Source: an uncultured Flavobacterium sp.
GTDB taxonomy: Bacteria > Bacteroidota > Bacteroidia > Flavobacteriales > Flavobacteriaceae
Reading direction: 5' to 3'
Assembly (NCBI GenBank): GCA_964643105.1
Contig: CAZXPF010000007.1
Span: 6,674-70,673, forward strand
DNA length: 64,000 nucleotides
Positions 1 through 64,000 of this stretch are shown here, piece after piece. Made by a program: the position numbers and the translations under genes. A model generated the notes under the pieces. That model was not told the DNA's origin. It saw nothing but the letters and a program-made list of their open reading frames with translations, and made no database searches. The stretch's first letter is position 1; every line of letters starts with the position of its first letter.

Positions 1-31
1 AAAGTAGCTTAGAATAAAAACAATTTTGTTA

Positions 32-69
32 AAAGCATCAAGTTAAAAAACAATTCTTGATGCTTTTTT
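32..69. terminator. Stem-loop with flanking A/T runs, likely an intrinsic (possibly bidirectional) terminator next to the gldH-like 3' end
   Basis: Inverted repeat aaagcatcaag (32-42) / cttgatgcttt (56-66) with a 13-nt loop, followed by a T-run on the + strand. Confidence 0.5.
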
Positions 70-526
70 ATTGGGATTTATCAACTGTTAATCCAACGCC
101 AATGACATTTGGTAAAAATCCATATTTTGATATATTTGCTATTGTGATAGAATACTCACCAACAACTAATTCTTGATTCCTTTTATAGGTATAATATAAA
201 TCGCAAATATCACCCGTACAATCTGCTAATTGTTTTCCTGATTCATCTTTTATAGGTAAATTGATTATTTCTGTGGATTCAGAACCATCTGGTTTTTTAA
301 CTTTTATCGTTAAAGGAATCGTAGATAAATCATAATCATGTATGTGTGAAAACTCAATAATAATATCATATTTACCTTCTGCTTCTATCTTAAAATTATG
401 TTCTTTTACATCAGACTCTTTCCATCTGTTTGATGTAAAGTTCTTATCAAATTGGTGATACACTCGATTGGGATTGCAGGAAACTAAAAAAATAAAGCTT
501 AAAAGAAAAAAGATATTTGATTTCAT
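68..526 (-). CDS. gldH: Small lipoprotein, GldH-like (gliding-motility lipoprotein family)
   Basis: 152 aa. Signal peptide ends in the lipobox LVSC. Size and the spacing of conserved W / G.Y / VGVGL motifs resemble GldH as I remember it. Family assignment is by eye only. Confidence 0.5.
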   Translation of the reverse strand: MKSNIFFLLSFIFLVSCNPNRVYHQFDKNFTSNRWKESDVKEHNFKIEAEGKYDIIIEFSHIHDYDLSTIPLTIKVKKPDGSESTEIINLPIKDESGKQLADCTGDICDLYYTYKRNQELVVGEYSITIANISKYGFLPNVIGVGLTVDKSQ

Positions 527-570
527 GCTGCTGCTATTAAATTTTATAAAGAGCTAAATTTATTAATTAA

Positions 571-603
571 AAAAAGTCTTGACCAAAAATCAAGACTTTT
601 TCT
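571..603 (-). terminator. Intrinsic terminator after the 615-1190 gene
   Basis: aagtcttga (574-582) pairs with tcaagactt (590-598), 7-nt loop, U-run on the minus-sense transcript. Confidence 0.6.
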
Positions 604-614
604 TTATTTTTTTT

Positions 615-1190
615 TTAGAATCTAAATCCTAAGGTTACATGAGCTTTAAAATCAATATCGGAATAATTGTCTCTAAATTCATCATCATTTGAAAAATTTC
701 TACCTAATTGTGAGCCAACTTGTAAACTAATTTTATCATTAAAAAGCCATTTATGACCTAACCCAAAACCTGCTTCAAAACCTGACAAATCAAACTCTCT
801 AGAACTTTCTATATATACATTTGTAATTGGTTCATAAAAATAATAATCATCTACAGTTTGCCTTCCCGCTCTGTATTTTATAAAAGGATAAAACACAAAC
901 CCATAGTAATCTTTATTTTTTGAAAAATAGATGTTATAGGAAGCTTGAATTCCAACTAAATTGTTCTTATCAAAATACCCAGCATCAATGTAAGAATAGG
1001 TATCAAAAAGTGTAACATCTAATTGAAGAGCCTGATTGCCTTTTAAAAAATGCTCATAACCAACGTTGAAAGATTTTCCAACCACTAAGTCAAATAAGTT
1101 AGATTTAATTTCTCCATTATAGTTTTTCTCTTCCTGTTTTTGAGCAATTGAAATAAATGGAATAATTAATAAAAAATAGAATTTTTTCAT
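615..1190 (-). CDS. Small outer-membrane beta-barrel protein, function unknown
   Basis: 191 aa with a signal peptide, alternating aromatic/hydrophilic beta-strand pattern and a C-terminal ...LGFRF typical of OM barrels. Confidence 0.55.
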   Translation of the reverse strand: MKKFYFLLIIPFISIAQKQEEKNYNGEIKSNLFDLVVGKSFNVGYEHFLKGNQALQLDVTLFDTYSYIDAGYFDKNNLVGIQASYNIYFSKNKDYYGFVFYPFIKYRAGRQTVDDYYFYEPITNVYIESSREFDLSGFEAGFGLGHKWLFNDKISLQVGSQLGRNFSNDDEFRDNYSDIDFKAHVTLGFRF

Positions 1191-1235
1191 TGTCCTTTGT
1201 TTTTGTTTACCAAATGTAAAGAAGTAAATTCAAAA

Positions 1236-1265
1236 AAAAATCCTAAATTTTCATTTAGGATTTTT
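1236..1265 (-). terminator. Intrinsic terminator after secDF
   Basis: atcctaaat (1240-1248) pairs with atttaggat (1253-1261), 4-nt loop, long U-run on the minus-sense transcript. Confidence 0.65.
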
Positions 1266-1284
1266 AAATATATTCTTAAAACAA

Positions 1285-4221
1285 CTATTCTTCTTTTTTG
1301 AATTGAGCCATTTTTAGTTTTTCTTTCTCACTCATTGAATCTCTCATAATAGGAGTTGCAACAAAAAGAGATGAATATGTACCCACTAAGATACCCACTA
1401 AAATAGCGAATACGAATCCTCTAATGGTTTCACCACCTAAAATGAATATTGCTACTAATACCACTAATGTTGTAGCAGAAGTATTGATTGTTCTACTCAA
1501 AGTAGTGTTGATTGCTCTGTTTACCAAGCCATCAAAATCAGATGTTGAATTGTAATCTAAATACTCCCTAATACGGTCAAATACAATTACCGTATCATTT
1601 AACGAATATCCAATTACCGTTAAAATAGCTGCAATAAAAGCTTGGTCAATTTCCATATTGAATGGTAAAATTGTATAGAAGAAAGAGAAAATTCCCAATA
1701 CGATTATAACATCGTGTGCTACTGCAACAACAGCTCCTAATCCAAATTGCCATTTTCTAAAAGAAACCATCAAATAAAGGAACACAATTAATAAAGACCC
1801 AGAAACAGCCCAGATAGAATTTGTTTTAATATCTTTAGAAATGGTTCCAGACACTTTTGAAGATTGCATAATACCTATGTTTTTACCTTCATATGAAGTT
1901 ACAAACTTTTCATACGTTAAATCAGCAGGTAAATATTTCTTTAGTGTTTCAAATAATTTTTTATTTACATCTTTATCAACTCCTTCACCTTCTTCATCAA
2001 CTTTGTATTTAGTTGTGATTTTTAACTGGTTGTCGTTTCCAAATACTTTAGCTTCTGCACTTCCGAAAGTAGCTACTAAGTCTTTAGCTACTTCAGGAGC
2101 ACTAACCGCTTTATCAAAACGTACTTGATAAGTTCTACCTCCAACAAAATCAGTTCCTAAGTTCAATCCTTTAGTAAAGATAGAAAACAAACTAAATCCA
2201 ACTAGAATTGCCGAAATTACGTAAGCAATTTTTCTTTTTCCTAAGAAATCAAAGTTTAAGTTTTTAAACCAATTCTTAGTAACGTTTGTAGAAAAAGCCA
2301 ATTTTTCACCTCTAGAAACACTCCAATCTAAGAATATTCTTGTAACAAATATTGCCGTAAATAAAGAAGTTAAAATACCTATTAATAAAGTAGTAGCAAA
2401 ACCTTTAATTGGTCCTGTTCCTAAGAAAAATAAAATCAAAGCTGTGATAAAAGTTGTTACGTTCGCATCCACGATAGATGACATTGCTCCTTTCCAAGTA
2501 TATGAATAATTTACAGCATCTTCTGTAGTTTTACCTGAATCCAATTCTTCTTTAGCTCTCTCAAAGATAATTACGTTAGCATCTACTGCCATACCAATGG
2601 TCAAAACAATACCCGCAATACCTGGTAATGTTAAAACAGCTCCAAAACTTGCTAAAACACCAAAGATGAATAAGATATTTACCAACAAAGCTAAGTTAGC
2701 ATAAAAACCAGTTTTTCCATAATAAACTATCATCCATAAAAGCACTAAAGAAAATCCTATGATAAAAGATATCATACCACTTTGAATAGCTTCTTTTCCT
2801 AAAGATGGTCCAACTACATCAGATTGTAAAATTTCAGCTCTAGCAGGTAATTTACCAGCTCTTAAAACGTTAGCTAAATCCTTAGTTTCTTCAATGGTAA
2901 ATGAACCAGAGATTTCAGAACTTCCACCAGAGATGGCTCCTTTAGAAACACCTGGAGCTGAATAAACTGTATTATCTAAAGTGATTGCAATGGCATTTCC
3001 TTTCTGAGAAACTTCACCTGTCATTTTTTCCCAAGCTTTTGCTCCTGAACCGTTCATTTGCATACTAACTGCAGGTTTTCCTAAAGCATCATAAGTGTCT
3101 GTTGCATTGGTAATAACTCCACCGCTAATTGGTGCTACATTTTCTCTATTCCCTTTTAAAGCATATAATTCGGTAATATCTGGTGTTTTATCATTTACTT
3201 TTCCCCATGCAAACTTAACATCTGTTAATGCACTAGGTAATAAAGCTTTAATATCGCTTCTTTTAAAATAAGCATTAATTTTTGCTGTATCTGAAAGTTT
3301 TGCAAAGCCAATTACAGAAGTTCCTGGCTGTTGGTTAACTTGAATTTTCTCGAATAATGGATTGAACTGTGTTGCTGTTGTATCTGCTTTATCAACCAAC
3401 AACGAATCGATTCCTTTAGAAACTGTTTCTTTAGTATCTTTTTGTTTAATTTCTGTTTTCTTTAAAGCTTCATTTACAGAAATTAAATATTGAGCCACCT
3501 CGTCAATTTTGTAGGTTTCCCAAAATTCTAACTGAGCTGTTCCTTGCAATAATTTTTTGATACGATCTACATCTTTTGCACCAGGTAATTCCACTAAAAT
3601 TCTACCTGTTTCTCCTAACATTTGAATGTTTGGTTGGGTTACACCAAACTGGTCGATACGTTTTCTTAATACTTCAAAAGCACTTTCAACTGATTTTGCA
3701 ACTTCTTGTTTGATTAATGGCTTAACTTGATCGTTAGTCATATCAAATTTAATTACATCATCTAATGCTCTTGTTCCAAAAATTTCTGGACTAGATAATT
3801 TTGTTTTTGAAGCAGCCGCTTCTTTGTCAAATGTTTCAAAGAAAGCATCTAAAAATGTTTGATTTCCTTTTTGATTTTGAGCTGTTTCGGCCAAAGCTTT
3901 ATTAAAAACTGGATTTTTAGTATTGTTCGCTAAACCTTTCAAGATATCTTTCACAGATATTTGAAGAATAACATTTATACCTCCCTCTAAATCTAATCCT
4001 TTGTTGATTTGCTTTGCAACTACTTCATTGTAAGTGTTTCCTAAGTACACTTTTTCTTTACCTATTGAATCTAGGTATTTTTGCTCTTTAGCGAAATCTC
4101 CTTTTGCAAAAGCCTTTGCTTTTTCTGCATAACTATTGGCTACGTATGTAAACGTTAATTGATAGATACACGCAACAGCAAAAATTATTGCGAAAAATTT
4201 AATAAGTCCTTTATTCTGCAT
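1285..4221 (-). CDS. secDF: Protein translocase subunit SecDF (fused SecD-SecF)
   Basis: 978 aa. N-terminal TM, large periplasmic domain (GLDLEGG motif), then two 6-TM SecD/SecF bundles. The fused form is typical of Bacteroidota. Confidence 0.93.
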   Translation of the reverse strand: MQNKGLIKFFAIIFAVACIYQLTFTYVANSYAEKAKAFAKGDFAKEQKYLDSIGKEKVYLGNTYNEVVAKQINKGLDLEGGINVILQISVKDILKGLANNTKNPVFNKALAETAQNQKGNQTFLDAFFETFDKEAAASKTKLSSPEIFGTRALDDVIKFDMTNDQVKPLIKQEVAKSVESAFEVLRKRIDQFGVTQPNIQMLGETGRILVELPGAKDVDRIKKLLQGTAQLEFWETYKIDEVAQYLISVNEALKKTEIKQKDTKETVSKGIDSLLVDKADTTATQFNPLFEKIQVNQQPGTSVIGFAKLSDTAKINAYFKRSDIKALLPSALTDVKFAWGKVNDKTPDITELYALKGNRENVAPISGGVITNATDTYDALGKPAVSMQMNGSGAKAWEKMTGEVSQKGNAIAITLDNTVYSAPGVSKGAISGGSSEISGSFTIEETKDLANVLRAGKLPARAEILQSDVVGPSLGKEAIQSGMISFIIGFSLVLLWMIVYYGKTGFYANLALLVNILFIFGVLASFGAVLTLPGIAGIVLTIGMAVDANVIIFERAKEELDSGKTTEDAVNYSYTWKGAMSSIVDANVTTFITALILFFLGTGPIKGFATTLLIGILTSLFTAIFVTRIFLDWSVSRGEKLAFSTNVTKNWFKNLNFDFLGKRKIAYVISAILVGFSLFSIFTKGLNLGTDFVGGRTYQVRFDKAVSAPEVAKDLVATFGSAEAKVFGNDNQLKITTKYKVDEEGEGVDKDVNKKLFETLKKYLPADLTYEKFVTSYEGKNIGIMQSSKVSGTISKDIKTNSIWAVSGSLLIVFLYLMVSFRKWQFGLGAVVAVAHDVIIVLGIFSFFYTILPFNMEIDQAFIAAILTVIGYSLNDTVIVFDRIREYLDYNSTSDFDGLVNRAINTTLSRTINTSATTLVVLVAIFILGGETIRGFVFAILVGILVGTYSSLFVATPIMRDSMSEKEKLKMAQFKKEE

Positions 4222-4258
4222 TATTCAAAAAATTAATTATTGTATTTTAAAAAACGGA

Positions 4259-4289
4259 CAAATATATAATATACAATAGGATTAAACAA
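4259..4289 (-). promoter_or_regulatory. Candidate Bacteroidota-type promoter of secDF (-7 TATATTTG, -33 TTG)
   Basis: The minus strand reads TATATTTG at 4266-4259 (TAnnTTTG consensus) and TTG at 4289-4287 with a 20-nt spacer, about 38 nt upstream of the ATG at 4221. Confidence 0.3.
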
Positions 4290-4361
4290 TTTTATTTTGT
4301 ACTAATGTTAAAATATTAGTATTCTAAAATAAGAATTTAGAAAAACAGGTAAAAACAAAAA

Positions 4362-4384
4362 AGGCTGTTAAAAAATAACAGCCT
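4362..4384 (-). terminator. Intrinsic terminator after mdh
   Basis: aggctgtta (4362-4370) pairs with taacagcct (4376-4384), 5-nt loop, U-rich tail on the minus-sense transcript. Confidence 0.65.
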
Positions 4385-4406
4385 GATTTATATCTATTTA
4401 TAAAAA

Positions 4407-5339
4407 CTACAATACTGCTTTCAAATCAGCATTCATATTTCTAACTGCATCTGCACTTTTTGCAAACAACGTTTTTTCAGCGTCATTTAATTGTACATCA
4501 ACGATTTCTTCGATACCATTTCTTCCAATAATACATGGTACACCGATACAAATATCACTTTGACCATATTCTCCCTCTAACATCACTGAACAAGGAATCA
4601 TACGTTTTTGATCATTTAGTATTGAATCTACTAAGAAAGCTACAGAAGCGCCCGGAGCATACCAAGCTGAAGTTCCTAACAAACCTGTTAATGTTGCACC
4701 ACCAACCATTGTTGAAGCCGCTACTTTATCCATTTCTTCTTGTGATAAGAAATTAGCCACTGGCGAACCATTGTAAGAAGCTAATCTTGTCAATGGAATC
4801 ATAGTTGTATCACCGTGACCACCAATTACCATTCCTTGCACATCATTTGATGGTTTTTGCAACGCTTGTGATAAATAATATTTGAAACGAGAACTATCTA
4901 AAGCTCCTCCCATTCCAATTACTCTATTTTTTGGTAAACCAGTTGCTTTTAAGGTTAAATAAGTCATTGTATCCATAGGGTTAGATACTACAACAATAAT
5001 TGCATCTGGAGAATGTTGTAAGATATTTTCTGCTACTGATTTTACAATTCCAGCATTGATTCCAATTAATTCTTCACGAGTCATTCCTGGTTTTCTTGGA
5101 ATTCCTGAAGTAATTACTACTACATCAGATTTAGCTGTTTTTGAATAATCATTTGTACTTCCAGAAACTACTGTATTGAAACCTGTTGTGGTTGCACATT
5201 GCATGATATCCATTGCTTTTCCTTCTGCAAAACCTTCTTTGATGTCTAATAAAACTACTTCGCTTGCAATTCCTCTGTAAGAAATAACATCTGCACATGT
5301 AGCACCTACATTACCAGCACCTACTATTGTAACTTTCAT
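4407..5339 (-). CDS. mdh: Malate dehydrogenase (LDH-like MDH)
   Basis: 310 aa. Rossmann motif KVTIVGAGNVGA, GGHGDTMIP motif, full-length LDH/MDH-family layout. Confidence 0.9.
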   Translation of the reverse strand: MKVTIVGAGNVGATCADVISYRGIASEVVLLDIKEGFAEGKAMDIMQCATTTGFNTVVSGSTNDYSKTAKSDVVVITSGIPRKPGMTREELIGINAGIVKSVAENILQHSPDAIIVVVSNPMDTMTYLTLKATGLPKNRVIGMGGALDSSRFKYYLSQALQKPSNDVQGMVIGGHGDTTMIPLTRLASYNGSPVANFLSQEEMDKVAASTMVGGATLTGLLGTSAWYAPGASVAFLVDSILNDQKRMIPCSVMLEGEYGQSDICIGVPCIIGRNGIEEIVDVQLNDAEKTLFAKSADAVRNMNADLKAVL

Positions 5340-5366
5340 ATTTGTATTATTTATATAATTATTAAA

Positions 5367-6371
5367 TTAAAATTCGTATTGTAATGAAACATTTGTGTTT
5401 ACAAATTTACCAAAAGCAAGCGTACCTTGTACAAAAAATTTGCTAAATTGATATCTACCTGAAAATTCTCCTATTAAATTTCTTTTGGTTTTACTCAAAA
5501 CTTTCATTCTTTCATTTAAAATATCTTGCAATGGAACTATTTCTTCGATGCTACCCTTTTCGCCATCAAATTTATACTCAAAATCACTTATATTGAAGAT
5601 AACTCCCCAAAGTACTTCTAAATTTTTATGGGTTTTAGAAATATTAATTTGTGTCTGATAGGTATTAATGCTACTTCCCAATGAATTAATTCCTAATGAC
5701 CCAAAATCGGACTGAATATCCGCAAAATCGAAACTCAAATCTTCTTTTGAATAGGCTAATAATGCAGAAACATGAATGGTTTTATTGAAATTTTCAGAAA
5801 AATATTGATCTAAATTATGCTTTAAACCTGCTCCATAGACTTGGTAATCTCCTTTTTTTAACTTTGTCTTTGGTGAAAACTTTACCAATAGTTCTGTTCC
5901 ATACCAAAGTCCGACTCCAGCTTGCAGATAAGGATAAAAAACCGTTTCTTCATTAATTCCTTCAGGGGATTTTAATCGAACTTGTGAACCGCCTAAATCA
6001 CCAACTAAATTATATTGGTCATTATTCCCCAAAGCTGTTGGTACTTGAACGCTATTTTGTCCTTCAATGGAAAAAAACTCAAAATTTGAATTACTAGCTA
6101 TAAATGTCCTATCTGATTTTGGAACAAAAAACACATTGGCATTGACTCCGAAAGTAACTTCTCCTAATTGCTTCTTTTTTGCAGAAGTCATCCATCCTGA
6201 TGAAGCTTGATAAACTGCTGCATCGGTAGCTGGTGTTATGTATTTATCTGAATACAAAAGGGCATCATTAAGTAGATACCCTATTTGTTGAAACACCTCT
6301 GTATTTTGAGCTTTAATTTGATTCGAAATGAATACTAAAAAAAATAATACAATTTTGCTGCTTTTATTCAT
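5367..6371 (-). CDS. Secreted / outer-membrane beta-barrel-like protein, function unknown
   Basis: I start it at the internal ATG (6371), which gives MNKSSKIVLFFLVFISNQIKAQ as a signal peptide. The longer ORF-track start would overlap gyrB. C-terminal ...LQYEF is barrel-like. Confidence 0.55.
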   Translation of the reverse strand: MNKSSKIVLFFLVFISNQIKAQNTEVFQQIGYLLNDALLYSDKYITPATDAAVYQASSGWMTSAKKKQLGEVTFGVNANVFFVPKSDRTFIASNSNFEFFSIEGQNSVQVPTALGNNDQYNLVGDLGGSQVRLKSPEGINEETVFYPYLQAGVGLWYGTELLVKFSPKTKLKKGDYQVYGAGLKHNLDQYFSENFNKTIHVSALLAYSKEDLSFDFADIQSDFGSLGINSLGSSINTYQTQINISKTHKNLEVLWGVIFNISDFEYKFDGEKGSIEEIVPLQDILNERMKVLSKTKRNLIGEFSGRYQFSKFFVQGTLAFGKFVNTNVSLQYEF

Positions 6372-6372
6372 C

Positions 6373-8316
<1,944 letters not shown>

Positions 8317-8349
8317 TTATCGCTTATAATCTCATTTATATTAAACAGA

Positions 8350-8357
8350 CAAATATA
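8350..8357 (-). promoter_or_regulatory. Candidate -7 box (TATATTTG) upstream of gyrB
   Basis: The minus strand reads TATATTTG about 37 nt upstream of the gyrB ATG (8313). I saw no clear -33 TTG. Confidence 0.22.
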
Positions 8358-8435
8358 GTCATTCGATAAGAGAAAATGGCTAAAAAGCACCTTTAAATCA
8401 TTTTAAGTTATTAACATTTGTTGAAAATAGCAAAT

Positions 8436-8462
8436 AAAAAAACGTCACTATTACTAGCAACG
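8436..8462 (-). terminator. Strand-specific intrinsic terminator after asnB
   Basis: Minus-sense RNA folds as CGUUGCUA-GUAA-UAGUGACG (8 pairs, 2 of them G-U) followed by U7. The same positions are A-C mismatches in the + sense. Confidence 0.5.
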
Positions 8463-8491
8463 TCTTTCGTGTTTAACAATATAATAATCTA

Positions 8492-10204
8492 CTAAATCAA
8501 TTCTTCTATAGTTTTAGACTTTACATAAGCATCATCATGAACATTAGCCACTGCTCTTCCTGATGGATCATTCATGTTTTTGAAAGCCTCATCCCATTCT
8601 AATGCTATTTTGGTACTACAAGCCACACTAGCTTCTTGTGGTACGCTCAATGCTGCTGCATCACTTGGAAAATGTTCTGTAAAGATCGAGCGATAATAGT
8701 ATTCTTCTTTTGAGGTTGGTGTTTGAATCGGAAATTTGTATTTGGCATTAGCTAATTGTTCATCCGAAACTTCTTTGGCTACAATTTCTTTTAGGGTATC
8801 AATCCAGCTATATCCTACGCCATCACTAAATTGTTCTTTTTGTCGCCAAGCTACACTTTCTGGCAGCATATCTTCAAAAGCTTTTCGAAGAACCCATTTT
8901 TCCATGCGTTCGCCATTTATCATTTTATCTTGTGGATTGATTCGCATGGCTATATCCATAAATTCTTTATCTAAAAACGGTACACGCCCTTCAATTCCCC
9001 AAGCAGCTAAACTTTTGTTGGCTCTTAAGCAATCATACATGTGCAATTTGCTTAATTTACGAACGGTTTCTTCATGAAATTCTCGTGCATTTGGTGCTTT
9101 GTGAAAATATAGATATCCACCAAATAACTCATCTGAACCTTCACCCGAAAGCACCATTTTGATTCCCATAGATTTAATCACTCTTGCCATTAAATACATT
9201 GGCGTTGAAGCTCTAATGGTAGTTACATCATAGGTTTCAATATTATAAATAACATCTCTAATGGCATCCAAGCCTTCTTGAATAGTGAATTTAATTTCGT
9301 GATGGATGGTTCCTAGATGGTTTGCTACTTTTTGAGCTGCCGCTAAATCTGGTGAACCTTCTAATCCTACTGCAAATGAATGCAATTGTGGATACCATGC
9401 TTCTGATTTACTGTCTGACTCAATTCGCTTTTGAGCGTATTTTTTAGCTATAGCAGAAGTAATTGATGAATCTAATCCACCTGAGAGTAAAACTCCGTAA
9501 GGCACGTCACTCATTAATTGTCTTTTTACAGCAGCTTCTAAAGCTGTTTTTATGGCAATAATGCTTGTTTCATTTTCTTTAACAGCATCAAATTCTGTCC
9601 ATTCTCTTTTGTACCATTGCACAAATTCTCCATCTTTACTAGACATGTAATGTCCTGGTGGGAAAAGTTCAATTTTAGTACAATAGCCTTCCAAAGCTTT
9701 TAATTCTGAAGCTACATAAAATGTTCCGTGTTGATCCCATCCTATGTACAATGGGATAATTCCCATATGATCGCGTGCTATGAAATATTCGTCTTTAGTT
9801 ACATCATAGATTACAAATCCAAAAATTCCGTTCATTTCGTCTAAAAAATGTACTCCTTTTTCTTGGTATAAAGCTAAAATGACTTCACAATCGCTTTCTG
9901 TTTGAAATTCGAACTTCGACAGGCTCTGTAAGCTACCATCAAATTGTTTTCTCAGCTCTCTATGGTTATATATTTCTCCATTTGCCGCTAACACTAAACT
10001 TTTATCTTTGGTAAATAAGGGTTGTTTTCCTGAAGCTGGATCAACAATTGCCAAACGTTCATGAGCCAATATGGCTTTTTCATTGCTATAAATTCCGCTC
10101 CAATCGGGTCCACGATGACGAATAATTTTAGCCATTTCTAAAACTTGTGGTCTTAACGTTTCAGCTTTTTGCTTTAGATCGAAGGCACATACTATCCCGC
10201 ACAT
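8492..10204 (-). CDS. asnB: Asparagine synthase B (glutamine-hydrolysing)
   Basis: 570 aa. N-terminal MCGI (Ntn Cys2) and the SGGLDSS PP-loop. Confidence 0.92.
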   Translation of the reverse strand: MCGIVCAFDLKQKAETLRPQVLEMAKIIRHRGPDWSGIYSNEKAILAHERLAIVDPASGKQPLFTKDKSLVLAANGEIYNHRELRKQFDGSLQSLSKFEFQTESDCEVILALYQEKGVHFLDEMNGIFGFVIYDVTKDEYFIARDHMGIIPLYIGWDQHGTFYVASELKALEGYCTKIELFPPGHYMSSKDGEFVQWYKREWTEFDAVKENETSIIAIKTALEAAVKRQLMSDVPYGVLLSGGLDSSITSAIAKKYAQKRIESDSKSEAWYPQLHSFAVGLEGSPDLAAAQKVANHLGTIHHEIKFTIQEGLDAIRDVIYNIETYDVTTIRASTPMYLMARVIKSMGIKMVLSGEGSDELFGGYLYFHKAPNAREFHEETVRKLSKLHMYDCLRANKSLAAWGIEGRVPFLDKEFMDIAMRINPQDKMINGERMEKWVLRKAFEDMLPESVAWRQKEQFSDGVGYSWIDTLKEIVAKEVSDEQLANAKYKFPIQTPTSKEEYYYRSIFTEHFPSDAAALSVPQEASVACSTKIALEWDEAFKNMNDPSGRAVANVHDDAYVKSKTIEELI

Positions 10205-10431
10205 AATTTTGTATTTAATATGTTTAACTCTTTAATTGTTGAACAAAATTGCACATATAACATCTTAAATGAAATCAAAAAACTAATTTTAGTTATATAT
10301 TTAAACTTAAAATTAATTTTTGATATAAATAATAAACTATATATGCTCTAAAAATAATATTTTTTTTAAAACTGTTACAAAGTGGTAAGATGCTGAAATG
10401 AATTCAGCATGACAAGATTGTGCGTGAATAG

Positions 10432-10881
10432 TTATTCTACTGATTGAATACTATATTTTGTGGTATTTATTTGAAATTCTGAACCAACTTTGCTTCCCAT
10501 TAATTTTGTACCTAATGGTGATTGTGGTGAAAGGGCGAAAATATTTTGATTTTCAATGGTAATTTTTGGTAATGCTGTGCTTACAAAAAAATAGGTTTCA
10601 TTTGCTTTTACTAAACTTCCTAAAGCAATTATATTATGTTTTTGGGAATCGTCAATTTTATCTAAAATATTTTTTTGCTCCAAAACTTCTTTTAATTTTT
10701 GTGTAAGTTTTTCTTGTTCTATGTGCATCATGGCTAATGCGATTTCGTGTTTGTCACCGGCTGAACCTTTGGCGTCGTTTTGTGCATCAATTGTCAAATC
10801 AGAAATCATTTTTTGAAATGTTTCAATTCTTTCTTGAACTATAGATTTATAATGAGAAAGGATTTGCGGTTTTGTAGGCAT
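10432..10881 (-). CDS. GreA/GreB C-terminal-domain-like small protein
   Basis: 149 aa from the ATG at 10881. Coiled-coil N-half (SAGDKHE...), and a C-terminal SPLGTKLMGSKVGSEF resembling the GreA C-terminal SPxGxALxGxxxGD motif. Confidence 0.45.
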   Translation of the reverse strand: MPTKPQILSHYKSIVQERIETFQKMISDLTIDAQNDAKGSAGDKHEIALAMMHIEQEKLTQKLKEVLEQKNILDKIDDSQKHNIIALGSLVKANETYFFVSTALPKITIENQNIFALSPQSPLGTKLMGSKVGSEFQINTTKYSIQSVE

Positions 10882-10929
10882 TTTTAAATTTGTATTTCTT
10901 AGATGAAAATTCAAAATCTTTTAATAAAA

Positions 10930-10965
10930 AAAACACAAAGAAAATTAAACTCTTCTTTGTGTTTT
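10930..10965 (-). terminator. Intrinsic terminator after the 585-aa barrel gene
   Basis: 13-bp stem aaaacacaaagaa (10930-10942) / ttctttgtgtttt (10953-10965), 10-nt loop, U-run on the minus-sense transcript. Confidence 0.6.
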
Positions 10966-10984
10966 AATGACTTTTTTGTGGAGA

Positions 10985-12742
10985 TTAAAAATCAAACTTA
11001 TAATTTGCACCAATCATCACTTGAATGCCTTGTACGGGAAAATTCATCCATCTTTCATAGTTTTGATTGGCTAAATTATTTCCTTTCAAGAAAGCTGTTA
11101 ATCGCTCATTATATTTATAACCTATATGTGCATTTAAGTCAAAATAACTATCTAATGTAACCGTTTGTGTATCGTAAATAGGTGGAAATACTGATGCAAC
11201 ACTTGGGACTAATACTTGATCTTTTCTATCTCCAACAAAAAATACTTTTGCTCCAGCGTACCATTTTTCTGTAATCGTAAGATCAACTGTTGAAGCTAAT
11301 TCAAATTGAGGTAAATTCCATGCTTCTTGTTCTTGATCTGTTGAATAATTATTGTAGGTTCCATTGATTCCAAAAGATACATTTTTTGAAAAATCAGCTT
11401 TTAATTCTGCGAAACCTGAAATTGTTTTTACATTATCATAAGCTAGGTTGAATGAGTTTCCAAAAGCATAACCTTCTGTGTTTGCCAGAAAAGGGTCATA
11501 TGAATTGCTCTTGAATAAAGGTTTTGCTTCTTCGTCTTTATAGGATGCTCTTACATTAAAAGAAACTGTATTTGATAATTTTCCATTTAAACCTCCGTAA
11601 ATATCATATTTTTGATTGGTTGGAGATATAAAAAGTGTTGGTGACACAAATGGATTTACATCAACAAAATCAGCATAAGAATTTTGGTGTAAGGTTCCTT
11701 CAGCTCCAGCATAAAGGGTTAAAATTTCTGGAACTAATTTATATGAACCTTTTATATTGGGATAAATAAATAATTTACTATCTGAGTTTCCATCTAATTT
11801 TTGAGTACTGTAAAAAACTGAAGCTCCAAATTGAACGGAATAATCATCGTCTTGCATCAGAATTGAAGGACTTGCTCCAAAATTTATGTTACTATATTTG
11901 AATGAGTTATCTGATAAAAATGTTCTTTCAAAACTTCCTCCAACATAATCTACAATTACATCAAAATTTACTTTTGTGTTCATTATTTCAAATGAGGTTT
12001 CTGGCTTAACATAAAATCGGTTTTCACCTGAATCAAAAGCATCTGAAAAACGTTTGAATAGTAATGATGAATTATCTAGAAAACCATCTCTCATTCCTAA
12101 TCTTCCTCCTAGTTTAATAGTATTGTATGATTGTTTTTCTGAAATATTTTCAATAATTGATGTTTCTTCAAAAGAAACGCTTGTAACTGGCAAACCATAC
12201 CAATTGCTAACTTGATTTTTATAGCCTAAATCAACATTATAGTGTAAATCTTTATCGCGACTTCCATAAGTTACATCTGCACTTGTTGTGGCAAATTGGT
12301 TATCTAAAAGCACTCCATCAATATCTCCTTGTGAAGATAAATGACGAATCATACCTCCAACATATTCGCTGTTGCTAATATCTTCTGTAATGAATAATTC
12401 TGCATTTAGGGTTAGATAGTTCCCTAAACCTAATGTTGCATAATTTTTATATAGCTTTTCTCTTTTTGCTTTTTCTACATCAGCGGCTCTTCCTTTGGCT
12501 GGTGTAAAGGTTGATGCTACTGGAAAAGAAAAAATAGAATATTCAATTTTCTCTTTTTGTATTTCTACATCATCTTCAAAGGTTGGAGTCTCTTTTACTT
12601 TGAAGGCATCTGAGATTGTTGGACTATAGGGTTTCACGATGTTCACTACTTCTGAACCAATATTTTCGTCTTTCTTTTGAGCAAATGTTAGCTGAAAGGA
12701 AGCTAATATTGTTACTAGAATTATATTTTTAAGATTTCTCAT
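10985..12742 (-). CDS. Large outer-membrane beta-barrel protein (putative porin-like), function unknown
   Basis: 585 aa. Signal peptide ...FAQ, pervasive beta-strand periodicity, C-terminal ...GANYKFDF. Confidence 0.6.
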   Translation of the reverse strand: MRNLKNIILVTILASFQLTFAQKKDENIGSEVVNIVKPYSPTISDAFKVKETPTFEDDVEIQKEKIEYSIFSFPVASTFTPAKGRAADVEKAKREKLYKNYATLGLGNYLTLNAELFITEDISNSEYVGGMIRHLSSQGDIDGVLLDNQFATTSADVTYGSRDKDLHYNVDLGYKNQVSNWYGLPVTSVSFEETSIIENISEKQSYNTIKLGGRLGMRDGFLDNSSLLFKRFSDAFDSGENRFYVKPETSFEIMNTKVNFDVIVDYVGGSFERTFLSDNSFKYSNINFGASPSILMQDDDYSVQFGASVFYSTQKLDGNSDSKLFIYPNIKGSYKLVPEILTLYAGAEGTLHQNSYADFVDVNPFVSPTLFISPTNQKYDIYGGLNGKLSNTVSFNVRASYKDEEAKPLFKSNSYDPFLANTEGYAFGNSFNLAYDNVKTISGFAELKADFSKNVSFGINGTYNNYSTDQEQEAWNLPQFELASTVDLTITEKWYAGAKVFFVGDRKDQVLVPSVASVFPPIYDTQTVTLDSYFDLNAHIGYKYNERLTAFLKGNNLANQNYERWMNFPVQGIQVMIGANYKFDF

Positions 12743-12795
12743 TTTCTATTTATTTTAGGTACTGAAAAAAATCAGTAGGACAACCTTTATTTGTA

Positions 12796-15700
12796 TTACT
12801 CTTGGATTGATGAATTGCGTTTAGCTTCTTCCGTTTTAATTTTATTTAACTCGTCTGTTGCTTCAGTTACTACATCTTCATATTGTGCATAATTTTCGAT
12901 TACGCTTTCTAAAATTGCGGTAGCTTGGAAACTGTCGTTTAATTTGTAGAAGTTTTTTGCCATAATTACTAAACTTTTAGCAGCAAAATATTCGTATCCT
13001 GAATAATCTTTAGCATATTTTTCAACTACTTTGTTGGAATCTGCATATTTTCCTTCTTTGTTTTTGAAATAGGCATCATAGTATAAGGCTTCAGCTGCTA
13101 GCTCTCCTTTTGCTATTTTTTGTAGGTTTTGGTATGCTATTTTTGCTTTGTCTTCATTGCCTGTTTTCATAGCAGAACGAGCTACTATAATTTGGGCATC
13201 ACTTTTAACAACGTTTTCAATTTTGTCGTTTGCTAAAACTTTATCCGCATAAGTTACAGCATTTGCATAATCTTTTTTCTCATAATAAGACTTCATTAAG
13301 TTTGATTGTGCAAACGTTACGTTTTGCGGAAAATCTGCTTCTACTTCTAAACGTTTTAAAACTGGAATAGCTTTATCAAAAGATTTTCCCTTTAAGTACA
13401 CTTGTCCTAAACGTGCAAGTGCTTGTTCGGTGAATTCACTTCTAGGTTGGTTGATAACAAATTCATAATGCTTGATGGAATTGTTTTCTAAACCATCAGC
13501 ATAATAAAGTTGAGCCAAATAAAAATTAGCTTTCAAAGCGTGAAGACCATTTGGAAAACTTCCCAAATATGCAGTGAATCCTGAAACAGCCTGCTTGGTA
13601 TTGTTCATTAGGTATTGCTTTTCTGCTGATTCATAAGTTGTGTTATCTAAATCTGCATTGGATACTTCAATAAAATTTAAGGTTTTTACCCAAGCAGCAT
13701 ACTCATCTACTCTTCCGTTGTCAATGTAAATTAATCTAGCCGTTGAAACCGCTTCTAGTGCTTCTGGTGAATTGGGAAAATCAGCTGCTACTTTCTTGAA
13801 TTTTGTGATAGCTAAATCTTCTTTTCCGTTATTGTAATTAATTAATCCTTGTTTTAGAATGGCTTTTGCTAAATAGGAGCTTGACTTATAATTATTGATT
13901 AATTTATCAAAAGTTTGAATGGCTTTATCTTCCTGATTTTCGATTACATAGGTATTTCCTAATTCATAAAGTGCATCATCAGCATATTGTGAAGTTGCGA
14001 AAAGTTGTCCGAACTTGATTAAATCTTCAATTTTTCTATCATTTTTACCTACAAATCCATAACTGATTCCTTTTTGATAAGCTGCGTAATCGGCATCTTT
14101 ACTTTTGAGTTCCATCACTTTATTGTAAGCATCCATAGCTGGCCAATATTTAGCTGAAATAAAATTACAATCTCCTAAACGTAAATAAGCATCTGTTAAT
14201 CTTACTTTATCATTTTTGTTCTTGGCTATATAATCTCCGAAACTTTTGATGGCGTTATCGTATTCTTTCAACTTAAAATAAGTATATCCCAAATTGTAAT
14301 CTATATTTGTATTTTCTGGTGTAGTTGCTGCTGCACTGCTATTTTGGAATTGTTTGAACGTAATTTTTGCTTCTTGAAATTGGTCTAAGTTGTATTCTGT
14401 TTCTGCCTTCCAAAACAAAGCTCTTGCAGTAAATTTTGGGTCTTTATTTTCTGTAATTGCTTTTTTAAACAATCCTAAAGCTTGTGCATTGTCTCCATCA
14501 GTATATACTTCTAGACCTCTATAAAAATTAGCTAATTGATAAGCTTGTCGATTTTCAGGAGATTTGTTTTTTTCCAACAAAACTAATGCATCTTTATAAT
14601 TTTTTGAAGTTATATAAGAGCTAATTAAAAGGTTATTAATCTCTTGTTTGTATGATGAATTTGGATATTTAGTCAAATAAGCTTGTAAAACTTCTGGTGT
14701 ACTTTTGAATGAATTTCCAATTTCATAACTCAACTTAGCATAGTTCAAATAAGCATCTTCTTGAATTTTCACATCAAAATCCATTTCAGAAGCTGTTTTA
14801 AAGGCTGTTAATGCTTGGTTTTTCTTACCTGTATTCAAGTAACATTCTGCTAAATGATAATAGGCATTTTGAGCTACTGCATCATTTCCTCCAATGATTT
14901 TATTGAATTGAGAAATAGCTTTTTCGTAATCCTTTTGTTGGTAATACGCATAACCCAATTGGTAATAATCGGTATTGTTCCATTTTCCTTTTTTACCGTT
15001 ATAATCTTCTAGATACGGAATAGCTTTGTCATATTGCTTTAAATTAAAATAACTCTCACCTATGATTTTGGACAATTCACTCTTATCAATTCCTCTTGAT
15101 TTTGGCATTTGTTCTAACCCTAAATCTATGGCTTTCTGGAAATTTCCCAATTTGAAATTCATATCTGCTTGGAAGTAACCCATTTTTTCTTTGTATCTAT
15201 CTTGATCTGAAACTTTATCAAAATAATCATTGGCTTGTTTGTAATCATCTGTTTCATAAGCCAAATAACCCAAATAATATTTAGCTTGATTGCCAAATTC
15301 TTTAGAATTAACTACTTTATTAAAATAATTGGTTGCTTCTTTTACATTTTTTGCAGTGAAATAGGCATATCCTTTTTGAAAATTGAATTTTTCTCTCTCT
15401 GTATTAGTTAGTCCATTTTCGTTTACTTTATCAAAATATTTCAGTGCTTGTGGATAATTACTTTGGTCAAAATAATAATGAGCTACTTCAATATAGGCTT
15501 GATTTTGTTTGGTACTGGTTGGATAGTTTTCCACAAAATCCTCCATTAATTGATCTGCTCCTGTTTGGTTTAAACGAATAGCACAATTGGCAATATAATA
15601 AGCACAATCCGCTTTTACATCAGAACTCAAATCAGAATTAATTACCTTATCAAAAATAATTTGAGCGGATTGATATTGTTTGTCTTTGTACAAAGCTACA

Positions 15701-15810
15701 GCTCTATCAAATTCTTTTAAATCATGTGAATAGATAGCTGATTGCTGAGCTGTAACAAAAATCGTCTGAAAGAAAAGAAAGATGTAAAAAAGGTGTTTTG
15801 TAAGCTTCAT
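12796..15810 (-). CDS. Secreted tetratricopeptide-repeat protein (about 1000 aa)
   Basis: 1004 aa with a signal peptide ...VTAQQ. Many A/Y/L-pattern TPR units along the whole length. Confidence 0.75.
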   Translation of the reverse strand: MKLTKHLFYIFLFFQTIFVTAQQSAIYSHDLKEFDRAVALYKDKQYQSAQIIFDKVINSDLSSDVKADCAYYIANCAIRLNQTGADQLMEDFVENYPTSTKQNQAYIEVAHYYFDQSNYPQALKYFDKVNENGLTNTEREKFNFQKGYAYFTAKNVKEATNYFNKVVNSKEFGNQAKYYLGYLAYETDDYKQANDYFDKVSDQDRYKEKMGYFQADMNFKLGNFQKAIDLGLEQMPKSRGIDKSELSKIIGESYFNLKQYDKAIPYLEDYNGKKGKWNNTDYYQLGYAYYQQKDYEKAISQFNKIIGGNDAVAQNAYYHLAECYLNTGKKNQALTAFKTASEMDFDVKIQEDAYLNYAKLSYEIGNSFKSTPEVLQAYLTKYPNSSYKQEINNLLISSYITSKNYKDALVLLEKNKSPENRQAYQLANFYRGLEVYTDGDNAQALGLFKKAITENKDPKFTARALFWKAETEYNLDQFQEAKITFKQFQNSSAAATTPENTNIDYNLGYTYFKLKEYDNAIKSFGDYIAKNKNDKVRLTDAYLRLGDCNFISAKYWPAMDAYNKVMELKSKDADYAAYQKGISYGFVGKNDRKIEDLIKFGQLFATSQYADDALYELGNTYVIENQEDKAIQTFDKLINNYKSSSYLAKAILKQGLINYNNGKEDLAITKFKKVAADFPNSPEALEAVSTARLIYIDNGRVDEYAAWVKTLNFIEVSNADLDNTTYESAEKQYLMNNTKQAVSGFTAYLGSFPNGLHALKANFYLAQLYYADGLENNSIKHYEFVINQPRSEFTEQALARLGQVYLKGKSFDKAIPVLKRLEVEADFPQNVTFAQSNLMKSYYEKKDYANAVTYADKVLANDKIENVVKSDAQIIVARSAMKTGNEDKAKIAYQNLQKIAKGELAAEALYYDAYFKNKEGKYADSNKVVEKYAKDYSGYEYFAAKSLVIMAKNFYKLNDSFQATAILESVIENYAQYEDVVTEATDELNKIKTEEAKRNSSIQE

Positions 15811-16097
15811 TTTAATCTGATTTTAGAATCTCAAATATAAGTTATATATGAGTACTAACGAGTGAATACTGTTTTATATTGTGAACAAGGTTTTAAACAA
15901 ATTCAAAAAAAGCAACTATTTAAAATCCCTAATTCCAACAAAGAATAAATTGCACAGCAGGTTAAATCACAAATCGCTTTTAGTTTCATAAAACTTGTTA
16001 AAAAAAGTCAATTTAATAGGTAAAACGAATTCCTCAATAATATTTTGAATAGAACTTTACTATGCTTACTTTTACACAATAAATCTTTTTTAACATC

Positions 16098-16781
16098 ATG
16101 GCAGAAGCAATCCTTACGCTACAAGACGCAGCAATTTATCAAGAAAACAACAAGGTTCTATCCAATGTAAACTTAGAAGTTAAACGTGGTGAATTTATTT
16201 ATTTAATTGGAAAAACTGGTGCTGGAAAAAGTAGTTTTTTAAAAACGCTTTATGGTGATTTATCTTTATTGGAAGGTGAAGGAAGCATTGTTGATTATAA
16301 TTTAAGAGCCTTAAAAGAAAAGGACATTCCCTATTTAAGAAGAAAATTAGGGGTTGTTTTTCAAGATTTTAAATTATTGCCTGACAGAAGTATTAGGGAA
16401 AATTTATTATTTGTTTTAAAAGCAACAGGTTGGAAGGAAAAAGCCGAAATGGATTTAAAAATAGATGAAGTTTTGGATAAAGTGGGTATGAAAATGCAAG
16501 CCCACAAAATGCCTCATCAAATTTCTGGTGGCGAACAGCAACGTGTGGCTATTGCAAGAGCTTTATTGAATGACCCAGAACTTATTTTAGCGGATGAACC
16601 AACAGGAAATCTTGATCCACAGACTTCGGTGGAAGTCATGAATGTTTTAAAAAAGATCAATGAAAACGGCAAAACTATCTTGATGGCCACACATGATTAT
16701 GCTTTAATCATGAAATTTCCTTCAAAGACCTTGAAATGTGAAGACAGTACTATTTTTGAAGTGGTGCAGCGAACCGTTTAG
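16098..16781 (+). CDS. ftsE: FtsE-like ABC ATP-binding protein
   Basis: 227 aa. Walker [10 protein letters not shown], signature [15 protein letters not shown], Walker [13 protein letters not shown]. Confidence 0.8.
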
Positions 16782-16800
16782 GGTTTAAAAGATTTTTATT

Positions 16801-17901
16801 TTGAAAAAATCACAAACAATCGTCATATCAGGCATTAATGTAGTAGATAGTGGTATTCACTCTATCATGAATGATTGTTTGCAACAATTAGAGCAATATA
16901 TTTTGGGTAAAAACATAAAAATTATTGCCTTAGTTCACAATAAAGATTTATTTTCTGTTCCGAGTGTTACTTACATTGAGTTTCCTAAATCAAAGAAATC
17001 TTGGTTTTTGAGGTTATATTATGAATATTTTTATTTCAAAAAATTATCTAAAAAACTGGATGTTGATGTTTGGTTTTCCATGCATGATATTTCTCCAAAT
17101 GTTGTAGCCAAAAAGAAATTTGTGTATTGTCACAATCCTTCTCCATTTTACAAATTAAATGCTAAAGAATGGTTTTATGGTTTTAAGATTGGATTATTTT
17201 CAACGTTCTATAAATTTCTATATCAAATCAACATTAAATCAAATACGGCTGTATTTGTGCAACAACACTGGATTAAAGAAAGGTTTGAAAAATGGTTTTC
17301 CCTACAAAATTGTAAAGTTGCTTTTCCATTAACTTCTGTTAAAACAGACAAGAAGTCAATCCTATTAAATCCTAATAAAATTCACTTTTTTTATCCTAGT
17401 TTTCCTAAGATGTTTAAAAATTTTGAATGCATAGGTGATGCTGTTTTACTTTTACCCAAAGAAATTCAGGACAAAATTGAGATTCATTTAACTATTTCTG
17501 GAAAAGATAATTGCTATGCTAAATTTCTTTATAAAAAATACAGCCAATGTAAATCCATAAACTTCATTGGAAAGCTTAATCGAAATGAAGTTGCTGGCTA
17601 TTATGACAACATGGATGCGTTAGTTTTTCCTTCCAAACTAGAAACTTGGGGTTTGCCTTTGACAGAAACAAAAGAGTTTGATAAGCCCATTTTTGCTTCA
17701 AAGTTGCCTTATGCTATTGAAACTATTGGTAATTATGATAAGATTGCCTTTTTTAATCCAACAAAACCTGAAGAATTGGCTCAAAAAATGACTTCTTTTA
17801 TTGAAAATAAATTAGTTTTTGATTTGACTCAAGTTTCAAATAAACCCGATTTTTTAGGTTGGAATTCCATTTTTGATTTTATATTTACGGATAATTCATA
17901 A
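16801..17901 (+). CDS. Glycosyltransferase, GT-B fold (family 1/4-like)
   Basis: 366 aa with a TTG start. C-terminal ...FPSKLETWGLPLTE resembles the GT4 E-x7-E region. Confidence 0.7.
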   Translation: MKKSQTIVISGINVVDSGIHSIMNDCLQQLEQYILGKNIKIIALVHNKDLFSVPSVTYIEFPKSKKSWFLRLYYEYFYFKKLSKKLDVDVWFSMHDISPNVVAKKKFVYCHNPSPFYKLNAKEWFYGFKIGLFSTFYKFLYQINIKSNTAVFVQQHWIKERFEKWFSLQNCKVAFPLTSVKTDKKSILLNPNKIHFFYPSFPKMFKNFECIGDAVLLLPKEIQDKIEIHLTISGKDNCYAKFLYKKYSQCKSINFIGKLNRNEVAGYYDNMDALVFPSKLETWGLPLTETKEFDKPIFASKLPYAIETIGNYDKIAFFNPTKPEELAQKMTSFIENKLVFDLTQVSNKPDFLGWNSIFDFIFTDNS

Positions 17902-17904
17902 GTT

Positions 17905-18849
17905 ATGCCATTTTTTTCAGTAATAATTCCGTTGTACAACAAACAAAATTATGTTGAAAATGCTCTAAATAGTATTCTCAATCAGACTTTTACGGACTAT
18001 GAAATTATTATTGTTAATGATTGCTCAACAGACAAAAGTATTGCAAAAATTGAATCGTATTTGTCTGAAAAAATTACTTTAATTCATCATGAAAAGAATC
18101 AAGGTTTATCTGCTACAAGGAATACTGGTATTAAAAATGCAAAAGCGGATTATGTTACTTATTTGGATGCTGATGACTTATGGAAACCAACTTTCTTAGA
18201 AACTATTCATCGCTTAATTGTAAATTTTCCAGAAGCTAAAATATTTGGTACTAATTATGAAGAAATATATGGTGATAAAATCTTAAAACCATTTAATAAT
18301 TCAGATACTTTAGCCGATGATTTTGAAGGAATAATTGACTTTTTCAAAATCAATATTAAGCAAGGGATTTACAATCATGGTTCGGTTTGTTTTCATAAAG
18401 CTGTTTTTGAAAAAGTAGGGTTATATGATGAAAAGATAAATTTTTCTGAAGATATAGATTTCAATATTAGAGCAAATTCTTATTTCAATTTGGCTTATTG
18501 TAATACTATTGGAATGAGATATACAATGCAATCTGAAAATCAAATTACAACCTCAAGAATTTCAGATAAAACGCTACCTGATTATAGCAAATATGAAGAT
18601 TTGGCTTTAAAAAATCCTGATTTAAAAAAATATCTAGATTTTGAACGTTATGTTTTAGCCAAACATTTAAAACTTGAAGGAAATAAAGAAAAAAGTAAAG
18701 CAATTATCAAACAAATTGACATGAAAAATCTGAATTTTAAACAACAGTTTTTATTGCTTTTTCCTACTACAACAGTAAAATTAATCTCAAATTTTAAAAA
18801 GTTTTTGGTAAAAAAAGGAATAAAGCTCTCTACTTATTCAAATAAGTGA
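17905..18849 (+). CDS. Glycosyltransferase family 2
   Basis: FSVIIPLYNKQNYVENALNSILNQTFTDYEIIIVNDCSTD and a DADD motif. Confidence 0.85.
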   Translation: MPFFSVIIPLYNKQNYVENALNSILNQTFTDYEIIIVNDCSTDKSIAKIESYLSEKITLIHHEKNQGLSATRNTGIKNAKADYVTYLDADDLWKPTFLETIHRLIVNFPEAKIFGTNYEEIYGDKILKPFNNSDTLADDFEGIIDFFKINIKQGIYNHGSVCFHKAVFEKVGLYDEKINFSEDIDFNIRANSYFNLAYCNTIGMRYTMQSENQITTSRISDKTLPDYSKYEDLALKNPDLKKYLDFERYVLAKHLKLEGNKEKSKAIIKQIDMKNLNFKQQFLLLFPTTTVKLISNFKKFLVKKGIKLSTYSNK

Positions 18850-19225
18850 CAAACTCATCAAAATTTCTGATGTAATCTTCTTCCAAAAAAACATCTGAAT
18901 TTAACACCAAACAAACTGCTCCTGAGGAAAAATTATCCAATTCTCTCCAAACATTGGTTTTTATAAGTAAACCTTTATCTGGTTTATTTAATGTCACTTT
19001 TTGAGTAGATTTTCCATCGTTTAAAACCACATCAAAACTTCCTGATAAGGCTACTAAGAATTCTATTTGCTCTTTATGAGCGTGTCCACCTCGTTGAGCG
19101 GAACTTGGTACATCATACAAATAGTAAACGCGTTTGATTTCAAAAGGGACTACTTCTTTTTCTATGATGGCTAAATTTCCTCTGTAATCTTCTACTTTCG
19201 GAATATCTATTATTTCTATGTTCAT
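18830..19225 (-). CDS. fdtA: Sugar 3,4-ketoisomerase, FdtA/WxcM-like cupin
   Basis: 131 aa. ...DYRGNL...RVYYLYDVP...RGGHAHK... is a typical FdtA/QdtA cupin signature. Its 3' end overlaps the convergent GT2 gene by 20 nt. Confidence 0.75.
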   Translation of the reverse strand: MNIEIIDIPKVEDYRGNLAIIEKEVVPFEIKRVYYLYDVPSSAQRGGHAHKEQIEFLVALSGSFDVVLNDGKSTQKVTLNKPDKGLLIKTNVWRELDNFSSGAVCLVLNSDVFLEEDYIRNFDEFVTYLNK

Positions 19226-20325
19226 TGTTTTAATTCATTAAAAAGGTGTAGCCATTGTTTTCCAATGTTCTCCAAAGAAAAGCATTCAACGGAACTTTTA
19301 GCATTTTGTTTGCAGCGTAAATATAATTCTTTATTTGAAATCATTTCATTCATGGCTTTAGTCATTTCTAATTTATTTTGATTTTCGACTAAAATTCCGT
19401 TTTCATTTGGAATAATAATTTCACTTGGACCAGATTTTAAATCATATGAAATAACTGGTGTTTCACAAGCTAATGACTCTAACAAAACCATTGGAAAACC
19501 TTCATATTTACTGGTCATAATAGTAAACAATGCTTTTGAATAATACGCAAAAGGATTTAATACATTTCCTAAAAAAACTACATTCTCTTCTTGATGAAGT
19601 GATTTTGCAAGTTCTTGCCATTTTTGTTTCAGTCTTCCTTCTCCTAATATAACTAATTTTATATTTTGCAATGGTAGATTAGAATTAGCATAACTTTCAA
19701 TCAAATGATCAAACTGTTTGACATTATCTTCCATTCTTCCAATTCCTAAAATGTATTTAAAATCTAAATTATTCTCTTGGAGTCTTAATTTTTCAATAGT
19801 TAAGAAATCAATGGGATTGTAAATTTGACTCAACTTCTTGAATAAATGGTTCTTTTCTACCTTATTTTGAATTTCATTTGAAACCGAAACCAGTTGAATA
19901 GCATTTTTATATAATTGTTTGGCTAAAAATTTGTTTTTAGGAACATAACTTTCAATTTTATTACTGTGTATGGTTTGAATAAACTTTTTATAAATAAAGG
20001 TATGGATGATAAATTCTTGAAAATAGAATTCTTTGACTCTAAAATCTATGATAATATCAAATTGTTGTTGCTTGAAATAATTTCTCAAAGCGACAAATCG
20101 TTTGAAACGACTAACTAAAGTATTTTTAGTATCTTTTAGCGTTTCTAGGTGTAAAAGTACGCCCGAATATTCATATACAATTGAACCCGCAAAAACTACA
20201 TGATGCACCTCATAACCCTGATTTACAAAGTAATTTGACAAAGATGCTGCAGAACGCTCTGCTCCACCTCCTGAAAGGGAAACAGTTGTTAAACAGATTT
20301 TTAAAGGTTTATTATTTTGATTCAA
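19222..20325 (-). CDS. Glycosyltransferase family 4
   Basis: 367 aa. N-terminal SLSGGGAERS motif, C-terminal EGFPMVLLESLACETPVIS. TTG is the only possible start: the upstream in-frame codons are ATA then a stop. Confidence 0.85.
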   Translation of the reverse strand: MNQNNKPLKICLTTVSLSGGGAERSAASLSNYFVNQGYEVHHVVFAGSIVYEYSGVLLHLETLKDTKNTLVSRFKRFVALRNYFKQQQFDIIIDFRVKEFYFQEFIIHTFIYKKFIQTIHSNKIESYVPKNKFLAKQLYKNAIQLVSVSNEIQNKVEKNHLFKKLSQIYNPIDFLTIEKLRLQENNLDFKYILGIGRMEDNVKQFDHLIESYANSNLPLQNIKLVILGEGRLKQKWQELAKSLHQEENVVFLGNVLNPFAYYSKALFTIMTSKYEGFPMVLLESLACETPVISYDLKSGPSEIIIPNENGILVENQNKLEMTKAMNEMISNKELYLRCKQNAKSSVECFSLENIGKQWLHLFNELKQ

Positions 20326-20479
20326 TTATTTACAGGTTGTTTTAGAAAGTAATATCAATAAGTACAAAGTAACTCAAAAAATTAATCTCAATAACAAATT
20401 CCAAATCTAAAAATCTAAAATCGTTACTCATCCATCTTAAATTTTATGTATTTTAGCAAATGTAAAATAAAAGTTTTAA

Positions 20480-21631
20480 ATGCGAATAGCACTAGTTGGA
20501 GAGTTTAGTCGGTTACACAATTCTTTGAAAGAAGGTTTAGTAGCTTTAGGCCATGAGGTTGTATTATTTAACAATGGAGATGGCTTTAAAAACTATCCTT
20601 CTGATTATTCTAATCGTGCAGTTTGGTGTGAAAGCAAATTAGGCAATATTCCACGACAACTTATTTATAGACTTACCCAATTTGACATTTCTAAAATTGA
20701 ACGTGGCATTCGTTTTTATTTTCATTTGAATAAGTTAAAAAATTTTGATGTTGTTCAGTTGATTAATGAAGCACCTATTCAAACGATTCAAAAATTAGAG
20801 TTCTATTTGCTCAAAAAAATATTTAGGCAGAATAAAAGAGTGTTTCTTCTTTGTAGTGGTGTTGATTACGTTACTTTAAATCATATGCTTCAAAAAAAAG
20901 AAAGATATTCTATAATGAATCCATACTTCGAAAAAGTTAATGAAGCGAAAGAACAGTATATTTTTATGTTTGATTATCTGACCAAAACACATCAAAAAAT
21001 TCATCGTTTTTTATATAAAAATATATCAGGTGTTCTTGCTACAGATTTAGATTACGTAAATCCATTGAAAGAAAACCCGAAATATATTGGAATTATTCCA
21101 AATCCAATAAATCTAACCCAAATTGAACATAAAGAACTCCAAATTACAGATAAAATCAATATTTTTTTAGGAATCAATTCTGGAAATTCATTTAAAAAAG
21201 GAATTCATTTTTTTGAAAAAGCTTTAGAAATTATTGCTGAAAAATATAAAGAAAAAGTCAATATTCAAATCACTACAAACATTCCTTATAAAGAATATAT
21301 TTCTATTTATAATGATTGCCATATATTGTTAGACCAAGTTTATGGTTATGATCAAGGTTATAATGCTTTAGAAGCGATGGCAAAAGGTAAGGTGGTATTC
21401 ACTGGTGCTGATAAAGAATTTTTAGAATATTACAATCTAAAAGAAGATGAAGTAGCTATCAATGCTTTGCCTGATGTAGATTATTTAGTAGAAAAACTCT
21501 CTTATTTGATTGAAAACCCTTCAAAACTAATTGAAATTGGTAAACATGCAAGTGAATTTATAAAGAGAGAGCATGATTATATCAAAATTGCTGAGTATTA
21601 CATTGATACATGGAATTCAATAAAAAGCTAA
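20480..21631 (+). CDS. Glycosyltransferase-like protein (GT-B fold)
   Basis: 383 aa. The C-terminal half (...YGYDQGYNALEAMAKGKVVFTG...) resembles a GT1-type nucleotide-sugar binding domain. The N-half is divergent. Confidence 0.5.
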   Translation: MRIALVGEFSRLHNSLKEGLVALGHEVVLFNNGDGFKNYPSDYSNRAVWCESKLGNIPRQLIYRLTQFDISKIERGIRFYFHLNKLKNFDVVQLINEAPIQTIQKLEFYLLKKIFRQNKRVFLLCSGVDYVTLNHMLQKKERYSIMNPYFEKVNEAKEQYIFMFDYLTKTHQKIHRFLYKNISGVLATDLDYVNPLKENPKYIGIIPNPINLTQIEHKELQITDKINIFLGINSGNSFKKGIHFFEKALEIIAEKYKEKVNIQITTNIPYKEYISIYNDCHILLDQVYGYDQGYNALEAMAKGKVVFTGADKEFLEYYNLKEDEVAINALPDVDYLVEKLSYLIENPSKLIEIGKHASEFIKREHDYIKIAEYYIDTWNSIKS

Positions 21632-21632
21632 A

Positions 21633-23045
21633 ATGAATAAACTAATAAAATGTATCTCTACTTTAAAAACTAATAAATTACTAATTTATTTATTGGTTGT
21701 CATTTTATTTCCTTTTGTACTTATCGCTTTCTTCAACAATCCAGCAACTGATGATTTTTATTTGGCTAATTTGTCTTTTAAACACGGATTAACAGACGTT
21801 CATTTTTGGCATTATAATAATTGGAGTGGTCGTTATTTTTCAAATGGAATTTTATTTTTTAGTCCGTTGTATTTTGGAGATTTTTATTCTTATAAACTAA
21901 TCCCAATTGTATTATTGCTCCTTTTTATTTTTACTGTAAAATATTTTATTTCTGCTGTTTTTTATTCAATTTCAAGTCAACAAAAATGGGCAATTAGCAG
22001 TATTATTCTTTTGCTCTATTTTATACAAGTTCCAGAAGTTTGTTCTGCTTTTTATTGGTTACCAGGTGCTATTACCTATCAATTTGGGGTGACATTAAGT
22101 TTGTTATTCATCTCCTTTTACATTAGATTTGAAAGATCTAAAAATTATGTTTTTTTAATTTTATCGCTACTTTTTATAGTGTTTTCAATGGGTTGCAATG
22201 AGATAATTACCATTTTAAATTCGGTTTTAATTGGATGTTACTTTTTGTATAAGCTCTGGTCTACCAAAAAAATAGATGTTAATTTATTAATTGTGGTTGC
22301 GATTGCTGCTGTTTTTGCTAGTTTAGAATTATTCGCACCCGGAAATTCGGAACGTAATGAAACAATTGAAATTGAAGGAAAGTTTAATGTTTTGAATTCT
22401 ATCTTCAAATCGATAATTCACAGTGTTTTATTGACTTTAAAATGGATACCTATATTATTACTTTTTGTACTGTTTTATAGTAAAAAGATTTACAATTTAA
22501 TAAACGAAAACGAGTTGAAATTACTAAATCCAAAATGGGCTTTTTTGTTATTATTTTCAATTCTATTTTTAAGTCTCTTCCCAAGTTTTTACATTCAAAA
22601 TAATATGATTGCGGATAGATCTTTAAACAGCATTTATTTCTATTTTACACTTTCAGCTTTATATACTACCTTATGTTTAATTAAGTTTCTTAAAGACCAG
22701 TACAATTTCGAAATCCAATTAAATACATCAATAAAAACGGCTTTAACGCTAATGATTATTTTCTTTACTTTTTCAGATTCACCCATTACAAATGCTTATG
22801 AAGATTTGATTAATGGAAAGGCATATTTATATGACAAGCAAATGAAAAATCGTTTTGAATTAGTACAAAATTCGACTAAAAATGAAGTTATAGTTCCTGC
22901 CTTAACCAGAAAACCAGAAACCATTTTCATTGATAACATAATGGGATTAACAACCGATTTAAAAAACTGGAAAAATCAGGACATTTCTGCATATTATGGA
23001 AAATCAGTTACTGTTGAACCTTCAGAATCTGAATTTACTGAATAA
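21633..23045 (+). CDS. Polytopic membrane protein; candidate O-unit polymerase (Wzy) or GT-C-type transferase
   Basis: 470 aa with roughly 11-12 predicted TM helices. An acidic DD motif (NPATDDFY) follows TM1. It sits inside the polysaccharide locus. Confidence 0.4.
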   Translation: MNKLIKCISTLKTNKLLIYLLVVILFPFVLIAFFNNPATDDFYLANLSFKHGLTDVHFWHYNNWSGRYFSNGILFFSPLYFGDFYSYKLIPIVLLLLFIFTVKYFISAVFYSISSQQKWAISSIILLLYFIQVPEVCSAFYWLPGAITYQFGVTLSLLFISFYIRFERSKNYVFLILSLLFIVFSMGCNEIITILNSVLIGCYFLYKLWSTKKIDVNLLIVVAIAAVFASLELFAPGNSERNETIEIEGKFNVLNSIFKSIIHSVLLTLKWIPILLLFVLFYSKKIYNLINENELKLLNPKWAFLLLFSILFLSLFPSFYIQNNMIADRSLNSIYFYFTLSALYTTLCLIKFLKDQYNFEIQLNTSIKTALTLMIIFFTFSDSPITNAYEDLINGKAYLYDKQMKNRFELVQNSTKNEVIVPALTRKPETIFIDNIMGLTTDLKNWKNQDISAYYGKSVTVEPSESEFTE

Positions 23046-23047
23046 AT

Positions 23048-24322
23048 TTAGAATAAGTACTTCCTAAAGTAAATTCCCAAAACTAAAAAATACATAAAGA
23101 AAGTAAATGCATGAGCCATTACAACTCCTTCAATGCCGTAAACTTTTAATAAATATATGCTTGAAAACCACAAAATAGTCAGTGAAAGTAATTCTGTAAT
23201 AATAAATGCTTTAGTTAGCTTTTTAGCAAAAAACTGATAGCCTAGAATTAATGATAATGCTTTGAAAAAATCACCTAATAATTGCCAAAAAAACAATTCT
23301 GATACTGGTATAAATTCTTTAGTAAATAACATTTGAATTAGAATATCCTTCAGTAAATAAACAACTAACAATCCAACCAAAAAAACAGGAATAATTCCTT
23401 TGTAATAACTCCAAAAAACAGATTTTGTTTCTTCGTTTGAAGTTGATTTTGATAGCTTTGGCAAAAAATAAACCGTTAAAACTGTTGTTAAAAAAAGTAA
23501 GTAATAATTCGAAATCCGTGTCAAAGCTTCCCAATAACCAGCTTGATTGATATCCAAATTTTCTATTACTGAATTTCGAATTCCCAAATAAACCATTGGT
23601 CCAAAAATCATAGAAACCAAGGCCATTAATGAATATTCAGACATGGGTTTTAAAACTGAAAAATCAAATGATTTTATACTTATTAATGGAAATAAATTTA
23701 TTTTTTTATGAATGAAAAACAATGTCACAAAAAACAGAACTGATGGTGACAAAATAACGGCCAAAAGTGCTCCAAAAGTTTTATAAAAAAAGATTAATCC
23801 AACCGTAATTATAAGTCCTAAAACATTACCAATTATATTGATATAAATTACTTTTTTAAATTCGCCAAATCCGTTGATTACTGCAACTAAAATTATGGAT
23901 GCAATGTACCAAGGTAAAGCTAAACCAAAGACTTTAAAAACCCATTCAAATTGAAAATCTGTTCCAAAAACTTCATGGTTTAAATAGGTTGCCAAAAAGA
24001 AAAGTAATCCACTTAAAATTACAATCACAAAAAATAATGCCATAAAAATTGTGGATAAAAAGCGTTTTAATTCTTCCAAATTATCCTCCTTTTCAGCCAC
24101 ATATTTTACAATTCCATTGGTGAATCCCAATGTTGCAATTCCTTCTATGGAAGCTGTAAAATTGCGAAGATTTCCGACTAATGCCATTCCACTTGGTCCA
24201 ATAAAAATGGCTATGACTTTTGATGAAACAAAACCAATAATAATCTTCAAAATCACACTAACACTATTCAAGGAAGTGATTTTAAACAATTCTTTTTGAG
24301 CTATTTGCTTGAAAATATTCAA
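23048..24322 (-). CDS. wzx: Polysaccharide/O-antigen flippase (Wzx, WzxE-like)
   Basis: 424 aa with about 12 TM helices. The N-terminal ...KVIAIFIGPSGMALVGNLRNF is typical of the O-antigen translocase family. The TTG start directly abuts the upstream TAA. Confidence 0.8.
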   Translation of the reverse strand: MNIFKQIAQKELFKITSLNSVSVILKIIIGFVSSKVIAIFIGPSGMALVGNLRNFTASIEGIATLGFTNGIVKYVAEKEDNLEELKRFLSTIFMALFFVIVILSGLLFFLATYLNHEVFGTDFQFEWVFKVFGLALPWYIASIILVAVINGFGEFKKVIYINIIGNVLGLIITVGLIFFYKTFGALLAVILSPSVLFFVTLFFIHKKINLFPLISIKSFDFSVLKPMSEYSLMALVSMIFGPMVYLGIRNSVIENLDINQAGYWEALTRISNYYLLFLTTVLTVYFLPKLSKSTSNEETKSVFWSYYKGIIPVFLVGLLVVYLLKDILIQMLFTKEFIPVSELFFWQLLGDFFKALSLILGYQFFAKKLTKAFIITELLSLTILWFSSIYLLKVYGIEGVVMAHAFTFFMYFLVLGIYFRKYLF

Positions 24323-25423
24323 TTAATATCGATTTAAAACATCAACAACTTTGCTAACCTCATCATCAGTCAAAATAGGAGAAATTGGCAAACTCAGAAC
24401 CTCATCATGAATTTTCTCTGTGATTGGAAAAGACAAGGTATTCCAACTTTCAAAAGCTTTTTGTTTATGAGGTGGAATAGGATAATGAATCATAGTTTCA
24501 ATTTCATTTTGCTTCAAATATTCTTGTAATACATCTCTATTTTCTGTACGAATCACAAATAAATGAAATACATGATTGGTTGAAAAATCCCATTGTGGAA
24601 GCATAATTTTATCATTTTTAATTTCAGATAAATATCTTTTTGCTATACTTCTTCTTTTGTTATTTTGTTCCTCTAAAAAGGGTAACTTCACATTTAAAAA
24701 AGCAGCTTGGATTTCATCTAAACGACTATTTATTCCTATAAATTCGTTATGATATTTCTTTGCTGAACCATAATTTCTTAACGAAAACAACATTTTTGCT
24801 AATTCTTCATCATTTGTTGCAATAGCTCCTGCATCACCCAAAGCGCCTAAATTCTTACCTGGATAAAAACTGTATGCCTGAACATTTCTAATTTCTGAAT
24901 TCTGAATTCTGCCTTCTAAAATTGCTCCGTGAGATTGAGCAGCATCTTCAACTACAATTAAATTATGTTGCTTTGCTATTGCATTAATCTTATCCATTTC
25001 ACACAATTGTCCGTATAAATGAACTGGTAAAATAGCTTTTGTTTTGGAAGTGATTTTTTCTGAAATTAAATCTGGATTAATATTGAAAGTTTCTACCCTT
25101 GGCTCTACTAAAACTGGCACTAAATCGGCTTGTAAAATGGCTAAAATACTAGCAATATATGTGTTGGCTGGAACAATAACTTCATCTCCTTTTTGGATTA
25201 ATCCCAATTGAATGTAGCCTTTAAAAATCAAAACCAAAGCATCTAAACCATTGCCAACACCAATACAATATTTAGCATTAGTATAAGAAGCAAAATCCTT
25301 TTCAAACTGTTTGACTTCATCGCCTAAAATAAACCATCCTTTATCTAAAACTGATTGTATCTTATGATGAAACTCGTCTTGATATTGTGCATTTATCTTT
25401 TGTAAATCTAAGAATTTAATCAT
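24323..25423 (-). CDS. DegT/DnrJ/EryC1/StrS-family sugar aminotransferase (FdtB/WecE-like)
   Basis: 366 aa from the ATG at 25423 ([11 protein letters not shown]...). PLP-lysine region [15 protein letters not shown]. The longer ORF-track start would overlap the upstream gene. Confidence 0.88.
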
Positions 25424-25424
25424 G

Positions 25425-26381
25425 TTATTGTAAATTAATTTCGTAGTGATTTTGTTCAAAAACTACACATCCTAATTCCTCTTTTTGATTCAATAATCCT
25501 TGATTAAATCCTTCTGCATGACTTGAATCAGTGACAATTCCCATATCAAAATAAGATTTTCCTGCTACTCGATACTTCTCCATTAAACTAAAAAATAAAA
25601 AATCTAAAGCCCTGCTACTTTCTCCTGCAACTGTTGTGGCTCCATATTGTGACTTCACTACGTCATTTGATTCAAATATAGTGATTCCAGCAACAATTTG
25701 GTCATCTAAATAAGCATTAAATTGCTTAATATTATTTGGAAATTTAATCCCTAATTTATTAATTTCATCCAATGTGTGCACTGGCTTAGCACCGTGCTTT
25801 TCGGCTAATCTTGGCATCAAAACTTGCGTCCAAAAAGAATCAAAATTAGTTTCTTCTTTCATCAAAAGACCAGAACTCAAAGAATTTTTATATTTTTTCA
25901 ATTTACTTTTAGAAATCAAATGATCTTCTCCAAACTTGAAAGCTAAATTCATGTCTTTTCGGATAAGATTTGATTTGATTTTAAACAAATAATATTCTAA
26001 CTCAAATGAAAATGTTTTGTTGTAAAAAACAGGAATAGACTTTATAACTAACTTTCTAAAAGCATTCTCTTGTAAAAAACTTACAATTGTTTCAAGATAA
26101 CTAAAAACCTCTTGTGCTTTTGATTTATGATGTAATACCAATCCTCCATAGGTCAATCCTTGATGTGAATAAACCGTATCTTCTACTTTATTGGCTGGTA
26201 AAACCGCAACCAATTTATCTTTTGCATTAAAAACAAGTAACGAATAATCTTCAAATCTGTCTTGATGGTATTCCATAAAATCTCTATGAAATAAAAATGT
26301 AGCGTTTTTGGCTTGAGCTACAAATTCATTCCAAATAGTATAATACACTGAAGAATATTGTTTAATTTTTATCTTATTCAA
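25425..26381 (-). CDS. Acyltransferase-like protein (GNAT/FemAB-like fold), probable amino-sugar N-acyltransferase
   Basis: 318 aa. It sits immediately upstream of the aminotransferase and flippase, the same order as wecD-wecE-wzxE in E. coli. The fold assignment is by eye and tentative. Confidence 0.45.
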
Positions 26382-26479
26382 TTTTTTTTGTGTTAGGAAT
26401 CGTGTTTTATCGTTGAATTTTAAAGAATTACAACTAATTAACTTATTTTTTAATAAATTAGTATCAAAATTGATTCATC

Positions 26480-28282
26480 TTGAAACAAAAATATCTATTA
26501 TTTTTTTCAAAAATACTGATTTTATCTTTGTTATTTACTATAAATATGCAAGGACAGAATGTTTCTTTATACCAACAATTCAATGGCCGTTATGATTTTA
26601 CTTTTTTAGGAAATACCATGAATATTTCTGAAAATAACGGAACTCCTGCTCTTGTAACAGGTACTTCTTCTACTGCTACATTAAATTTAAATACTGGAGA
26701 CAGTGTTTTAAAAGCATATTTATATTGGTCTGGTAGTGGTGATGGCGATTTTGAAGTAGATTTAAACGGAACAACTATGTTAGCAGAACGAACTTTTAAT
26801 CACACTAGAATTTCTGGAAACAACCAAACGTTTACCTACTTTAGTGCTTTTAAAGACATTACAAGTTTTATACAAGCAAATGGAAATGGAAATTATACTC
26901 TATCGAATTTAGACATTTCTAGTTTTGAAACATATCATAAACTAATTTCAACCAATTATGCAGGTTGGGCTATTCTCATTATTGTAGAAAACTCAAATTT
27001 CTCATTAAACCAAATAAATGTTTATGATGGATTACAAGGAGTTCCAAATAATTTAAGTATCAATTTAACTAATTTAGTTGTCATAGATAATAGCAATGCA
27101 ACGGCTGGTTTTATTGCTTGGGAAGGAGACGCATCATTGGCAACTGAGACTTTTTCTATCAACGGAACAGTAATTAGCAATGCATCCAATCCTATAAATA
27201 ATGTTTTCAATGGAACAAATTCAATAACAGGTTCAAATGTTTTATACAATATGGATTTGGATATCTATAACATTGAAAATTACATTCAAATAGGAAACTC
27301 AGATGTAAACATTACTCTTTCCTCATCACAAGATTTTATAATGATTAACACAGTTGTCACCAAATTAAACAGCCAATTGCCAGATGCTACAATTGCTATT
27401 GATGCCACAAATCAAGCTTGTAATGCTAATATTCTTTTGGTTGATTTTACTGTTTTTAATACCAATTCCACAGAAATACTTCCTGCTGGAACACCCATTG
27501 CTATCTATGCGAATGATTCATTTATTGAATATACTGAAACAATAACTCCAATACCTATTGATGGAAGTTGGAGTGATCAAATAAGCCTATTACTTCCTTT
27601 TGAACTTCCATTAAATTTTGAATTAAAATTTGTAGTGGATGATGATGGAATGGGTAATGGAATTGTTACAGAAATAAACGAAGATAATAACAGTGATACA
27701 AAATTAATTCTTCAAAATAGTGCTCCAAGATTTAATAAATTAGATAACCTAACATCTTGCAATGAAGGGTTAAAAAAAGGAACTTTCAATTTTTCACATT
27801 ATGAAGAATTAGTAAAAACAGATCCAAATCAAGAAGTCTCTTTTTATGAAACCTTTGACAATGCACTCAATCAAACCAATCCAATACTTAACACTACCAA
27901 CTTCATAGCCAATTCAACTCCAAAAGAGATTTACGTTAGAATTGAAAATGAAAATTGTTTTGCCTTTACCTCTTTTTTACTAACCACAAAAAATTGTCCT
28001 CCAACTGTTTACAATTATGTTTCAGGAAATTTTGATGGTTTTAATGATGGCTTTTTTATAGATGGATTGCGCAATATTTTCCTGAATTTTGAAGTTAAGA
28101 TTTACAACCGTTGGGGAAAATGGCTCTGGACAGGAAACCATTCTAAACCCGATTGGGATGGTTATGTAGAAAATGGAATTGATGAAAAATATGCACCAGC
28201 TGGCACCTATTACTATGTAATTTATCTAAATGATCCTGATTATCATGAACCCTTAGTTGGCTATTTATACTTAACCCGATAA
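26480..28282 (+). CDS. Secreted protein with a T9SS type-B C-terminal sorting domain
   Basis: 600 aa, TTG start, signal peptide. The C-terminus ...FDGFNDGFFIDGL...IYNRWGKWLW...WDGY...PAGTYYYVIYL...GYLYLTR matches the gliding-motility-associated (type B) CTD pattern. Confidence 0.8.
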   Translation: MKQKYLLFFSKILILSLLFTINMQGQNVSLYQQFNGRYDFTFLGNTMNISENNGTPALVTGTSSTATLNLNTGDSVLKAYLYWSGSGDGDFEVDLNGTTMLAERTFNHTRISGNNQTFTYFSAFKDITSFIQANGNGNYTLSNLDISSFETYHKLISTNYAGWAILIIVENSNFSLNQINVYDGLQGVPNNLSINLTNLVVIDNSNATAGFIAWEGDASLATETFSINGTVISNASNPINNVFNGTNSITGSNVLYNMDLDIYNIENYIQIGNSDVNITLSSSQDFIMINTVVTKLNSQLPDATIAIDATNQACNANILLVDFTVFNTNSTEILPAGTPIAIYANDSFIEYTETITPIPIDGSWSDQISLLLPFELPLNFELKFVVDDDGMGNGIVTEINEDNNSDTKLILQNSAPRFNKLDNLTSCNEGLKKGTFNFSHYEELVKTDPNQEVSFYETFDNALNQTNPILNTTNFIANSTPKEIYVRIENENCFAFTSFLLTTKNCPPTVYNYVSGNFDGFNDGFFIDGLRNIFLNFEVKIYNRWGKWLWTGNHSKPDWDGYVENGIDEKYAPAGTYYYVIYLNDPDYHEPLVGYLYLTR

Positions 28283-28283
28283 T

Positions 28284-29024
28284 TTACATGTTTTGAGTGT
28301 AATAATTATAATCTTTCATCAAAGTCCTAATAAAGTCTTGATCGTTTCCTGATTGATTTTTAATACCAGTAACACTAATGATTTTTTCTCTCAACTTAAT
28401 TAAAGTGGCATAGTCTCTGCTTTTCACTGCGACTTCAAAAGTTTCCTTAATGATTCTAGCATCGTTATCAGATAATTTAATCACTAAAGGATAAGTTGGC
28501 ACGTAATCATCATTTAAGTCTTCAAGTATAGTATGGTTAATATTGATGTTGTTTTTTAATGAAATAACTGCTGTTCCTGCTGCCATATCTCCCATTCTTT
28601 GATTTTTGTTGTTAAAGATTATAGCCAATAAACCTATTATACCGTTTCCAATCAATACTTCTATCAATCTAAATAACCATCTAATTAAATAATCACCAAA
28701 GCCTGCTTGATACCCATCAATTTTGATGACTTTCATTTTCATTACTTTTTTTCCAATGGTTTGACCATCCCACAAACTTTCTAATAACAAAGTATAAAAA
28801 ATAACAGGGGAAAATAACAAAATCATGATGGCAACAACTGACCAATTGTCCATATCATCAAAACTTTCCCCTAAACCTGATAAATCAAGAATGTAATACA
28901 GCACTACAGAATAAGACACAAGCACCATGATATCAAGCAATTGCCCAACAATTCTTGCACCCACAGAAGCTGCTGTAAAATTTATAGTAACATTTTGTGT
29001 TGTTGTTATGGATAATTGATTCAT
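28284..29024 (-). CDS. RDD-family membrane protein
   Basis: 246 aa from the ATG at 29024 (MNQLSITTTQNV...). Three TM segments with RDD-like layout. First member of the MoxR-associated cluster. Confidence 0.6.
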   Translation of the reverse strand: MNQLSITTTQNVTINFTAASVGARIVGQLLDIMVLVSYSVVLYYILDLSGLGESFDDMDNWSVVAIMILLFSPVIFYTLLLESLWDGQTIGKKVMKMKVIKIDGYQAGFGDYLIRWLFRLIEVLIGNGIIGLLAIIFNNKNQRMGDMAAGTAVISLKNNININHTILEDLNDDYVPTYPLVIKLSDNDARIIKETFEVAVKSRDYATLIKLREKIISVTGIKNQSGNDQDFIRTLMKDYNYYTQNM

Positions 29025-29044
29025 ATTTTTTATTTTAGCCTCTA

Positions 29045-30025
29045 ATGAGAGAAGTTGCATTCATAAAACAAAATAAAGAAAAATGGCTTGAATTTGAACA
29101 AGCTATTTTTGGAAAACTTAAAAAAAATCCTGATGATTTAGCTAGTCTTTACATCCATTTGGTTAATGATTTGTCTTACGCACAAACCTATTTCCCAAAA
29201 AGCAAGACTGTTCTTTATCTGAATCATTTGGCTTCACAAACTTATCAAAAGATATACAAAACTAAAAGAGAAGACACAAATAAACTAATTTATTTTTTTA
29301 AAACTGAAGTTCCTCTTCTTGTTTATCAATACAGACGATATATTTTATATGCTTTTTTAATTTTTGGTATTTTAACCTCAATTGGGGTTATTTCTGCAAA
29401 AAATGATGACACTTTTGTTCGTCTAATTTTAGGTGATCAGTATGTCAATATGTCTTTGGAAAATATCAAAGATGGCAATCCTGTTGCAGTATATAAATCT
29501 GGTAGCAATTGGGGAAGTTTTATTGGGATAACATTCAATAATTTAAGAGTGGGTGCACTCTCCTATTTTTTTGGGATATTCTTGGGTTTTGGTACATTTT
29601 ATATACTTTTGAACAACTGCATCATGCTTGGTTCTTTTCAATACTTTTTCTACAAAGAAGGTGTTTTTTGGGAAAGTGTTAGAGGAATATGGATTCATGG
29701 ATCAATGGAAATTTTTGCTATAGTTATCGAAGCAGCAGCTGGTTTTGTATTAGGTGCTAGCATCTTGTTCCCTAATACTTATTCGCGATTTAACTCTTTC
29801 AAAATAGGATTCAAAAATAGTTTTAAAATCTTTTTAAGCACTATGCCTTTTACAATTCTTGCTGGTTTTTTAGAAGGCTTTATCACAAGGTATTCTATCG
29901 ATATGCCTCACTATTTAAGCGTGTTTATCATTTTATCAACATTGAGCGCTATAAGTTTTTATTATTTAATTTATCCTTTTATAGTTCACAAAAAAATAAA
30001 TCAAAAAAATGTTTCAATTATATAA
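29045..30025 (+). CDS. SpoIIM-like (DUF95) integral membrane protein
   Basis: 326 aa. Soluble N-terminal helix bundle then about 6 TM helices. The layout is typical of the stage II sporulation protein M family in non-sporulating bacteria. Confidence 0.55.
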   Translation: MREVAFIKQNKEKWLEFEQAIFGKLKKNPDDLASLYIHLVNDLSYAQTYFPKSKTVLYLNHLASQTYQKIYKTKREDTNKLIYFFKTEVPLLVYQYRRYILYAFLIFGILTSIGVISAKNDDTFVRLILGDQYVNMSLENIKDGNPVAVYKSGSNWGSFIGITFNNLRVGALSYFFGIFLGFGTFYILLNNCIMLGSFQYFFYKEGVFWESVRGIWIHGSMEIFAIVIEAAAGFVLGASILFPNTYSRFNSFKIGFKNSFKIFLSTMPFTILAGFLEGFITRYSIDMPHYLSVFIILSTLSAISFYYLIYPFIVHKKINQKNVSII

Positions 30026-30962
30026 GAAAAGAAACTTTAACGAGTTAGTAGCTGATACTTTTACCTTTTTTAAACTGCACAGCAAAAACTATTTCAAAAA
30101 CTACTTTATCATAAATGGTGGCTTTCTATTGGTTTTAGTAGTGTTGCTATATTTCTTCTTAAAAATTTTCTATGAAGGTCTTTTTGCAGGCATCAATAAT
30201 AACAGGATGGAAGAAAATGCTATAGTTACTAATTTGACTTCAAATTTCCCTTTGTTAATTTCCATTGGTATCTTGATGTTTTTACTAATTATTATGATTA
30301 GTATAATTAATTATTCATATCCAATAGGTTACCTAAAACTCATTGAAACGAAATCAGAATTGAGTACAAAAAACTTAATTGACTTTATTAAATCTAAAAT
30401 TGGAAAATCAATTGTCTTTTTTTTAACTTCTTTAGTAACTTTTGTACCAATATTTTTCATAGTATTTGGTTTACTCGTTGCTCTGATGTTTATCTTTATT
30501 GGATTTCCTCTTTTACTTATAGTTATCCCTGCGTTAATAAGCTGGTTATCATTAAGTTATTTTGACTACATTGCTACTGATCATCCTTTTTTAACCTCAA
30601 TGAGCAATGGTTTTAATCTTATGAAAGAAAAATTTTGGGCAGTTATAGGTTCAACTGTAATCATGTTTGTTATTGTTCAAGTTGTTGTTGGAATTGTCTA
30701 TATGATTCCTTATATAATTGGTATGATTTCAGCTTTTACAAATCCAGAAATGATGCAAGGATCAAATGAACCAAACGCAGAAGCCCTTTCATTTGTGATG
30801 ATAATGATGACCATTGCCATGACTCTTTCAATTCTTTTCAATTATACGCTTCAAAATCTTATTTTAATTAACCAAGGAATAATTTACTACAGCAGCAAAG
30901 AAGAAGTAGAAAATAATACAATCAAAAATGATATTGACTTAATTGGATCTGATAGTGAATAA
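30009..30962 (+). CDS. Polytopic membrane protein, function unknown
   Basis: 317 aa with about 6 TM helices. It overlaps both neighbours (17 nt upstream, 8-20 nt downstream), implying an operon. Confidence 0.5.
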   Translation: MFQLYKKRNFNELVADTFTFFKLHSKNYFKNYFIINGGFLLVLVVLLYFFLKIFYEGLFAGINNNRMEENAIVTNLTSNFPLLISIGILMFLLIIMISIINYSYPIGYLKLIETKSELSTKNLIDFIKSKIGKSIVFFLTSLVTFVPIFFIVFGLLVALMFIFIGFPLLLIVIPALISWLSLSYFDYIATDHPFLTSMSNGFNLMKEKFWAVIGSTVIMFVIVQVVVGIVYMIPYIIGMISAFTNPEMMQGSNEPNAEALSFVMIMMTIAMTLSILFNYTLQNLILINQGIIYYSSKEEVENNTIKNDIDLIGSDSE

Positions 30963-31677
30963 ATTCATCTACATATTATTTTTCTTATCCTCATTTTGTT
31001 TTGGACAAAAGGATTCCTTGTCTTTTGAAAAAATAAACTATGACAACGAATATCTAAAATCAAAAGAATTTGACTCGAGTTTTATAGAAAGATATTCAGC
31101 AAACGAATTTCAATACGAGGCAAAGGTTGACGATTCAAAATTATCTGCTTGGAATAGATTTTGGAAAAATGTTGGCGATTTTTTCAGCAACCTATTCGAT
31201 GTACGTAATGCTGATGGAAGTACAAACACATTGGGCATTATCATGAAAGTTATTGCTTTCCTGATTATTGGGTTTGTGATTTTTATGATTGTGAAAATCA
31301 TCATTAACAAAGAAGGTGGTTGGGTTTTTGGAAAGACATCTACTAAAATAAAAGTTTCAAATTTAGTAGAAGAAAACATTCACGAGGTAGATTTCAAAAA
31401 ATTAATTTCTTCTTCAAAAAATGAAAAAGAATACAGAACTACCATTCGTTATTATTACTTGTGGTTATTAAAATCATTTGCCGATAAAAAAATAATTGAA
31501 TGGGATATTGAAAAAACCAATTCCGATTATTATTACGAAATAAAAGACATAGATACAAAATCCGAATTTCAACTGCTTTCTTATATCTATGAGTATTGTT
31601 GGTATGGAGAGTTTATATTGTCTGAAAACGACTTTCAAAAAGCCGAAAAATCATTTCTTAAAGCCATTCAACCCTAA
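30943..31677 (+). CDS. DUF4129-like membrane-anchored protein
   Basis: 244 aa. Possible starts are TTG at 30943 or GTG at 30955. Signal/TM, central TM, and a C-terminal ...YYYLWLL...W....T..YYYEI...YCWYGEF resembling DUF4129. Confidence 0.5.
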   Translation: MDLIVNKFIYILFFLSSFCFGQKDSLSFEKINYDNEYLKSKEFDSSFIERYSANEFQYEAKVDDSKLSAWNRFWKNVGDFFSNLFDVRNADGSTNTLGIIMKVIAFLIIGFVIFMIVKIIINKEGGWVFGKTSTKIKVSNLVEENIHEVDFKKLISSSKNEKEYRTTIRYYYLWLLKSFADKKIIEWDIEKTNSDYYYEIKDIDTKSEFQLLSYIYEYCWYGEFILSENDFQKAEKSFLKAIQP

Positions 31678-32877
31678 ATGAACAGAAGCCTAAAAATATA
31701 TATCTTTTTACTCATCCTAATTTTGATAGGGATTATTTTGATTGATGCTAATAGACCAAAACCTATTAATTGGGCACCAACATTTGCTCTGAATGACAAA
31801 ATTCCTTTTGGACTTTACATATTTGATAAAGAATCCAAAAGTTTGTTTACAAATCAAAAAATTACTAGAGTTGGAAACTCTCCCTATGAATATTTGTTGG
31901 ACAAATACAACTATACTGATTCTACATACACTGTTAACGGAAGTATCTTATATATCAATGATGATTTTACCATAGATAACTCTTCCGTTGATGAACTCTT
32001 TTATTATGCTAGCAGAGGCAACGATGTGTTTTTAAGTTCGACTAATTTTCCGAATAGCCTGAAAGATTCATTAGGTTTTGAAATTGAAACCAGCAGCATT
32101 TTTCTAGATTCATTTGCCTTTAGCGTAGTCAATAAAAACCTAAACCCAAAAGATTACTATTATTCCAAAGGTGTTTCTACTAAATATTTTACTAAAATTG
32201 ACACTACAAATACGGTAGTCTTAGGCCATCAAACCAGTACAGAGGAAAAAGTAATCAACTTTATTAAGATTCCATACCAAGGCGGAAATTTCTATTTGCA
32301 TACACAACCCATTGCATTTACAAATTATTACATGCTAAAAGACAAAAACCATCAATACATTGAACAAATTACTTCTTATTTGAAACAAGACACTATTCAT
32401 TGGTTTTCAAAACTTTATAACAGCGACAAACTCAATCAATCTATGATGCGATTCATATTGAGCGAATCCAGTTTGCGTTGGGCTTGGTATCTTTCACTCA
32501 TCAGCATTCTAATTTTCATTCTTTTCAATGCCAAAAGAAAACAACGTGTAATTCCAATCATTGAACCGCTGCGAAATACAACCGTTGATTTTACAAAAAC
32601 AATTGGAAACTTATACTATCAAGAAAAAGATCACAAAAATATAATTTCCAAAAAAATAATTTATTTCTTAGAAAAATTAAGAAACGACTATTTATTAGAC
32701 ACAACAGAACTAAATGAAACTTTCATCAACAGATACCAGCAAAAATCTGGATTTAAAAAAGAAGAAATCATATCATTGGTTCAGTTAATTAAGCAATTAC
32801 AACACAAGGAAACATGTGATGAAAATGATGTCATCAAACTAAATCTTGCCATTGAAAAATTAAGTAGAAAAAAATAA
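31678..32877 (+). CDS. DUF4350-like membrane protein
   Basis: 399 aa. N-terminal TM, large extracytoplasmic domain, second TM near residue 270. TAAATG junction with the upstream gene. Confidence 0.5.
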   Translation: MNRSLKIYIFLLILILIGIILIDANRPKPINWAPTFALNDKIPFGLYIFDKESKSLFTNQKITRVGNSPYEYLLDKYNYTDSTYTVNGSILYINDDFTIDNSSVDELFYYASRGNDVFLSSTNFPNSLKDSLGFEIETSSIFLDSFAFSVVNKNLNPKDYYYSKGVSTKYFTKIDTTNTVVLGHQTSTEEKVINFIKIPYQGGNFYLHTQPIAFTNYYMLKDKNHQYIEQITSYLKQDTIHWFSKLYNSDKLNQSMMRFILSESSLRWAWYLSLISILIFILFNAKRKQRVIPIIEPLRNTTVDFTKTIGNLYYQEKDHKNIISKKIIYFLEKLRNDYLLDTTELNETFINRYQQKSGFKKEEIISLVQLIKQLQHKETCDENDVIKLNLAIEKLSRKK

Positions 32878-32926
32878 ATACAATATTAACAACACATCGA
32901 AAGATGTTGAAATACATCCAACAAAA

Positions 32927-33925
32927 ATGGAAAACAACACAGAAGAAAACGAAAATGTAAACTTCAACAATCGCCTTGATTTAGCACCATTACAAGATAG
33001 CTTAGGAAAAGTAAGAGAAGAAATTAGCAAAGTCATTGTTGGACAACCGAAAATGATTGATCAATTGCTTGTTGCCATTCTCGCAAATGGACATGTGTTA
33101 TTAGAAGGTGTTCCTGGTGTAGCCAAAACAATTACCGCAAAATTACTATCCAAAACATTATCCCTTGATTTTAGTCGAATTCAATTCACTCCAGACTTGA
33201 TGCCTTCAGATATCATCGGAACATCTGTTTATGATTTGTCAAAATCAAGTTTTGAATTTAAAAAAGGACCTATTTTTTCTAACTTCATTTTAATTGATGA
33301 AATCAATCGTGCTCCTGCCAAAACACAAGCAGCTTTATTTGAAGTTATGGAAGAAACTCAAATTACCGCTGATGGAACAACTTATGTCTTAGATAAACCT
33401 TTCATTGTAATCGCAACACAAAATCCAATTGAACAAGAGGGAACCTATCGTTTACCCGAAGCCCAATTAGACCGTTTTTTATTCAAAATAAACATAGGAT
33501 ATCCTAATTTGCAAGAAGAAATAAGCATTTTACAAAAAGAAAATGACTTACAAAACAAAGACAAATTAGCAGAGATTACAAAAATCATTACTCAAAGTGA
33601 TATTCTTCATTTTCAAGGATTGGTCAAACAAATTATAATTGAACCTAATCTGTTAGAATACATTGCAAAAATTGTATTAAATACTCGTGAAAATCCATTC
33701 TTGTATTTAGGAGCATCACCTAGAGCATCAATAGCCATACTAAATGCTGCCAAAGGATTTGCTGCCATAAAAGGAAGAGATTTTGTTACACCTGATGATA
33801 TAAAAGAAGCAGCAATACCAGTTATGCAACACAGAGTTGTAGTAACACCAGAAAGAGAAATGGAAGGCTTAAACAGCAGTGAAATTATCAAACAAATTAT
33901 TGATTCTGTAGAAATACCAAGATAA
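32927..33925 (+). CDS. MoxR-family AAA+ ATPase
   Basis: 332 aa. Walker A LEGVPGVAKT, Walker B ILIDEINRA, ATQNP sensor region. Confidence 0.9.
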   Translation: MENNTEENENVNFNNRLDLAPLQDSLGKVREEISKVIVGQPKMIDQLLVAILANGHVLLEGVPGVAKTITAKLLSKTLSLDFSRIQFTPDLMPSDIIGTSVYDLSKSSFEFKKGPIFSNFILIDEINRAPAKTQAALFEVMEETQITADGTTYVLDKPFIVIATQNPIEQEGTYRLPEAQLDRFLFKINIGYPNLQEEISILQKENDLQNKDKLAEITKIITQSDILHFQGLVKQIIIEPNLLEYIAKIVLNTRENPFLYLGASPRASIAILNAAKGFAAIKGRDFVTPDDIKEAAIPVMQHRVVVTPEREMEGLNSSEIIKQIIDSVEIPR

Positions 33926-33935
33926 TTCTAAAAAA

Positions 33936-35270
33936 ATGAAACAACTTTTTAAACAACTTTACCTTACTAATTTCTTTTTCTATTGCCTAATGGGTATCAT
34001 AGGTTGTTTTGTGTTGTCTTATTTTTTTCCAATGCTTTACAATGCCAGTTGGTACATGTTATATGTGTTAATAATATTCACACTTATTGACATTATCATC
34101 CTTTTTGTTGCAAAAAATCCAATAGAAGCTTTACGCGAAACTCCTGAAAAATTATCAAACGGAGACGAAAATGAAATCATCGTTAGAATAAAAAACAAAT
34201 ACACATTTCCAATATATTCTAGAATTATCGATGAAATTCCTCATCAATTCCAAGTCAGAAATTTTAACATCTACAGAAAAATAGCTGCACAAACCAAAGA
34301 CGACTTTAAATACTTTTTAAGACCAACAGAAAGAGGTGAATACTTTTTCGGTAATTTAAATATTTTTGCAAGTTCTCCTCTACGTTTGGTTTCAAAAAGA
34401 TTTCGTTTTGCTAACAATCAAGAAGTGCCAACATATCCATCATACATTCAATTGAGAAAATATGATTTAATAGCTTTTTCCAATTCTTTCGCACAATATG
34501 GATTAAAAAAAATCAGAAGAATCGGTCACACTATGGAGTTTGAGCAAATCAAAGAATATGTACAAGGGGATGATATCAGAACCATAAACTGGAAAGCTAC
34601 TGCCAAAAGAAACGAATTGATGGTCAATCAATTTCAAGATGAAAAATCACAGAACGTGTACATGATTATCGATAAAGGTCGAGTAATGAAGATGCCTTTC
34701 AACGGGTTAAGCCTTCTGGATTATGCCATCAATGCAACCCTAGTTTTATCCAATGTAATTCTCAAAAAACATGATAAAGCTGGAATGGTTACATTTTCAA
34801 AAAAAGTTGAAAATCGCGTGGTTGCTGAAAAACGCCAAAACCAAATGCAACTCATCCTTGAAAATCTCTACAAAATAAAAACTGATTTTTTTGAAAGCGA
34901 TTTCAGCAAATTGTATGCAGACATTAAAAATAAAATAAACCAACGAAGTTTATTAATTCTATATACCAATTTTGAGACCCTTGACGGTTTACACAGACAA
35001 CTTCCCTACTTAAAAGGAATGGCTAAAAATCACCTGTTATTAATTGTCTTTTTTAACAATACAGAACTAAACCAACTTATCGACAAAAAAGCCAATAACG
35101 TCCAAGAAATTTACGACAAAGTTATCGCAGAAAAATTTGCTTTTGAAAAACGATTAATCGTCAATGAATTAAGAAAATATGGGATATATTCTGTACTGAC
35201 TCAACCTGAGAACCTAACCTTAGATGTCATTAATAAATACCTTGAAATTAAGGCAAGAGGAATTTTATAA
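33936..35270 (+). CDS. DUF58 (vWA-like) protein, MoxR partner
   Basis: 444 aa. Two N-terminal TM helices and the DUF58 signature ...IKEYVQGDDIRTINWKATAKRNELMVNQF... Confidence 0.85.
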   Translation: MKQLFKQLYLTNFFFYCLMGIIGCFVLSYFFPMLYNASWYMLYVLIIFTLIDIIILFVAKNPIEALRETPEKLSNGDENEIIVRIKNKYTFPIYSRIIDEIPHQFQVRNFNIYRKIAAQTKDDFKYFLRPTERGEYFFGNLNIFASSPLRLVSKRFRFANNQEVPTYPSYIQLRKYDLIAFSNSFAQYGLKKIRRIGHTMEFEQIKEYVQGDDIRTINWKATAKRNELMVNQFQDEKSQNVYMIIDKGRVMKMPFNGLSLLDYAINATLVLSNVILKKHDKAGMVTFSKKVENRVVAEKRQNQMQLILENLYKIKTDFFESDFSKLYADIKNKINQRSLLILYTNFETLDGLHRQLPYLKGMAKNHLLLIVFFNNTELNQLIDKKANNVQEIYDKVIAEKFAFEKRLIVNELRKYGIYSVLTQPENLTLDVINKYLEIKARGIL

Positions 35271-35343
35271 AAGTAATTCACATTTTTTTTTTTTACATCC
35301 ATAAATACCTATATTTAAACTCTCAAAATATAAAACGTTTTTT

Positions 35344-38316
35344 ATGCGAAGTATTAAACTCTTATGGCTGTTTTTTTTCAGCATCACTCTTAATGCACAA
35401 GATTATTTTCCCAAAAATGATGGTGTAAAACAATCTTTCAAAAATCATGTAGCCATTACTAATGCTACTATTTATGTGTCTTCTACTCAAAAAATTGAAA
35501 AAGCAACATTACTAATAAAAGATGGTAAAGTCATAGAAGTAGGTACTACTGTTTCAATTCCTAAAAATGCAACAACTATTGATGCAACTGGAAAAACAAT
35601 TTATCCGTCATTCATCGATATTTTTAGCGAATTTGGTATTCAAAAACCAACCCAAAGACCTGAAAGAGGTTCTTCTGCCCAATACGATTCAACACGAGAA
35701 GGTTACTATTGGAACGACCACATAAAAGCGGATTATAATGCCTATGAAAACCTAAACTATGAAAATAAAAATGCTGAAAAACTTCGTGCTGCAGGCTTTG
35801 GAACAGTGTTAAGCCATTTTAATGATGGTGTAATTGCAGGAACAGGATTACTTTGGACATTAAATGATGATGCAAACAACGCAACTAGAATCTTAAACAA
35901 TAAAATTTCTCAACATTTTACATTCAATAGAAGTAAACTTTCTAGACAATCTTATCCCTCTTCATTAATGGGAAGTATGGCACTAATTCGTCAAGTATAT
36001 CATGATGGAAAATGGTATGCTACTGGAAATTCTAAAACGAAAGACCTATCATTAGAAAGTTTCAATACCAATAAAAATTTAGTTCAAATTTTCAATGCAG
36101 GTGACAAACTAAATAGCTTAAGAGCAAGTAAAATTGCCAAAGAATTTGGGGTAAATTACATCATCAAAGGAAGCGGAAATGAATTTGAAAAAATAAACGA
36201 CATCAAAAACACCAATGCTACTTATATCATTCCGTTGAATTTCCCAGAGGCTTATGATGTTTCAGATACTTATTTGGCACAACAAGTAAGCTTAAGCGAC
36301 ATGAAATACTGGAATCAAGCCCCATTTAATTTAAAAATACTTGCTGAAAACAACATACAATTCGTTTTAACAACATACGACAACAAAGAACCAAAAGACT
36401 TTTTAGAAAATTTAAGAAAAGCTGTTTTATATGGTTTACCCAAAGAAAAAGCAATGGCAGCACTTACCGAAATTCCTGCTAAACTGTTAAATCAATCTAA
36501 TACTCTTGGATCGTTAAAGAAAGGTTCATTAGCAAACTTCATCATTGTTTCAGGAGATATTTTTGAAAATGACAGTAAAATCAATGAAAATTGGGTGCAA
36601 GGCAACAGAAATATCTTAGCCAAAATGAATGTAGAAGATATTAGAGGTGAATATAATTTAGCCTTTAACAATGAAACCTATGAATTGAAAATTTCTGGAG
36701 AATTAGAAAAATTAGAAGCTAAAATCTCTAAAGACAGTTTGGAATATGGCACTAAAATAAACTATAACGAACCATGGGTTAATCTTGTTATTAAAACCAA
36801 GGATACGATACATTCAAATTACCTTAGACTAAGTGGGACTAAAAACAAGTCAAATTTAGAAGGTAAGATTGTTTTAGAAAATGGTCAAGAGTCTAATTGG
36901 ATAGCTACCAAAAAAGAGGCAACAAGCTCAGATACTAAAAAAGAAGAAAACAAAAAAGATAGCCCTAAAGTGCCAGAAATGATTCCTGTTTCTTATCCAA
37001 ATTTAGCTTTTGGAAATACAGAAAAACCGAAACAAGAAACTTTACTTTTCAAAAATGCAACCGTTTGGACAGGTGAAAAAGAAGGCATTTTAAAAGAAAC
37101 AGACGTTCTAATTGAAAATGGAAAAATCGTCAAAATTGGCAAAAAACTTTCTGCTAAAAATGCCAGAGAAATTGATGCAACAGGAAAACACTTAACCGCA
37201 GGAATTATTGACGAACACTCACACATTGCCATTTCAAATGGAGTGAATGAAGGCGGTCAAAATTCATCTGCTGAAGTGACTATTGAAGATGTTGTTAATT
37301 CTGATGACATTAATATTTATCGCAATCTTGCCGGTGGTGTCACCTCTTCCAATTTATTACATGGATCTGCTAATCCAATTGGTGGTCGTGCAGCGTTTAT
37401 TAAACTAAAATGGGGTTATTCTCCAGATGAAATGATTGTAAAAGACGCTCCAAAATACATCAAATTTGCTTTAGGTGAAAACGTAAAACAATCCAACTGG
37501 GGAAGTGGTGGTCGTTTTCCTCAATCGAGAATGGGTGTTGAACAAGTCTATGAAGATTATTTCTCTAGGGCTTTAGAATATCAAAAAGAAAAAGCTACCA
37601 ATAAAAGTTTCAGGTATGACATCGAAATGGAAGTTTTACTTGAAATAATGAATAAAAAACGTTTCATCACTTGCCATTCTTATGTGCAATCTGAAATTAA
37701 TATGTTGATGAAATTAGCAGAACGTTATAACTTCAAAATTCAAACCTTCACACACATTCTTGAAGGATATAAATTGGCTGATAAAATGGCTGAACATGGT
37801 GTAGGTGGTTCTACATTTGCCGATTGGTGGGCTTATAAATTTGAAGTAAATGATGCCATTCCATACAATGCTGCCTTAATGCAAAGTCAAGGCGTGATGG
37901 TTTCTATCAATTCTGATGATGCAGAAATGTCTAGACGTTTAAATCAAGAAGCTTCAAAAGCAGTAAAATATGGAAACGTTCCAGAAGAAGTAGCATGGAA
38001 TTTTGTGACTTTAAATCCAGCAAAATTATTGCAAGTTGATGATAAGGTAGGAAGTATAAAAGTGGGTAAAGATGCTGATGTCGTTCTTTGGTCAGATAAT
38101 CCTTTATCTATTTATGCTAAAGCTGAAAAAACAGTGGTAGAAGGAACCATATTCTACGATTTAGAAAAAGAAAAAGAAACCCTAGCAACCATTCAAAAAC
38201 AAAGAAGTGAGTTAATTAATACGTTGCTTGAAGCTAAAAACAAAGGATTAAAAACCCAAGCACCAAAGAAAAAAGAAGTGAAACATTATCATTGTGACAC
38301 AGTTGAAGAATTTTAA
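35344..38316 (+). CDS. Secreted two-module amidohydrolase-family protein
   Basis: 990 aa with a signal peptide. The C-terminal module has the canonical ...GIIDEHSHI... (H625, H627). The N-terminal module has FIDIFSEFG in the equivalent position. Confidence 0.8.
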   Translation: MRSIKLLWLFFFSITLNAQDYFPKNDGVKQSFKNHVAITNATIYVSSTQKIEKATLLIKDGKVIEVGTTVSIPKNATTIDATGKTIYPSFIDIFSEFGIQKPTQRPERGSSAQYDSTREGYYWNDHIKADYNAYENLNYENKNAEKLRAAGFGTVLSHFNDGVIAGTGLLWTLNDDANNATRILNNKISQHFTFNRSKLSRQSYPSSLMGSMALIRQVYHDGKWYATGNSKTKDLSLESFNTNKNLVQIFNAGDKLNSLRASKIAKEFGVNYIIKGSGNEFEKINDIKNTNATYIIPLNFPEAYDVSDTYLAQQVSLSDMKYWNQAPFNLKILAENNIQFVLTTYDNKEPKDFLENLRKAVLYGLPKEKAMAALTEIPAKLLNQSNTLGSLKKGSLANFIIVSGDIFENDSKINENWVQGNRNILAKMNVEDIRGEYNLAFNNETYELKISGELEKLEAKISKDSLEYGTKINYNEPWVNLVIKTKDTIHSNYLRLSGTKNKSNLEGKIVLENGQESNWIATKKEATSSDTKKEENKKDSPKVPEMIPVSYPNLAFGNTEKPKQETLLFKNATVWTGEKEGILKETDVLIENGKIVKIGKKLSAKNAREIDATGKHLTAGIIDEHSHIAISNGVNEGGQNSSAEVTIEDVVNSDDINIYRNLAGGVTSSNLLHGSANPIGGRAAFIKLKWGYSPDEMIVKDAPKYIKFALGENVKQSNWGSGGRFPQSRMGVEQVYEDYFSRALEYQKEKATNKSFRYDIEMEVLLEIMNKKRFITCHSYVQSEINMLMKLAERYNFKIQTFTHILEGYKLADKMAEHGVGGSTFADWWAYKFEVNDAIPYNAALMQSQGVMVSINSDDAEMSRRLNQEASKAVKYGNVPEEVAWNFVTLNPAKLLQVDDKVGSIKVGKDADVVLWSDNPLSIYAKAEKTVVEGTIFYDLEKEKETLATIQKQRSELINTLLEAKNKGLKTQAPKKKEVKHYHCDTVEEF

Positions 38317-38358
38317 AATGAATTCAAACAGCACTTACACATATTAAAAAAACATACA

Positions 38359-39645
38359 ATGAAAAAATACATATTTATACTACTACTAACTACTGTTGCT
38401 TTTGGTCAGCAAACTCCTGCAGCTAAACAAACCAAAAGTATTTTAATTTTAGGTGGAAAAGCTCACATAGGAAATGGTACTATTATTGAAAATAGTCTAA
38501 TTTCAATTAATAACGGTAAAATTGAAGCCATTGGAGATGCTCGTGTCATGAAAGTTAGTAAACATGATATTACCCTAGATGCATCAGGAAAAGATATTTA
38601 TCCTGGATTTATAGCTCCTAATTCTACACTTGGATTAGTAGAAATAGATGCGGTCAAAGCTTCTGACGATGAAAGCGAAATGGGAGAAATGAACCCGCAC
38701 ATCAGAAGTATAATTGCCTATAATGCTGAATCTGGATTAGTGGAAGTAGCTCGTCCAAATGGTGTATTGCTAGCACAAATTACGCCAAGAGGAGGAAGAA
38801 TTTCAGGTACTTCATCTGTAGTGCAATTAGATGCATGGAATTGGGAAGATGCTATCGTTAAAGAAAATGATGGCATTCACTTGAATTGGCCTAGAAGTTA
38901 TTCAAGGTCAGGATGGTGGGCAGAACCAGGAAGTATTGAGCCTAACAAAGATTACGACAAACAAATCACAGAAATTCAAAACTTTTACAACAATGCTAAA
39001 GCTTATGCAGCTTCAAATGTAACCGTAAAAGATATTCCGTATGAGGCCATGAAAGGTTTAGAATCTGGTGAAAAACAACTTTATATTCATGCCAATGGCG
39101 AAAAAGAAATTGTTGATGCCATTTTGTTCAAAAAGAAAAATAACATCAAAAAAATGACTATTGTAGGTGGATATTATGCTTATAAAAATACAGCTTTGCT
39201 TATCGAAAATAATGTGGCTGTACTTTTAAGAAGAGTTCACGATTTACCTTTGCTTGAAGATGAAGATGTAAACTTACCTTTCAAAAACGCTAAACTACTT
39301 TCAGACGCTGGAGTTTTAGTTGGCCTAGAAAACATGGGTGATATGGAAAGAATGCAAGTTAGAAACTTACCTTTTTATGCTGGAACTTGTGTGGCATGGG
39401 GAATGGAAAAAGAAAAAGCTTTGCAGCTAATCACTCTAAATTCTGCTAAAATATTAGGCATTGATGCTAATTACGGTTCATTAGAAACTGGAAAAAGTGC
39501 CACACTATTCATTTCAGATGGTGATGCTCTTGACATGAAAACTAATAAAATAACCACAGCTCTAATCGATGGAAGACAAATCAGTTTAGAAAGTCACCAA
39601 ACAGAATTATACGAGCGATATAAAGAGAAGTTTGAAAATAAATAA
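38359..39645 (+). CDS. Secreted amidohydrolase-family protein (HxH motif not conserved)
   Basis: 428 aa with a signal peptide. ...GKDIYPGFIAPNSTLGL... sits where D-x-H-x-H is expected. The C-terminal ...GSLETGKSATLFISDGDALD is typical of the family. Confidence 0.7.
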   Translation: MKKYIFILLLTTVAFGQQTPAAKQTKSILILGGKAHIGNGTIIENSLISINNGKIEAIGDARVMKVSKHDITLDASGKDIYPGFIAPNSTLGLVEIDAVKASDDESEMGEMNPHIRSIIAYNAESGLVEVARPNGVLLAQITPRGGRISGTSSVVQLDAWNWEDAIVKENDGIHLNWPRSYSRSGWWAEPGSIEPNKDYDKQITEIQNFYNNAKAYAASNVTVKDIPYEAMKGLESGEKQLYIHANGEKEIVDAILFKKKNNIKKMTIVGGYYAYKNTALLIENNVAVLLRRVHDLPLLEDEDVNLPFKNAKLLSDAGVLVGLENMGDMERMQVRNLPFYAGTCVAWGMEKEKALQLITLNSAKILGIDANYGSLETGKSATLFISDGDALDMKTNKITTALIDGRQISLESHQTELYERYKEKFENK

Positions 39646-39646
39646 T
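39639..39646. repeat. Left copy of the 8-bp target-site duplication TAAATAAT
   Basis: Identical to 42419-42426. It contains the amidohydrolase stop codon (39643-39645). Confidence 0.85.
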
Positions 39647-39678
39647 GGTAACTATATACAAGTTTACACAAAAAAAAT
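39647..39678. repeat. Terminal inverted repeat (distal to the transposase)
   Basis: GGTAACTATATACAAGTTTACACAAAAAAAAT versus the reverse complement of 42387-42418, GGCAACTATATATAATTTTACACTAAATAAAT. Confidence 0.85.
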
Positions 39679-39679
39679 A

Positions 39680-40144
39680 TTATTTTTTATGGATATTTTT
39701 AAAAAAATCTTCTTTCGTTGTTTTGTCAGTTATTTTTACTAAATATTCAGTATTAATATAATACAAATATATAATTTCCTTATCATCGTTACTTTTAAAG
39801 TATATGTTAAAGTATATTGATATTATATCTACATTTTCTAAAACAGGATGAATAATATTTTCTCGATACATATATGATATTACATTATAAACAAATTCTT
39901 TAGAACTGTTTTCTAAAAAAATATGTGATTGAGCCATTTTTGAATATGATGCATCAATAAAAAAGACATTGTTAACTTCCATGCTATAACTTAATGTTTT
40001 TACGTCAAAAAATCTTTTTTCAGTATTTTTAAATTCATCTTTCAAAATATCTATAAGTAAATCTCTTGATAGTTGTTTATTGTAGTAAGTTTGAGTATAT
40101 GAAATACTTGTAGTAAATAACAAAATAAAAAGTATGTTTTTCAT
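39680..40144 (-). CDS. Small secreted hypothetical protein (IS passenger)
   Basis: 154 aa from the ATG at 40144 (MKNILFILLFTTSISYTQ signal peptide). Extremely AT-rich, with no motif I recognise. Confidence 0.45.
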   Translation of the reverse strand: MKNILFILLFTTSISYTQTYYNKQLSRDLLIDILKDEFKNTEKRFFDVKTLSYSMEVNNVFFIDASYSKMAQSHIFLENSSKEFVYNVISYMYRENIIHPVLENVDIISIYFNIYFKSNDDKEIIYLYYINTEYLVKITDKTTKEDFFKNIHKK

Positions 40145-40196
40145 AGGAATATTTTTAAAACTGACCATTCCCAAATCAGTATTTTTTAAAATGACA

Positions 40197-40347
40197 AGCG
40201 TGGGATTGTAGCTTTATCCGTCTTGAGGTTCTGACAAAACCCTACGCCAAGATAAAGTACACCCACGCCATTGCATGAGCATCGACTTATTATCTTGTGG
40301 CGTATTGTAATTGTCAGATTTCAAGACCACGATAATAGCTAACGCTA
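40197..40347. other. 151-nt G+C-enriched imperfect palindrome; candidate structured RNA or DNA hairpin element
   Basis: Nested helices: 40197-40201/40343-40347, 40209-40213/40338-40342, 40214-40218/40332-40336, 40220-40237/40311-40327, 40243-40255/40290-40304. An alternative helix is 40198-40218/40251-40268. About 43% G+C (65/151, hand count). Confidence 0.6.
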
Positions 40348-40400
40348 TATTTTATGATATTTTAGTTTGCTAATTTAGTAATTTTTGTTATTTGTTTTTA

Positions 40401-41423
40401 TTATTCTAAATCTAAATTAGTTTGTATAGAATCTTCTTTAGGATTAAATTTTAAAGCTTTACTTAATTTTTTATTAAATGAGCTTTGTTTTATTGGTTCT
40501 TCTTCGCTTTTGTCAATTTCTCTTTCAATTTCGTCGAAGTTTAATTCAATTTGCCCATTTGCTCTGTCAACCATTATGTTAAATCTTGTTTTAAACTCTG
40601 ACCAACTATGACATGAACTCATTATACCAATTACTTTATATATTTGAGCTGTTAAAGCTGGATGTCCAATATCAGGTGTTAAACTTTGAAAAAATCTTGC
40701 TGTATAATTACCAGCAGTACTTTTTGGTGTTTTTGTCTTAAGCTCCTCTAATACTCCTTTTGGAAGTTGATTATAAATTAACTCATTTGTCCATCTACCG
40801 ATAACACCCGGTTTATTGTTTATGCCTTTAACAGTATAATTCCATTTATTTAATCTGAAAATTTCAAAATAAAATGTATCAGGAAACATTTTTTGCCATT
40901 TCAAAAGCTCTTTACCTATATATGCTTCAAGAATAATTTGTAAAGCATCACTCTCTCTTTCGTATTGGTAACCAGTTGCCTCATCAACAAGGGCTATAAT
41001 ACTTGTTTTAAGAAAAGCTTTTACAAGAATTCTACTTTGTTCTCCAATATGAATTTGATTTGGTTTTAATATTCCTTTTCCTAAAGCATCACTAAATAAA
41101 AAAGCAACTTGCGGTAAAATTTCAGCTTTATAACCAATACTTTTATTTCCATTTAAATCTATAAAAAATACAGGTTTAGAATTCTCTAATAACTCCTCGT
41201 CAATTAAGGGTTTTATATTAGAAGCACTTAAAAAAATAGGTGTTTGGAATTCTTCATCATAAGCCCTACCTCCTTTAGCTTTACCTGTTCTTCCTAAAGC
41301 TTTTAAAAATCCTATTCTACTTAAAACTCTTTCCCCATTAGGTAAATTATAAGCCGTAATATCAAAACCATTAATATTTAAATCTCCTTGATGAGTTGCT
41401 TCTAACATTTCTTTCTTAGTCAT
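40401..41423 (-). CDS. P63C-domain protein (phage-type regulatory/DNA-binding family), IS passenger
   Basis: 340 aa. ...IIALVDEATGYQYERESDALQ..., ...FPDTFYFEIFRLNKWNY..., ...KPGVIGRWTNELIYNQLPKGVLEELK...AGNYTARFFQ match my memory of P63C-domain proteins. Its start overlaps the transposase stop by 8 nt. Confidence 0.65.
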   Translation of the reverse strand: MTKKEMLEATHQGDLNINGFDITAYNLPNGERVLSRIGFLKALGRTGKAKGGRAYDEEFQTPIFLSASNIKPLIDEELLENSKPVFFIDLNGNKSIGYKAEILPQVAFLFSDALGKGILKPNQIHIGEQSRILVKAFLKTSIIALVDEATGYQYERESDALQIILEAYIGKELLKWQKMFPDTFYFEIFRLNKWNYTVKGINNKPGVIGRWTNELIYNQLPKGVLEELKTKTPKSTAGNYTARFFQSLTPDIGHPALTAQIYKVIGIMSSCHSWSEFKTRFNIMVDRANGQIELNFDEIEREIDKSEEEPIKQSSFNKKLSKALKFNPKEDSIQTNLDLE

Positions 41424-42333
41424 TTATTAATTCTTTATAGGTTAAACGATTATTTGAGTTTGAAAGTAATAAGTTAAAACGCATTGCTTCCGTTGTATCT
41501 CTTGTGTTGTATCTAAAAACAAATTCATCAACATACATTTGTAAATGTTTTTTAGAAGTGAAATGATATATACCAAATATACCTCTTTTTAGCAAACTCC
41601 AAAAACCTTCAATAGTATTTGTGTGAACTCTACCATTTACATATTCGTTTTGATTATGTTTTACAATTGAATGGTCGTAAATTCTTGAAACTCCTTTATA
41701 TCCTAACCATTCATCTGTATATAATGAAGCACTTTGTTTAACGTTAGCAACGATTTCACGAGTTAAAGTAGTAGAACCTACATTTTTAACAACATTAGCG
41801 TTTAATTTACCGTTTCTTTCAACTGTTCCAACAACAGGAGTTTTGTCTTTTGCACTTCTACCTTGTGAAGCAATTGCTTTTTTATGATTGTGGCGGTTTT
41901 TGTTTTTACCACCTACATAAGTTTCATCCGCTTCAACTTCGTTATCTAATTCATTGTTATTTTCAATACCAAAACATTTTCTAATACGTTGTAACATAAA
42001 CCAAGCTGATTTTTGAGTAATGTTTAAATCACGACCTAATTGTAAAGATGAAATTCCTTTTTTGTGAGAAGTTACAATCCAAATAGCAAGAAACCATTTT
42101 TGTAATTCCATTTTGGTATTATCAAACATAGTTTCAGTTTTTACATTGAAGTATTTACCTGTATTTTTACATTTGTATTTATTACCTTTACAGTTATAAA
42201 CCTTTGATGAAGCATCAAAAGGACTTACTACGTTACCATTCCAACGCAAAGTTTCCAGATGGTCAATGCAAGTTTGCTCATCTGGAAACGCTTTTATTAA
42301 GTCTAAAATTGATTTGAAATCTTGATTTATCAT
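41416..42333 (-). CDS. IS1595-family (ISXO2-like) DDE transposase
   Basis: 305 aa. Catalytic residues in VEADETYVGG, LYTDEWLGY and HTNTIEGFWSLLKR (DDE plus K at +7). N-terminal ...CIDHLETLRW... region. Confidence 0.88.
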   Translation of the reverse strand: MINQDFKSILDLIKAFPDEQTCIDHLETLRWNGNVVSPFDASSKVYNCKGNKYKCKNTGKYFNVKTETMFDNTKMELQKWFLAIWIVTSHKKGISSLQLGRDLNITQKSAWFMLQRIRKCFGIENNNELDNEVEADETYVGGKNKNRHNHKKAIASQGRSAKDKTPVVGTVERNGKLNANVVKNVGSTTLTREIVANVKQSASLYTDEWLGYKGVSRIYDHSIVKHNQNEYVNGRVHTNTIEGFWSLLKRGIFGIYHFTSKKHLQMYVDEFVFRYNTRDTTEAMRFNLLLSNSNNRLTYKELIND

Positions 42334-42383
42334 TACCTTTGTTTTAATTACATTACAAAGATAAGAAGTTAATTACACTAAAC

Positions 42384-42391
42384 CAAATTTA
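42384..42391 (-). promoter_or_regulatory. Candidate -7 box (TAAATTTG) of the transposase operon, in the loop of a 10-bp palindrome
   Basis: The minus strand reads TAAATTTG (TAnnTTTG consensus) about 51 nt upstream of the ATG at 42333, flanked by ttacactaaa (42373-42382) / tttagtgtaa (42392-42401). Confidence 0.3.
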
Positions 42392-42418
42392 TTTAGTGTA
42401 AAATTATATATAGTTGCC
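42387..42418. repeat. Terminal inverted repeat (transposase-proximal)
   Basis: See the 39647-39678 entry; 27/32 identity in inverted orientation. Confidence 0.85.
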
Positions 42419-42426
42419 TAAATAAT
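42419..42426. repeat. Right copy of the 8-bp target-site duplication TAAATAAT
   Basis: Identical to 39639-39646 and immediately outside the terminal repeat. Confidence 0.85.
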
Positions 42427-42522
42427 TTAGATATTCGGATTTTCAGATTATAGCTTTTTAGATAAATACTACCTAACAATCTTTCCGAAAATCTAAAATC
42501 CGAAAATCTGAACATCTTAAAA

Positions 42523-43311
42523 ATGAAACAAATCACTTCTATTCAAAATCCATTCATAAAATCTTTAGTGCAATTGCAAGAAAAGGCAAAAGCACGCAAA
42601 CAAACCGGTACCTTTTTAATTGAAGGAAAACGAGAAATTGAATTAGCCATAAAAGGAAATTACGAAATAGAAACAATATTATTTCTACCCGAATTAATTT
42701 CTGAAAAACAAGTAAACAGTTTAACAATCAAACAGTTAAGCACCATAGAAATATCAAAAGAAGTCTATCAAAAGTTAGCTTATCGCGATACGACTGAAGG
42801 CATTTTAGCGATTGCCAACACCAAAAGTTTATCACTTTCCGATTTAAAATTACCAGAAAATCCATTAATTTTAGTTTTAGAATCTATTGAAAAACCCGGA
42901 AACATTGGAGCCATGCTTCGTACAGCTGATGCAGCCAATATCGATGCTGTAATTTTAGCCAACCCAAAAAGCGATTTATATAATCCTAATATTGTTCGCT
43001 CTAGTGTGGGCTGCTTATTTACCAATCAAATTGCTTCAGGAACAACCGAAGAAGTTATTGCATTCTTAAAAGAAAAAAACATCAATTTTTATAGCGCTAC
43101 ACTACAAAACTCAAACGAATATCATAAAGTGGACTACTCTACACCAACAGCTTTAGTGGTTGGAACAGAAGCCACAGGCTTAACCCAACTTTGGAGAGAT
43201 GAAAGCACTCAAAACATCATAATTCCTATGCAAGGTGAAATTGATTCTATGAATGTTTCTGTAGCAGCAGCTATTTTATTGTTTGAAGCTAAGAGGCAAC
43301 GAGGATTTTGA
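42523..43311 (+). CDS. TrmH/SpoU-family RNA 2'-O-methyltransferase
   Basis: 262 aa. SPOUT motifs ...LESIEKPGNIGAMLRTADAA..., LVVGTEATGL, IPMQGEIDSMNVSVAAAILLFE. Confidence 0.85.
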   Translation: MKQITSIQNPFIKSLVQLQEKAKARKQTGTFLIEGKREIELAIKGNYEIETILFLPELISEKQVNSLTIKQLSTIEISKEVYQKLAYRDTTEGILAIANTKSLSLSDLKLPENPLILVLESIEKPGNIGAMLRTADAANIDAVILANPKSDLYNPNIVRSSVGCLFTNQIASGTTEEVIAFLKEKNINFYSATLQNSNEYHKVDYSTPTALVVGTEATGLTQLWRDESTQNIIIPMQGEIDSMNVSVAAAILLFEAKRQRGF

Positions 43312-43346
43312 TATTTTAACTGAATTTCTTCTAAAAACTCAACAAA

Positions 43347-43373
43347 AAAACCTGCAATCAAATCACAGGTTTT
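43347..43373. terminator. Stem-loop between convergent genes (likely a bidirectional terminator)
   Basis: aaaacctg (43347-43354) pairs with caggtttt (43366-43373); A-run and T-run flanks. Confidence 0.45.
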
Positions 43374-43394
43374 ATAAACAAACTCAAATACAGT

Positions 43395-43826
43395 CTAGCT
43401 CAGAGAAAAAAGAATTAAAACACTATCATTATCTCCCGAACCTTCAACAAAAATCATTAGTTCTTCTAATTCATCTTTTTTATTAGTTTTAATTAAAAAT
43501 CTAGCTTCCTTTCCTCCATCTGAAAATTTCATCAATTGGTCTAAACTTCTATTTTCCTTATACTTCTTTACAATTGACTTCATGTCTTTTCTCATAGCTT
43601 CATTGGAAGTACTAAAAATTTTTATAAACTCAATTTTCTTCAAGAAATCAACAATTTTTCTTTCTTCTGCATTCTCAACTTTCTCATTTATTGTAATATC
43701 AGAAAATAACTCTTTGTTTATTACCAAAGAAGAAACATCTTTATTGTTTTCAAACTTGCTAAAGGACTGTGAAAAAATAACCGTTGTGGAAAATAAAAAA
43801 ACCACTGTACTTAAAAAATTCTTCAT
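43395..43826 (-). CDS. Small secreted protein, DUF4252-like
   Basis: 143 aa with a signal peptide ...IFSQ. Size and pattern resemble DUF4252. By eye only. Confidence 0.4.
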   Translation of the reverse strand: MKNFLSTVVFLFSTTVIFSQSFSKFENNKDVSSLVINKELFSDITINEKVENAEERKIVDFLKKIEFIKIFSTSNEAMRKDMKSIVKKYKENRSLDQLMKFSDGGKEARFLIKTNKKDELEELMIFVEGSGDNDSVLILFSLS

Positions 43827-44082
43827 AATTTATTGTTTTTATTGTTAAAGATACACTTAAGACGAATGGAAAAACTTTTTGTTACAATGAAATGACTTAG
43901 CCGCTGATTAAACCATATGCATCAAGCCATTAAATAATTTTATGATATAAAAAGTTACTGATACTGTACAATATTGGTTAACCGTACATAGCAGTATTTT
44001 AATACCATATCGATATTTTTTTTTTGATTTTACAATTAAATTTCTTTAAAATAAAATCCCAAAAATTAATTTGTCCAATCCA

Positions 44083-44090
44083 TAACTTTG
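44083..44090 (+). promoter_or_regulatory. Candidate -7 box (TAACTTTG) upstream of rel/spoT
   Basis: Exact TAnnTTTG match 30 nt upstream of the ATG at 44120. No correctly spaced -33 TTG seen. Confidence 0.25.
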
Positions 44091-44119
44091 TTATAACTTT
44101 AGGTATCTAATGCACACCT

Positions 44120-46342
44120 ATGATAGAAATAGATTTAGAAGCCGAAAACAAAGCCATTGCGAAAGAATACAAAGAACTTTTACGCATTAGTTATCAAACA
44201 CTTTCAGTCGAAGATAAAAAACTAATTCGAAAAGCGTTTGATGTAGCCGTTGAAGCCCACAAAGACCAAAGACGAAAATCGGGAGAAGCATACATCTTCC
44301 ATCCTATTGCTGTAGCTAAAATTGTAGCATCAGAAATTGGACTAGGAGCAACATCCATTGCAGCTGCTCTAATGCACGATGTTGTGGAAGACACAGAAAT
44401 ATCGGTAAAAGACATTGAACAAATGTTCAACCCTAAAATTGCGCAATTGGTCGAAGGATTAACCAAAATCGCTCAGGTAAAAACCGAACAAGGTGTTTCC
44501 ATGCAAGCGGAAAATTTCCGTAAAATGTTGCTTACCTTAAACGAAGATGTTCGTGTAATCCTAATCAAAATCGCTGACCGATTACACAACATGCAAACTA
44601 TGGAAAGCATGGTGGATTATAAACAAGCGAAAATTGCTTCGGAAACTTTATACATCTACGCTCCTTTAGCACATCGTTTAGGCTTATACAACATCAAAAC
44701 TCAACTAGAAGATTTAGGTTTAAAATACACTGAACCTAGTGTTTACAATGATATAATCAGCAAAATTAAAGAAACGAAAGAAGAGCAAGATGAATATATC
44801 AAATCCATTTCGAGTGTTTTAAGCGAATCCATGACCAAGGAAGGCATTGAATTTTCTATAAAAGGAAGGCCAAAATCAATCTACTCCATCCGAAGAAAAA
44901 TGCTGGCTCAAAATGTAACCTTTGATGAAGTATATGATAAATTTGCCTTACGAATAATTTATAAGTCTAGTGTTCATGATGAAAAATTTCTGGCTTGGAA
45001 AATATATTCTATAGTAACTGATCATTATCGCCCAAGTCCAAGTCGTCTTCGGGATTGGATTTCATCTCCAAAATCTACGGGTTATGAAGCCCTTCATATT
45101 ACAGTAATGGGACCAAAAGGGCGTTGGGTAGAAATTCAAGTGCGTAGTGAACGAATGGATGAAATTGCTGAAAAAGGCTATGCAGCACATCATAAATATA
45201 AAGGTGTTGGTACAGAGGAACACGGTTTGGAAATTTGGTTGAACCAACTCAAAGAAGCCATTGAAAACCAGACATCTAATAATGCCGTTGACTTTGTAGA
45301 AGAATTCAAATTGAATTTATATGCCAAAGAAATTTATGTTTTTACCCCAAAAGGTGACATAAAATCTTTACCCAAAGGAGCAACTTCACTCGATTTTGCC
45401 TTTAGTATTCACTCAGAAATTGGGTGTAAAACGAGAGGAACACGTGTTAATGGAAAATTGGTTCCTTTAAATTATGTATTAAATAGCGGTGATCAAGTTG
45501 AAATTATTACTTCCGAAAATCAAAAACCAACTTCACAATGGCTAGACTATGTAACAACTTCTAGAGCTAAAAACAAAATCAAAAATGTTTTAAATGAAAA
45601 CACTAAAAAAATAGCTGAAGAAGGAAAAGAAATTCTAACCCGAAAACTGAGACATTTAAAAATCACCCTAAACGAAACAACTGTAAATGAATTGGTAAAC
45701 TTCTTCAAATTACAAACTAGTTTAGATTTATTTTACAGAGTGGGTTCTGGTTCAATAGAAAACCAAAAACTAAAAGAGTATGCAGCACAGAAAAGCAATA
45801 CACTAGTTAATTTCTTCAAGAAAACTATAACTAGATCACCTTCCATAAAATCAGACCCAAATCAAAAGAAAGAATCAAATAAAAAATATGACTTACTCGT
45901 TTTTGGTGTAGAACAAGACAAATTAGAATACAAATTATCTTCTTGTTGCAATCCCATTCCCGGCGATGATGTTTTTGGTTTTATAACCATCAATGAAGGC
46001 ATTAAAGTGCACCGAAAAGACTGTCCAAATGCCATAAGTATGCAATCAAATTATGCTTATCGCATCATGCAAGCCAAATGGATTGATTCTAGTCAGGAAG
46101 AATTTAGAGCTACATTAAACATTACTGGAATGGATACTTTAGGACTAACAAATGAATTAACAAGAGTCATCTCCAATGAAATGCATGTGAACATTCAAAA
46201 CATTTCTCTAAGTAGTGATGCCGGAATTTTTAATGGAAAAATAACCGTTGTAGTAGCCAACAATACCATCCTGAAAAAATTGATAGAAAACATCAAAAAA
46301 GTAGATGGTATCGATAAAATTACACGAATTTATAAGAATTAA
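44120..46342 (+). CDS. rel: Bifunctional (p)ppGpp synthetase/hydrolase (RelA/SpoT homologue)
   Basis: 740 aa. HD hydrolase motif HDVVEDT, synthetase region ...GRPKSIYSIRRKM..., then TGS and ACT-like C-terminal domains. Confidence 0.92.
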   Translation: MIEIDLEAENKAIAKEYKELLRISYQTLSVEDKKLIRKAFDVAVEAHKDQRRKSGEAYIFHPIAVAKIVASEIGLGATSIAAALMHDVVEDTEISVKDIEQMFNPKIAQLVEGLTKIAQVKTEQGVSMQAENFRKMLLTLNEDVRVILIKIADRLHNMQTMESMVDYKQAKIASETLYIYAPLAHRLGLYNIKTQLEDLGLKYTEPSVYNDIISKIKETKEEQDEYIKSISSVLSESMTKEGIEFSIKGRPKSIYSIRRKMLAQNVTFDEVYDKFALRIIYKSSVHDEKFLAWKIYSIVTDHYRPSPSRLRDWISSPKSTGYEALHITVMGPKGRWVEIQVRSERMDEIAEKGYAAHHKYKGVGTEEHGLEIWLNQLKEAIENQTSNNAVDFVEEFKLNLYAKEIYVFTPKGDIKSLPKGATSLDFAFSIHSEIGCKTRGTRVNGKLVPLNYVLNSGDQVEIITSENQKPTSQWLDYVTTSRAKNKIKNVLNENTKKIAEEGKEILTRKLRHLKITLNETTVNELVNFFKLQTSLDLFYRVGSGSIENQKLKEYAAQKSNTLVNFFKKTITRSPSIKSDPNQKKESNKKYDLLVFGVEQDKLEYKLSSCCNPIPGDDVFGFITINEGIKVHRKDCPNAISMQSNYAYRIMQAKWIDSSQEEFRATLNITGMDTLGLTNELTRVISNEMHVNIQNISLSSDAGIFNGKITVVVANNTILKKLIENIKKVDGIDKITRIYKN

Positions 46343-46429
46343 GCACCTTCAATTGTTAATAAATTTGGAAAACGTATTTCGCACAAAAAACAATATCAAA
46401 AAAAATAAAAGTATCTTTGCCAATATTTG

Positions 46430-46876
46430 ATGGTTAGTCCTATGGAAAACAACACAAATCAAGAAGTAGTAAAAAATGTTTTTACAAAGTATTTAGAAGA
46501 GAAAGCACATCGCAAAACTCCTGAACGCTACGCTATACTACAAGAAATTTATGATTCAAAAGAACATTTTGACATTGAATCATTGTACATTAAAATGAAA
46601 AACAAAAACTATCGTGTTAGTAGAGCCACGCTTTATAATACTATAGAATTATTGTTAGAATGTGGTTTGGTTCGTCGCCATCAATTTGGTCAAAATCAAG
46701 CACATTACGAAAAATCTTATTTTGACAAACAACATGATCATATTATCATGACAGATTCTGGAGAAGTAATTGAATTTTGCGATCCTAGAATTCAACAAAT
46801 CAAAGAAACGATGGAGGAAATTTTCGGAATTGATATTCAAACCCATTCGCTCTATTTTTATGCAACAAAAAAATAA
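46430..46876 (+). CDS. fur: Fur-family transcriptional regulator
   Basis: About 148 aa. The start is ambiguous (TTG 46427, ATG 46430 or ATG 46442). Winged-helix ...[14 protein letters not shown]... and a C-terminal dimerisation/metal region ...HDHII... Confidence 0.75.
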
Positions 46877-46897
46877 ATTTTAAATTAATACATGCAC

Positions 46898-46918
46898 GGA
46901 CAAGTCTCGACTTGTTCC
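46898..46918 (+). terminator. Short G+C-rich hairpin after fur and upstream of purA (terminator or attenuator)
   Basis: ggacaagtc / gacttgttcc with one bulged t; no strong T-run. Confidence 0.3.
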
Positions 46919-46941
46919 TATTAAACAACAAACACAACTAA

Positions 46942-48222
<1,281 letters not shown>

Positions 48223-48244
48223 TCTATTGATTCAAATAAAAATT

Positions 48245-48282
48245 AAACCGTAGCTTCAATATTTTAGAAACTACGGTTTTTT
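48245..48282 (+). terminator. Intrinsic terminator after purA
   Basis: aaaccgtag (48245-48253) pairs with ctacggttt (48271-48279), followed by a T-run. Confidence 0.55.
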
Positions 48283-48361
48283 AATTAAATACTTATAAAA
48301 CTTTCTTAATAGAAATCAGCATATTTACTTTTTAATTAAATTTGGCACAAAATAGAAACTC

Positions 48362-50011
48362 TTGAAAAAATACTATTATATATTATTCTTTTTATTACTG
48401 GTCAGTATTGCATCTCAAGCTCAAGAAAAATCCAGTAAAATCATTATAGAATATTTTGATTTTGTTGATAAAAACCAAATTGAAATACCTGGAGCCATTG
48501 TTTTTACAGGTAATGTTCGCGTGCTTCACAATGGTGTAAAAATCAGTTGCAACAAAGCCTATCACTTTACAGATGAAAACTACGTAAAAGCTTTCGGAAA
48601 TGTTCAATTGGTTCAAGGAGACACTATTTTTATGAACAGCAGATATGCTGAATACAATGGCAACAAAGAATTTGCCTATGCTACTGGAGATGTTAATATG
48701 CGTTCACCAGATTCAAATTTAGTGACTGATACTATTTACTTTGACAGAAAAAAACAAGAAGCATATTACAATAGTTTTGGTACCATCACTAACAAAGACA
48801 ACACCCTAAAAAGTAAATCTGGAAGATATTATCTAAATGAAAAAAAGTATTCCTTCAAAACAGCAGTAACTGTTGTAAATCCTAGGAGTACCATCAAAAC
48901 TAACCATTTAGATTATTACGATAACTCCGGTCATGCCTATGTTTTTGGCCCTTCAACCATTACCAGCAAAACCGATTACATTTATACAGAAAATGGTTTT
49001 TACGATACTACAAACGACATTGGAAAACTCAAAAATAATTCACATATACTCTATAATAGCAGAAGGATTGAAGGCGATGATATATTCTATGATAGAAAAA
49101 AGAACTTTTCTAAATTGGTCAATAATGTAAAGATTACTGATACTATTAACAACCTCATTGCAAAAGGACATTATGCAGAAGTTTATAGAAATACATTGAC
49201 TAAAAATGACTCCATGTTTATTACTAAAAAAGCATTAGTCATCACCAAAACCGAAAATGATTCCATGTACATGCACGGAAAGCGAATTTTAGTCACTGGA
49301 CCACCCGAAAATAGAATTATTAGAGCTTACAAGAATGTTAGATTCTATAACTTAGATATGAGTGGAAAATGTGACTCATTGCATTCCAGCAATAAAAATG
49401 CTTTAACAAAATTAATTGGGAAACCCATTTTATGGAGCAACAAAAGCCAAATGACTGGAGATATTATGCATATTGTAGGCAACAATAAAACAGAGAAAGT
49501 AGATTCCTTAAAAGTTTTAAATAATGCTTTTTTAATTCAAAAAGATACCTTGAGCAAAAATGGCTATAACCAAGTAAAAGGGCAAAATTTATATGGAAAA
49601 TTCAGAGAAAATAAATTATATGAAGTTGACATAGTAAAAAACTGTGAGGCAATTTCGTATATGTATAATGAGGATGATGAATTAATTGGCATTAACAAAA
49701 GCGTTTGTAGCAGCATAAATCTTCAATTAGAAGACAATCAAATTCAAAGCATCTTATTTCAAACAAATACAGATGGTTACTTGTATCCAGAAGAAGAGTT
49801 TCCTGAAAATGCGAGGAAACTTAGAGGATTTCTCTGGCGTGGAGACGAAGAAATAAAATCAAAGGAAGATATTTTTCCGCAGGAAGAGTTAGAGATCGAT
49901 GAAAAAATTCAAACAGAAACCAAAGCCAAGGAATCTAAAGGAGGTGAACCCATGAAGATACTGAAAGAAACATTAGACTATGATAAAAATAATCCTAAGA
50001 AAAAAGAGTAA
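48362..50011 (+). CDS. OstA-like (LptA/LptD N-terminal domain) periplasmic protein
   Basis: 549 aa, TTG start, signal peptide. Repeated OstA-type beta-jellyroll segments (...GNVRVLHNGVKISCNKAYH...GNVQLVQGD...). Confidence 0.65.
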   Translation: MKKYYYILFFLLLVSIASQAQEKSSKIIIEYFDFVDKNQIEIPGAIVFTGNVRVLHNGVKISCNKAYHFTDENYVKAFGNVQLVQGDTIFMNSRYAEYNGNKEFAYATGDVNMRSPDSNLVTDTIYFDRKKQEAYYNSFGTITNKDNTLKSKSGRYYLNEKKYSFKTAVTVVNPRSTIKTNHLDYYDNSGHAYVFGPSTITSKTDYIYTENGFYDTTNDIGKLKNNSHILYNSRRIEGDDIFYDRKKNFSKLVNNVKITDTINNLIAKGHYAEVYRNTLTKNDSMFITKKALVITKTENDSMYMHGKRILVTGPPENRIIRAYKNVRFYNLDMSGKCDSLHSSNKNALTKLIGKPILWSNKSQMTGDIMHIVGNNKTEKVDSLKVLNNAFLIQKDTLSKNGYNQVKGQNLYGKFRENKLYEVDIVKNCEAISYMYNEDDELIGINKSVCSSINLQLEDNQIQSILFQTNTDGYLYPEEEFPENARKLRGFLWRGDEEIKSKEDIFPQEELEIDEKIQTETKAKESKGGEPMKILKETLDYDKNNPKKKE

Positions 50012-50176
50012 TTCAGTATTAATTTTTAACCCTTTATAGTATTCAGAAAGCAGATTGCAAAAACTCATAATCAGTTAGTATCTATATGTTTCAAAAAATC
50101 AGACAATACCCTTCAAATCACTGATCACAAACTCTCTTTAATCATAAATCTTTTAGACTTTTAATCATACACCAAA

Positions 50177-51382
50177 ATGTTATCCGATTTTTTTAAATAC
50201 CAAGCACAAACAACACCACACCCTCTTGCAATGGAAATTTCACATGCAAAAGGTTCTTATATTTATGATACTAAAGGAAATAAATATTTAGATTTTGTAG
50301 CTGGAGTTTCGGCGTGTACATTAGGCCATCAAAACAAAAGAGTAAATGATGCTATAAAAAATCAATTGGATAAGTATTCACACGTTATGGTTTATGGAGA
50401 ATATGCTCAATCACCTGCAACAGCATTATGCAAACTTCTAGCTGAAAATCTTTCTTATCCTTTGACAAAAACCTATTTAGTAAACTCTGGAACAGAAGCT
50501 ATTGAAGGAGCCTTAAAATTAGCCCGTAGAGTCACAGGAAGAAGTCAATTAATTTCATGTCACAATGCTTATCACGGAAATACTATGGGAAGCATGAGTG
50601 TAATGGGTTTTGAAGAACGCAAACAAGTTTTCAGACCTTTAATTCCTGATGTAGATTTCATTACATTCAACAACGAAGCAGATTTAGAAAAAATAACTTC
50701 TAAAACCGCTGGAATTTTATTGGAAACCATACAAGGTGGTGCTGGTTTTATTCAGCCAGAAAACAATTTTCTAAAAAAAGTAAGACAGCGTTGTAATGAA
50801 GTTGGTGCTCTAATGATTTTAGACGAAATCCAACCTGGTTTTGGTCGAACTGGAAAATTATTTGGTTTCCAAAACTATGATGTTGTTCCTGATGTAGTCG
50901 TAATGGGAAAAGGAATGGGAAGCGGAATGCCTGTTGGAGCTTTCACAGCGTCCGAAGAAATGATGGATTTATTAAGCCATACTCCCAAACTTGGTCACAT
51001 CACAACTTTTGGAGGTCATCCTGTGATTGCTGCTGCATGTTTAGCAACGTTACAAGAGTTAACCGAAACAAATTTGATGCAACTGGCTTTAGAAAAAGAA
51101 CAATTATTCCGAAAATTATTAGTTCATCCCTTAATTACTGAAGTTCGAGGAAGAGGATTGATGTTAGCCGCTATGACAAAAAGTCCTGAAATCACAGACA
51201 GAGTAGTGCTTCGTTGTCAAGAAAAAGGTTTAATTTTATTTTGGTTATTGTTTGAAGGCTGTGCTATTCGCATAACACCACCATTAACTATCTCAAATGA
51301 CGAAATTGAAGAAGGTTGTGGCATTATTCTTGAAGTCTTAAATGAAATTGACGCTGAAATAAAGGCTGGTATAGAAAAATAA
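50177..51382 (+). CDS. Class-III PLP aminotransferase (acetylornithine/ornithine aminotransferase-like)
   Basis: 401 aa. ...NSGTEAIEGALKLAR..., ...LDEIQPGFGRTGK..., and the PLP-Lys region VVMGKGMG. Confidence 0.85.
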   Translation: MLSDFFKYQAQTTPHPLAMEISHAKGSYIYDTKGNKYLDFVAGVSACTLGHQNKRVNDAIKNQLDKYSHVMVYGEYAQSPATALCKLLAENLSYPLTKTYLVNSGTEAIEGALKLARRVTGRSQLISCHNAYHGNTMGSMSVMGFEERKQVFRPLIPDVDFITFNNEADLEKITSKTAGILLETIQGGAGFIQPENNFLKKVRQRCNEVGALMILDEIQPGFGRTGKLFGFQNYDVVPDVVVMGKGMGSGMPVGAFTASEEMMDLLSHTPKLGHITTFGGHPVIAAACLATLQELTETNLMQLALEKEQLFRKLLVHPLITEVRGRGLMLAAMTKSPEITDRVVLRCQEKGLILFWLLFEGCAIRITPPLTISNDEIEEGCGIILEVLNEIDAEIKAGIEK

Positions 51383-51529
51383 AAAAAGACAAATACTTTA
51401 CTCCTTAATTTTTAGCGGTTTATCTGTTCAAATTGTTAATTAAATTGTTTAAAACAATAAAAGCTAAAAAGCAGATTAGCTCCTAATTTATTTAATTTTA
51501 AATAGGATAAATTTTCAAAATCAAAAGCT

Positions 51530-52927
51530 ATGAATTTGAGTCACGAAGAAGAAAACAACCAAGACTTATCCTTATCTAAATTTGAATCAATGCTTAAAAC
51601 AAATAAAGTTTTATTTTTTGATTCTGAAGAGTTTGAAGACATCATACTCCACTACATGGATACAGGAAGGTTAAATCTTGCCAAAAAAGCACTTAAACTT
51701 GCTTTAGAACAACATCCAAAATCTACTGGATTAAAATTAGTTCAAGTTGAACTTCTTATTTTTGATGACAAAATTGACCTAGCAGATAAGTTATTAAACG
51801 AGCTATATGCTATTGAACCAACAAATGAAGAAATTTACATCCAAAAAGCCAATATATTTTCTAAAAAAGACGAACACGAAAAAGCTATTGAATCACTAAA
51901 AATAGCTCTAAAATACACCGATGATTATGCTGATGTGTATTCTATGATAGGCATGGAATATCTTTTTATAGACAACTTAGAATTGGCAAAAGAAAATTTC
52001 ATCAAATGTTTAAATGAAGACACAGAAGATTACTCTTCATTATACAATGTGGTTTATTGTTTTGATTTTTTAGACCAAAATGCTGAAGCTGTTTCATATT
52101 TGGATGACTTTATCAATAGAAATCCCTACAGTGAAGTAGCTTGGCACCAATTAGGCCGCCAATATTATGCCCTAAAAAACTATGAAAAAGCAGTTTGGGC
52201 ATTTGATTATGCTACCCTAATTGATGAAACTTTTTTAGGAGCCTACCTTGAAAAGGCTAAAGCTTTAGAAAAACTAAAAAAATACCAACAAGCCATTGAT
52301 TGTTACAGTATTACAATGGAACTAGATGACGTAACATCTTTCGCTTTGCTGCGTGTGGCTAAATGTTATGAAAAATTAGGAAACAACAAAGAAGCCCTAA
52401 AATTTTATTCAAAAACAGTGCATGAAGATCCATTATTAGACAAAGCATGGATTGCCATAACTGATTTTTATATAAGACAATTTGACTATAAGAAAGCATT
52501 ATATTATGTAAACAAAGCTATTGGAATTGAAGGGGATAACAAATTATATTGGAAACGTTTTGCCTCAATTAATAGAGCTTTAAAATTATATGAGGAAGCT
52601 GAATATGGGTACAGAAGAGCCTTTGAATTAGGCGACACTGATTTAGACACTTATATTTATTGGGCTGATGCTTTACAATATGTAGGGGACTATGAAATCG
52701 CTATTGAAGCTTTACTACAAGGTGTAGAGACGCATCCCGATAATTATGAAATTGAATACCGTTTGGCTGGTTTATATTATATTTTAAATCAAACGAAAAA
52801 AGGAAAATTTCATTTGGTAAACGCTTTACAAAACAATTATAAAAACCATAGCATACTAGAAAATCATTTTCCAGCTATTTGGAATAAAAAATCAATTCAA
52901 AATCAAATCATTAAATTCAGAGATTAG
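51530..52927 (+). CDS. Cytoplasmic tetratricopeptide-repeat protein
   Basis: 465 aa with repeated TPR consensus and no signal peptide. Confidence 0.7.
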   Translation: MNLSHEEENNQDLSLSKFESMLKTNKVLFFDSEEFEDIILHYMDTGRLNLAKKALKLALEQHPKSTGLKLVQVELLIFDDKIDLADKLLNELYAIEPTNEEIYIQKANIFSKKDEHEKAIESLKIALKYTDDYADVYSMIGMEYLFIDNLELAKENFIKCLNEDTEDYSSLYNVVYCFDFLDQNAEAVSYLDDFINRNPYSEVAWHQLGRQYYALKNYEKAVWAFDYATLIDETFLGAYLEKAKALEKLKKYQQAIDCYSITMELDDVTSFALLRVAKCYEKLGNNKEALKFYSKTVHEDPLLDKAWIAITDFYIRQFDYKKALYYVNKAIGIEGDNKLYWKRFASINRALKLYEEAEYGYRRAFELGDTDLDTYIYWADALQYVGDYEIAIEALLQGVETHPDNYEIEYRLAGLYYILNQTKKGKFHLVNALQNNYKNHSILENHFPAIWNKKSIQNQIIKFRD

Positions 52928-52968
52928 TTTAAAATTTTGATTTTAGCTTTTTTCGATTCGTCCAATTC

Positions 52969-53937
52969 ATGAGAAAATTAATTCCAGATTATCTTATCAT
53001 TACCCTTAAAGGAATTGCAATGGGTGCTGCTGACGTTGTGCCAGGCGTTTCTGGTGGTACTATTGCATTCATTTCAGGAATTTATCAAGAACTTATTGAT
53101 AGCATCAATAGCATTGATTTATCACTTTTAAAAACTATAAAAAACGAAGGAATAAAAGCCGCTTGGAAACAAGCCAATGCCTCATTTCTATTAGCGCTAA
53201 TTGTAGGAATAGGGATTAGTATTTTAACTTTTTCCAAAGTTATAACGTATTTGTTAACCAATCAACCCATTTTAGTTTGGTCTTTCTTTTTTGGATTAAT
53301 TATTGCCAGTATTTTGCTGATTTGGAAACAAATTTCAAATTGGAAACCGGTTACAATTGTTGCTTTACTTGTTGGAATAGTACTGACTTACTACATCACA
53401 ATTGCGAGACCAGTGAGTAGTCCTGATAGTTATCCTTATCTTTTTCTCTCAGGATTTGTGGCTATAATTGCTATGATTTTACCGGGAATTTCTGGAGCTT
53501 TCATTCTTTTACTAATGGGTTCTTATGAAACGGTTATTGGCACTATAAATCAGTTCAGAGAAGGACTAACTCAGATGAATGGAGAAATTATATTCAATGC
53601 TTTAACAAAACTTGGCATTTTTGCCATTGGAGCAATCATTGGTTTAAAAGCCTTTTCTAAAATATTACATTGGATGTTTGATCATCATAAAAACACCACA
53701 TTGGCTTTGTTAGTTGGTTTTATGATTGGTTCACTAAACAAAGTTTGGCCTTGGAAAGAAGTTTTAGAAACACGCACTAATAGTCACGGTGAAATGGTTC
53801 CATTCATTGAAAAAAGTATTTTACCTCAAGATTTTACTGGTGATGCACAAGTTATAAATGCAATAATTTTAGCATTATTAGGATTCCTTGTAATCTATGG
53901 CATGGAAAAAATAGCGGCAAAATTGGGTAAGAATTAA
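52969..53937 (+). CDS. DUF368-family membrane protein (PopT-like candidate polyprenyl-phosphate translocase)
   Basis: 322 aa. ...GAADVVPGVSGGTIAF... and ...PGISGAFILLLMG... duplicated DUF368 motifs. Confidence 0.8.
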   Translation: MRKLIPDYLIITLKGIAMGAADVVPGVSGGTIAFISGIYQELIDSINSIDLSLLKTIKNEGIKAAWKQANASFLLALIVGIGISILTFSKVITYLLTNQPILVWSFFFGLIIASILLIWKQISNWKPVTIVALLVGIVLTYYITIARPVSSPDSYPYLFLSGFVAIIAMILPGISGAFILLLMGSYETVIGTINQFREGLTQMNGEIIFNALTKLGIFAIGAIIGLKAFSKILHWMFDHHKNTTLALLVGFMIGSLNKVWPWKEVLETRTNSHGEMVPFIEKSILPQDFTGDAQVINAIILALLGFLVIYGMEKIAAKLGKN

Positions 53938-53947
53938 AATATTCAAC

Positions 53948-54706
53948 ATGAAGAAGAAAGTAAAAAAGCAAAAAAAATATGGCTTGGTTGGCAAAAATAT
54001 TAGCTATTCTTTTTCCAAAAAATATTTTACTGATAAATTTACTTCTTATCATTTTGATAATTGTGAATATCTGAATTTTGACATCCCATCCATTAAAGAA
54101 TTTCCTAAAATAATTAGTGAAAATAAAGGTTTAAAAGGAATAAATATTACAATTCCTTACAAGCAAGAAGTCCTTCCCTATTTAGATTCTTTATCTAAAA
54201 ATGCAAAAAAAATTGGATCTGTAAACACTCTTGTGATTTCAAAAAATAAAAAACTAAAAGGATACAATACCGATTATTATGGTTTCAAAAAATCTTTGGA
54301 GCCTATGCTAAAACCCCATCATACAAAAGCTCTCATTTTAGGAAGTGGTGGAGCTAGTAAAGGAGTTGCTTTTGCACTGAAAAAATTAAAAATTGAATAT
54401 GATTTTGTCTCCAGAAATCCTGACGAATTTCAAATTTCATATGATGAGATTGATGCATCAATTTTTGAAGAATATACAATAATCATTAATACTACTCCAG
54501 TTGGTACTTTTCCAAATGTAGCAGATTGCCCACAACTTGATTATAGTTTGTTTACCAAAAAGCATATTGCTTTTGACTTGGTTTACAATCCTGAAGAAAC
54601 TCTATTTTTAAAATTAGCAAAAGAACAAGGTGCAGAGATAAAAAATGGTTATGAAATGTTGGTGCTTCAAGCCGAAAAATCATGGCAGATCTGGAATAAA
54701 AAGTAA
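53948..54706 (+). CDS. aroE: Shikimate dehydrogenase
   Basis: 252 aa. ...YGLVGKNISYSFSKKYF..., ...NITIPYK..., NTDYYGF, GSGGASKG. Confidence 0.85.
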   Translation: MKKKVKKQKKYGLVGKNISYSFSKKYFTDKFTSYHFDNCEYLNFDIPSIKEFPKIISENKGLKGINITIPYKQEVLPYLDSLSKNAKKIGSVNTLVISKNKKLKGYNTDYYGFKKSLEPMLKPHHTKALILGSGGASKGVAFALKKLKIEYDFVSRNPDEFQISYDEIDASIFEEYTIIINTTPVGTFPNVADCPQLDYSLFTKKHIAFDLVYNPEETLFLKLAKEQGAEIKNGYEMLVLQAEKSWQIWNKK

Positions 54707-54844
54707 ATTTTGTGGCTTTTTTCTAACCTAAAATTAGTTTTATTCCTTAATAATCAATCTTTAACCTCAATCTTTAGTCTTTTTTTTTGAAATTTCCCTC
54801 TGAGTTAGTATCTTCGACGCATATTAGTAACTTATACATGAATC

Positions 54845-56791
54845 ATGTTAGAAGAAAAGAATGATAACCTGCAAGAGGCAGACGGACAAAATGCACAAGA
54901 AACAACAAATGAAATTGTTGAAAATCAAAACCTTACATCAGCAGAAACCCTTGAAAACACTCAAAATCATGAGTCTAAAGTAGCAACTACGACTAATGTG
55001 ATGGATGAAATTGACAATTCAAATGCAGAAGAGAGTGAAGATGATTCGCTAAAAGACAGGCATGAAATCCCTTTATTGGATTATGATGCAATGTCAATGG
55101 AAGCTCTTACGGCTGAATTAGAGAAATTAGTTTCTAATGAAAAAGTAATGGCTATTAAAGACCATGTGGAAGAAATTAGAAAAGCTTTCTTATCACATTT
55201 TCACGATTTATTGGAAGAAAAAAGAGAGGAATATAGTGACCAGAATGAAGGAAATAGTGATGGATTTGAGTATCATTCTCCTCTTAAAAATAAATTTGAT
55301 GCTATTTTTGATGAGTATCGTACTAAGAAAGCCAAACATTATAATCAACTTCAAAATAACCTAAAAAATAATTTTGAAGTTAGAAATGCTATCATTGAAG
55401 ATCTAAAAAATTTGATTGACTCTACAGATGAAAGCATTGGGGATATGTTCAAAAAAATGAATGAAATCAGAGAACGTTGGAACAATGCGGGTTCAATTCC
55501 TAGAGATAAATATAATATTTTATGGAATAACTATCATTTTCATGTAGAGCGTTTTTATGACTTAATTCACCTAGACAAAGAAGCTCGTGATCAAGATTTC
55601 AAAAACAATTTAGAGCAGAAACAGCAATTGATTCTTCGTGCTAAAGATTTGTTAGCCGAACCAGATGTAATGAAAGCTTTTAGAGAATTACAATTGTTAC
55701 ATAGAGTTTGGAAAGAAGAAATTGGACCTGTAGATAGAGAACACAGAGAAGCTGTTTGGAATGAGTTTAGTGAAATTACCAAGCAAATGCATGACAAACG
55801 AGAAGCATTACATGCTGACGCTCGTGAAAAAGAAATGCAAAATTTGAATGCTAAAAATGAAATTATAGCACAAATTAATGCTTTAACAACCGAAGAAGTT
55901 AGCGGTCACAAAGGATGGCAAAATCAAATGAAAAAAATGGAAGCCCTACGCGAAACATTCTTTAAAGCTGGAAAAGTTCCTGCAGAATTGAATGAAGAAA
56001 CTTGGGCTAAATTTAAAAATGCCGTTAGAGATTTCAACAAAAATAAAAATGCTTTCTACAAAGAAATCAAGCACGATCAACAAGACAACTTGAACAAAAA
56101 GATGGCTTTATTGGATAAGGCAAATGCACTAAAAGACAGCGATGACTTCAAGGCTACAACTCCAATAATGAAGCAAATTCAAGAAGACTGGAAAAAAATT
56201 GGTCACGTACCTAGAAAATATTCTGATACCATTTGGAAAGATTTTAAAGCTGCTTGTAACGCTTATTTTGACAGACTTCACAAAGTACAAAACGAAGAAA
56301 ACAAAGAGGAAATTGAAGCTTACGAAAACAAAAAGAACTTTTTAGAAACTTTTAAATCGTTTGAGTTGATTGGCGATCACAAGAAAGATTTAGAAAGTAT
56401 CAAAGAAAATATTGAAACTTGGAAATCTTTTGGTAGAGTTCCATTTAACAAAAGACACATTGAAGGAAAATTCAATAAGATTCTTGACGCACTGTTTGAA
56501 AAATTAAGTCTCTCCAAAAAGGATACTGAACTCATGAAGTTTGACAATCGTTTAGAGCATTTGGCTGGAAACGAAGACGATAGAGCATTAGAAAAAGAAG
56601 CGTTCTTCTTACGTAAAAAAATCGATGAAGTTCAAGGAGAAATTTTCCAATTAGAAAATAATATTCAATTCATTACTTCTACTTCAAAAGGAGAAAATCC
56701 ATTCATCAAAGAAGTACACAAAAGTATTGACAGGCATAAAGAAGATTTAAAACTTTGGAAAGAAAAACTTTCAAGGTTAAATCAAATGTAA
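54845..56791 (+). CDS. DUF349 repeat protein
   Basis: 648 aa. Acidic N-terminus followed by repeated ...W..F..A...F... helical units typical of DUF349. Confidence 0.7.
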   Translation: MLEEKNDNLQEADGQNAQETTNEIVENQNLTSAETLENTQNHESKVATTTNVMDEIDNSNAEESEDDSLKDRHEIPLLDYDAMSMEALTAELEKLVSNEKVMAIKDHVEEIRKAFLSHFHDLLEEKREEYSDQNEGNSDGFEYHSPLKNKFDAIFDEYRTKKAKHYNQLQNNLKNNFEVRNAIIEDLKNLIDSTDESIGDMFKKMNEIRERWNNAGSIPRDKYNILWNNYHFHVERFYDLIHLDKEARDQDFKNNLEQKQQLILRAKDLLAEPDVMKAFRELQLLHRVWKEEIGPVDREHREAVWNEFSEITKQMHDKREALHADAREKEMQNLNAKNEIIAQINALTTEEVSGHKGWQNQMKKMEALRETFFKAGKVPAELNEETWAKFKNAVRDFNKNKNAFYKEIKHDQQDNLNKKMALLDKANALKDSDDFKATTPIMKQIQEDWKKIGHVPRKYSDTIWKDFKAACNAYFDRLHKVQNEENKEEIEAYENKKNFLETFKSFELIGDHKKDLESIKENIETWKSFGRVPFNKRHIEGKFNKILDALFEKLSLSKKDTELMKFDNRLEHLAGNEDDRALEKEAFFLRKKIDEVQGEIFQLENNIQFITSTSKGENPFIKEVHKSIDRHKEDLKLWKEKLSRLNQM

Positions 56792-56795
56792 ATTT

Positions 56796-56825
56796 AAATC
56801 CCGATTCATTTCGGGATTTTTTATT
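56796..56825. terminator. Bidirectional intrinsic terminator between the DUF349 and ABM genes
   Basis: aaatcccga (56796-56804) pairs with tcgggattt (56811-56819), followed by T6. Confidence 0.65.
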
Positions 56826-57114
56826 TCTTAAAACTATATTCTCTTTCGACCAAACAAATTCTTGTGGTGTAAGATTTATACCAATCACTTCTACCCTTTT
56901 CTTGAGCTACAAGATGTGCTATATTTTGTTTCCATTTTTTGATGGATTCCAAATCTTTCCAATACGAAACCGTAATTCCAATCTCACTTCTTGCTGATTC
57001 AACACCTAGAAAACCTTCCTGCTTCTTAGCCAATTCTTCCATTAAAACAGCCATTTCAGCATAACCATCTTCAATTATTGTTCGTTCTGATGTAAAAATT
57101 ACTGCGTAATACAT
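56821..57114 (-). CDS. ABM-domain (antibiotic biosynthesis monooxygenase-like) protein
   Basis: 97 aa with a ferredoxin-like ABM pattern (...YAVIFTS...GFLGVES...TVSYWKDLESIKKWK...). Confidence 0.7.
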   Translation of the reverse strand: MYYAVIFTSERTIIEDGYAEMAVLMEELAKKQEGFLGVESARSEIGITVSYWKDLESIKKWKQNIAHLVAQEKGRSDWYKSYTTRICLVEREYSFKK

Positions 57115-57182
57115 TTTTGTTGAATTGTTAATTTGTTAAACTGCAAACTACTTTCTGCTAACTGAATACTGAGCACTGAACA

Positions 57183-57956
57183 CTACAATCGTTTCGCTTC
57201 TTCCCAAAAAACATCCATTTCAGCTAAAGTCATTTCCGATAAGTTTTTACCCAATTCTACAGCTTTATTTTCCAAATACATAAAACGTTTCATGAACTTT
57301 TTATTGGTACGTTCCAAAGCATCTTCTGGATTAATTTTTAAAAACCGAGCATAGTTGATCAAGGAAAATAAAACATCTCCAAACTCAGCTTCCATTTTGT
57401 CTTGATTGGCTACTTTTACTTCTTCTTGCAACTCCTTTAATTCTTCTTGCACTTTGTCCCAAACTTGGTGACTTTCTTCCCAATCAAATCCTACTCCTTT
57501 CACTTTATCTTGAATGCGACTGGCTTTTACTAGAGCAGGTAAACTTTTGGGAACACCTTCTAGAACCGATTTTCTGCCTTCTTTGAGTTTCAATTTTTCC
57601 CAATTACGCTTCACTTCCTCTTCATCTTCCACTACCACATCTCCATAAATATGAGGATGTCTTTCAATCAACTTATCACAAATAGAATTGGCCACATCTG
57701 CTATGTCAAAATCATGAGTTTCACTACCTATTTTGGCATAAAAAACAATATGCAACAACAAGTCTCCTAATTCTTTTTTAATTTCTGACTTATCATTGTC
57801 CAAAATTGCATCACCCAATTCATAGGTTTCTTCAATGGTCAAATGACGTAAACTTTCAAATGTTTGCTTCTTATCCCACGGACATTTCTCTCGTAAATCG
57901 TCCATAATATCTAACAATCTGTTGAAAGCTTCTAATTGATTTTGTCGGTTGCTCAT
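57183..57956 (-). CDS. mazG: Nucleoside triphosphate pyrophosphohydrolase MazG
   Basis: 257 aa with tandem MazG domains (...EETYELGDAI...ELGDLLLHIVF... and ...EFGDVLFSLINYARF...). Confidence 0.9.
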   Translation of the reverse strand: MSNRQNQLEAFNRLLDIMDDLREKCPWDKKQTFESLRHLTIEETYELGDAILDNDKSEIKKELGDLLLHIVFYAKIGSETHDFDIADVANSICDKLIERHPHIYGDVVVEDEEEVKRNWEKLKLKEGRKSVLEGVPKSLPALVKASRIQDKVKGVGFDWEESHQVWDKVQEELKELQEEVKVANQDKMEAEFGDVLFSLINYARFLKINPEDALERTNKKFMKRFMYLENKAVELGKNLSEMTLAEMDVFWEEAKRL

Positions 57957-58209
57957 TCGTTTAAAGAGATTATATTTGGTCTAAGTACCATTGTTGTTCT
58001 TGATCTTATTTTTGTAAAATTATGGAAATATTTTTAGAAGCTACACCTTCTTTGAATTTAATACTAAACTTGTGTTTGATTATACCATTGATTTAAAAAT
58101 TCCTTGATTCATTGAATTATTTCCTTAGTTCATCTTTTATAGATAGTTTGCTCCTGAAGTTGTGTTTAGTTTTGTCCTGTAAAAAAAGTAGAACCTTAAA
58201 TTATAGACC

Positions 58210-58953
58210 ATGAAAAGAGAATTAATTTTTTTGAGAACTTTTGCAATAACAACTGCAATCGGAATTTTAACTATTGGATTTATGTCCTTTAAAAAATTTG
58301 GCAATCAAAAATTTTCAGAGATTGATGTAGAACGTATTAATATTGTAGAAAAAGATGGCACTGTAAAAATGATTATTACAAATGTTGGTCGATTCCCAAA
58401 TGGTAAAGACAAAATCAACAATCGACCTACAAATGAAAACAGAAAAAAACGCTCTGGGATGCTTTTCTTTAATGAAGAAGGCATTGAATGTGGTGGCTTC
58501 ATTTATGACGGTCAAAAAAATGAAAACGGACACAGCAGTGGTTTGTCTTTAACTTATGATCAATACGATGGTGATCAAGTAATGCAATTGCTTACCCAGG
58601 ATTATCAAGAAGGAGACAATCGATTTGTGAGCAGTAGCTTGGCTTTCAATGATAGGCCATCAAAGGAGAGCCAACTCAAAACTGCACAAATCATGAGAGA
58701 GTTAGATGAACTTGGCAAAAAAGACCCTAAAGCGATGCAAGAAAAGTACAAAGCTTATGAAGCTCAAGGTTTAGTTGGAGGAGTTCCAAGGATTATGTTG
58801 GGAAAATCTAGAAGTCAAAATAACGGTTTATTTCTTTTTGACGATAGAGGCATTCCAAAAGCAATGTTTTATGTAGATAAAAGCAACAATGCTAAACTAG
58901 ATTTCTATGATGATAATGGAAATGTAATAGCATCTTTCCCAGAAAAAAAATAA
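58210..58953 (+). CDS. Membrane-anchored hypothetical protein
   Basis: 247 aa with a single N-terminal TM. No recognisable motif. Confidence 0.45.
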   Translation: MKRELIFLRTFAITTAIGILTIGFMSFKKFGNQKFSEIDVERINIVEKDGTVKMIITNVGRFPNGKDKINNRPTNENRKKRSGMLFFNEEGIECGGFIYDGQKNENGHSSGLSLTYDQYDGDQVMQLLTQDYQEGDNRFVSSSLAFNDRPSKESQLKTAQIMRELDELGKKDPKAMQEKYKAYEAQGLVGGVPRIMLGKSRSQNNGLFLFDDRGIPKAMFYVDKSNNAKLDFYDDNGNVIASFPEKK

Positions 58954-58970
58954 GTATAAAAAATAAATAC

Positions 58971-59003
58971 ATAGCCTTATATAAAAATATAAGGCTATTT
59001 TTG
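58971..59003 (+). terminator. Intrinsic terminator after the 58210-58953 gene
   Basis: atagccttatat (58971-58982) pairs with atataaggctat (58987-58998), followed by tttttg. Confidence 0.65.
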
Positions 59004-59024
59004 TAAGAACAGTCATTAAACACT

Positions 59025-60062
59025 ATGCAAAAAATCCTTTCCCAAATAAATCAACATCGCTATTTCCTGTCTTTTATTTTACTTTTTGCTTATGTACAAA
59101 CTGTTCAAGAGCGATTTTCATATAGAAAAGTCTTTGATGCTTTAAATTTTACACCTGAAGCTGCTATTGCACAATTTTTAAGTGCTTGTATTTTATTCTT
59201 AATCATACGCTTATTGATAAAGAAATGGCAAAAATCTGACAGCTTTGAAATTAGGAAATTAACTTACATTCTCATTACTTCTGTTCTAATATATTATGGC
59301 GTTATGCTTTTTTTAGGTTTAATAACTGCCTTGATATTTAATACCTTTGAGAGAAACTTCAATACTACAACACTAATTATTAGCTCGTTTATGAATGCCT
59401 TAAATGCATTAATTTATGGCAGTTTCTATTTGACTTATTTTTATTATAGAAGAAACAAATTGCAACAAGATAAGTTGAACAAATACAATCAAGCTTTGGC
59501 TGAAAGCAAGATTATCCAACTGAAAAACCAAATTAATCCCCATTTTTTATTCAATAATTTAAATGTTTTAGACCAACTGATTGAGGAAGACAAAAATACA
59601 GCTTCTGATTTTTTGAATAATTTTGCCGAATTATATCGAGTAGTTTTAGAAGTTTCCGACAAAAAATTAATCCCTTTGAAAGAAGAAATTGCTTTTGCAA
59701 AAAAGTACTTTTATTTGATGCAACAAAAGTATGGAAATGCCTATAAGCTGGTCTTTAATATCCAAAAAGAAGAAGGTTTTATTGTTCCAATGACACTTCA
59801 ATTATTAATTGAAAATGCCATTAAACACAACATAGGCTCCTCACAAAATCCTGTAGTGATTGAAGTTGATTGTAAGAATAAAATTAAAATTTCAAATACA
59901 TTAAAACCAAAACAAAAAATAGATTTAAAATCTGGAAAGGCATTGAAAAACTTAAAAACGCAATACATGTTATTAAGCAATCAAAAGATAAATATCCTAA
60001 AAGATGAAAATACTTTCACAGTAACAATACCTGAATTAAATGATCAAAGTACTAATCATTGA
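59025..60062 (+). CDS. LytS/YehU-type sensor histidine kinase
   Basis: 345 aa. About 4 TM helices, then the His_kinase motif NPHFLFNNLN and N-box LLIENAIKHN. Confidence 0.8.
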   Translation: MQKILSQINQHRYFLSFILLFAYVQTVQERFSYRKVFDALNFTPEAAIAQFLSACILFLIIRLLIKKWQKSDSFEIRKLTYILITSVLIYYGVMLFLGLITALIFNTFERNFNTTTLIISSFMNALNALIYGSFYLTYFYYRRNKLQQDKLNKYNQALAESKIIQLKNQINPHFLFNNLNVLDQLIEEDKNTASDFLNNFAELYRVVLEVSDKKLIPLKEEIAFAKKYFYLMQQKYGNAYKLVFNIQKEEGFIVPMTLQLLIENAIKHNIGSSQNPVVIEVDCKNKIKISNTLKPKQKIDLKSGKALKNLKTQYMLLSNQKINILKDENTFTVTIPELNDQSTNH

Positions 60063-60801
60063 GGATGAAATTCCTGCTCAAAAAAAAATAATGCGCTTCC
60101 TAAACGAGGTGAATGAACCTGTCACAATAGTCGATCAAATTGACACCATTGAAAACGCAATTATTTTCTTAAACAACAATGAAGTTGACGTTATTTTTTC
60201 CGACATTGAACTTTTAGACGGAAAAGCTTTTGAAATTTATCAACAGGTACAAATCAACTGTCCCATCATTTTCACTACTGCTTATGATCAATTTTGGATG
60301 AATGCTTTTGAAACTAATGGTATTGAGTATTTGTTAAAGCCTTTTTCCTTTGAACGCTTTCAAAAAGCATGGAATAAATTTTTAAATTTCCAAAAAACCT
60401 CTAATAATGATTTGGTAGTAAAATTATCGCATTTACTAAAAACATCAGATGTGTCCTATGGTTACAAAAAGAGGTTTACTATAAATACTTCTAATGGGTT
60501 TTATTTTATTGATACCACAAGCATAAATTTATTTTCAGCTGAAGAAGGTGTAATTTTTGCTCATGATACAACAGGAAAAAAGCATCTATTGACTGAAAAC
60601 ACGTTGAAAATCATTGAAAATCAACTTAATCCAAATGATTTTTTTAAAATCAATCGCGGAGAAATAGTTGCAAAACAGTTTGTAGAGAAAGTAGAACGGT
60701 ATTCTAAAAATTCACTGGCTGTAAAAATTAAAGGATTGAACAAATATTTGGTTGTAAGTCAGAGTCAGACTCCTACTTTTAGAGTATGGTTAGAGAAATA
60801 G
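60040..60801 (+). CDS. LytTR-family response regulator
   Basis: 253 aa. Receiver domain (VLIIEDE, FSDIELLDG, ...LLKP) plus a C-terminal LytTR DNA-binding domain. It overlaps the kinase gene by 23 nt. Confidence 0.85.
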   Translation: MIKVLIIEDEIPAQKKIMRFLNEVNEPVTIVDQIDTIENAIIFLNNNEVDVIFSDIELLDGKAFEIYQQVQINCPIIFTTAYDQFWMNAFETNGIEYLLKPFSFERFQKAWNKFLNFQKTSNNDLVVKLSHLLKTSDVSYGYKKRFTINTSNGFYFIDTTSINLFSAEEGVIFAHDTTGKKHLLTENTLKIIENQLNPNDFFKINRGEIVAKQFVEKVERYSKNSLAVKIKGLNKYLVVSQSQTPTFRVWLEK

Positions 60802-61051
60802 CTTTAAAATAATCCTATCTAAACCTATCTTTTCCATTCTTCCCAGTAAATAGTTTTTGCTTTTGATTTTAGTATGTCTTCTCTGTACATTCTTAATATT
60901 CAACTTCTACTAAATTATTTATCTGAAGCTTCAATTTGTAACAACTAAAAACTTCTTTTCTGGCATAAAAGCTAGTATTGGTAATCAAAAGCTTGTTTGT
61001 TTGATGTAACAAATCAATACTCCTTTCGTCAAATGTTGCAAAATTAATCTT

Positions 61052-62014
61052 ATGCTACGCTTTATATTTCTTACAATCTTATCTTGTTGTTACACCATTT
61101 CTTTTGCACAAACTAACGCCGTAGAAAAAGATAGCCTTATCATCATTAAACAAAATCCTGAAAAAGGTTTTTTTAACGATTATATTTTGTTTATTCCAAA
61201 GGGAACTCCAATAAATAAAAAAATATATTTACTTGTAGAAACGAATAACACGGGTAAAACATCTGATAGCATAGCTGTTCACAAAAAATATGCTATTGAT
61301 TTAGCTTCCAAAAGTTCAGTTGGCAATAACATTGCCACCATGTTAAAAATTCCCCTACTTGTTCCTATATTTCCAAGACCTGCGAGCCAAGAACTTATAT
61401 ATACTCATGCATTAGATAGAGAGGTAATGCTCGAAAAAACAGGCAAGCTTAAACGACTTGATTTACAAGTACTAGAGATGGTTAACGACGCCAAAAATAC
61501 ATTAACTTCATTAAACATTGATATTGAAACAAAAATTCTGATGAGTGGTTTTTCTGCTTCTGCTACATTTGCAAATCGTTTCTCATTCCTACATCCAGAA
61601 AAAATAAAGGCTCTCGCTATCGGTGGTTTTAATGGAAAACTTATGCTTCCGCAAAAAGAAATAAATAACATTAAACTAAACTATCCAATTGGAATCAATG
61701 ACTACGCTATATTATTCCATAAGAATTTTGATCTCAATGCTTATAAATCTATTTCCCAATTCATCTATATGGGCAATTTAGATGATAATGATGCCGTTCA
61801 ATATGATGATGCTTACAGCAAAAATGAACGCAATATAATTAATAATAATATTGGGAGATTGGTGCAAGAAAGATACCTTAATTGTCAAAAAATTTATCTA
61901 GAAAACGGTATTAATCCCATTTTTAAAACCTATGAAAATATTGGTCATTGGACAACAGCTGACATGAATTTAGAAATCATAAAGTTTTTTTTCAATCAAA
62001 TCCAAGAAAAATAA
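61052..62014 (+). CDS. Secreted hypothetical protein, possible alpha/beta-hydrolase
   Basis: 320 aa with a signal peptide. Candidate nucleophile elbow GFSAS, and later acidic and IGHW segments that could complete a Ser-Asp-His triad. Tentative. Confidence 0.4.
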   Translation: MLRFIFLTILSCCYTISFAQTNAVEKDSLIIIKQNPEKGFFNDYILFIPKGTPINKKIYLLVETNNTGKTSDSIAVHKKYAIDLASKSSVGNNIATMLKIPLLVPIFPRPASQELIYTHALDREVMLEKTGKLKRLDLQVLEMVNDAKNTLTSLNIDIETKILMSGFSASATFANRFSFLHPEKIKALAIGGFNGKLMLPQKEINNIKLNYPIGINDYAILFHKNFDLNAYKSISQFIYMGNLDDNDAVQYDDAYSKNERNIINNNIGRLVQERYLNCQKIYLENGINPIFKTYENIGHWTTADMNLEIIKFFFNQIQEK

Positions 62015-62085
62015 GAAAACTGCAAAAAAATTATTAGCTTTAGTGAGGCTTAGTTGAATTAAGTCAATGGTTAAATAAATTAAAA

Positions 62086-62994
62086 ATGAGATTATCTATT
62101 GTATTGACTGCCTTCATTACAAATTTGATGCTTGCCCAAGAAGTGGAACTGGTTAGCAATGCTTTAAATACTTTTCAAAATGTTAGAGACTTTTGTATTT
62201 CTAGTACGCAAGACGAAGTTTATTTTACCATTCAAAGTCCTAATCAAGAACTTTCTCAAATCGTATGCGTAAAAAACAACCATTGGGAAAAGCCTGAATT
62301 AGTTTCATTTTGCGACGCATATTCTTATCTTGAGCCATTTCTGTCACATGATGGTAAAAAGCTTTATTTTGCTTCCAACAGGCCTAAAAACGATTCCTTA
62401 AAAACAGAAAGTGACTATGATATTTGGTTGGTAGAAAGAGATAATCCTCATGCCAAATGGTCAAATCCCATTAACTTAGGGTCAAATGTAAACTCTGAAA
62501 ACGATGAGTTTTATCCAACACTTTCAGCAAATAACAATCTCTATTTTACCATGGATGCAAAGTCTGGTTTAGGAAAAGATGACATTTATTATTGTACGTT
62601 TGATGGTAAAGAATACAGCAAACCAATCATGTTAAACTCAAATATAAATTCAGAAGGTTATGAGTTTAATGCCTTCATATCAAAAGATGAATCCTTTTTA
62701 ATTTACACAAAATATAATTCTAAAGATGGATTGGGCAGTGGTGATTTATATCTATCCCAAAAAGATGATAAAGGTGTGTGGATGATTGGTGAAAATTTGG
62801 GAAATCGAATTAACACAAAATACATGGAGTATTGTCCTTTTTATGACAATATTAGTCAAACCTTATATTTTACCAGTAAACGTTCTACTCTCAATTCAAA
62901 AAAATTCAAACATTTAGAAGAATATAAAAACTACATAACCAATGGTGAAAATGGGTTGAGTAGAATTTACAAGTACAAATTAGAAATCAAGTAG
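62086..62994 (+). CDS. Secreted PD40/TolB-like beta-propeller repeat protein
   Basis: 302 aa. Repeated units such as ...EPFLSHDGKKLYFASNRP..., ...EFYPTLSANNNLYF..., ...EYCPFYDNISQTLYFTSKR. Confidence 0.7.
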   Translation: MRLSIVLTAFITNLMLAQEVELVSNALNTFQNVRDFCISSTQDEVYFTIQSPNQELSQIVCVKNNHWEKPELVSFCDAYSYLEPFLSHDGKKLYFASNRPKNDSLKTESDYDIWLVERDNPHAKWSNPINLGSNVNSENDEFYPTLSANNNLYFTMDAKSGLGKDDIYYCTFDGKEYSKPIMLNSNINSEGYEFNAFISKDESFLIYTKYNSKDGLGSGDLYLSQKDDKGVWMIGENLGNRINTKYMEYCPFYDNISQTLYFTSKRSTLNSKKFKHLEEYKNYITNGENGLSRIYKYKLEIK

Positions 62995-63015
62995 CATACA
63001 GTAAAAAAAGAGAGG

Positions 63016-63510
63016 TTATCTTATTTTCTTCTCCATCACAAAATCTTCCATTAGATACCCATTTCCTATGGCTATATCTTCTTCAAAAGCAATTTCAAAA
63101 CCCAGTTTTTTATAAAAATACTGTGCTTTATTGAAGCGATTCACATTCAAAAAAAGCATGTCATTATTGGCTTGTTTAGCTCTTTCTTCTATTTCATTTA
63201 TCAACTGAACACCAATCCCCTTTCCTTGTGTTTCTGGCAAAACATATATTTTATGAATCTTAGTTTTGTGATTTTCAATATTCGATTCGTAAGAAGCAAA
63301 TCCGACAAATTTTTCATTTTCTTCCGCCAACAAAAAGACATGATTTCGTTTTTCTAATTGCTCTGTTAAGGCTTCCAAATTATAGAATTTTGTTAACATA
63401 TAAGTCAATTGCTCTTGGGATAAAATTTCACCATAAGCAACTGGCCAAATCGCATAAGCTAATTCAGCAATTATAGGTAATTGAGAGGTATTGGCTTCAA
63501 TTATTTTCAT
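63016..63510 (-). CDS. GNAT-family N-acetyltransferase
   Basis: 164 aa with the acetyl-CoA motif ...VLPETQGKGIGVQLI... Confidence 0.85.
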   Translation of the reverse strand: MKIIEANTSQLPIIAELAYAIWPVAYGEILSQEQLTYMLTKFYNLEALTEQLEKRNHVFLLAEENEKFVGFASYESNIENHKTKIHKIYVLPETQGKGIGVQLINEIEERAKQANNDMLFLNVNRFNKAQYFYKKLGFEIAFEEDIAIGNGYLMEDFVMEKKIR

Positions 63511-63526
63511 GTTATTTTAGAAAAAA

Positions 63527-63558
63527 ACGCATTCACATTGTATTTAATGTGAATGCGT
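63527..63558 (-). terminator. Intrinsic terminator after folD
   Basis: 13-bp stem acgcattcacatt (63527-63539) / aatgtgaatgcgt (63546-63558), U-run on the minus-sense transcript. Confidence 0.7.
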
Positions 63559-63585
63559 GTGGGTAACTATACTTTTTTACAAGAA

Positions 63586-64000
63586 TTATGCATTTCTCAT
63601 TCGCTTCTGTTCTCTGGCTAAAAGTGTATTTTTTAGCAACATGGCGATGGTCATTGGTCCTACTCCACCTGGAACTGGTGTGATGTGAGAAGCTTTTTTG
63701 GAAACATTTTCAAAATCAACATCACCAGTAATTCGGTAGCCTTTTTCAGTCGTTTCATCAGCAACACGTGTGATTCCAACATCAATAATAACAACATCAT
63801 CTTTAACCATTTCGGCTTTCAAATAATTAGGAACTCCTAATGCTGTAATGATAATATCAGCTTGACTTGTGATTTGGTTGATGTTTTTGGTATGACTGTG
63901 TGTTAAAGTAACGGTTGAATTTCCAGGGAAACCTTTTCTTCCCATCAAAATACTCATAGGACGACCAACAATGTGACTTCGACCAATTACTACTGTGTGT
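63586..64000 (-). CDS. folD: Methylenetetrahydrofolate dehydrogenase/cyclohydrolase FolD (C-terminal part; 5' end lies beyond the window)
   Basis: The frame stays open to the window edge (...HTVVIGRSHIVGRPMSILM...). C-terminal PVPGGVGPMTIAMLL motif. Confidence 0.9.
   Translation of the reverse strand, partial: HTVVIGRSHIVGRPMSILMGRKGFPGNSTVTLTHSHTKNINQITSQADIIITALGVPNYLKAEMVKDDVVIIDVGITRVADETTEKGYRITGDVDFENVSKKASHITPVPGGVGPMTIAMLLKNTLLAREQKRMRNA

Follow-up and report, generated by a model that had tools for sequence, protein, structure and literature searches.

A covarying structured RNA and candidate leader of cargo genes on mobile elements of Bacteroidota

A G+C-rich hairpin within a cargo transposon

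The segment at positions 40197-40347 of the window (by which we mean the whole 64-kb stretch of DNA that was analysed) raises the question of what an imperfect palindrome is doing between two genes of a transposon. A sequence-only reading had described this segment as a long bulged hairpin of 43% G+C in an AT-rich locus, explained by no ORF, and these observations hold. By direct count, G and C make up 43.0% of the segment (65 of 151 nt), compared with 27.6% of the surrounding insertion sequence (IS) and 30.8% of the whole 64-kb window. No ORF of at least 40 aa in the ORF listing of the window covers 40197-40347, which is bounded by the stop of a P63C gene (40401) and by the ATG of the next ORF (40144). 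The hairpin is predicted whichever strand is folded: the minus-strand RNA has a minimum free energy (MFE) of -62.3 kcal/mol (z -6.7) and the plus-strand RNA one of -51.3 kcal/mol (z -5.2), and in both cases 0 of 200 shuffles fold as well.

The DNA on either side carries the following features.

39647-42418, no strand assigned: IS1595-family cargo transposon of 2772 bp (inverted-repeat search, with the duplications read directly from the sequence)
39647-39685 and 42380-42418, no strand assigned: terminal inverted repeats of the transposon (inverted repeat I1)
39639-39646 and 42419-42426, no strand assigned: identical 8-bp target duplications, TAAATAAT (read from the sequence)
41416-42333, minus strand: IS1595-family DDE transposase gene (Pfam DDE_Tnp_IS1595, E 2.4e-42, and Zn_ribbon_IS1595)
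40401-41423, minus strand: gene for a P63C-domain protein (Pfam PF10546, E 3.6e-29)
39680-40144, minus strand: cargo ORF, 154 aa when read from its ATG at 40144 (ORF listing)

Given the inverted repeats and the identical 8-bp flanks, the hairpin lies inside a 2772-bp transposon together with the P63C gene and the 154-aa ORF. The transposase and P63C genes overlap by 8 nt on the minus strand. The cargo ORF (39680-40144) has an N-terminal signal-peptide-like segment and no Pfam match. In the two loci with the nearest relatives of the P63C protein (L010 and L012, 78-79% identical), the elements end straight after P63C with a terminator and an inverted repeat, and the hairpin is absent from both. 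As the nearest IS1595 elements with P63C do without it, the hairpin and its ORF constitute an extra module outside the basic IS.

A second element that carries the module, in locus L003, is described below. Both it and the window's element contain DDE_Tnp_IS1595, terminal inverted repeats and an 8-bp target duplication, which assign them to the IS1595 family. Like other members of that family with passenger genes, they combine a DDE transposase with a zinc ribbon, inverted repeats, an 8-bp duplication and passengers; unlike their closest relatives, they have an additional module of leader RNA plus cargo after P63C.

On comparative evidence, the segment is the window's copy of a widespread conserved structured RNA, with its predicted transcript in operon sense, on the minus strand. 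The predicted features of this copy are as follows, with letters given in RNA sense.

40194-40348, minus strand: structured RNA core, a 155-nt rod of stacked helices P1-P7 (covariance model R1, 178.9 bits, E 3e-46; MFE; family covariation)
40342-40346, minus strand: P1 5' strand AGCGU, pairing with 40197-40201 (helix 1 is 93% paired across the family)
40197-40201, minus strand: P1 3' strand ACGCU (predicted fold and family covariation)
40259-40282, minus strand: apical hairpin AUGCUCAUGC-AAUG-GCGUGGGUGU, with conserved G-U pairs (predicted fold)
40319-40322, minus strand: conserved GAAA, 5' side of an internal loop (nearly invariant in alignments A2 and A7)
40225-40228, minus strand: conserved CCUC, 3' side of the same internal loop (C-C-T columns invariant in A2)
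40202-40208, minus strand: J strand CAAUCCC, unpaired in the rod, 5' strand of a pseudoknot (complementarity and family alignment)
40160-40180, minus strand: small downstream hairpin ACUGA-UUUGGGAAUGG-UCAGU, whose loop GGGA (40169-40172) is complementary to UCCC of J

Parts of the fold proposed earlier needed correction. The inner helices stand, but the two outermost had been placed one base off, and on the plus strand they pair AGCGT at 40197-40201 with ACGCT at 40342-40346 and TAGCT at 40209-40213 with AGCTA at 40337-40341. What had been described as a 34-nt apical region is not a loop: on the minus strand it contains the hairpin at 40259-40282, in which a 4-nt loop closes a helix of 10 bp, four of them G-U. 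The site of two supposed G-T pairs proves to be an internal loop conserved in the family, with AA opposite ACC in RNA sense.

The sequence-only reading had also proposed a switch between two mutually exclusive folds, in which 40198-40218 pairs instead with 40251-40268. The complementarity exists as two blocks of seven bases, but only the GCGTGGG/CCCACGC block recurs in homologues, while CUUUAUC/GAUAAAG is not conserved. The best structure that contains the alternative pairing reaches -49.5 kcal/mol compared with -62.3 kcal/mol for the rod, and at 12.8 kcal/mol worse it gives no support to a thermodynamic two-state switch.

Relatives of the hairpin and their shared structure

Of the nine genomic P63C loci examined, only L003, from Flavobacterium daemonense, contains a homologue of the hairpin; P63C there is 57% identical. 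The outer ends and the apical stem are kept in this homologue, and the inner stems differ through compensatory changes. L003 is likewise a complete IS (2980-6779, with 8-bp target duplication TAATTAAT), and the RNA lies inside it with other cargo genes, for a lipoprotein and a membrane protein.

A scan of metagenomes with a pattern for the apical stem returned 61 loci. A covariance model built from seven sequences then identified 46 members at E <1e-7 among the window, L003 and the pattern-retrieved metagenome loci. The model never matched more than once per locus, so that arrays were not seen, and it found a single copy in the 64-kb window. In 12 of 13 further P63C loci (L001-L013) it had no match. 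A first scan of viral sequences with the exact apical pattern was without result, a relaxed pattern recovered a few members in IMG/VR viral contigs, and BLAST of the element against plasmid and phage collections gave no match. The named hosts are Flavobacterium, Sphingobacterium, Pedobacter, Elizabethkingia and Weeksellaceae. Carriers include F. daemonense JCM 19455 for the IS type and Elizabethkingia miricola, Chryseobacterium and Pedobacter chinensis for the conjugative-transposon type.

Because the apical stem served as the search pattern for most members, its conservation is partly an effect of ascertainment. As a control for this bias, loci were fetched through the small protein encoded behind the RNA in conjugative transposons, with no use of the apical pattern. 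All 9 of the 9 loci retrieved in this way (4 distinct sequences) contain the RNA, which in each case occupies the roughly 277 nt that separate an HTH_17 gene from the gene for the small protein. In these loci the apical 3' strand GGCGUGGGCG is invariant and the loop is variable, an unbiased test of the stem that comprises 4 distinct sequences only.

When folded singly, the first 21 homologues all give the same rod. Alignment A7, which is based on the covariance model, holds 37 distinct sequences. Standard pairs fill 92% of its pair cells, and compensatory changes are seen in 41 of 57 pairs (399 compensatory cells), counts that are somewhat inflated by the fitting of A7 to the structure. The covariation score of A7 is 0.534, whereas shifting the partners by 1-3 columns lowers it to 0.05-0.07, and none of 500 shuffles attains the observed value. 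An ordinary MAFFT alignment has compensatory changes in 14 of 24 predicted pairs. The sequence-only reading had raised the possibility of a nested miniature inverted-repeat transposable element (MITE), an idea made very improbable by arms that covary over deep divergence; the 64-kb window itself has a single copy.

The conserved parts that are unpaired or invariant comprise a 5' part, AGCGUUAGCU, the internal loop with GAAA opposite CCUC, the apical stem GCUCAYG...GCGUGGGC and a 3' part, CCCACGCUU. A short 5' hairpin, AUAGC-GUUA-GCUAU, is also conserved; it is longer in the conjugative-transposon type and competes with P1/P2.

The family fold includes a second layer of pairing. Directly before the P1 3' strand lie the seven bases of J, which are unpaired in the rod and complementary to J'. 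This partner lies 15-30 nt downstream, either as a small hairpin's loop or as a stretch of sequence. The two partners change together across the family (CAAACCC/GGGUUU, GUCCC/GGGAC, AAGUUCC/GGAACUU, UAGUCC/GGACUA, GUUGCCU/AGGCAGC and UUAGCCU/AGGCUA). Complementarity of J to its own J' scores 12.8, compared with 10.2 for J' of other members, and the former value was reached in 0 of 5000 permutations. On A8, a plain MAFFT alignment of 14 sequences, the J/J' helix is 83.7% paired as against 21-64% for slid partners, and 5 of its 7 pairs are compensatory. Since this helix crosses P1, it forms a pseudoknot. In the window copy the pseudoknot has only 4 bp. The family unit is modelled as about 200 nt that comprise the rod, the pseudoknot and an invariant stem containing G-U pairs.

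The 3' tail has another potential partner, the invariant GCGUGGG. Pairing with it is possible because C or U almost always precedes (A/G)CGC, in most members at each of the 3 nt. The resulting GCGUGGG/CCCACGC pairing is the conserved half of the alternative fold in the sequence-only reading, and it could reflect a switch that is factor-driven or co-transcriptional.

Orientation, promoter box and genomic context

The sequence-only reading had left the orientation of the element unresolved. It is fixed as operon sense (the minus strand of the window) by the bias towards G-U pairs, the greater stability of the sense strand, an upstream -7 box, the lack of a terminator and a downstream ORF. In the helices outside the apical stem, the ratio of G-U to A-C is 207:40 (A7), and the sense strand invariably folds more stably than its reverse complement. 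Upstream of the core, 31 of 38 distinct loci have a perfect Bacteroidetes -7 box, TAnnTTTG, mostly 21-32 nt away; inside the core, on the sense strand, the box occurs in 0 of 37. None of 34 distinct loci has a terminator-like site in the 90 nt that follow the core. Thirty of the 34 have an ORF of 60 aa or more on the same strand, with its start at +34 to +55 after the core, and the remaining 4 have no close downstream ORF. The covarying structure is thus placed between a promoter box and a same-strand ORF. The absence of a terminator-like site and the tight spacing to the ORF argue for a 5' leader and against a free-standing, terminated sRNA.

In the window the corresponding promoter element is altered.

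40370-40377, minus strand: degenerate Bacteroidetes -7 box TAAATTAG, with one mismatch in TTTG; relatives have TATATTTG there

On the minus strand this box (40370-40377) comes first, followed by the core (40348-40194) and then the ATG (40144), which is 49 nt past the core and within the family range of +34 to +55. Homology between the window and locus L026 begins at about the box. As the window's TAAATTAG is mutated, the copy's own promoter may be weak, and together with the 4-bp pseudoknot this suggests that the window copy may be weakened; read-through into the RNA from the transposase and P63C genes is possible. A scan for sigma-70 promoters returned as many matches as in shuffles, with a model that represents the wrong promoter type here. 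In the predicted fold, the window's RNA seems to lack structure from -15 to -1 before the ATG, and so there is no clear sign that the start site is directly occluded.

Judged from neighbouring sequence, the module is carried on IS1595-family cargo transposons, on CTnDOT-like conjugative transposons and on phage-like contigs of Bacteroidota. An IS1595 transposase, P63C or both lie upstream in the window, L003, L015, L026/L060, L041 and L055. In the window and L003, the RNA and its cargo lie within the inverted repeats and target duplications, and in these two diverged IS1595 elements the RNA stands at the very point where the conserved transposase-P63C backbone gives way to cargo that differs between the two. 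In the CTnDOT-like elements it follows TraN (DUF4138), TraO, TraQ and two HTH_17 genes, and precedes genes for a small protein of about 90 aa, a receiver-domain (REC) protein and PRTRC/ThiF. Many members have neither an IS1595 transposase nor P63C nearby.

Behind the leader, IS-type members and a 'free' group have ORFs that show no relationship to one another and that encode mostly orphan proteins with signal peptides. Most of the downstream ORFs have no Pfam match; others encode an outer-membrane beta-barrel protein, an S74 chaperone-domain protein and a protein with an HlyD-like N-terminus. When the window is compared with L026 and L015, the identity of 93-94% is confined to about -29 to +12 relative to the core. 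The flanks are unrelated, and the promoter plus leader therefore behaves as a discrete module. No obvious direct repeat was noticed at the edges of the homology blocks when the sequence was read by eye.

Proposed function and alternative readings

On balance, the element is probably a cis-acting 5' leader of the cargo gene that follows it, which in the window is the secreted-type ORF at 39680-40144. These observations fit a portable module for expression and regulation that combines a promoter, a structured leader and the start site of the cargo. The unit would consist, in order, of a Bacteroidetes-type promoter, the rod of about 155 nt, the pseudoknot between the 3' tail and the hairpin, and a start codon some 15-25 nt further on. 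We infer the transcription start, the 3' end and any processing of this transcript. The leader would control the stability or the translation of the cargo mRNA. A protein or other factor probably binds a putative site formed by the invariant apical stem and the GAAA/CCUC loop, and its binding would decide whether the 3' tail stays locked in P1 and the pseudoknot beside the start site. The rod itself may protect or organise the 5' end of the mRNA.

Of the roles that had been suggested earlier, a regulatory RNA or an intercistronic stability or processing element comes nearest to this evidence, while specificity to the IS or to P63C does not agree with it, nor does a MITE. An element encoded by the IS as such is contradicted by the nearest IS1595 elements with P63C, which have no RNA, and by the presence of the RNA in conjugative transposons.

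The gene arrangement invites comparison with several known systems. Phage 'morons' and 'putative mobile promoters' are self-contained units of promoter plus gene on mobile DNA. The resemblance lies in a promoter-bearing module before unrelated cargo, many of whose products are envelope or secreted proteins. The difference is that the shared part here extends beyond a promoter to a structured RNA of about 200 nt with a pseudoknot, which implies a function at the level of RNA. Structured leaders that act on the transcription or translation machinery include the HK022 put RNA, the EAR antitermination element and the long mRNA leaders of Bacteroides. Our RNA shares with these its position between promoter and first gene, its stem-loops and its independence from the function of the downstream gene, but no homology of sequence or structure to them was found, and no downstream terminators that it might override were identified.

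An alternative at the RNA level is that the element acts in trans, in place of a leader role or alongside it, as a stable non-coding RNA, perhaps cut from a 5' UTR, that titrates a protein of the host or the mobile element or pairs with other RNAs through GCGUGGG. The rod, the invariant stem with conserved G-U pairs and the conserved internal loop do recall protein-binding RNAs, conservation is much stronger in the module than in its flanks, the genes that follow are of varied kinds, and the 3 nt ahead of (A/G)CGC, being C or U in most members, can always pair with the invariant GGG. Yet none of the 34 loci has a terminator-like site behind the core, the distance to the next start codon is kept within narrow limits, and the pseudoknot reaches into the region just 5' of the ORF. 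We regard a mainly trans-acting RNA as rather unlikely.

Readings in which the hairpin acts as DNA are each highly improbable in our estimation. One of them holds that it works as single-stranded DNA, either as an Frpo-like promoter or priming site during transfer or transposition, or as an attC-like recombination hairpin that captures cargo. Like Frpo promoters and integron attC sites, the element is a long, imperfect, strand-specific hairpin on mobile DNA near variable genes. It is present in conjugative transposons, in two IS1595 elements it coincides with the boundary where conserved backbone meets variable cargo, it forms a discrete module with unrelated flanks, and wobble G-T pairs in DNA would yield a strand bias as well. 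A promoter of the Frpo type should be sought within the stem, but TAnnTTTG is inside it in 0 of 37 cores, and the element has a normal, double-stranded promoter box upstream in 31 of 38 loci. The attC core motifs RYYYAAC and GTTRRRY occur in 0 of 37 and 1 of 37 cores, respectively; there is one copy per locus and there are no arrays. Clustering of neighbouring ORFs yields no conserved recombinase family except the IS1595 transposase (six loci), with neither a conserved integrase nor a tyrosine recombinase among the conserved clusters. The element also occurs in a chromosomal, non-conjugative IS, and a pseudoknot with the downstream region and a fixed distance to the ATG make sense for an RNA.

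A more speculative proposal, likewise highly improbable, is that the hairpin goes beyond a leader and, as DNA or RNA, would be a strand-specific folded handle for acquiring or swapping cargo, one that labels where the backbone ends and cargo starts, in the manner of an attC-like cassette system that has no integron integrase. What suggests it is the 93-94% identity of the module between loci with unrelated flanks, its location at the exact junction of backbone and cargo in two diverged IS1595 elements, and its recurrence beside several unrelated transposases and in conjugative transposons.

It is very doubtful that the hairpin is a DNA structure specific to the IS, either a MITE nested within it or a cruciform to which the transposase or the P63C protein binds: it does lie inside an IS1595-family element beside P63C, and an IS1595 transposase is upstream in six loci, but the P63C relatives with 78-79% identity end right after P63C with no hairpin, 12 of 13 further P63C loci have no match, many members have neither gene nearby, the 64-kb window contains a single copy, and compensatory changes run along the whole stem with a strong G-U bias.

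The sequence-only reading had recognised no known RNA family, and cmscan agrees, as no Rfam family matches the element at its gathering score. At the gathering threshold of Rfam 15, neither the window nor any of 18 other member loci gave a match that overlaps the element. In E-value scans of three members (the window, L003 and L029) the sole match was a weak one to drum (Rfam RF02958), in the window. This sub-threshold match, on the minus strand at 40174-40296 (21.1 bits, E 0.075), shares the string GGGUU..AACC.CAA. That the element is a divergent drum RNA is nevertheless scarcely credible: 21.1 bits compares with a gathering score of 43, which drum reaches nowhere in the window, the matching string falls in variable sequence of a covarying stem and is missing from homologues, and no match was found in L003 or L029 (E up to 10) or in L001-L009 (E up to 1). 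Moreover, drum RNAs are described as followed by Rho-independent terminators (PMC5737381), and here a terminator-like site was seen in 0 of 34 loci.

The drum, skipping-rope and DUF3800-I motifs of Weinberg et al. (2017) are candidate structured RNAs that comparative genomics revealed near particular genes; they end in Rho-independent terminators and are associated with one protein family in either orientation (PMC5737381). The present RNA resembles them in strong covariation, highly conserved nucleotides, a function that is not known and association with genes unlike those of riboswitches, but it has no terminator, lies at a fixed distance 5' of variable ORFs on the same strand, and gives no match to them by sequence or covariance model.

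The conserved sequence strings are not described in the searchable literature; catalogues of unnamed motifs extend beyond what such sequence-by-sequence comparison covers, and an earlier listing is possible. Literature on P63C with RNA, on IS1595 with RNA motifs and on conjugative transposons with RNA motifs held nothing that describes the element, and neither a transcriptome paper on Flavobacterium psychrophilum nor a catalogue of structured RNAs from the human microbiome contains an identifiable match. The finding exceeds a local palindrome and is apparently an undescribed, strongly covarying leader RNA of Bacteroidota mobile elements. Structured 5' leaders on mobile DNA are a known kind; the family and its architecture appear to be new.

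If the cis-acting leader is correct, the element represents a new and widespread class of structured RNA in Flavobacteriia and Sphingobacteriia, and mobile elements would use a portable promoter plus leader for whatever cargo they carry, which would open a way to study the expression and control of foreign genes in a phylum in which translation initiation is not known to depend on Shine-Dalgarno pairing. A binding partner would be implied by the conserved stem and loop. The RNA could mark cargo modules in transposons and conjugative transposons, including those of the clinically relevant Elizabethkingia and Chryseobacterium, and it is a candidate part for Bacteroidota expression tools.

Two further classes of element were considered and rejected. 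The genes downstream of the RNA are functionally heterogeneous, with no coherent metabolic or transport role, which argues against a metabolite riboswitch. For a retron msr-msd, no reverse transcriptase was found among the Pfam-scanned neighbours or the neighbour clusters. The group II intron in L071 is more than 1.5 kb from the RNA. Other neighbours of family members include an IS4-type transposase and an integrase fragment.

Occurrence of the leader RNA in conjugative transposons

The leader RNA, a structured rod of about 155 nt that precedes the 154-aa cargo ORF of the transposon, also resides in a second genomic setting. CTnDOT-like conjugative transposons, retrieved through the small protein encoded after the RNA (L075-L083), carry a constant gap of ~277 nt between the second HTH_17 gene and a ~90-aa orphan gene (~2223-2501), and a receiver-domain (REC) gene follows next. 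The leader RNA occupies this gap in all nine of these loci, whose hosts are Sphingobacterium, Pedobacter, Elizabethkingia and Weeksellaceae. Another locus of the conjugative-transposon type, L071, carries a group II intron ~1.6 kb downstream of the RNA:

L071 7992-8112 and 9804-9878, group II intron (Rfam D1-D4-2 and domain V/VI matches)

Partial matches of 26.6 bits (covariance model positions 35-117) were obtained in three other loci (L087, L095 and L051), where just the upper two-thirds of the rod is covered. The contigs concerned are ~51% G+C, and the matches may represent a relative of the family, either more distant or truncated, that occurs outside the low-GC Bacteroidota.

Conserved internal loop and matches to sRNA models

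Within the internal loop of the leader RNA, AA opposite (A)CC is conserved (40319-40322 with 40225-40228), and on the opposite strand the same positions would form tandem G-U pairs. That an A/C juxtaposition is kept throughout the family is unusual; protonated A-C pairs or contact with a protein might explain its conservation.

Models of the Bacteroidetes sRNAs GibS and FopS gave very weak matches at 40134-40191 (+), on the strand opposite to the cargo ORF and overlapping the region where this ORF begins. At 16 bits and E-values of 5-8, these are almost certainly chance matches to AT-rich sequence.

Transposon boundaries and gene organization

39647-42418, complete IS1595-family transposon (2772 bp) with terminal inverted repeats and target duplication
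42426-42516, repeat-bearing stretch directly outside the right end of the IS, preceding the SpoU-type methyltransferase gene
42523-43311, SpoU-type methyltransferase gene

The transposon ends in imperfect inverted repeats of 39 nt and is flanked by a perfect 8-bp target duplication, TAAATAAT. The element is inserted directly after an amidohydrolase gene (38359-39645), whose stop codon falls within the duplicated target.

An 8-nt overlap between the genes for the transposase and the P63C protein (41416-41423) suggests that the two are translationally coupled. The same pairing recurs in many Bacteroidota contigs, and 1435 P63C homologues were found (E up to 1e-20).

The stretch beyond the right end contains two tandem copies of a 15-nt repeat, TCCGAAAATCTAAAA and TCCGAAAATCTGAAC (42484-42513), as well as inverted repeats of 18-26 nt. 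It may be a regulatory region beside which the IS inserted.
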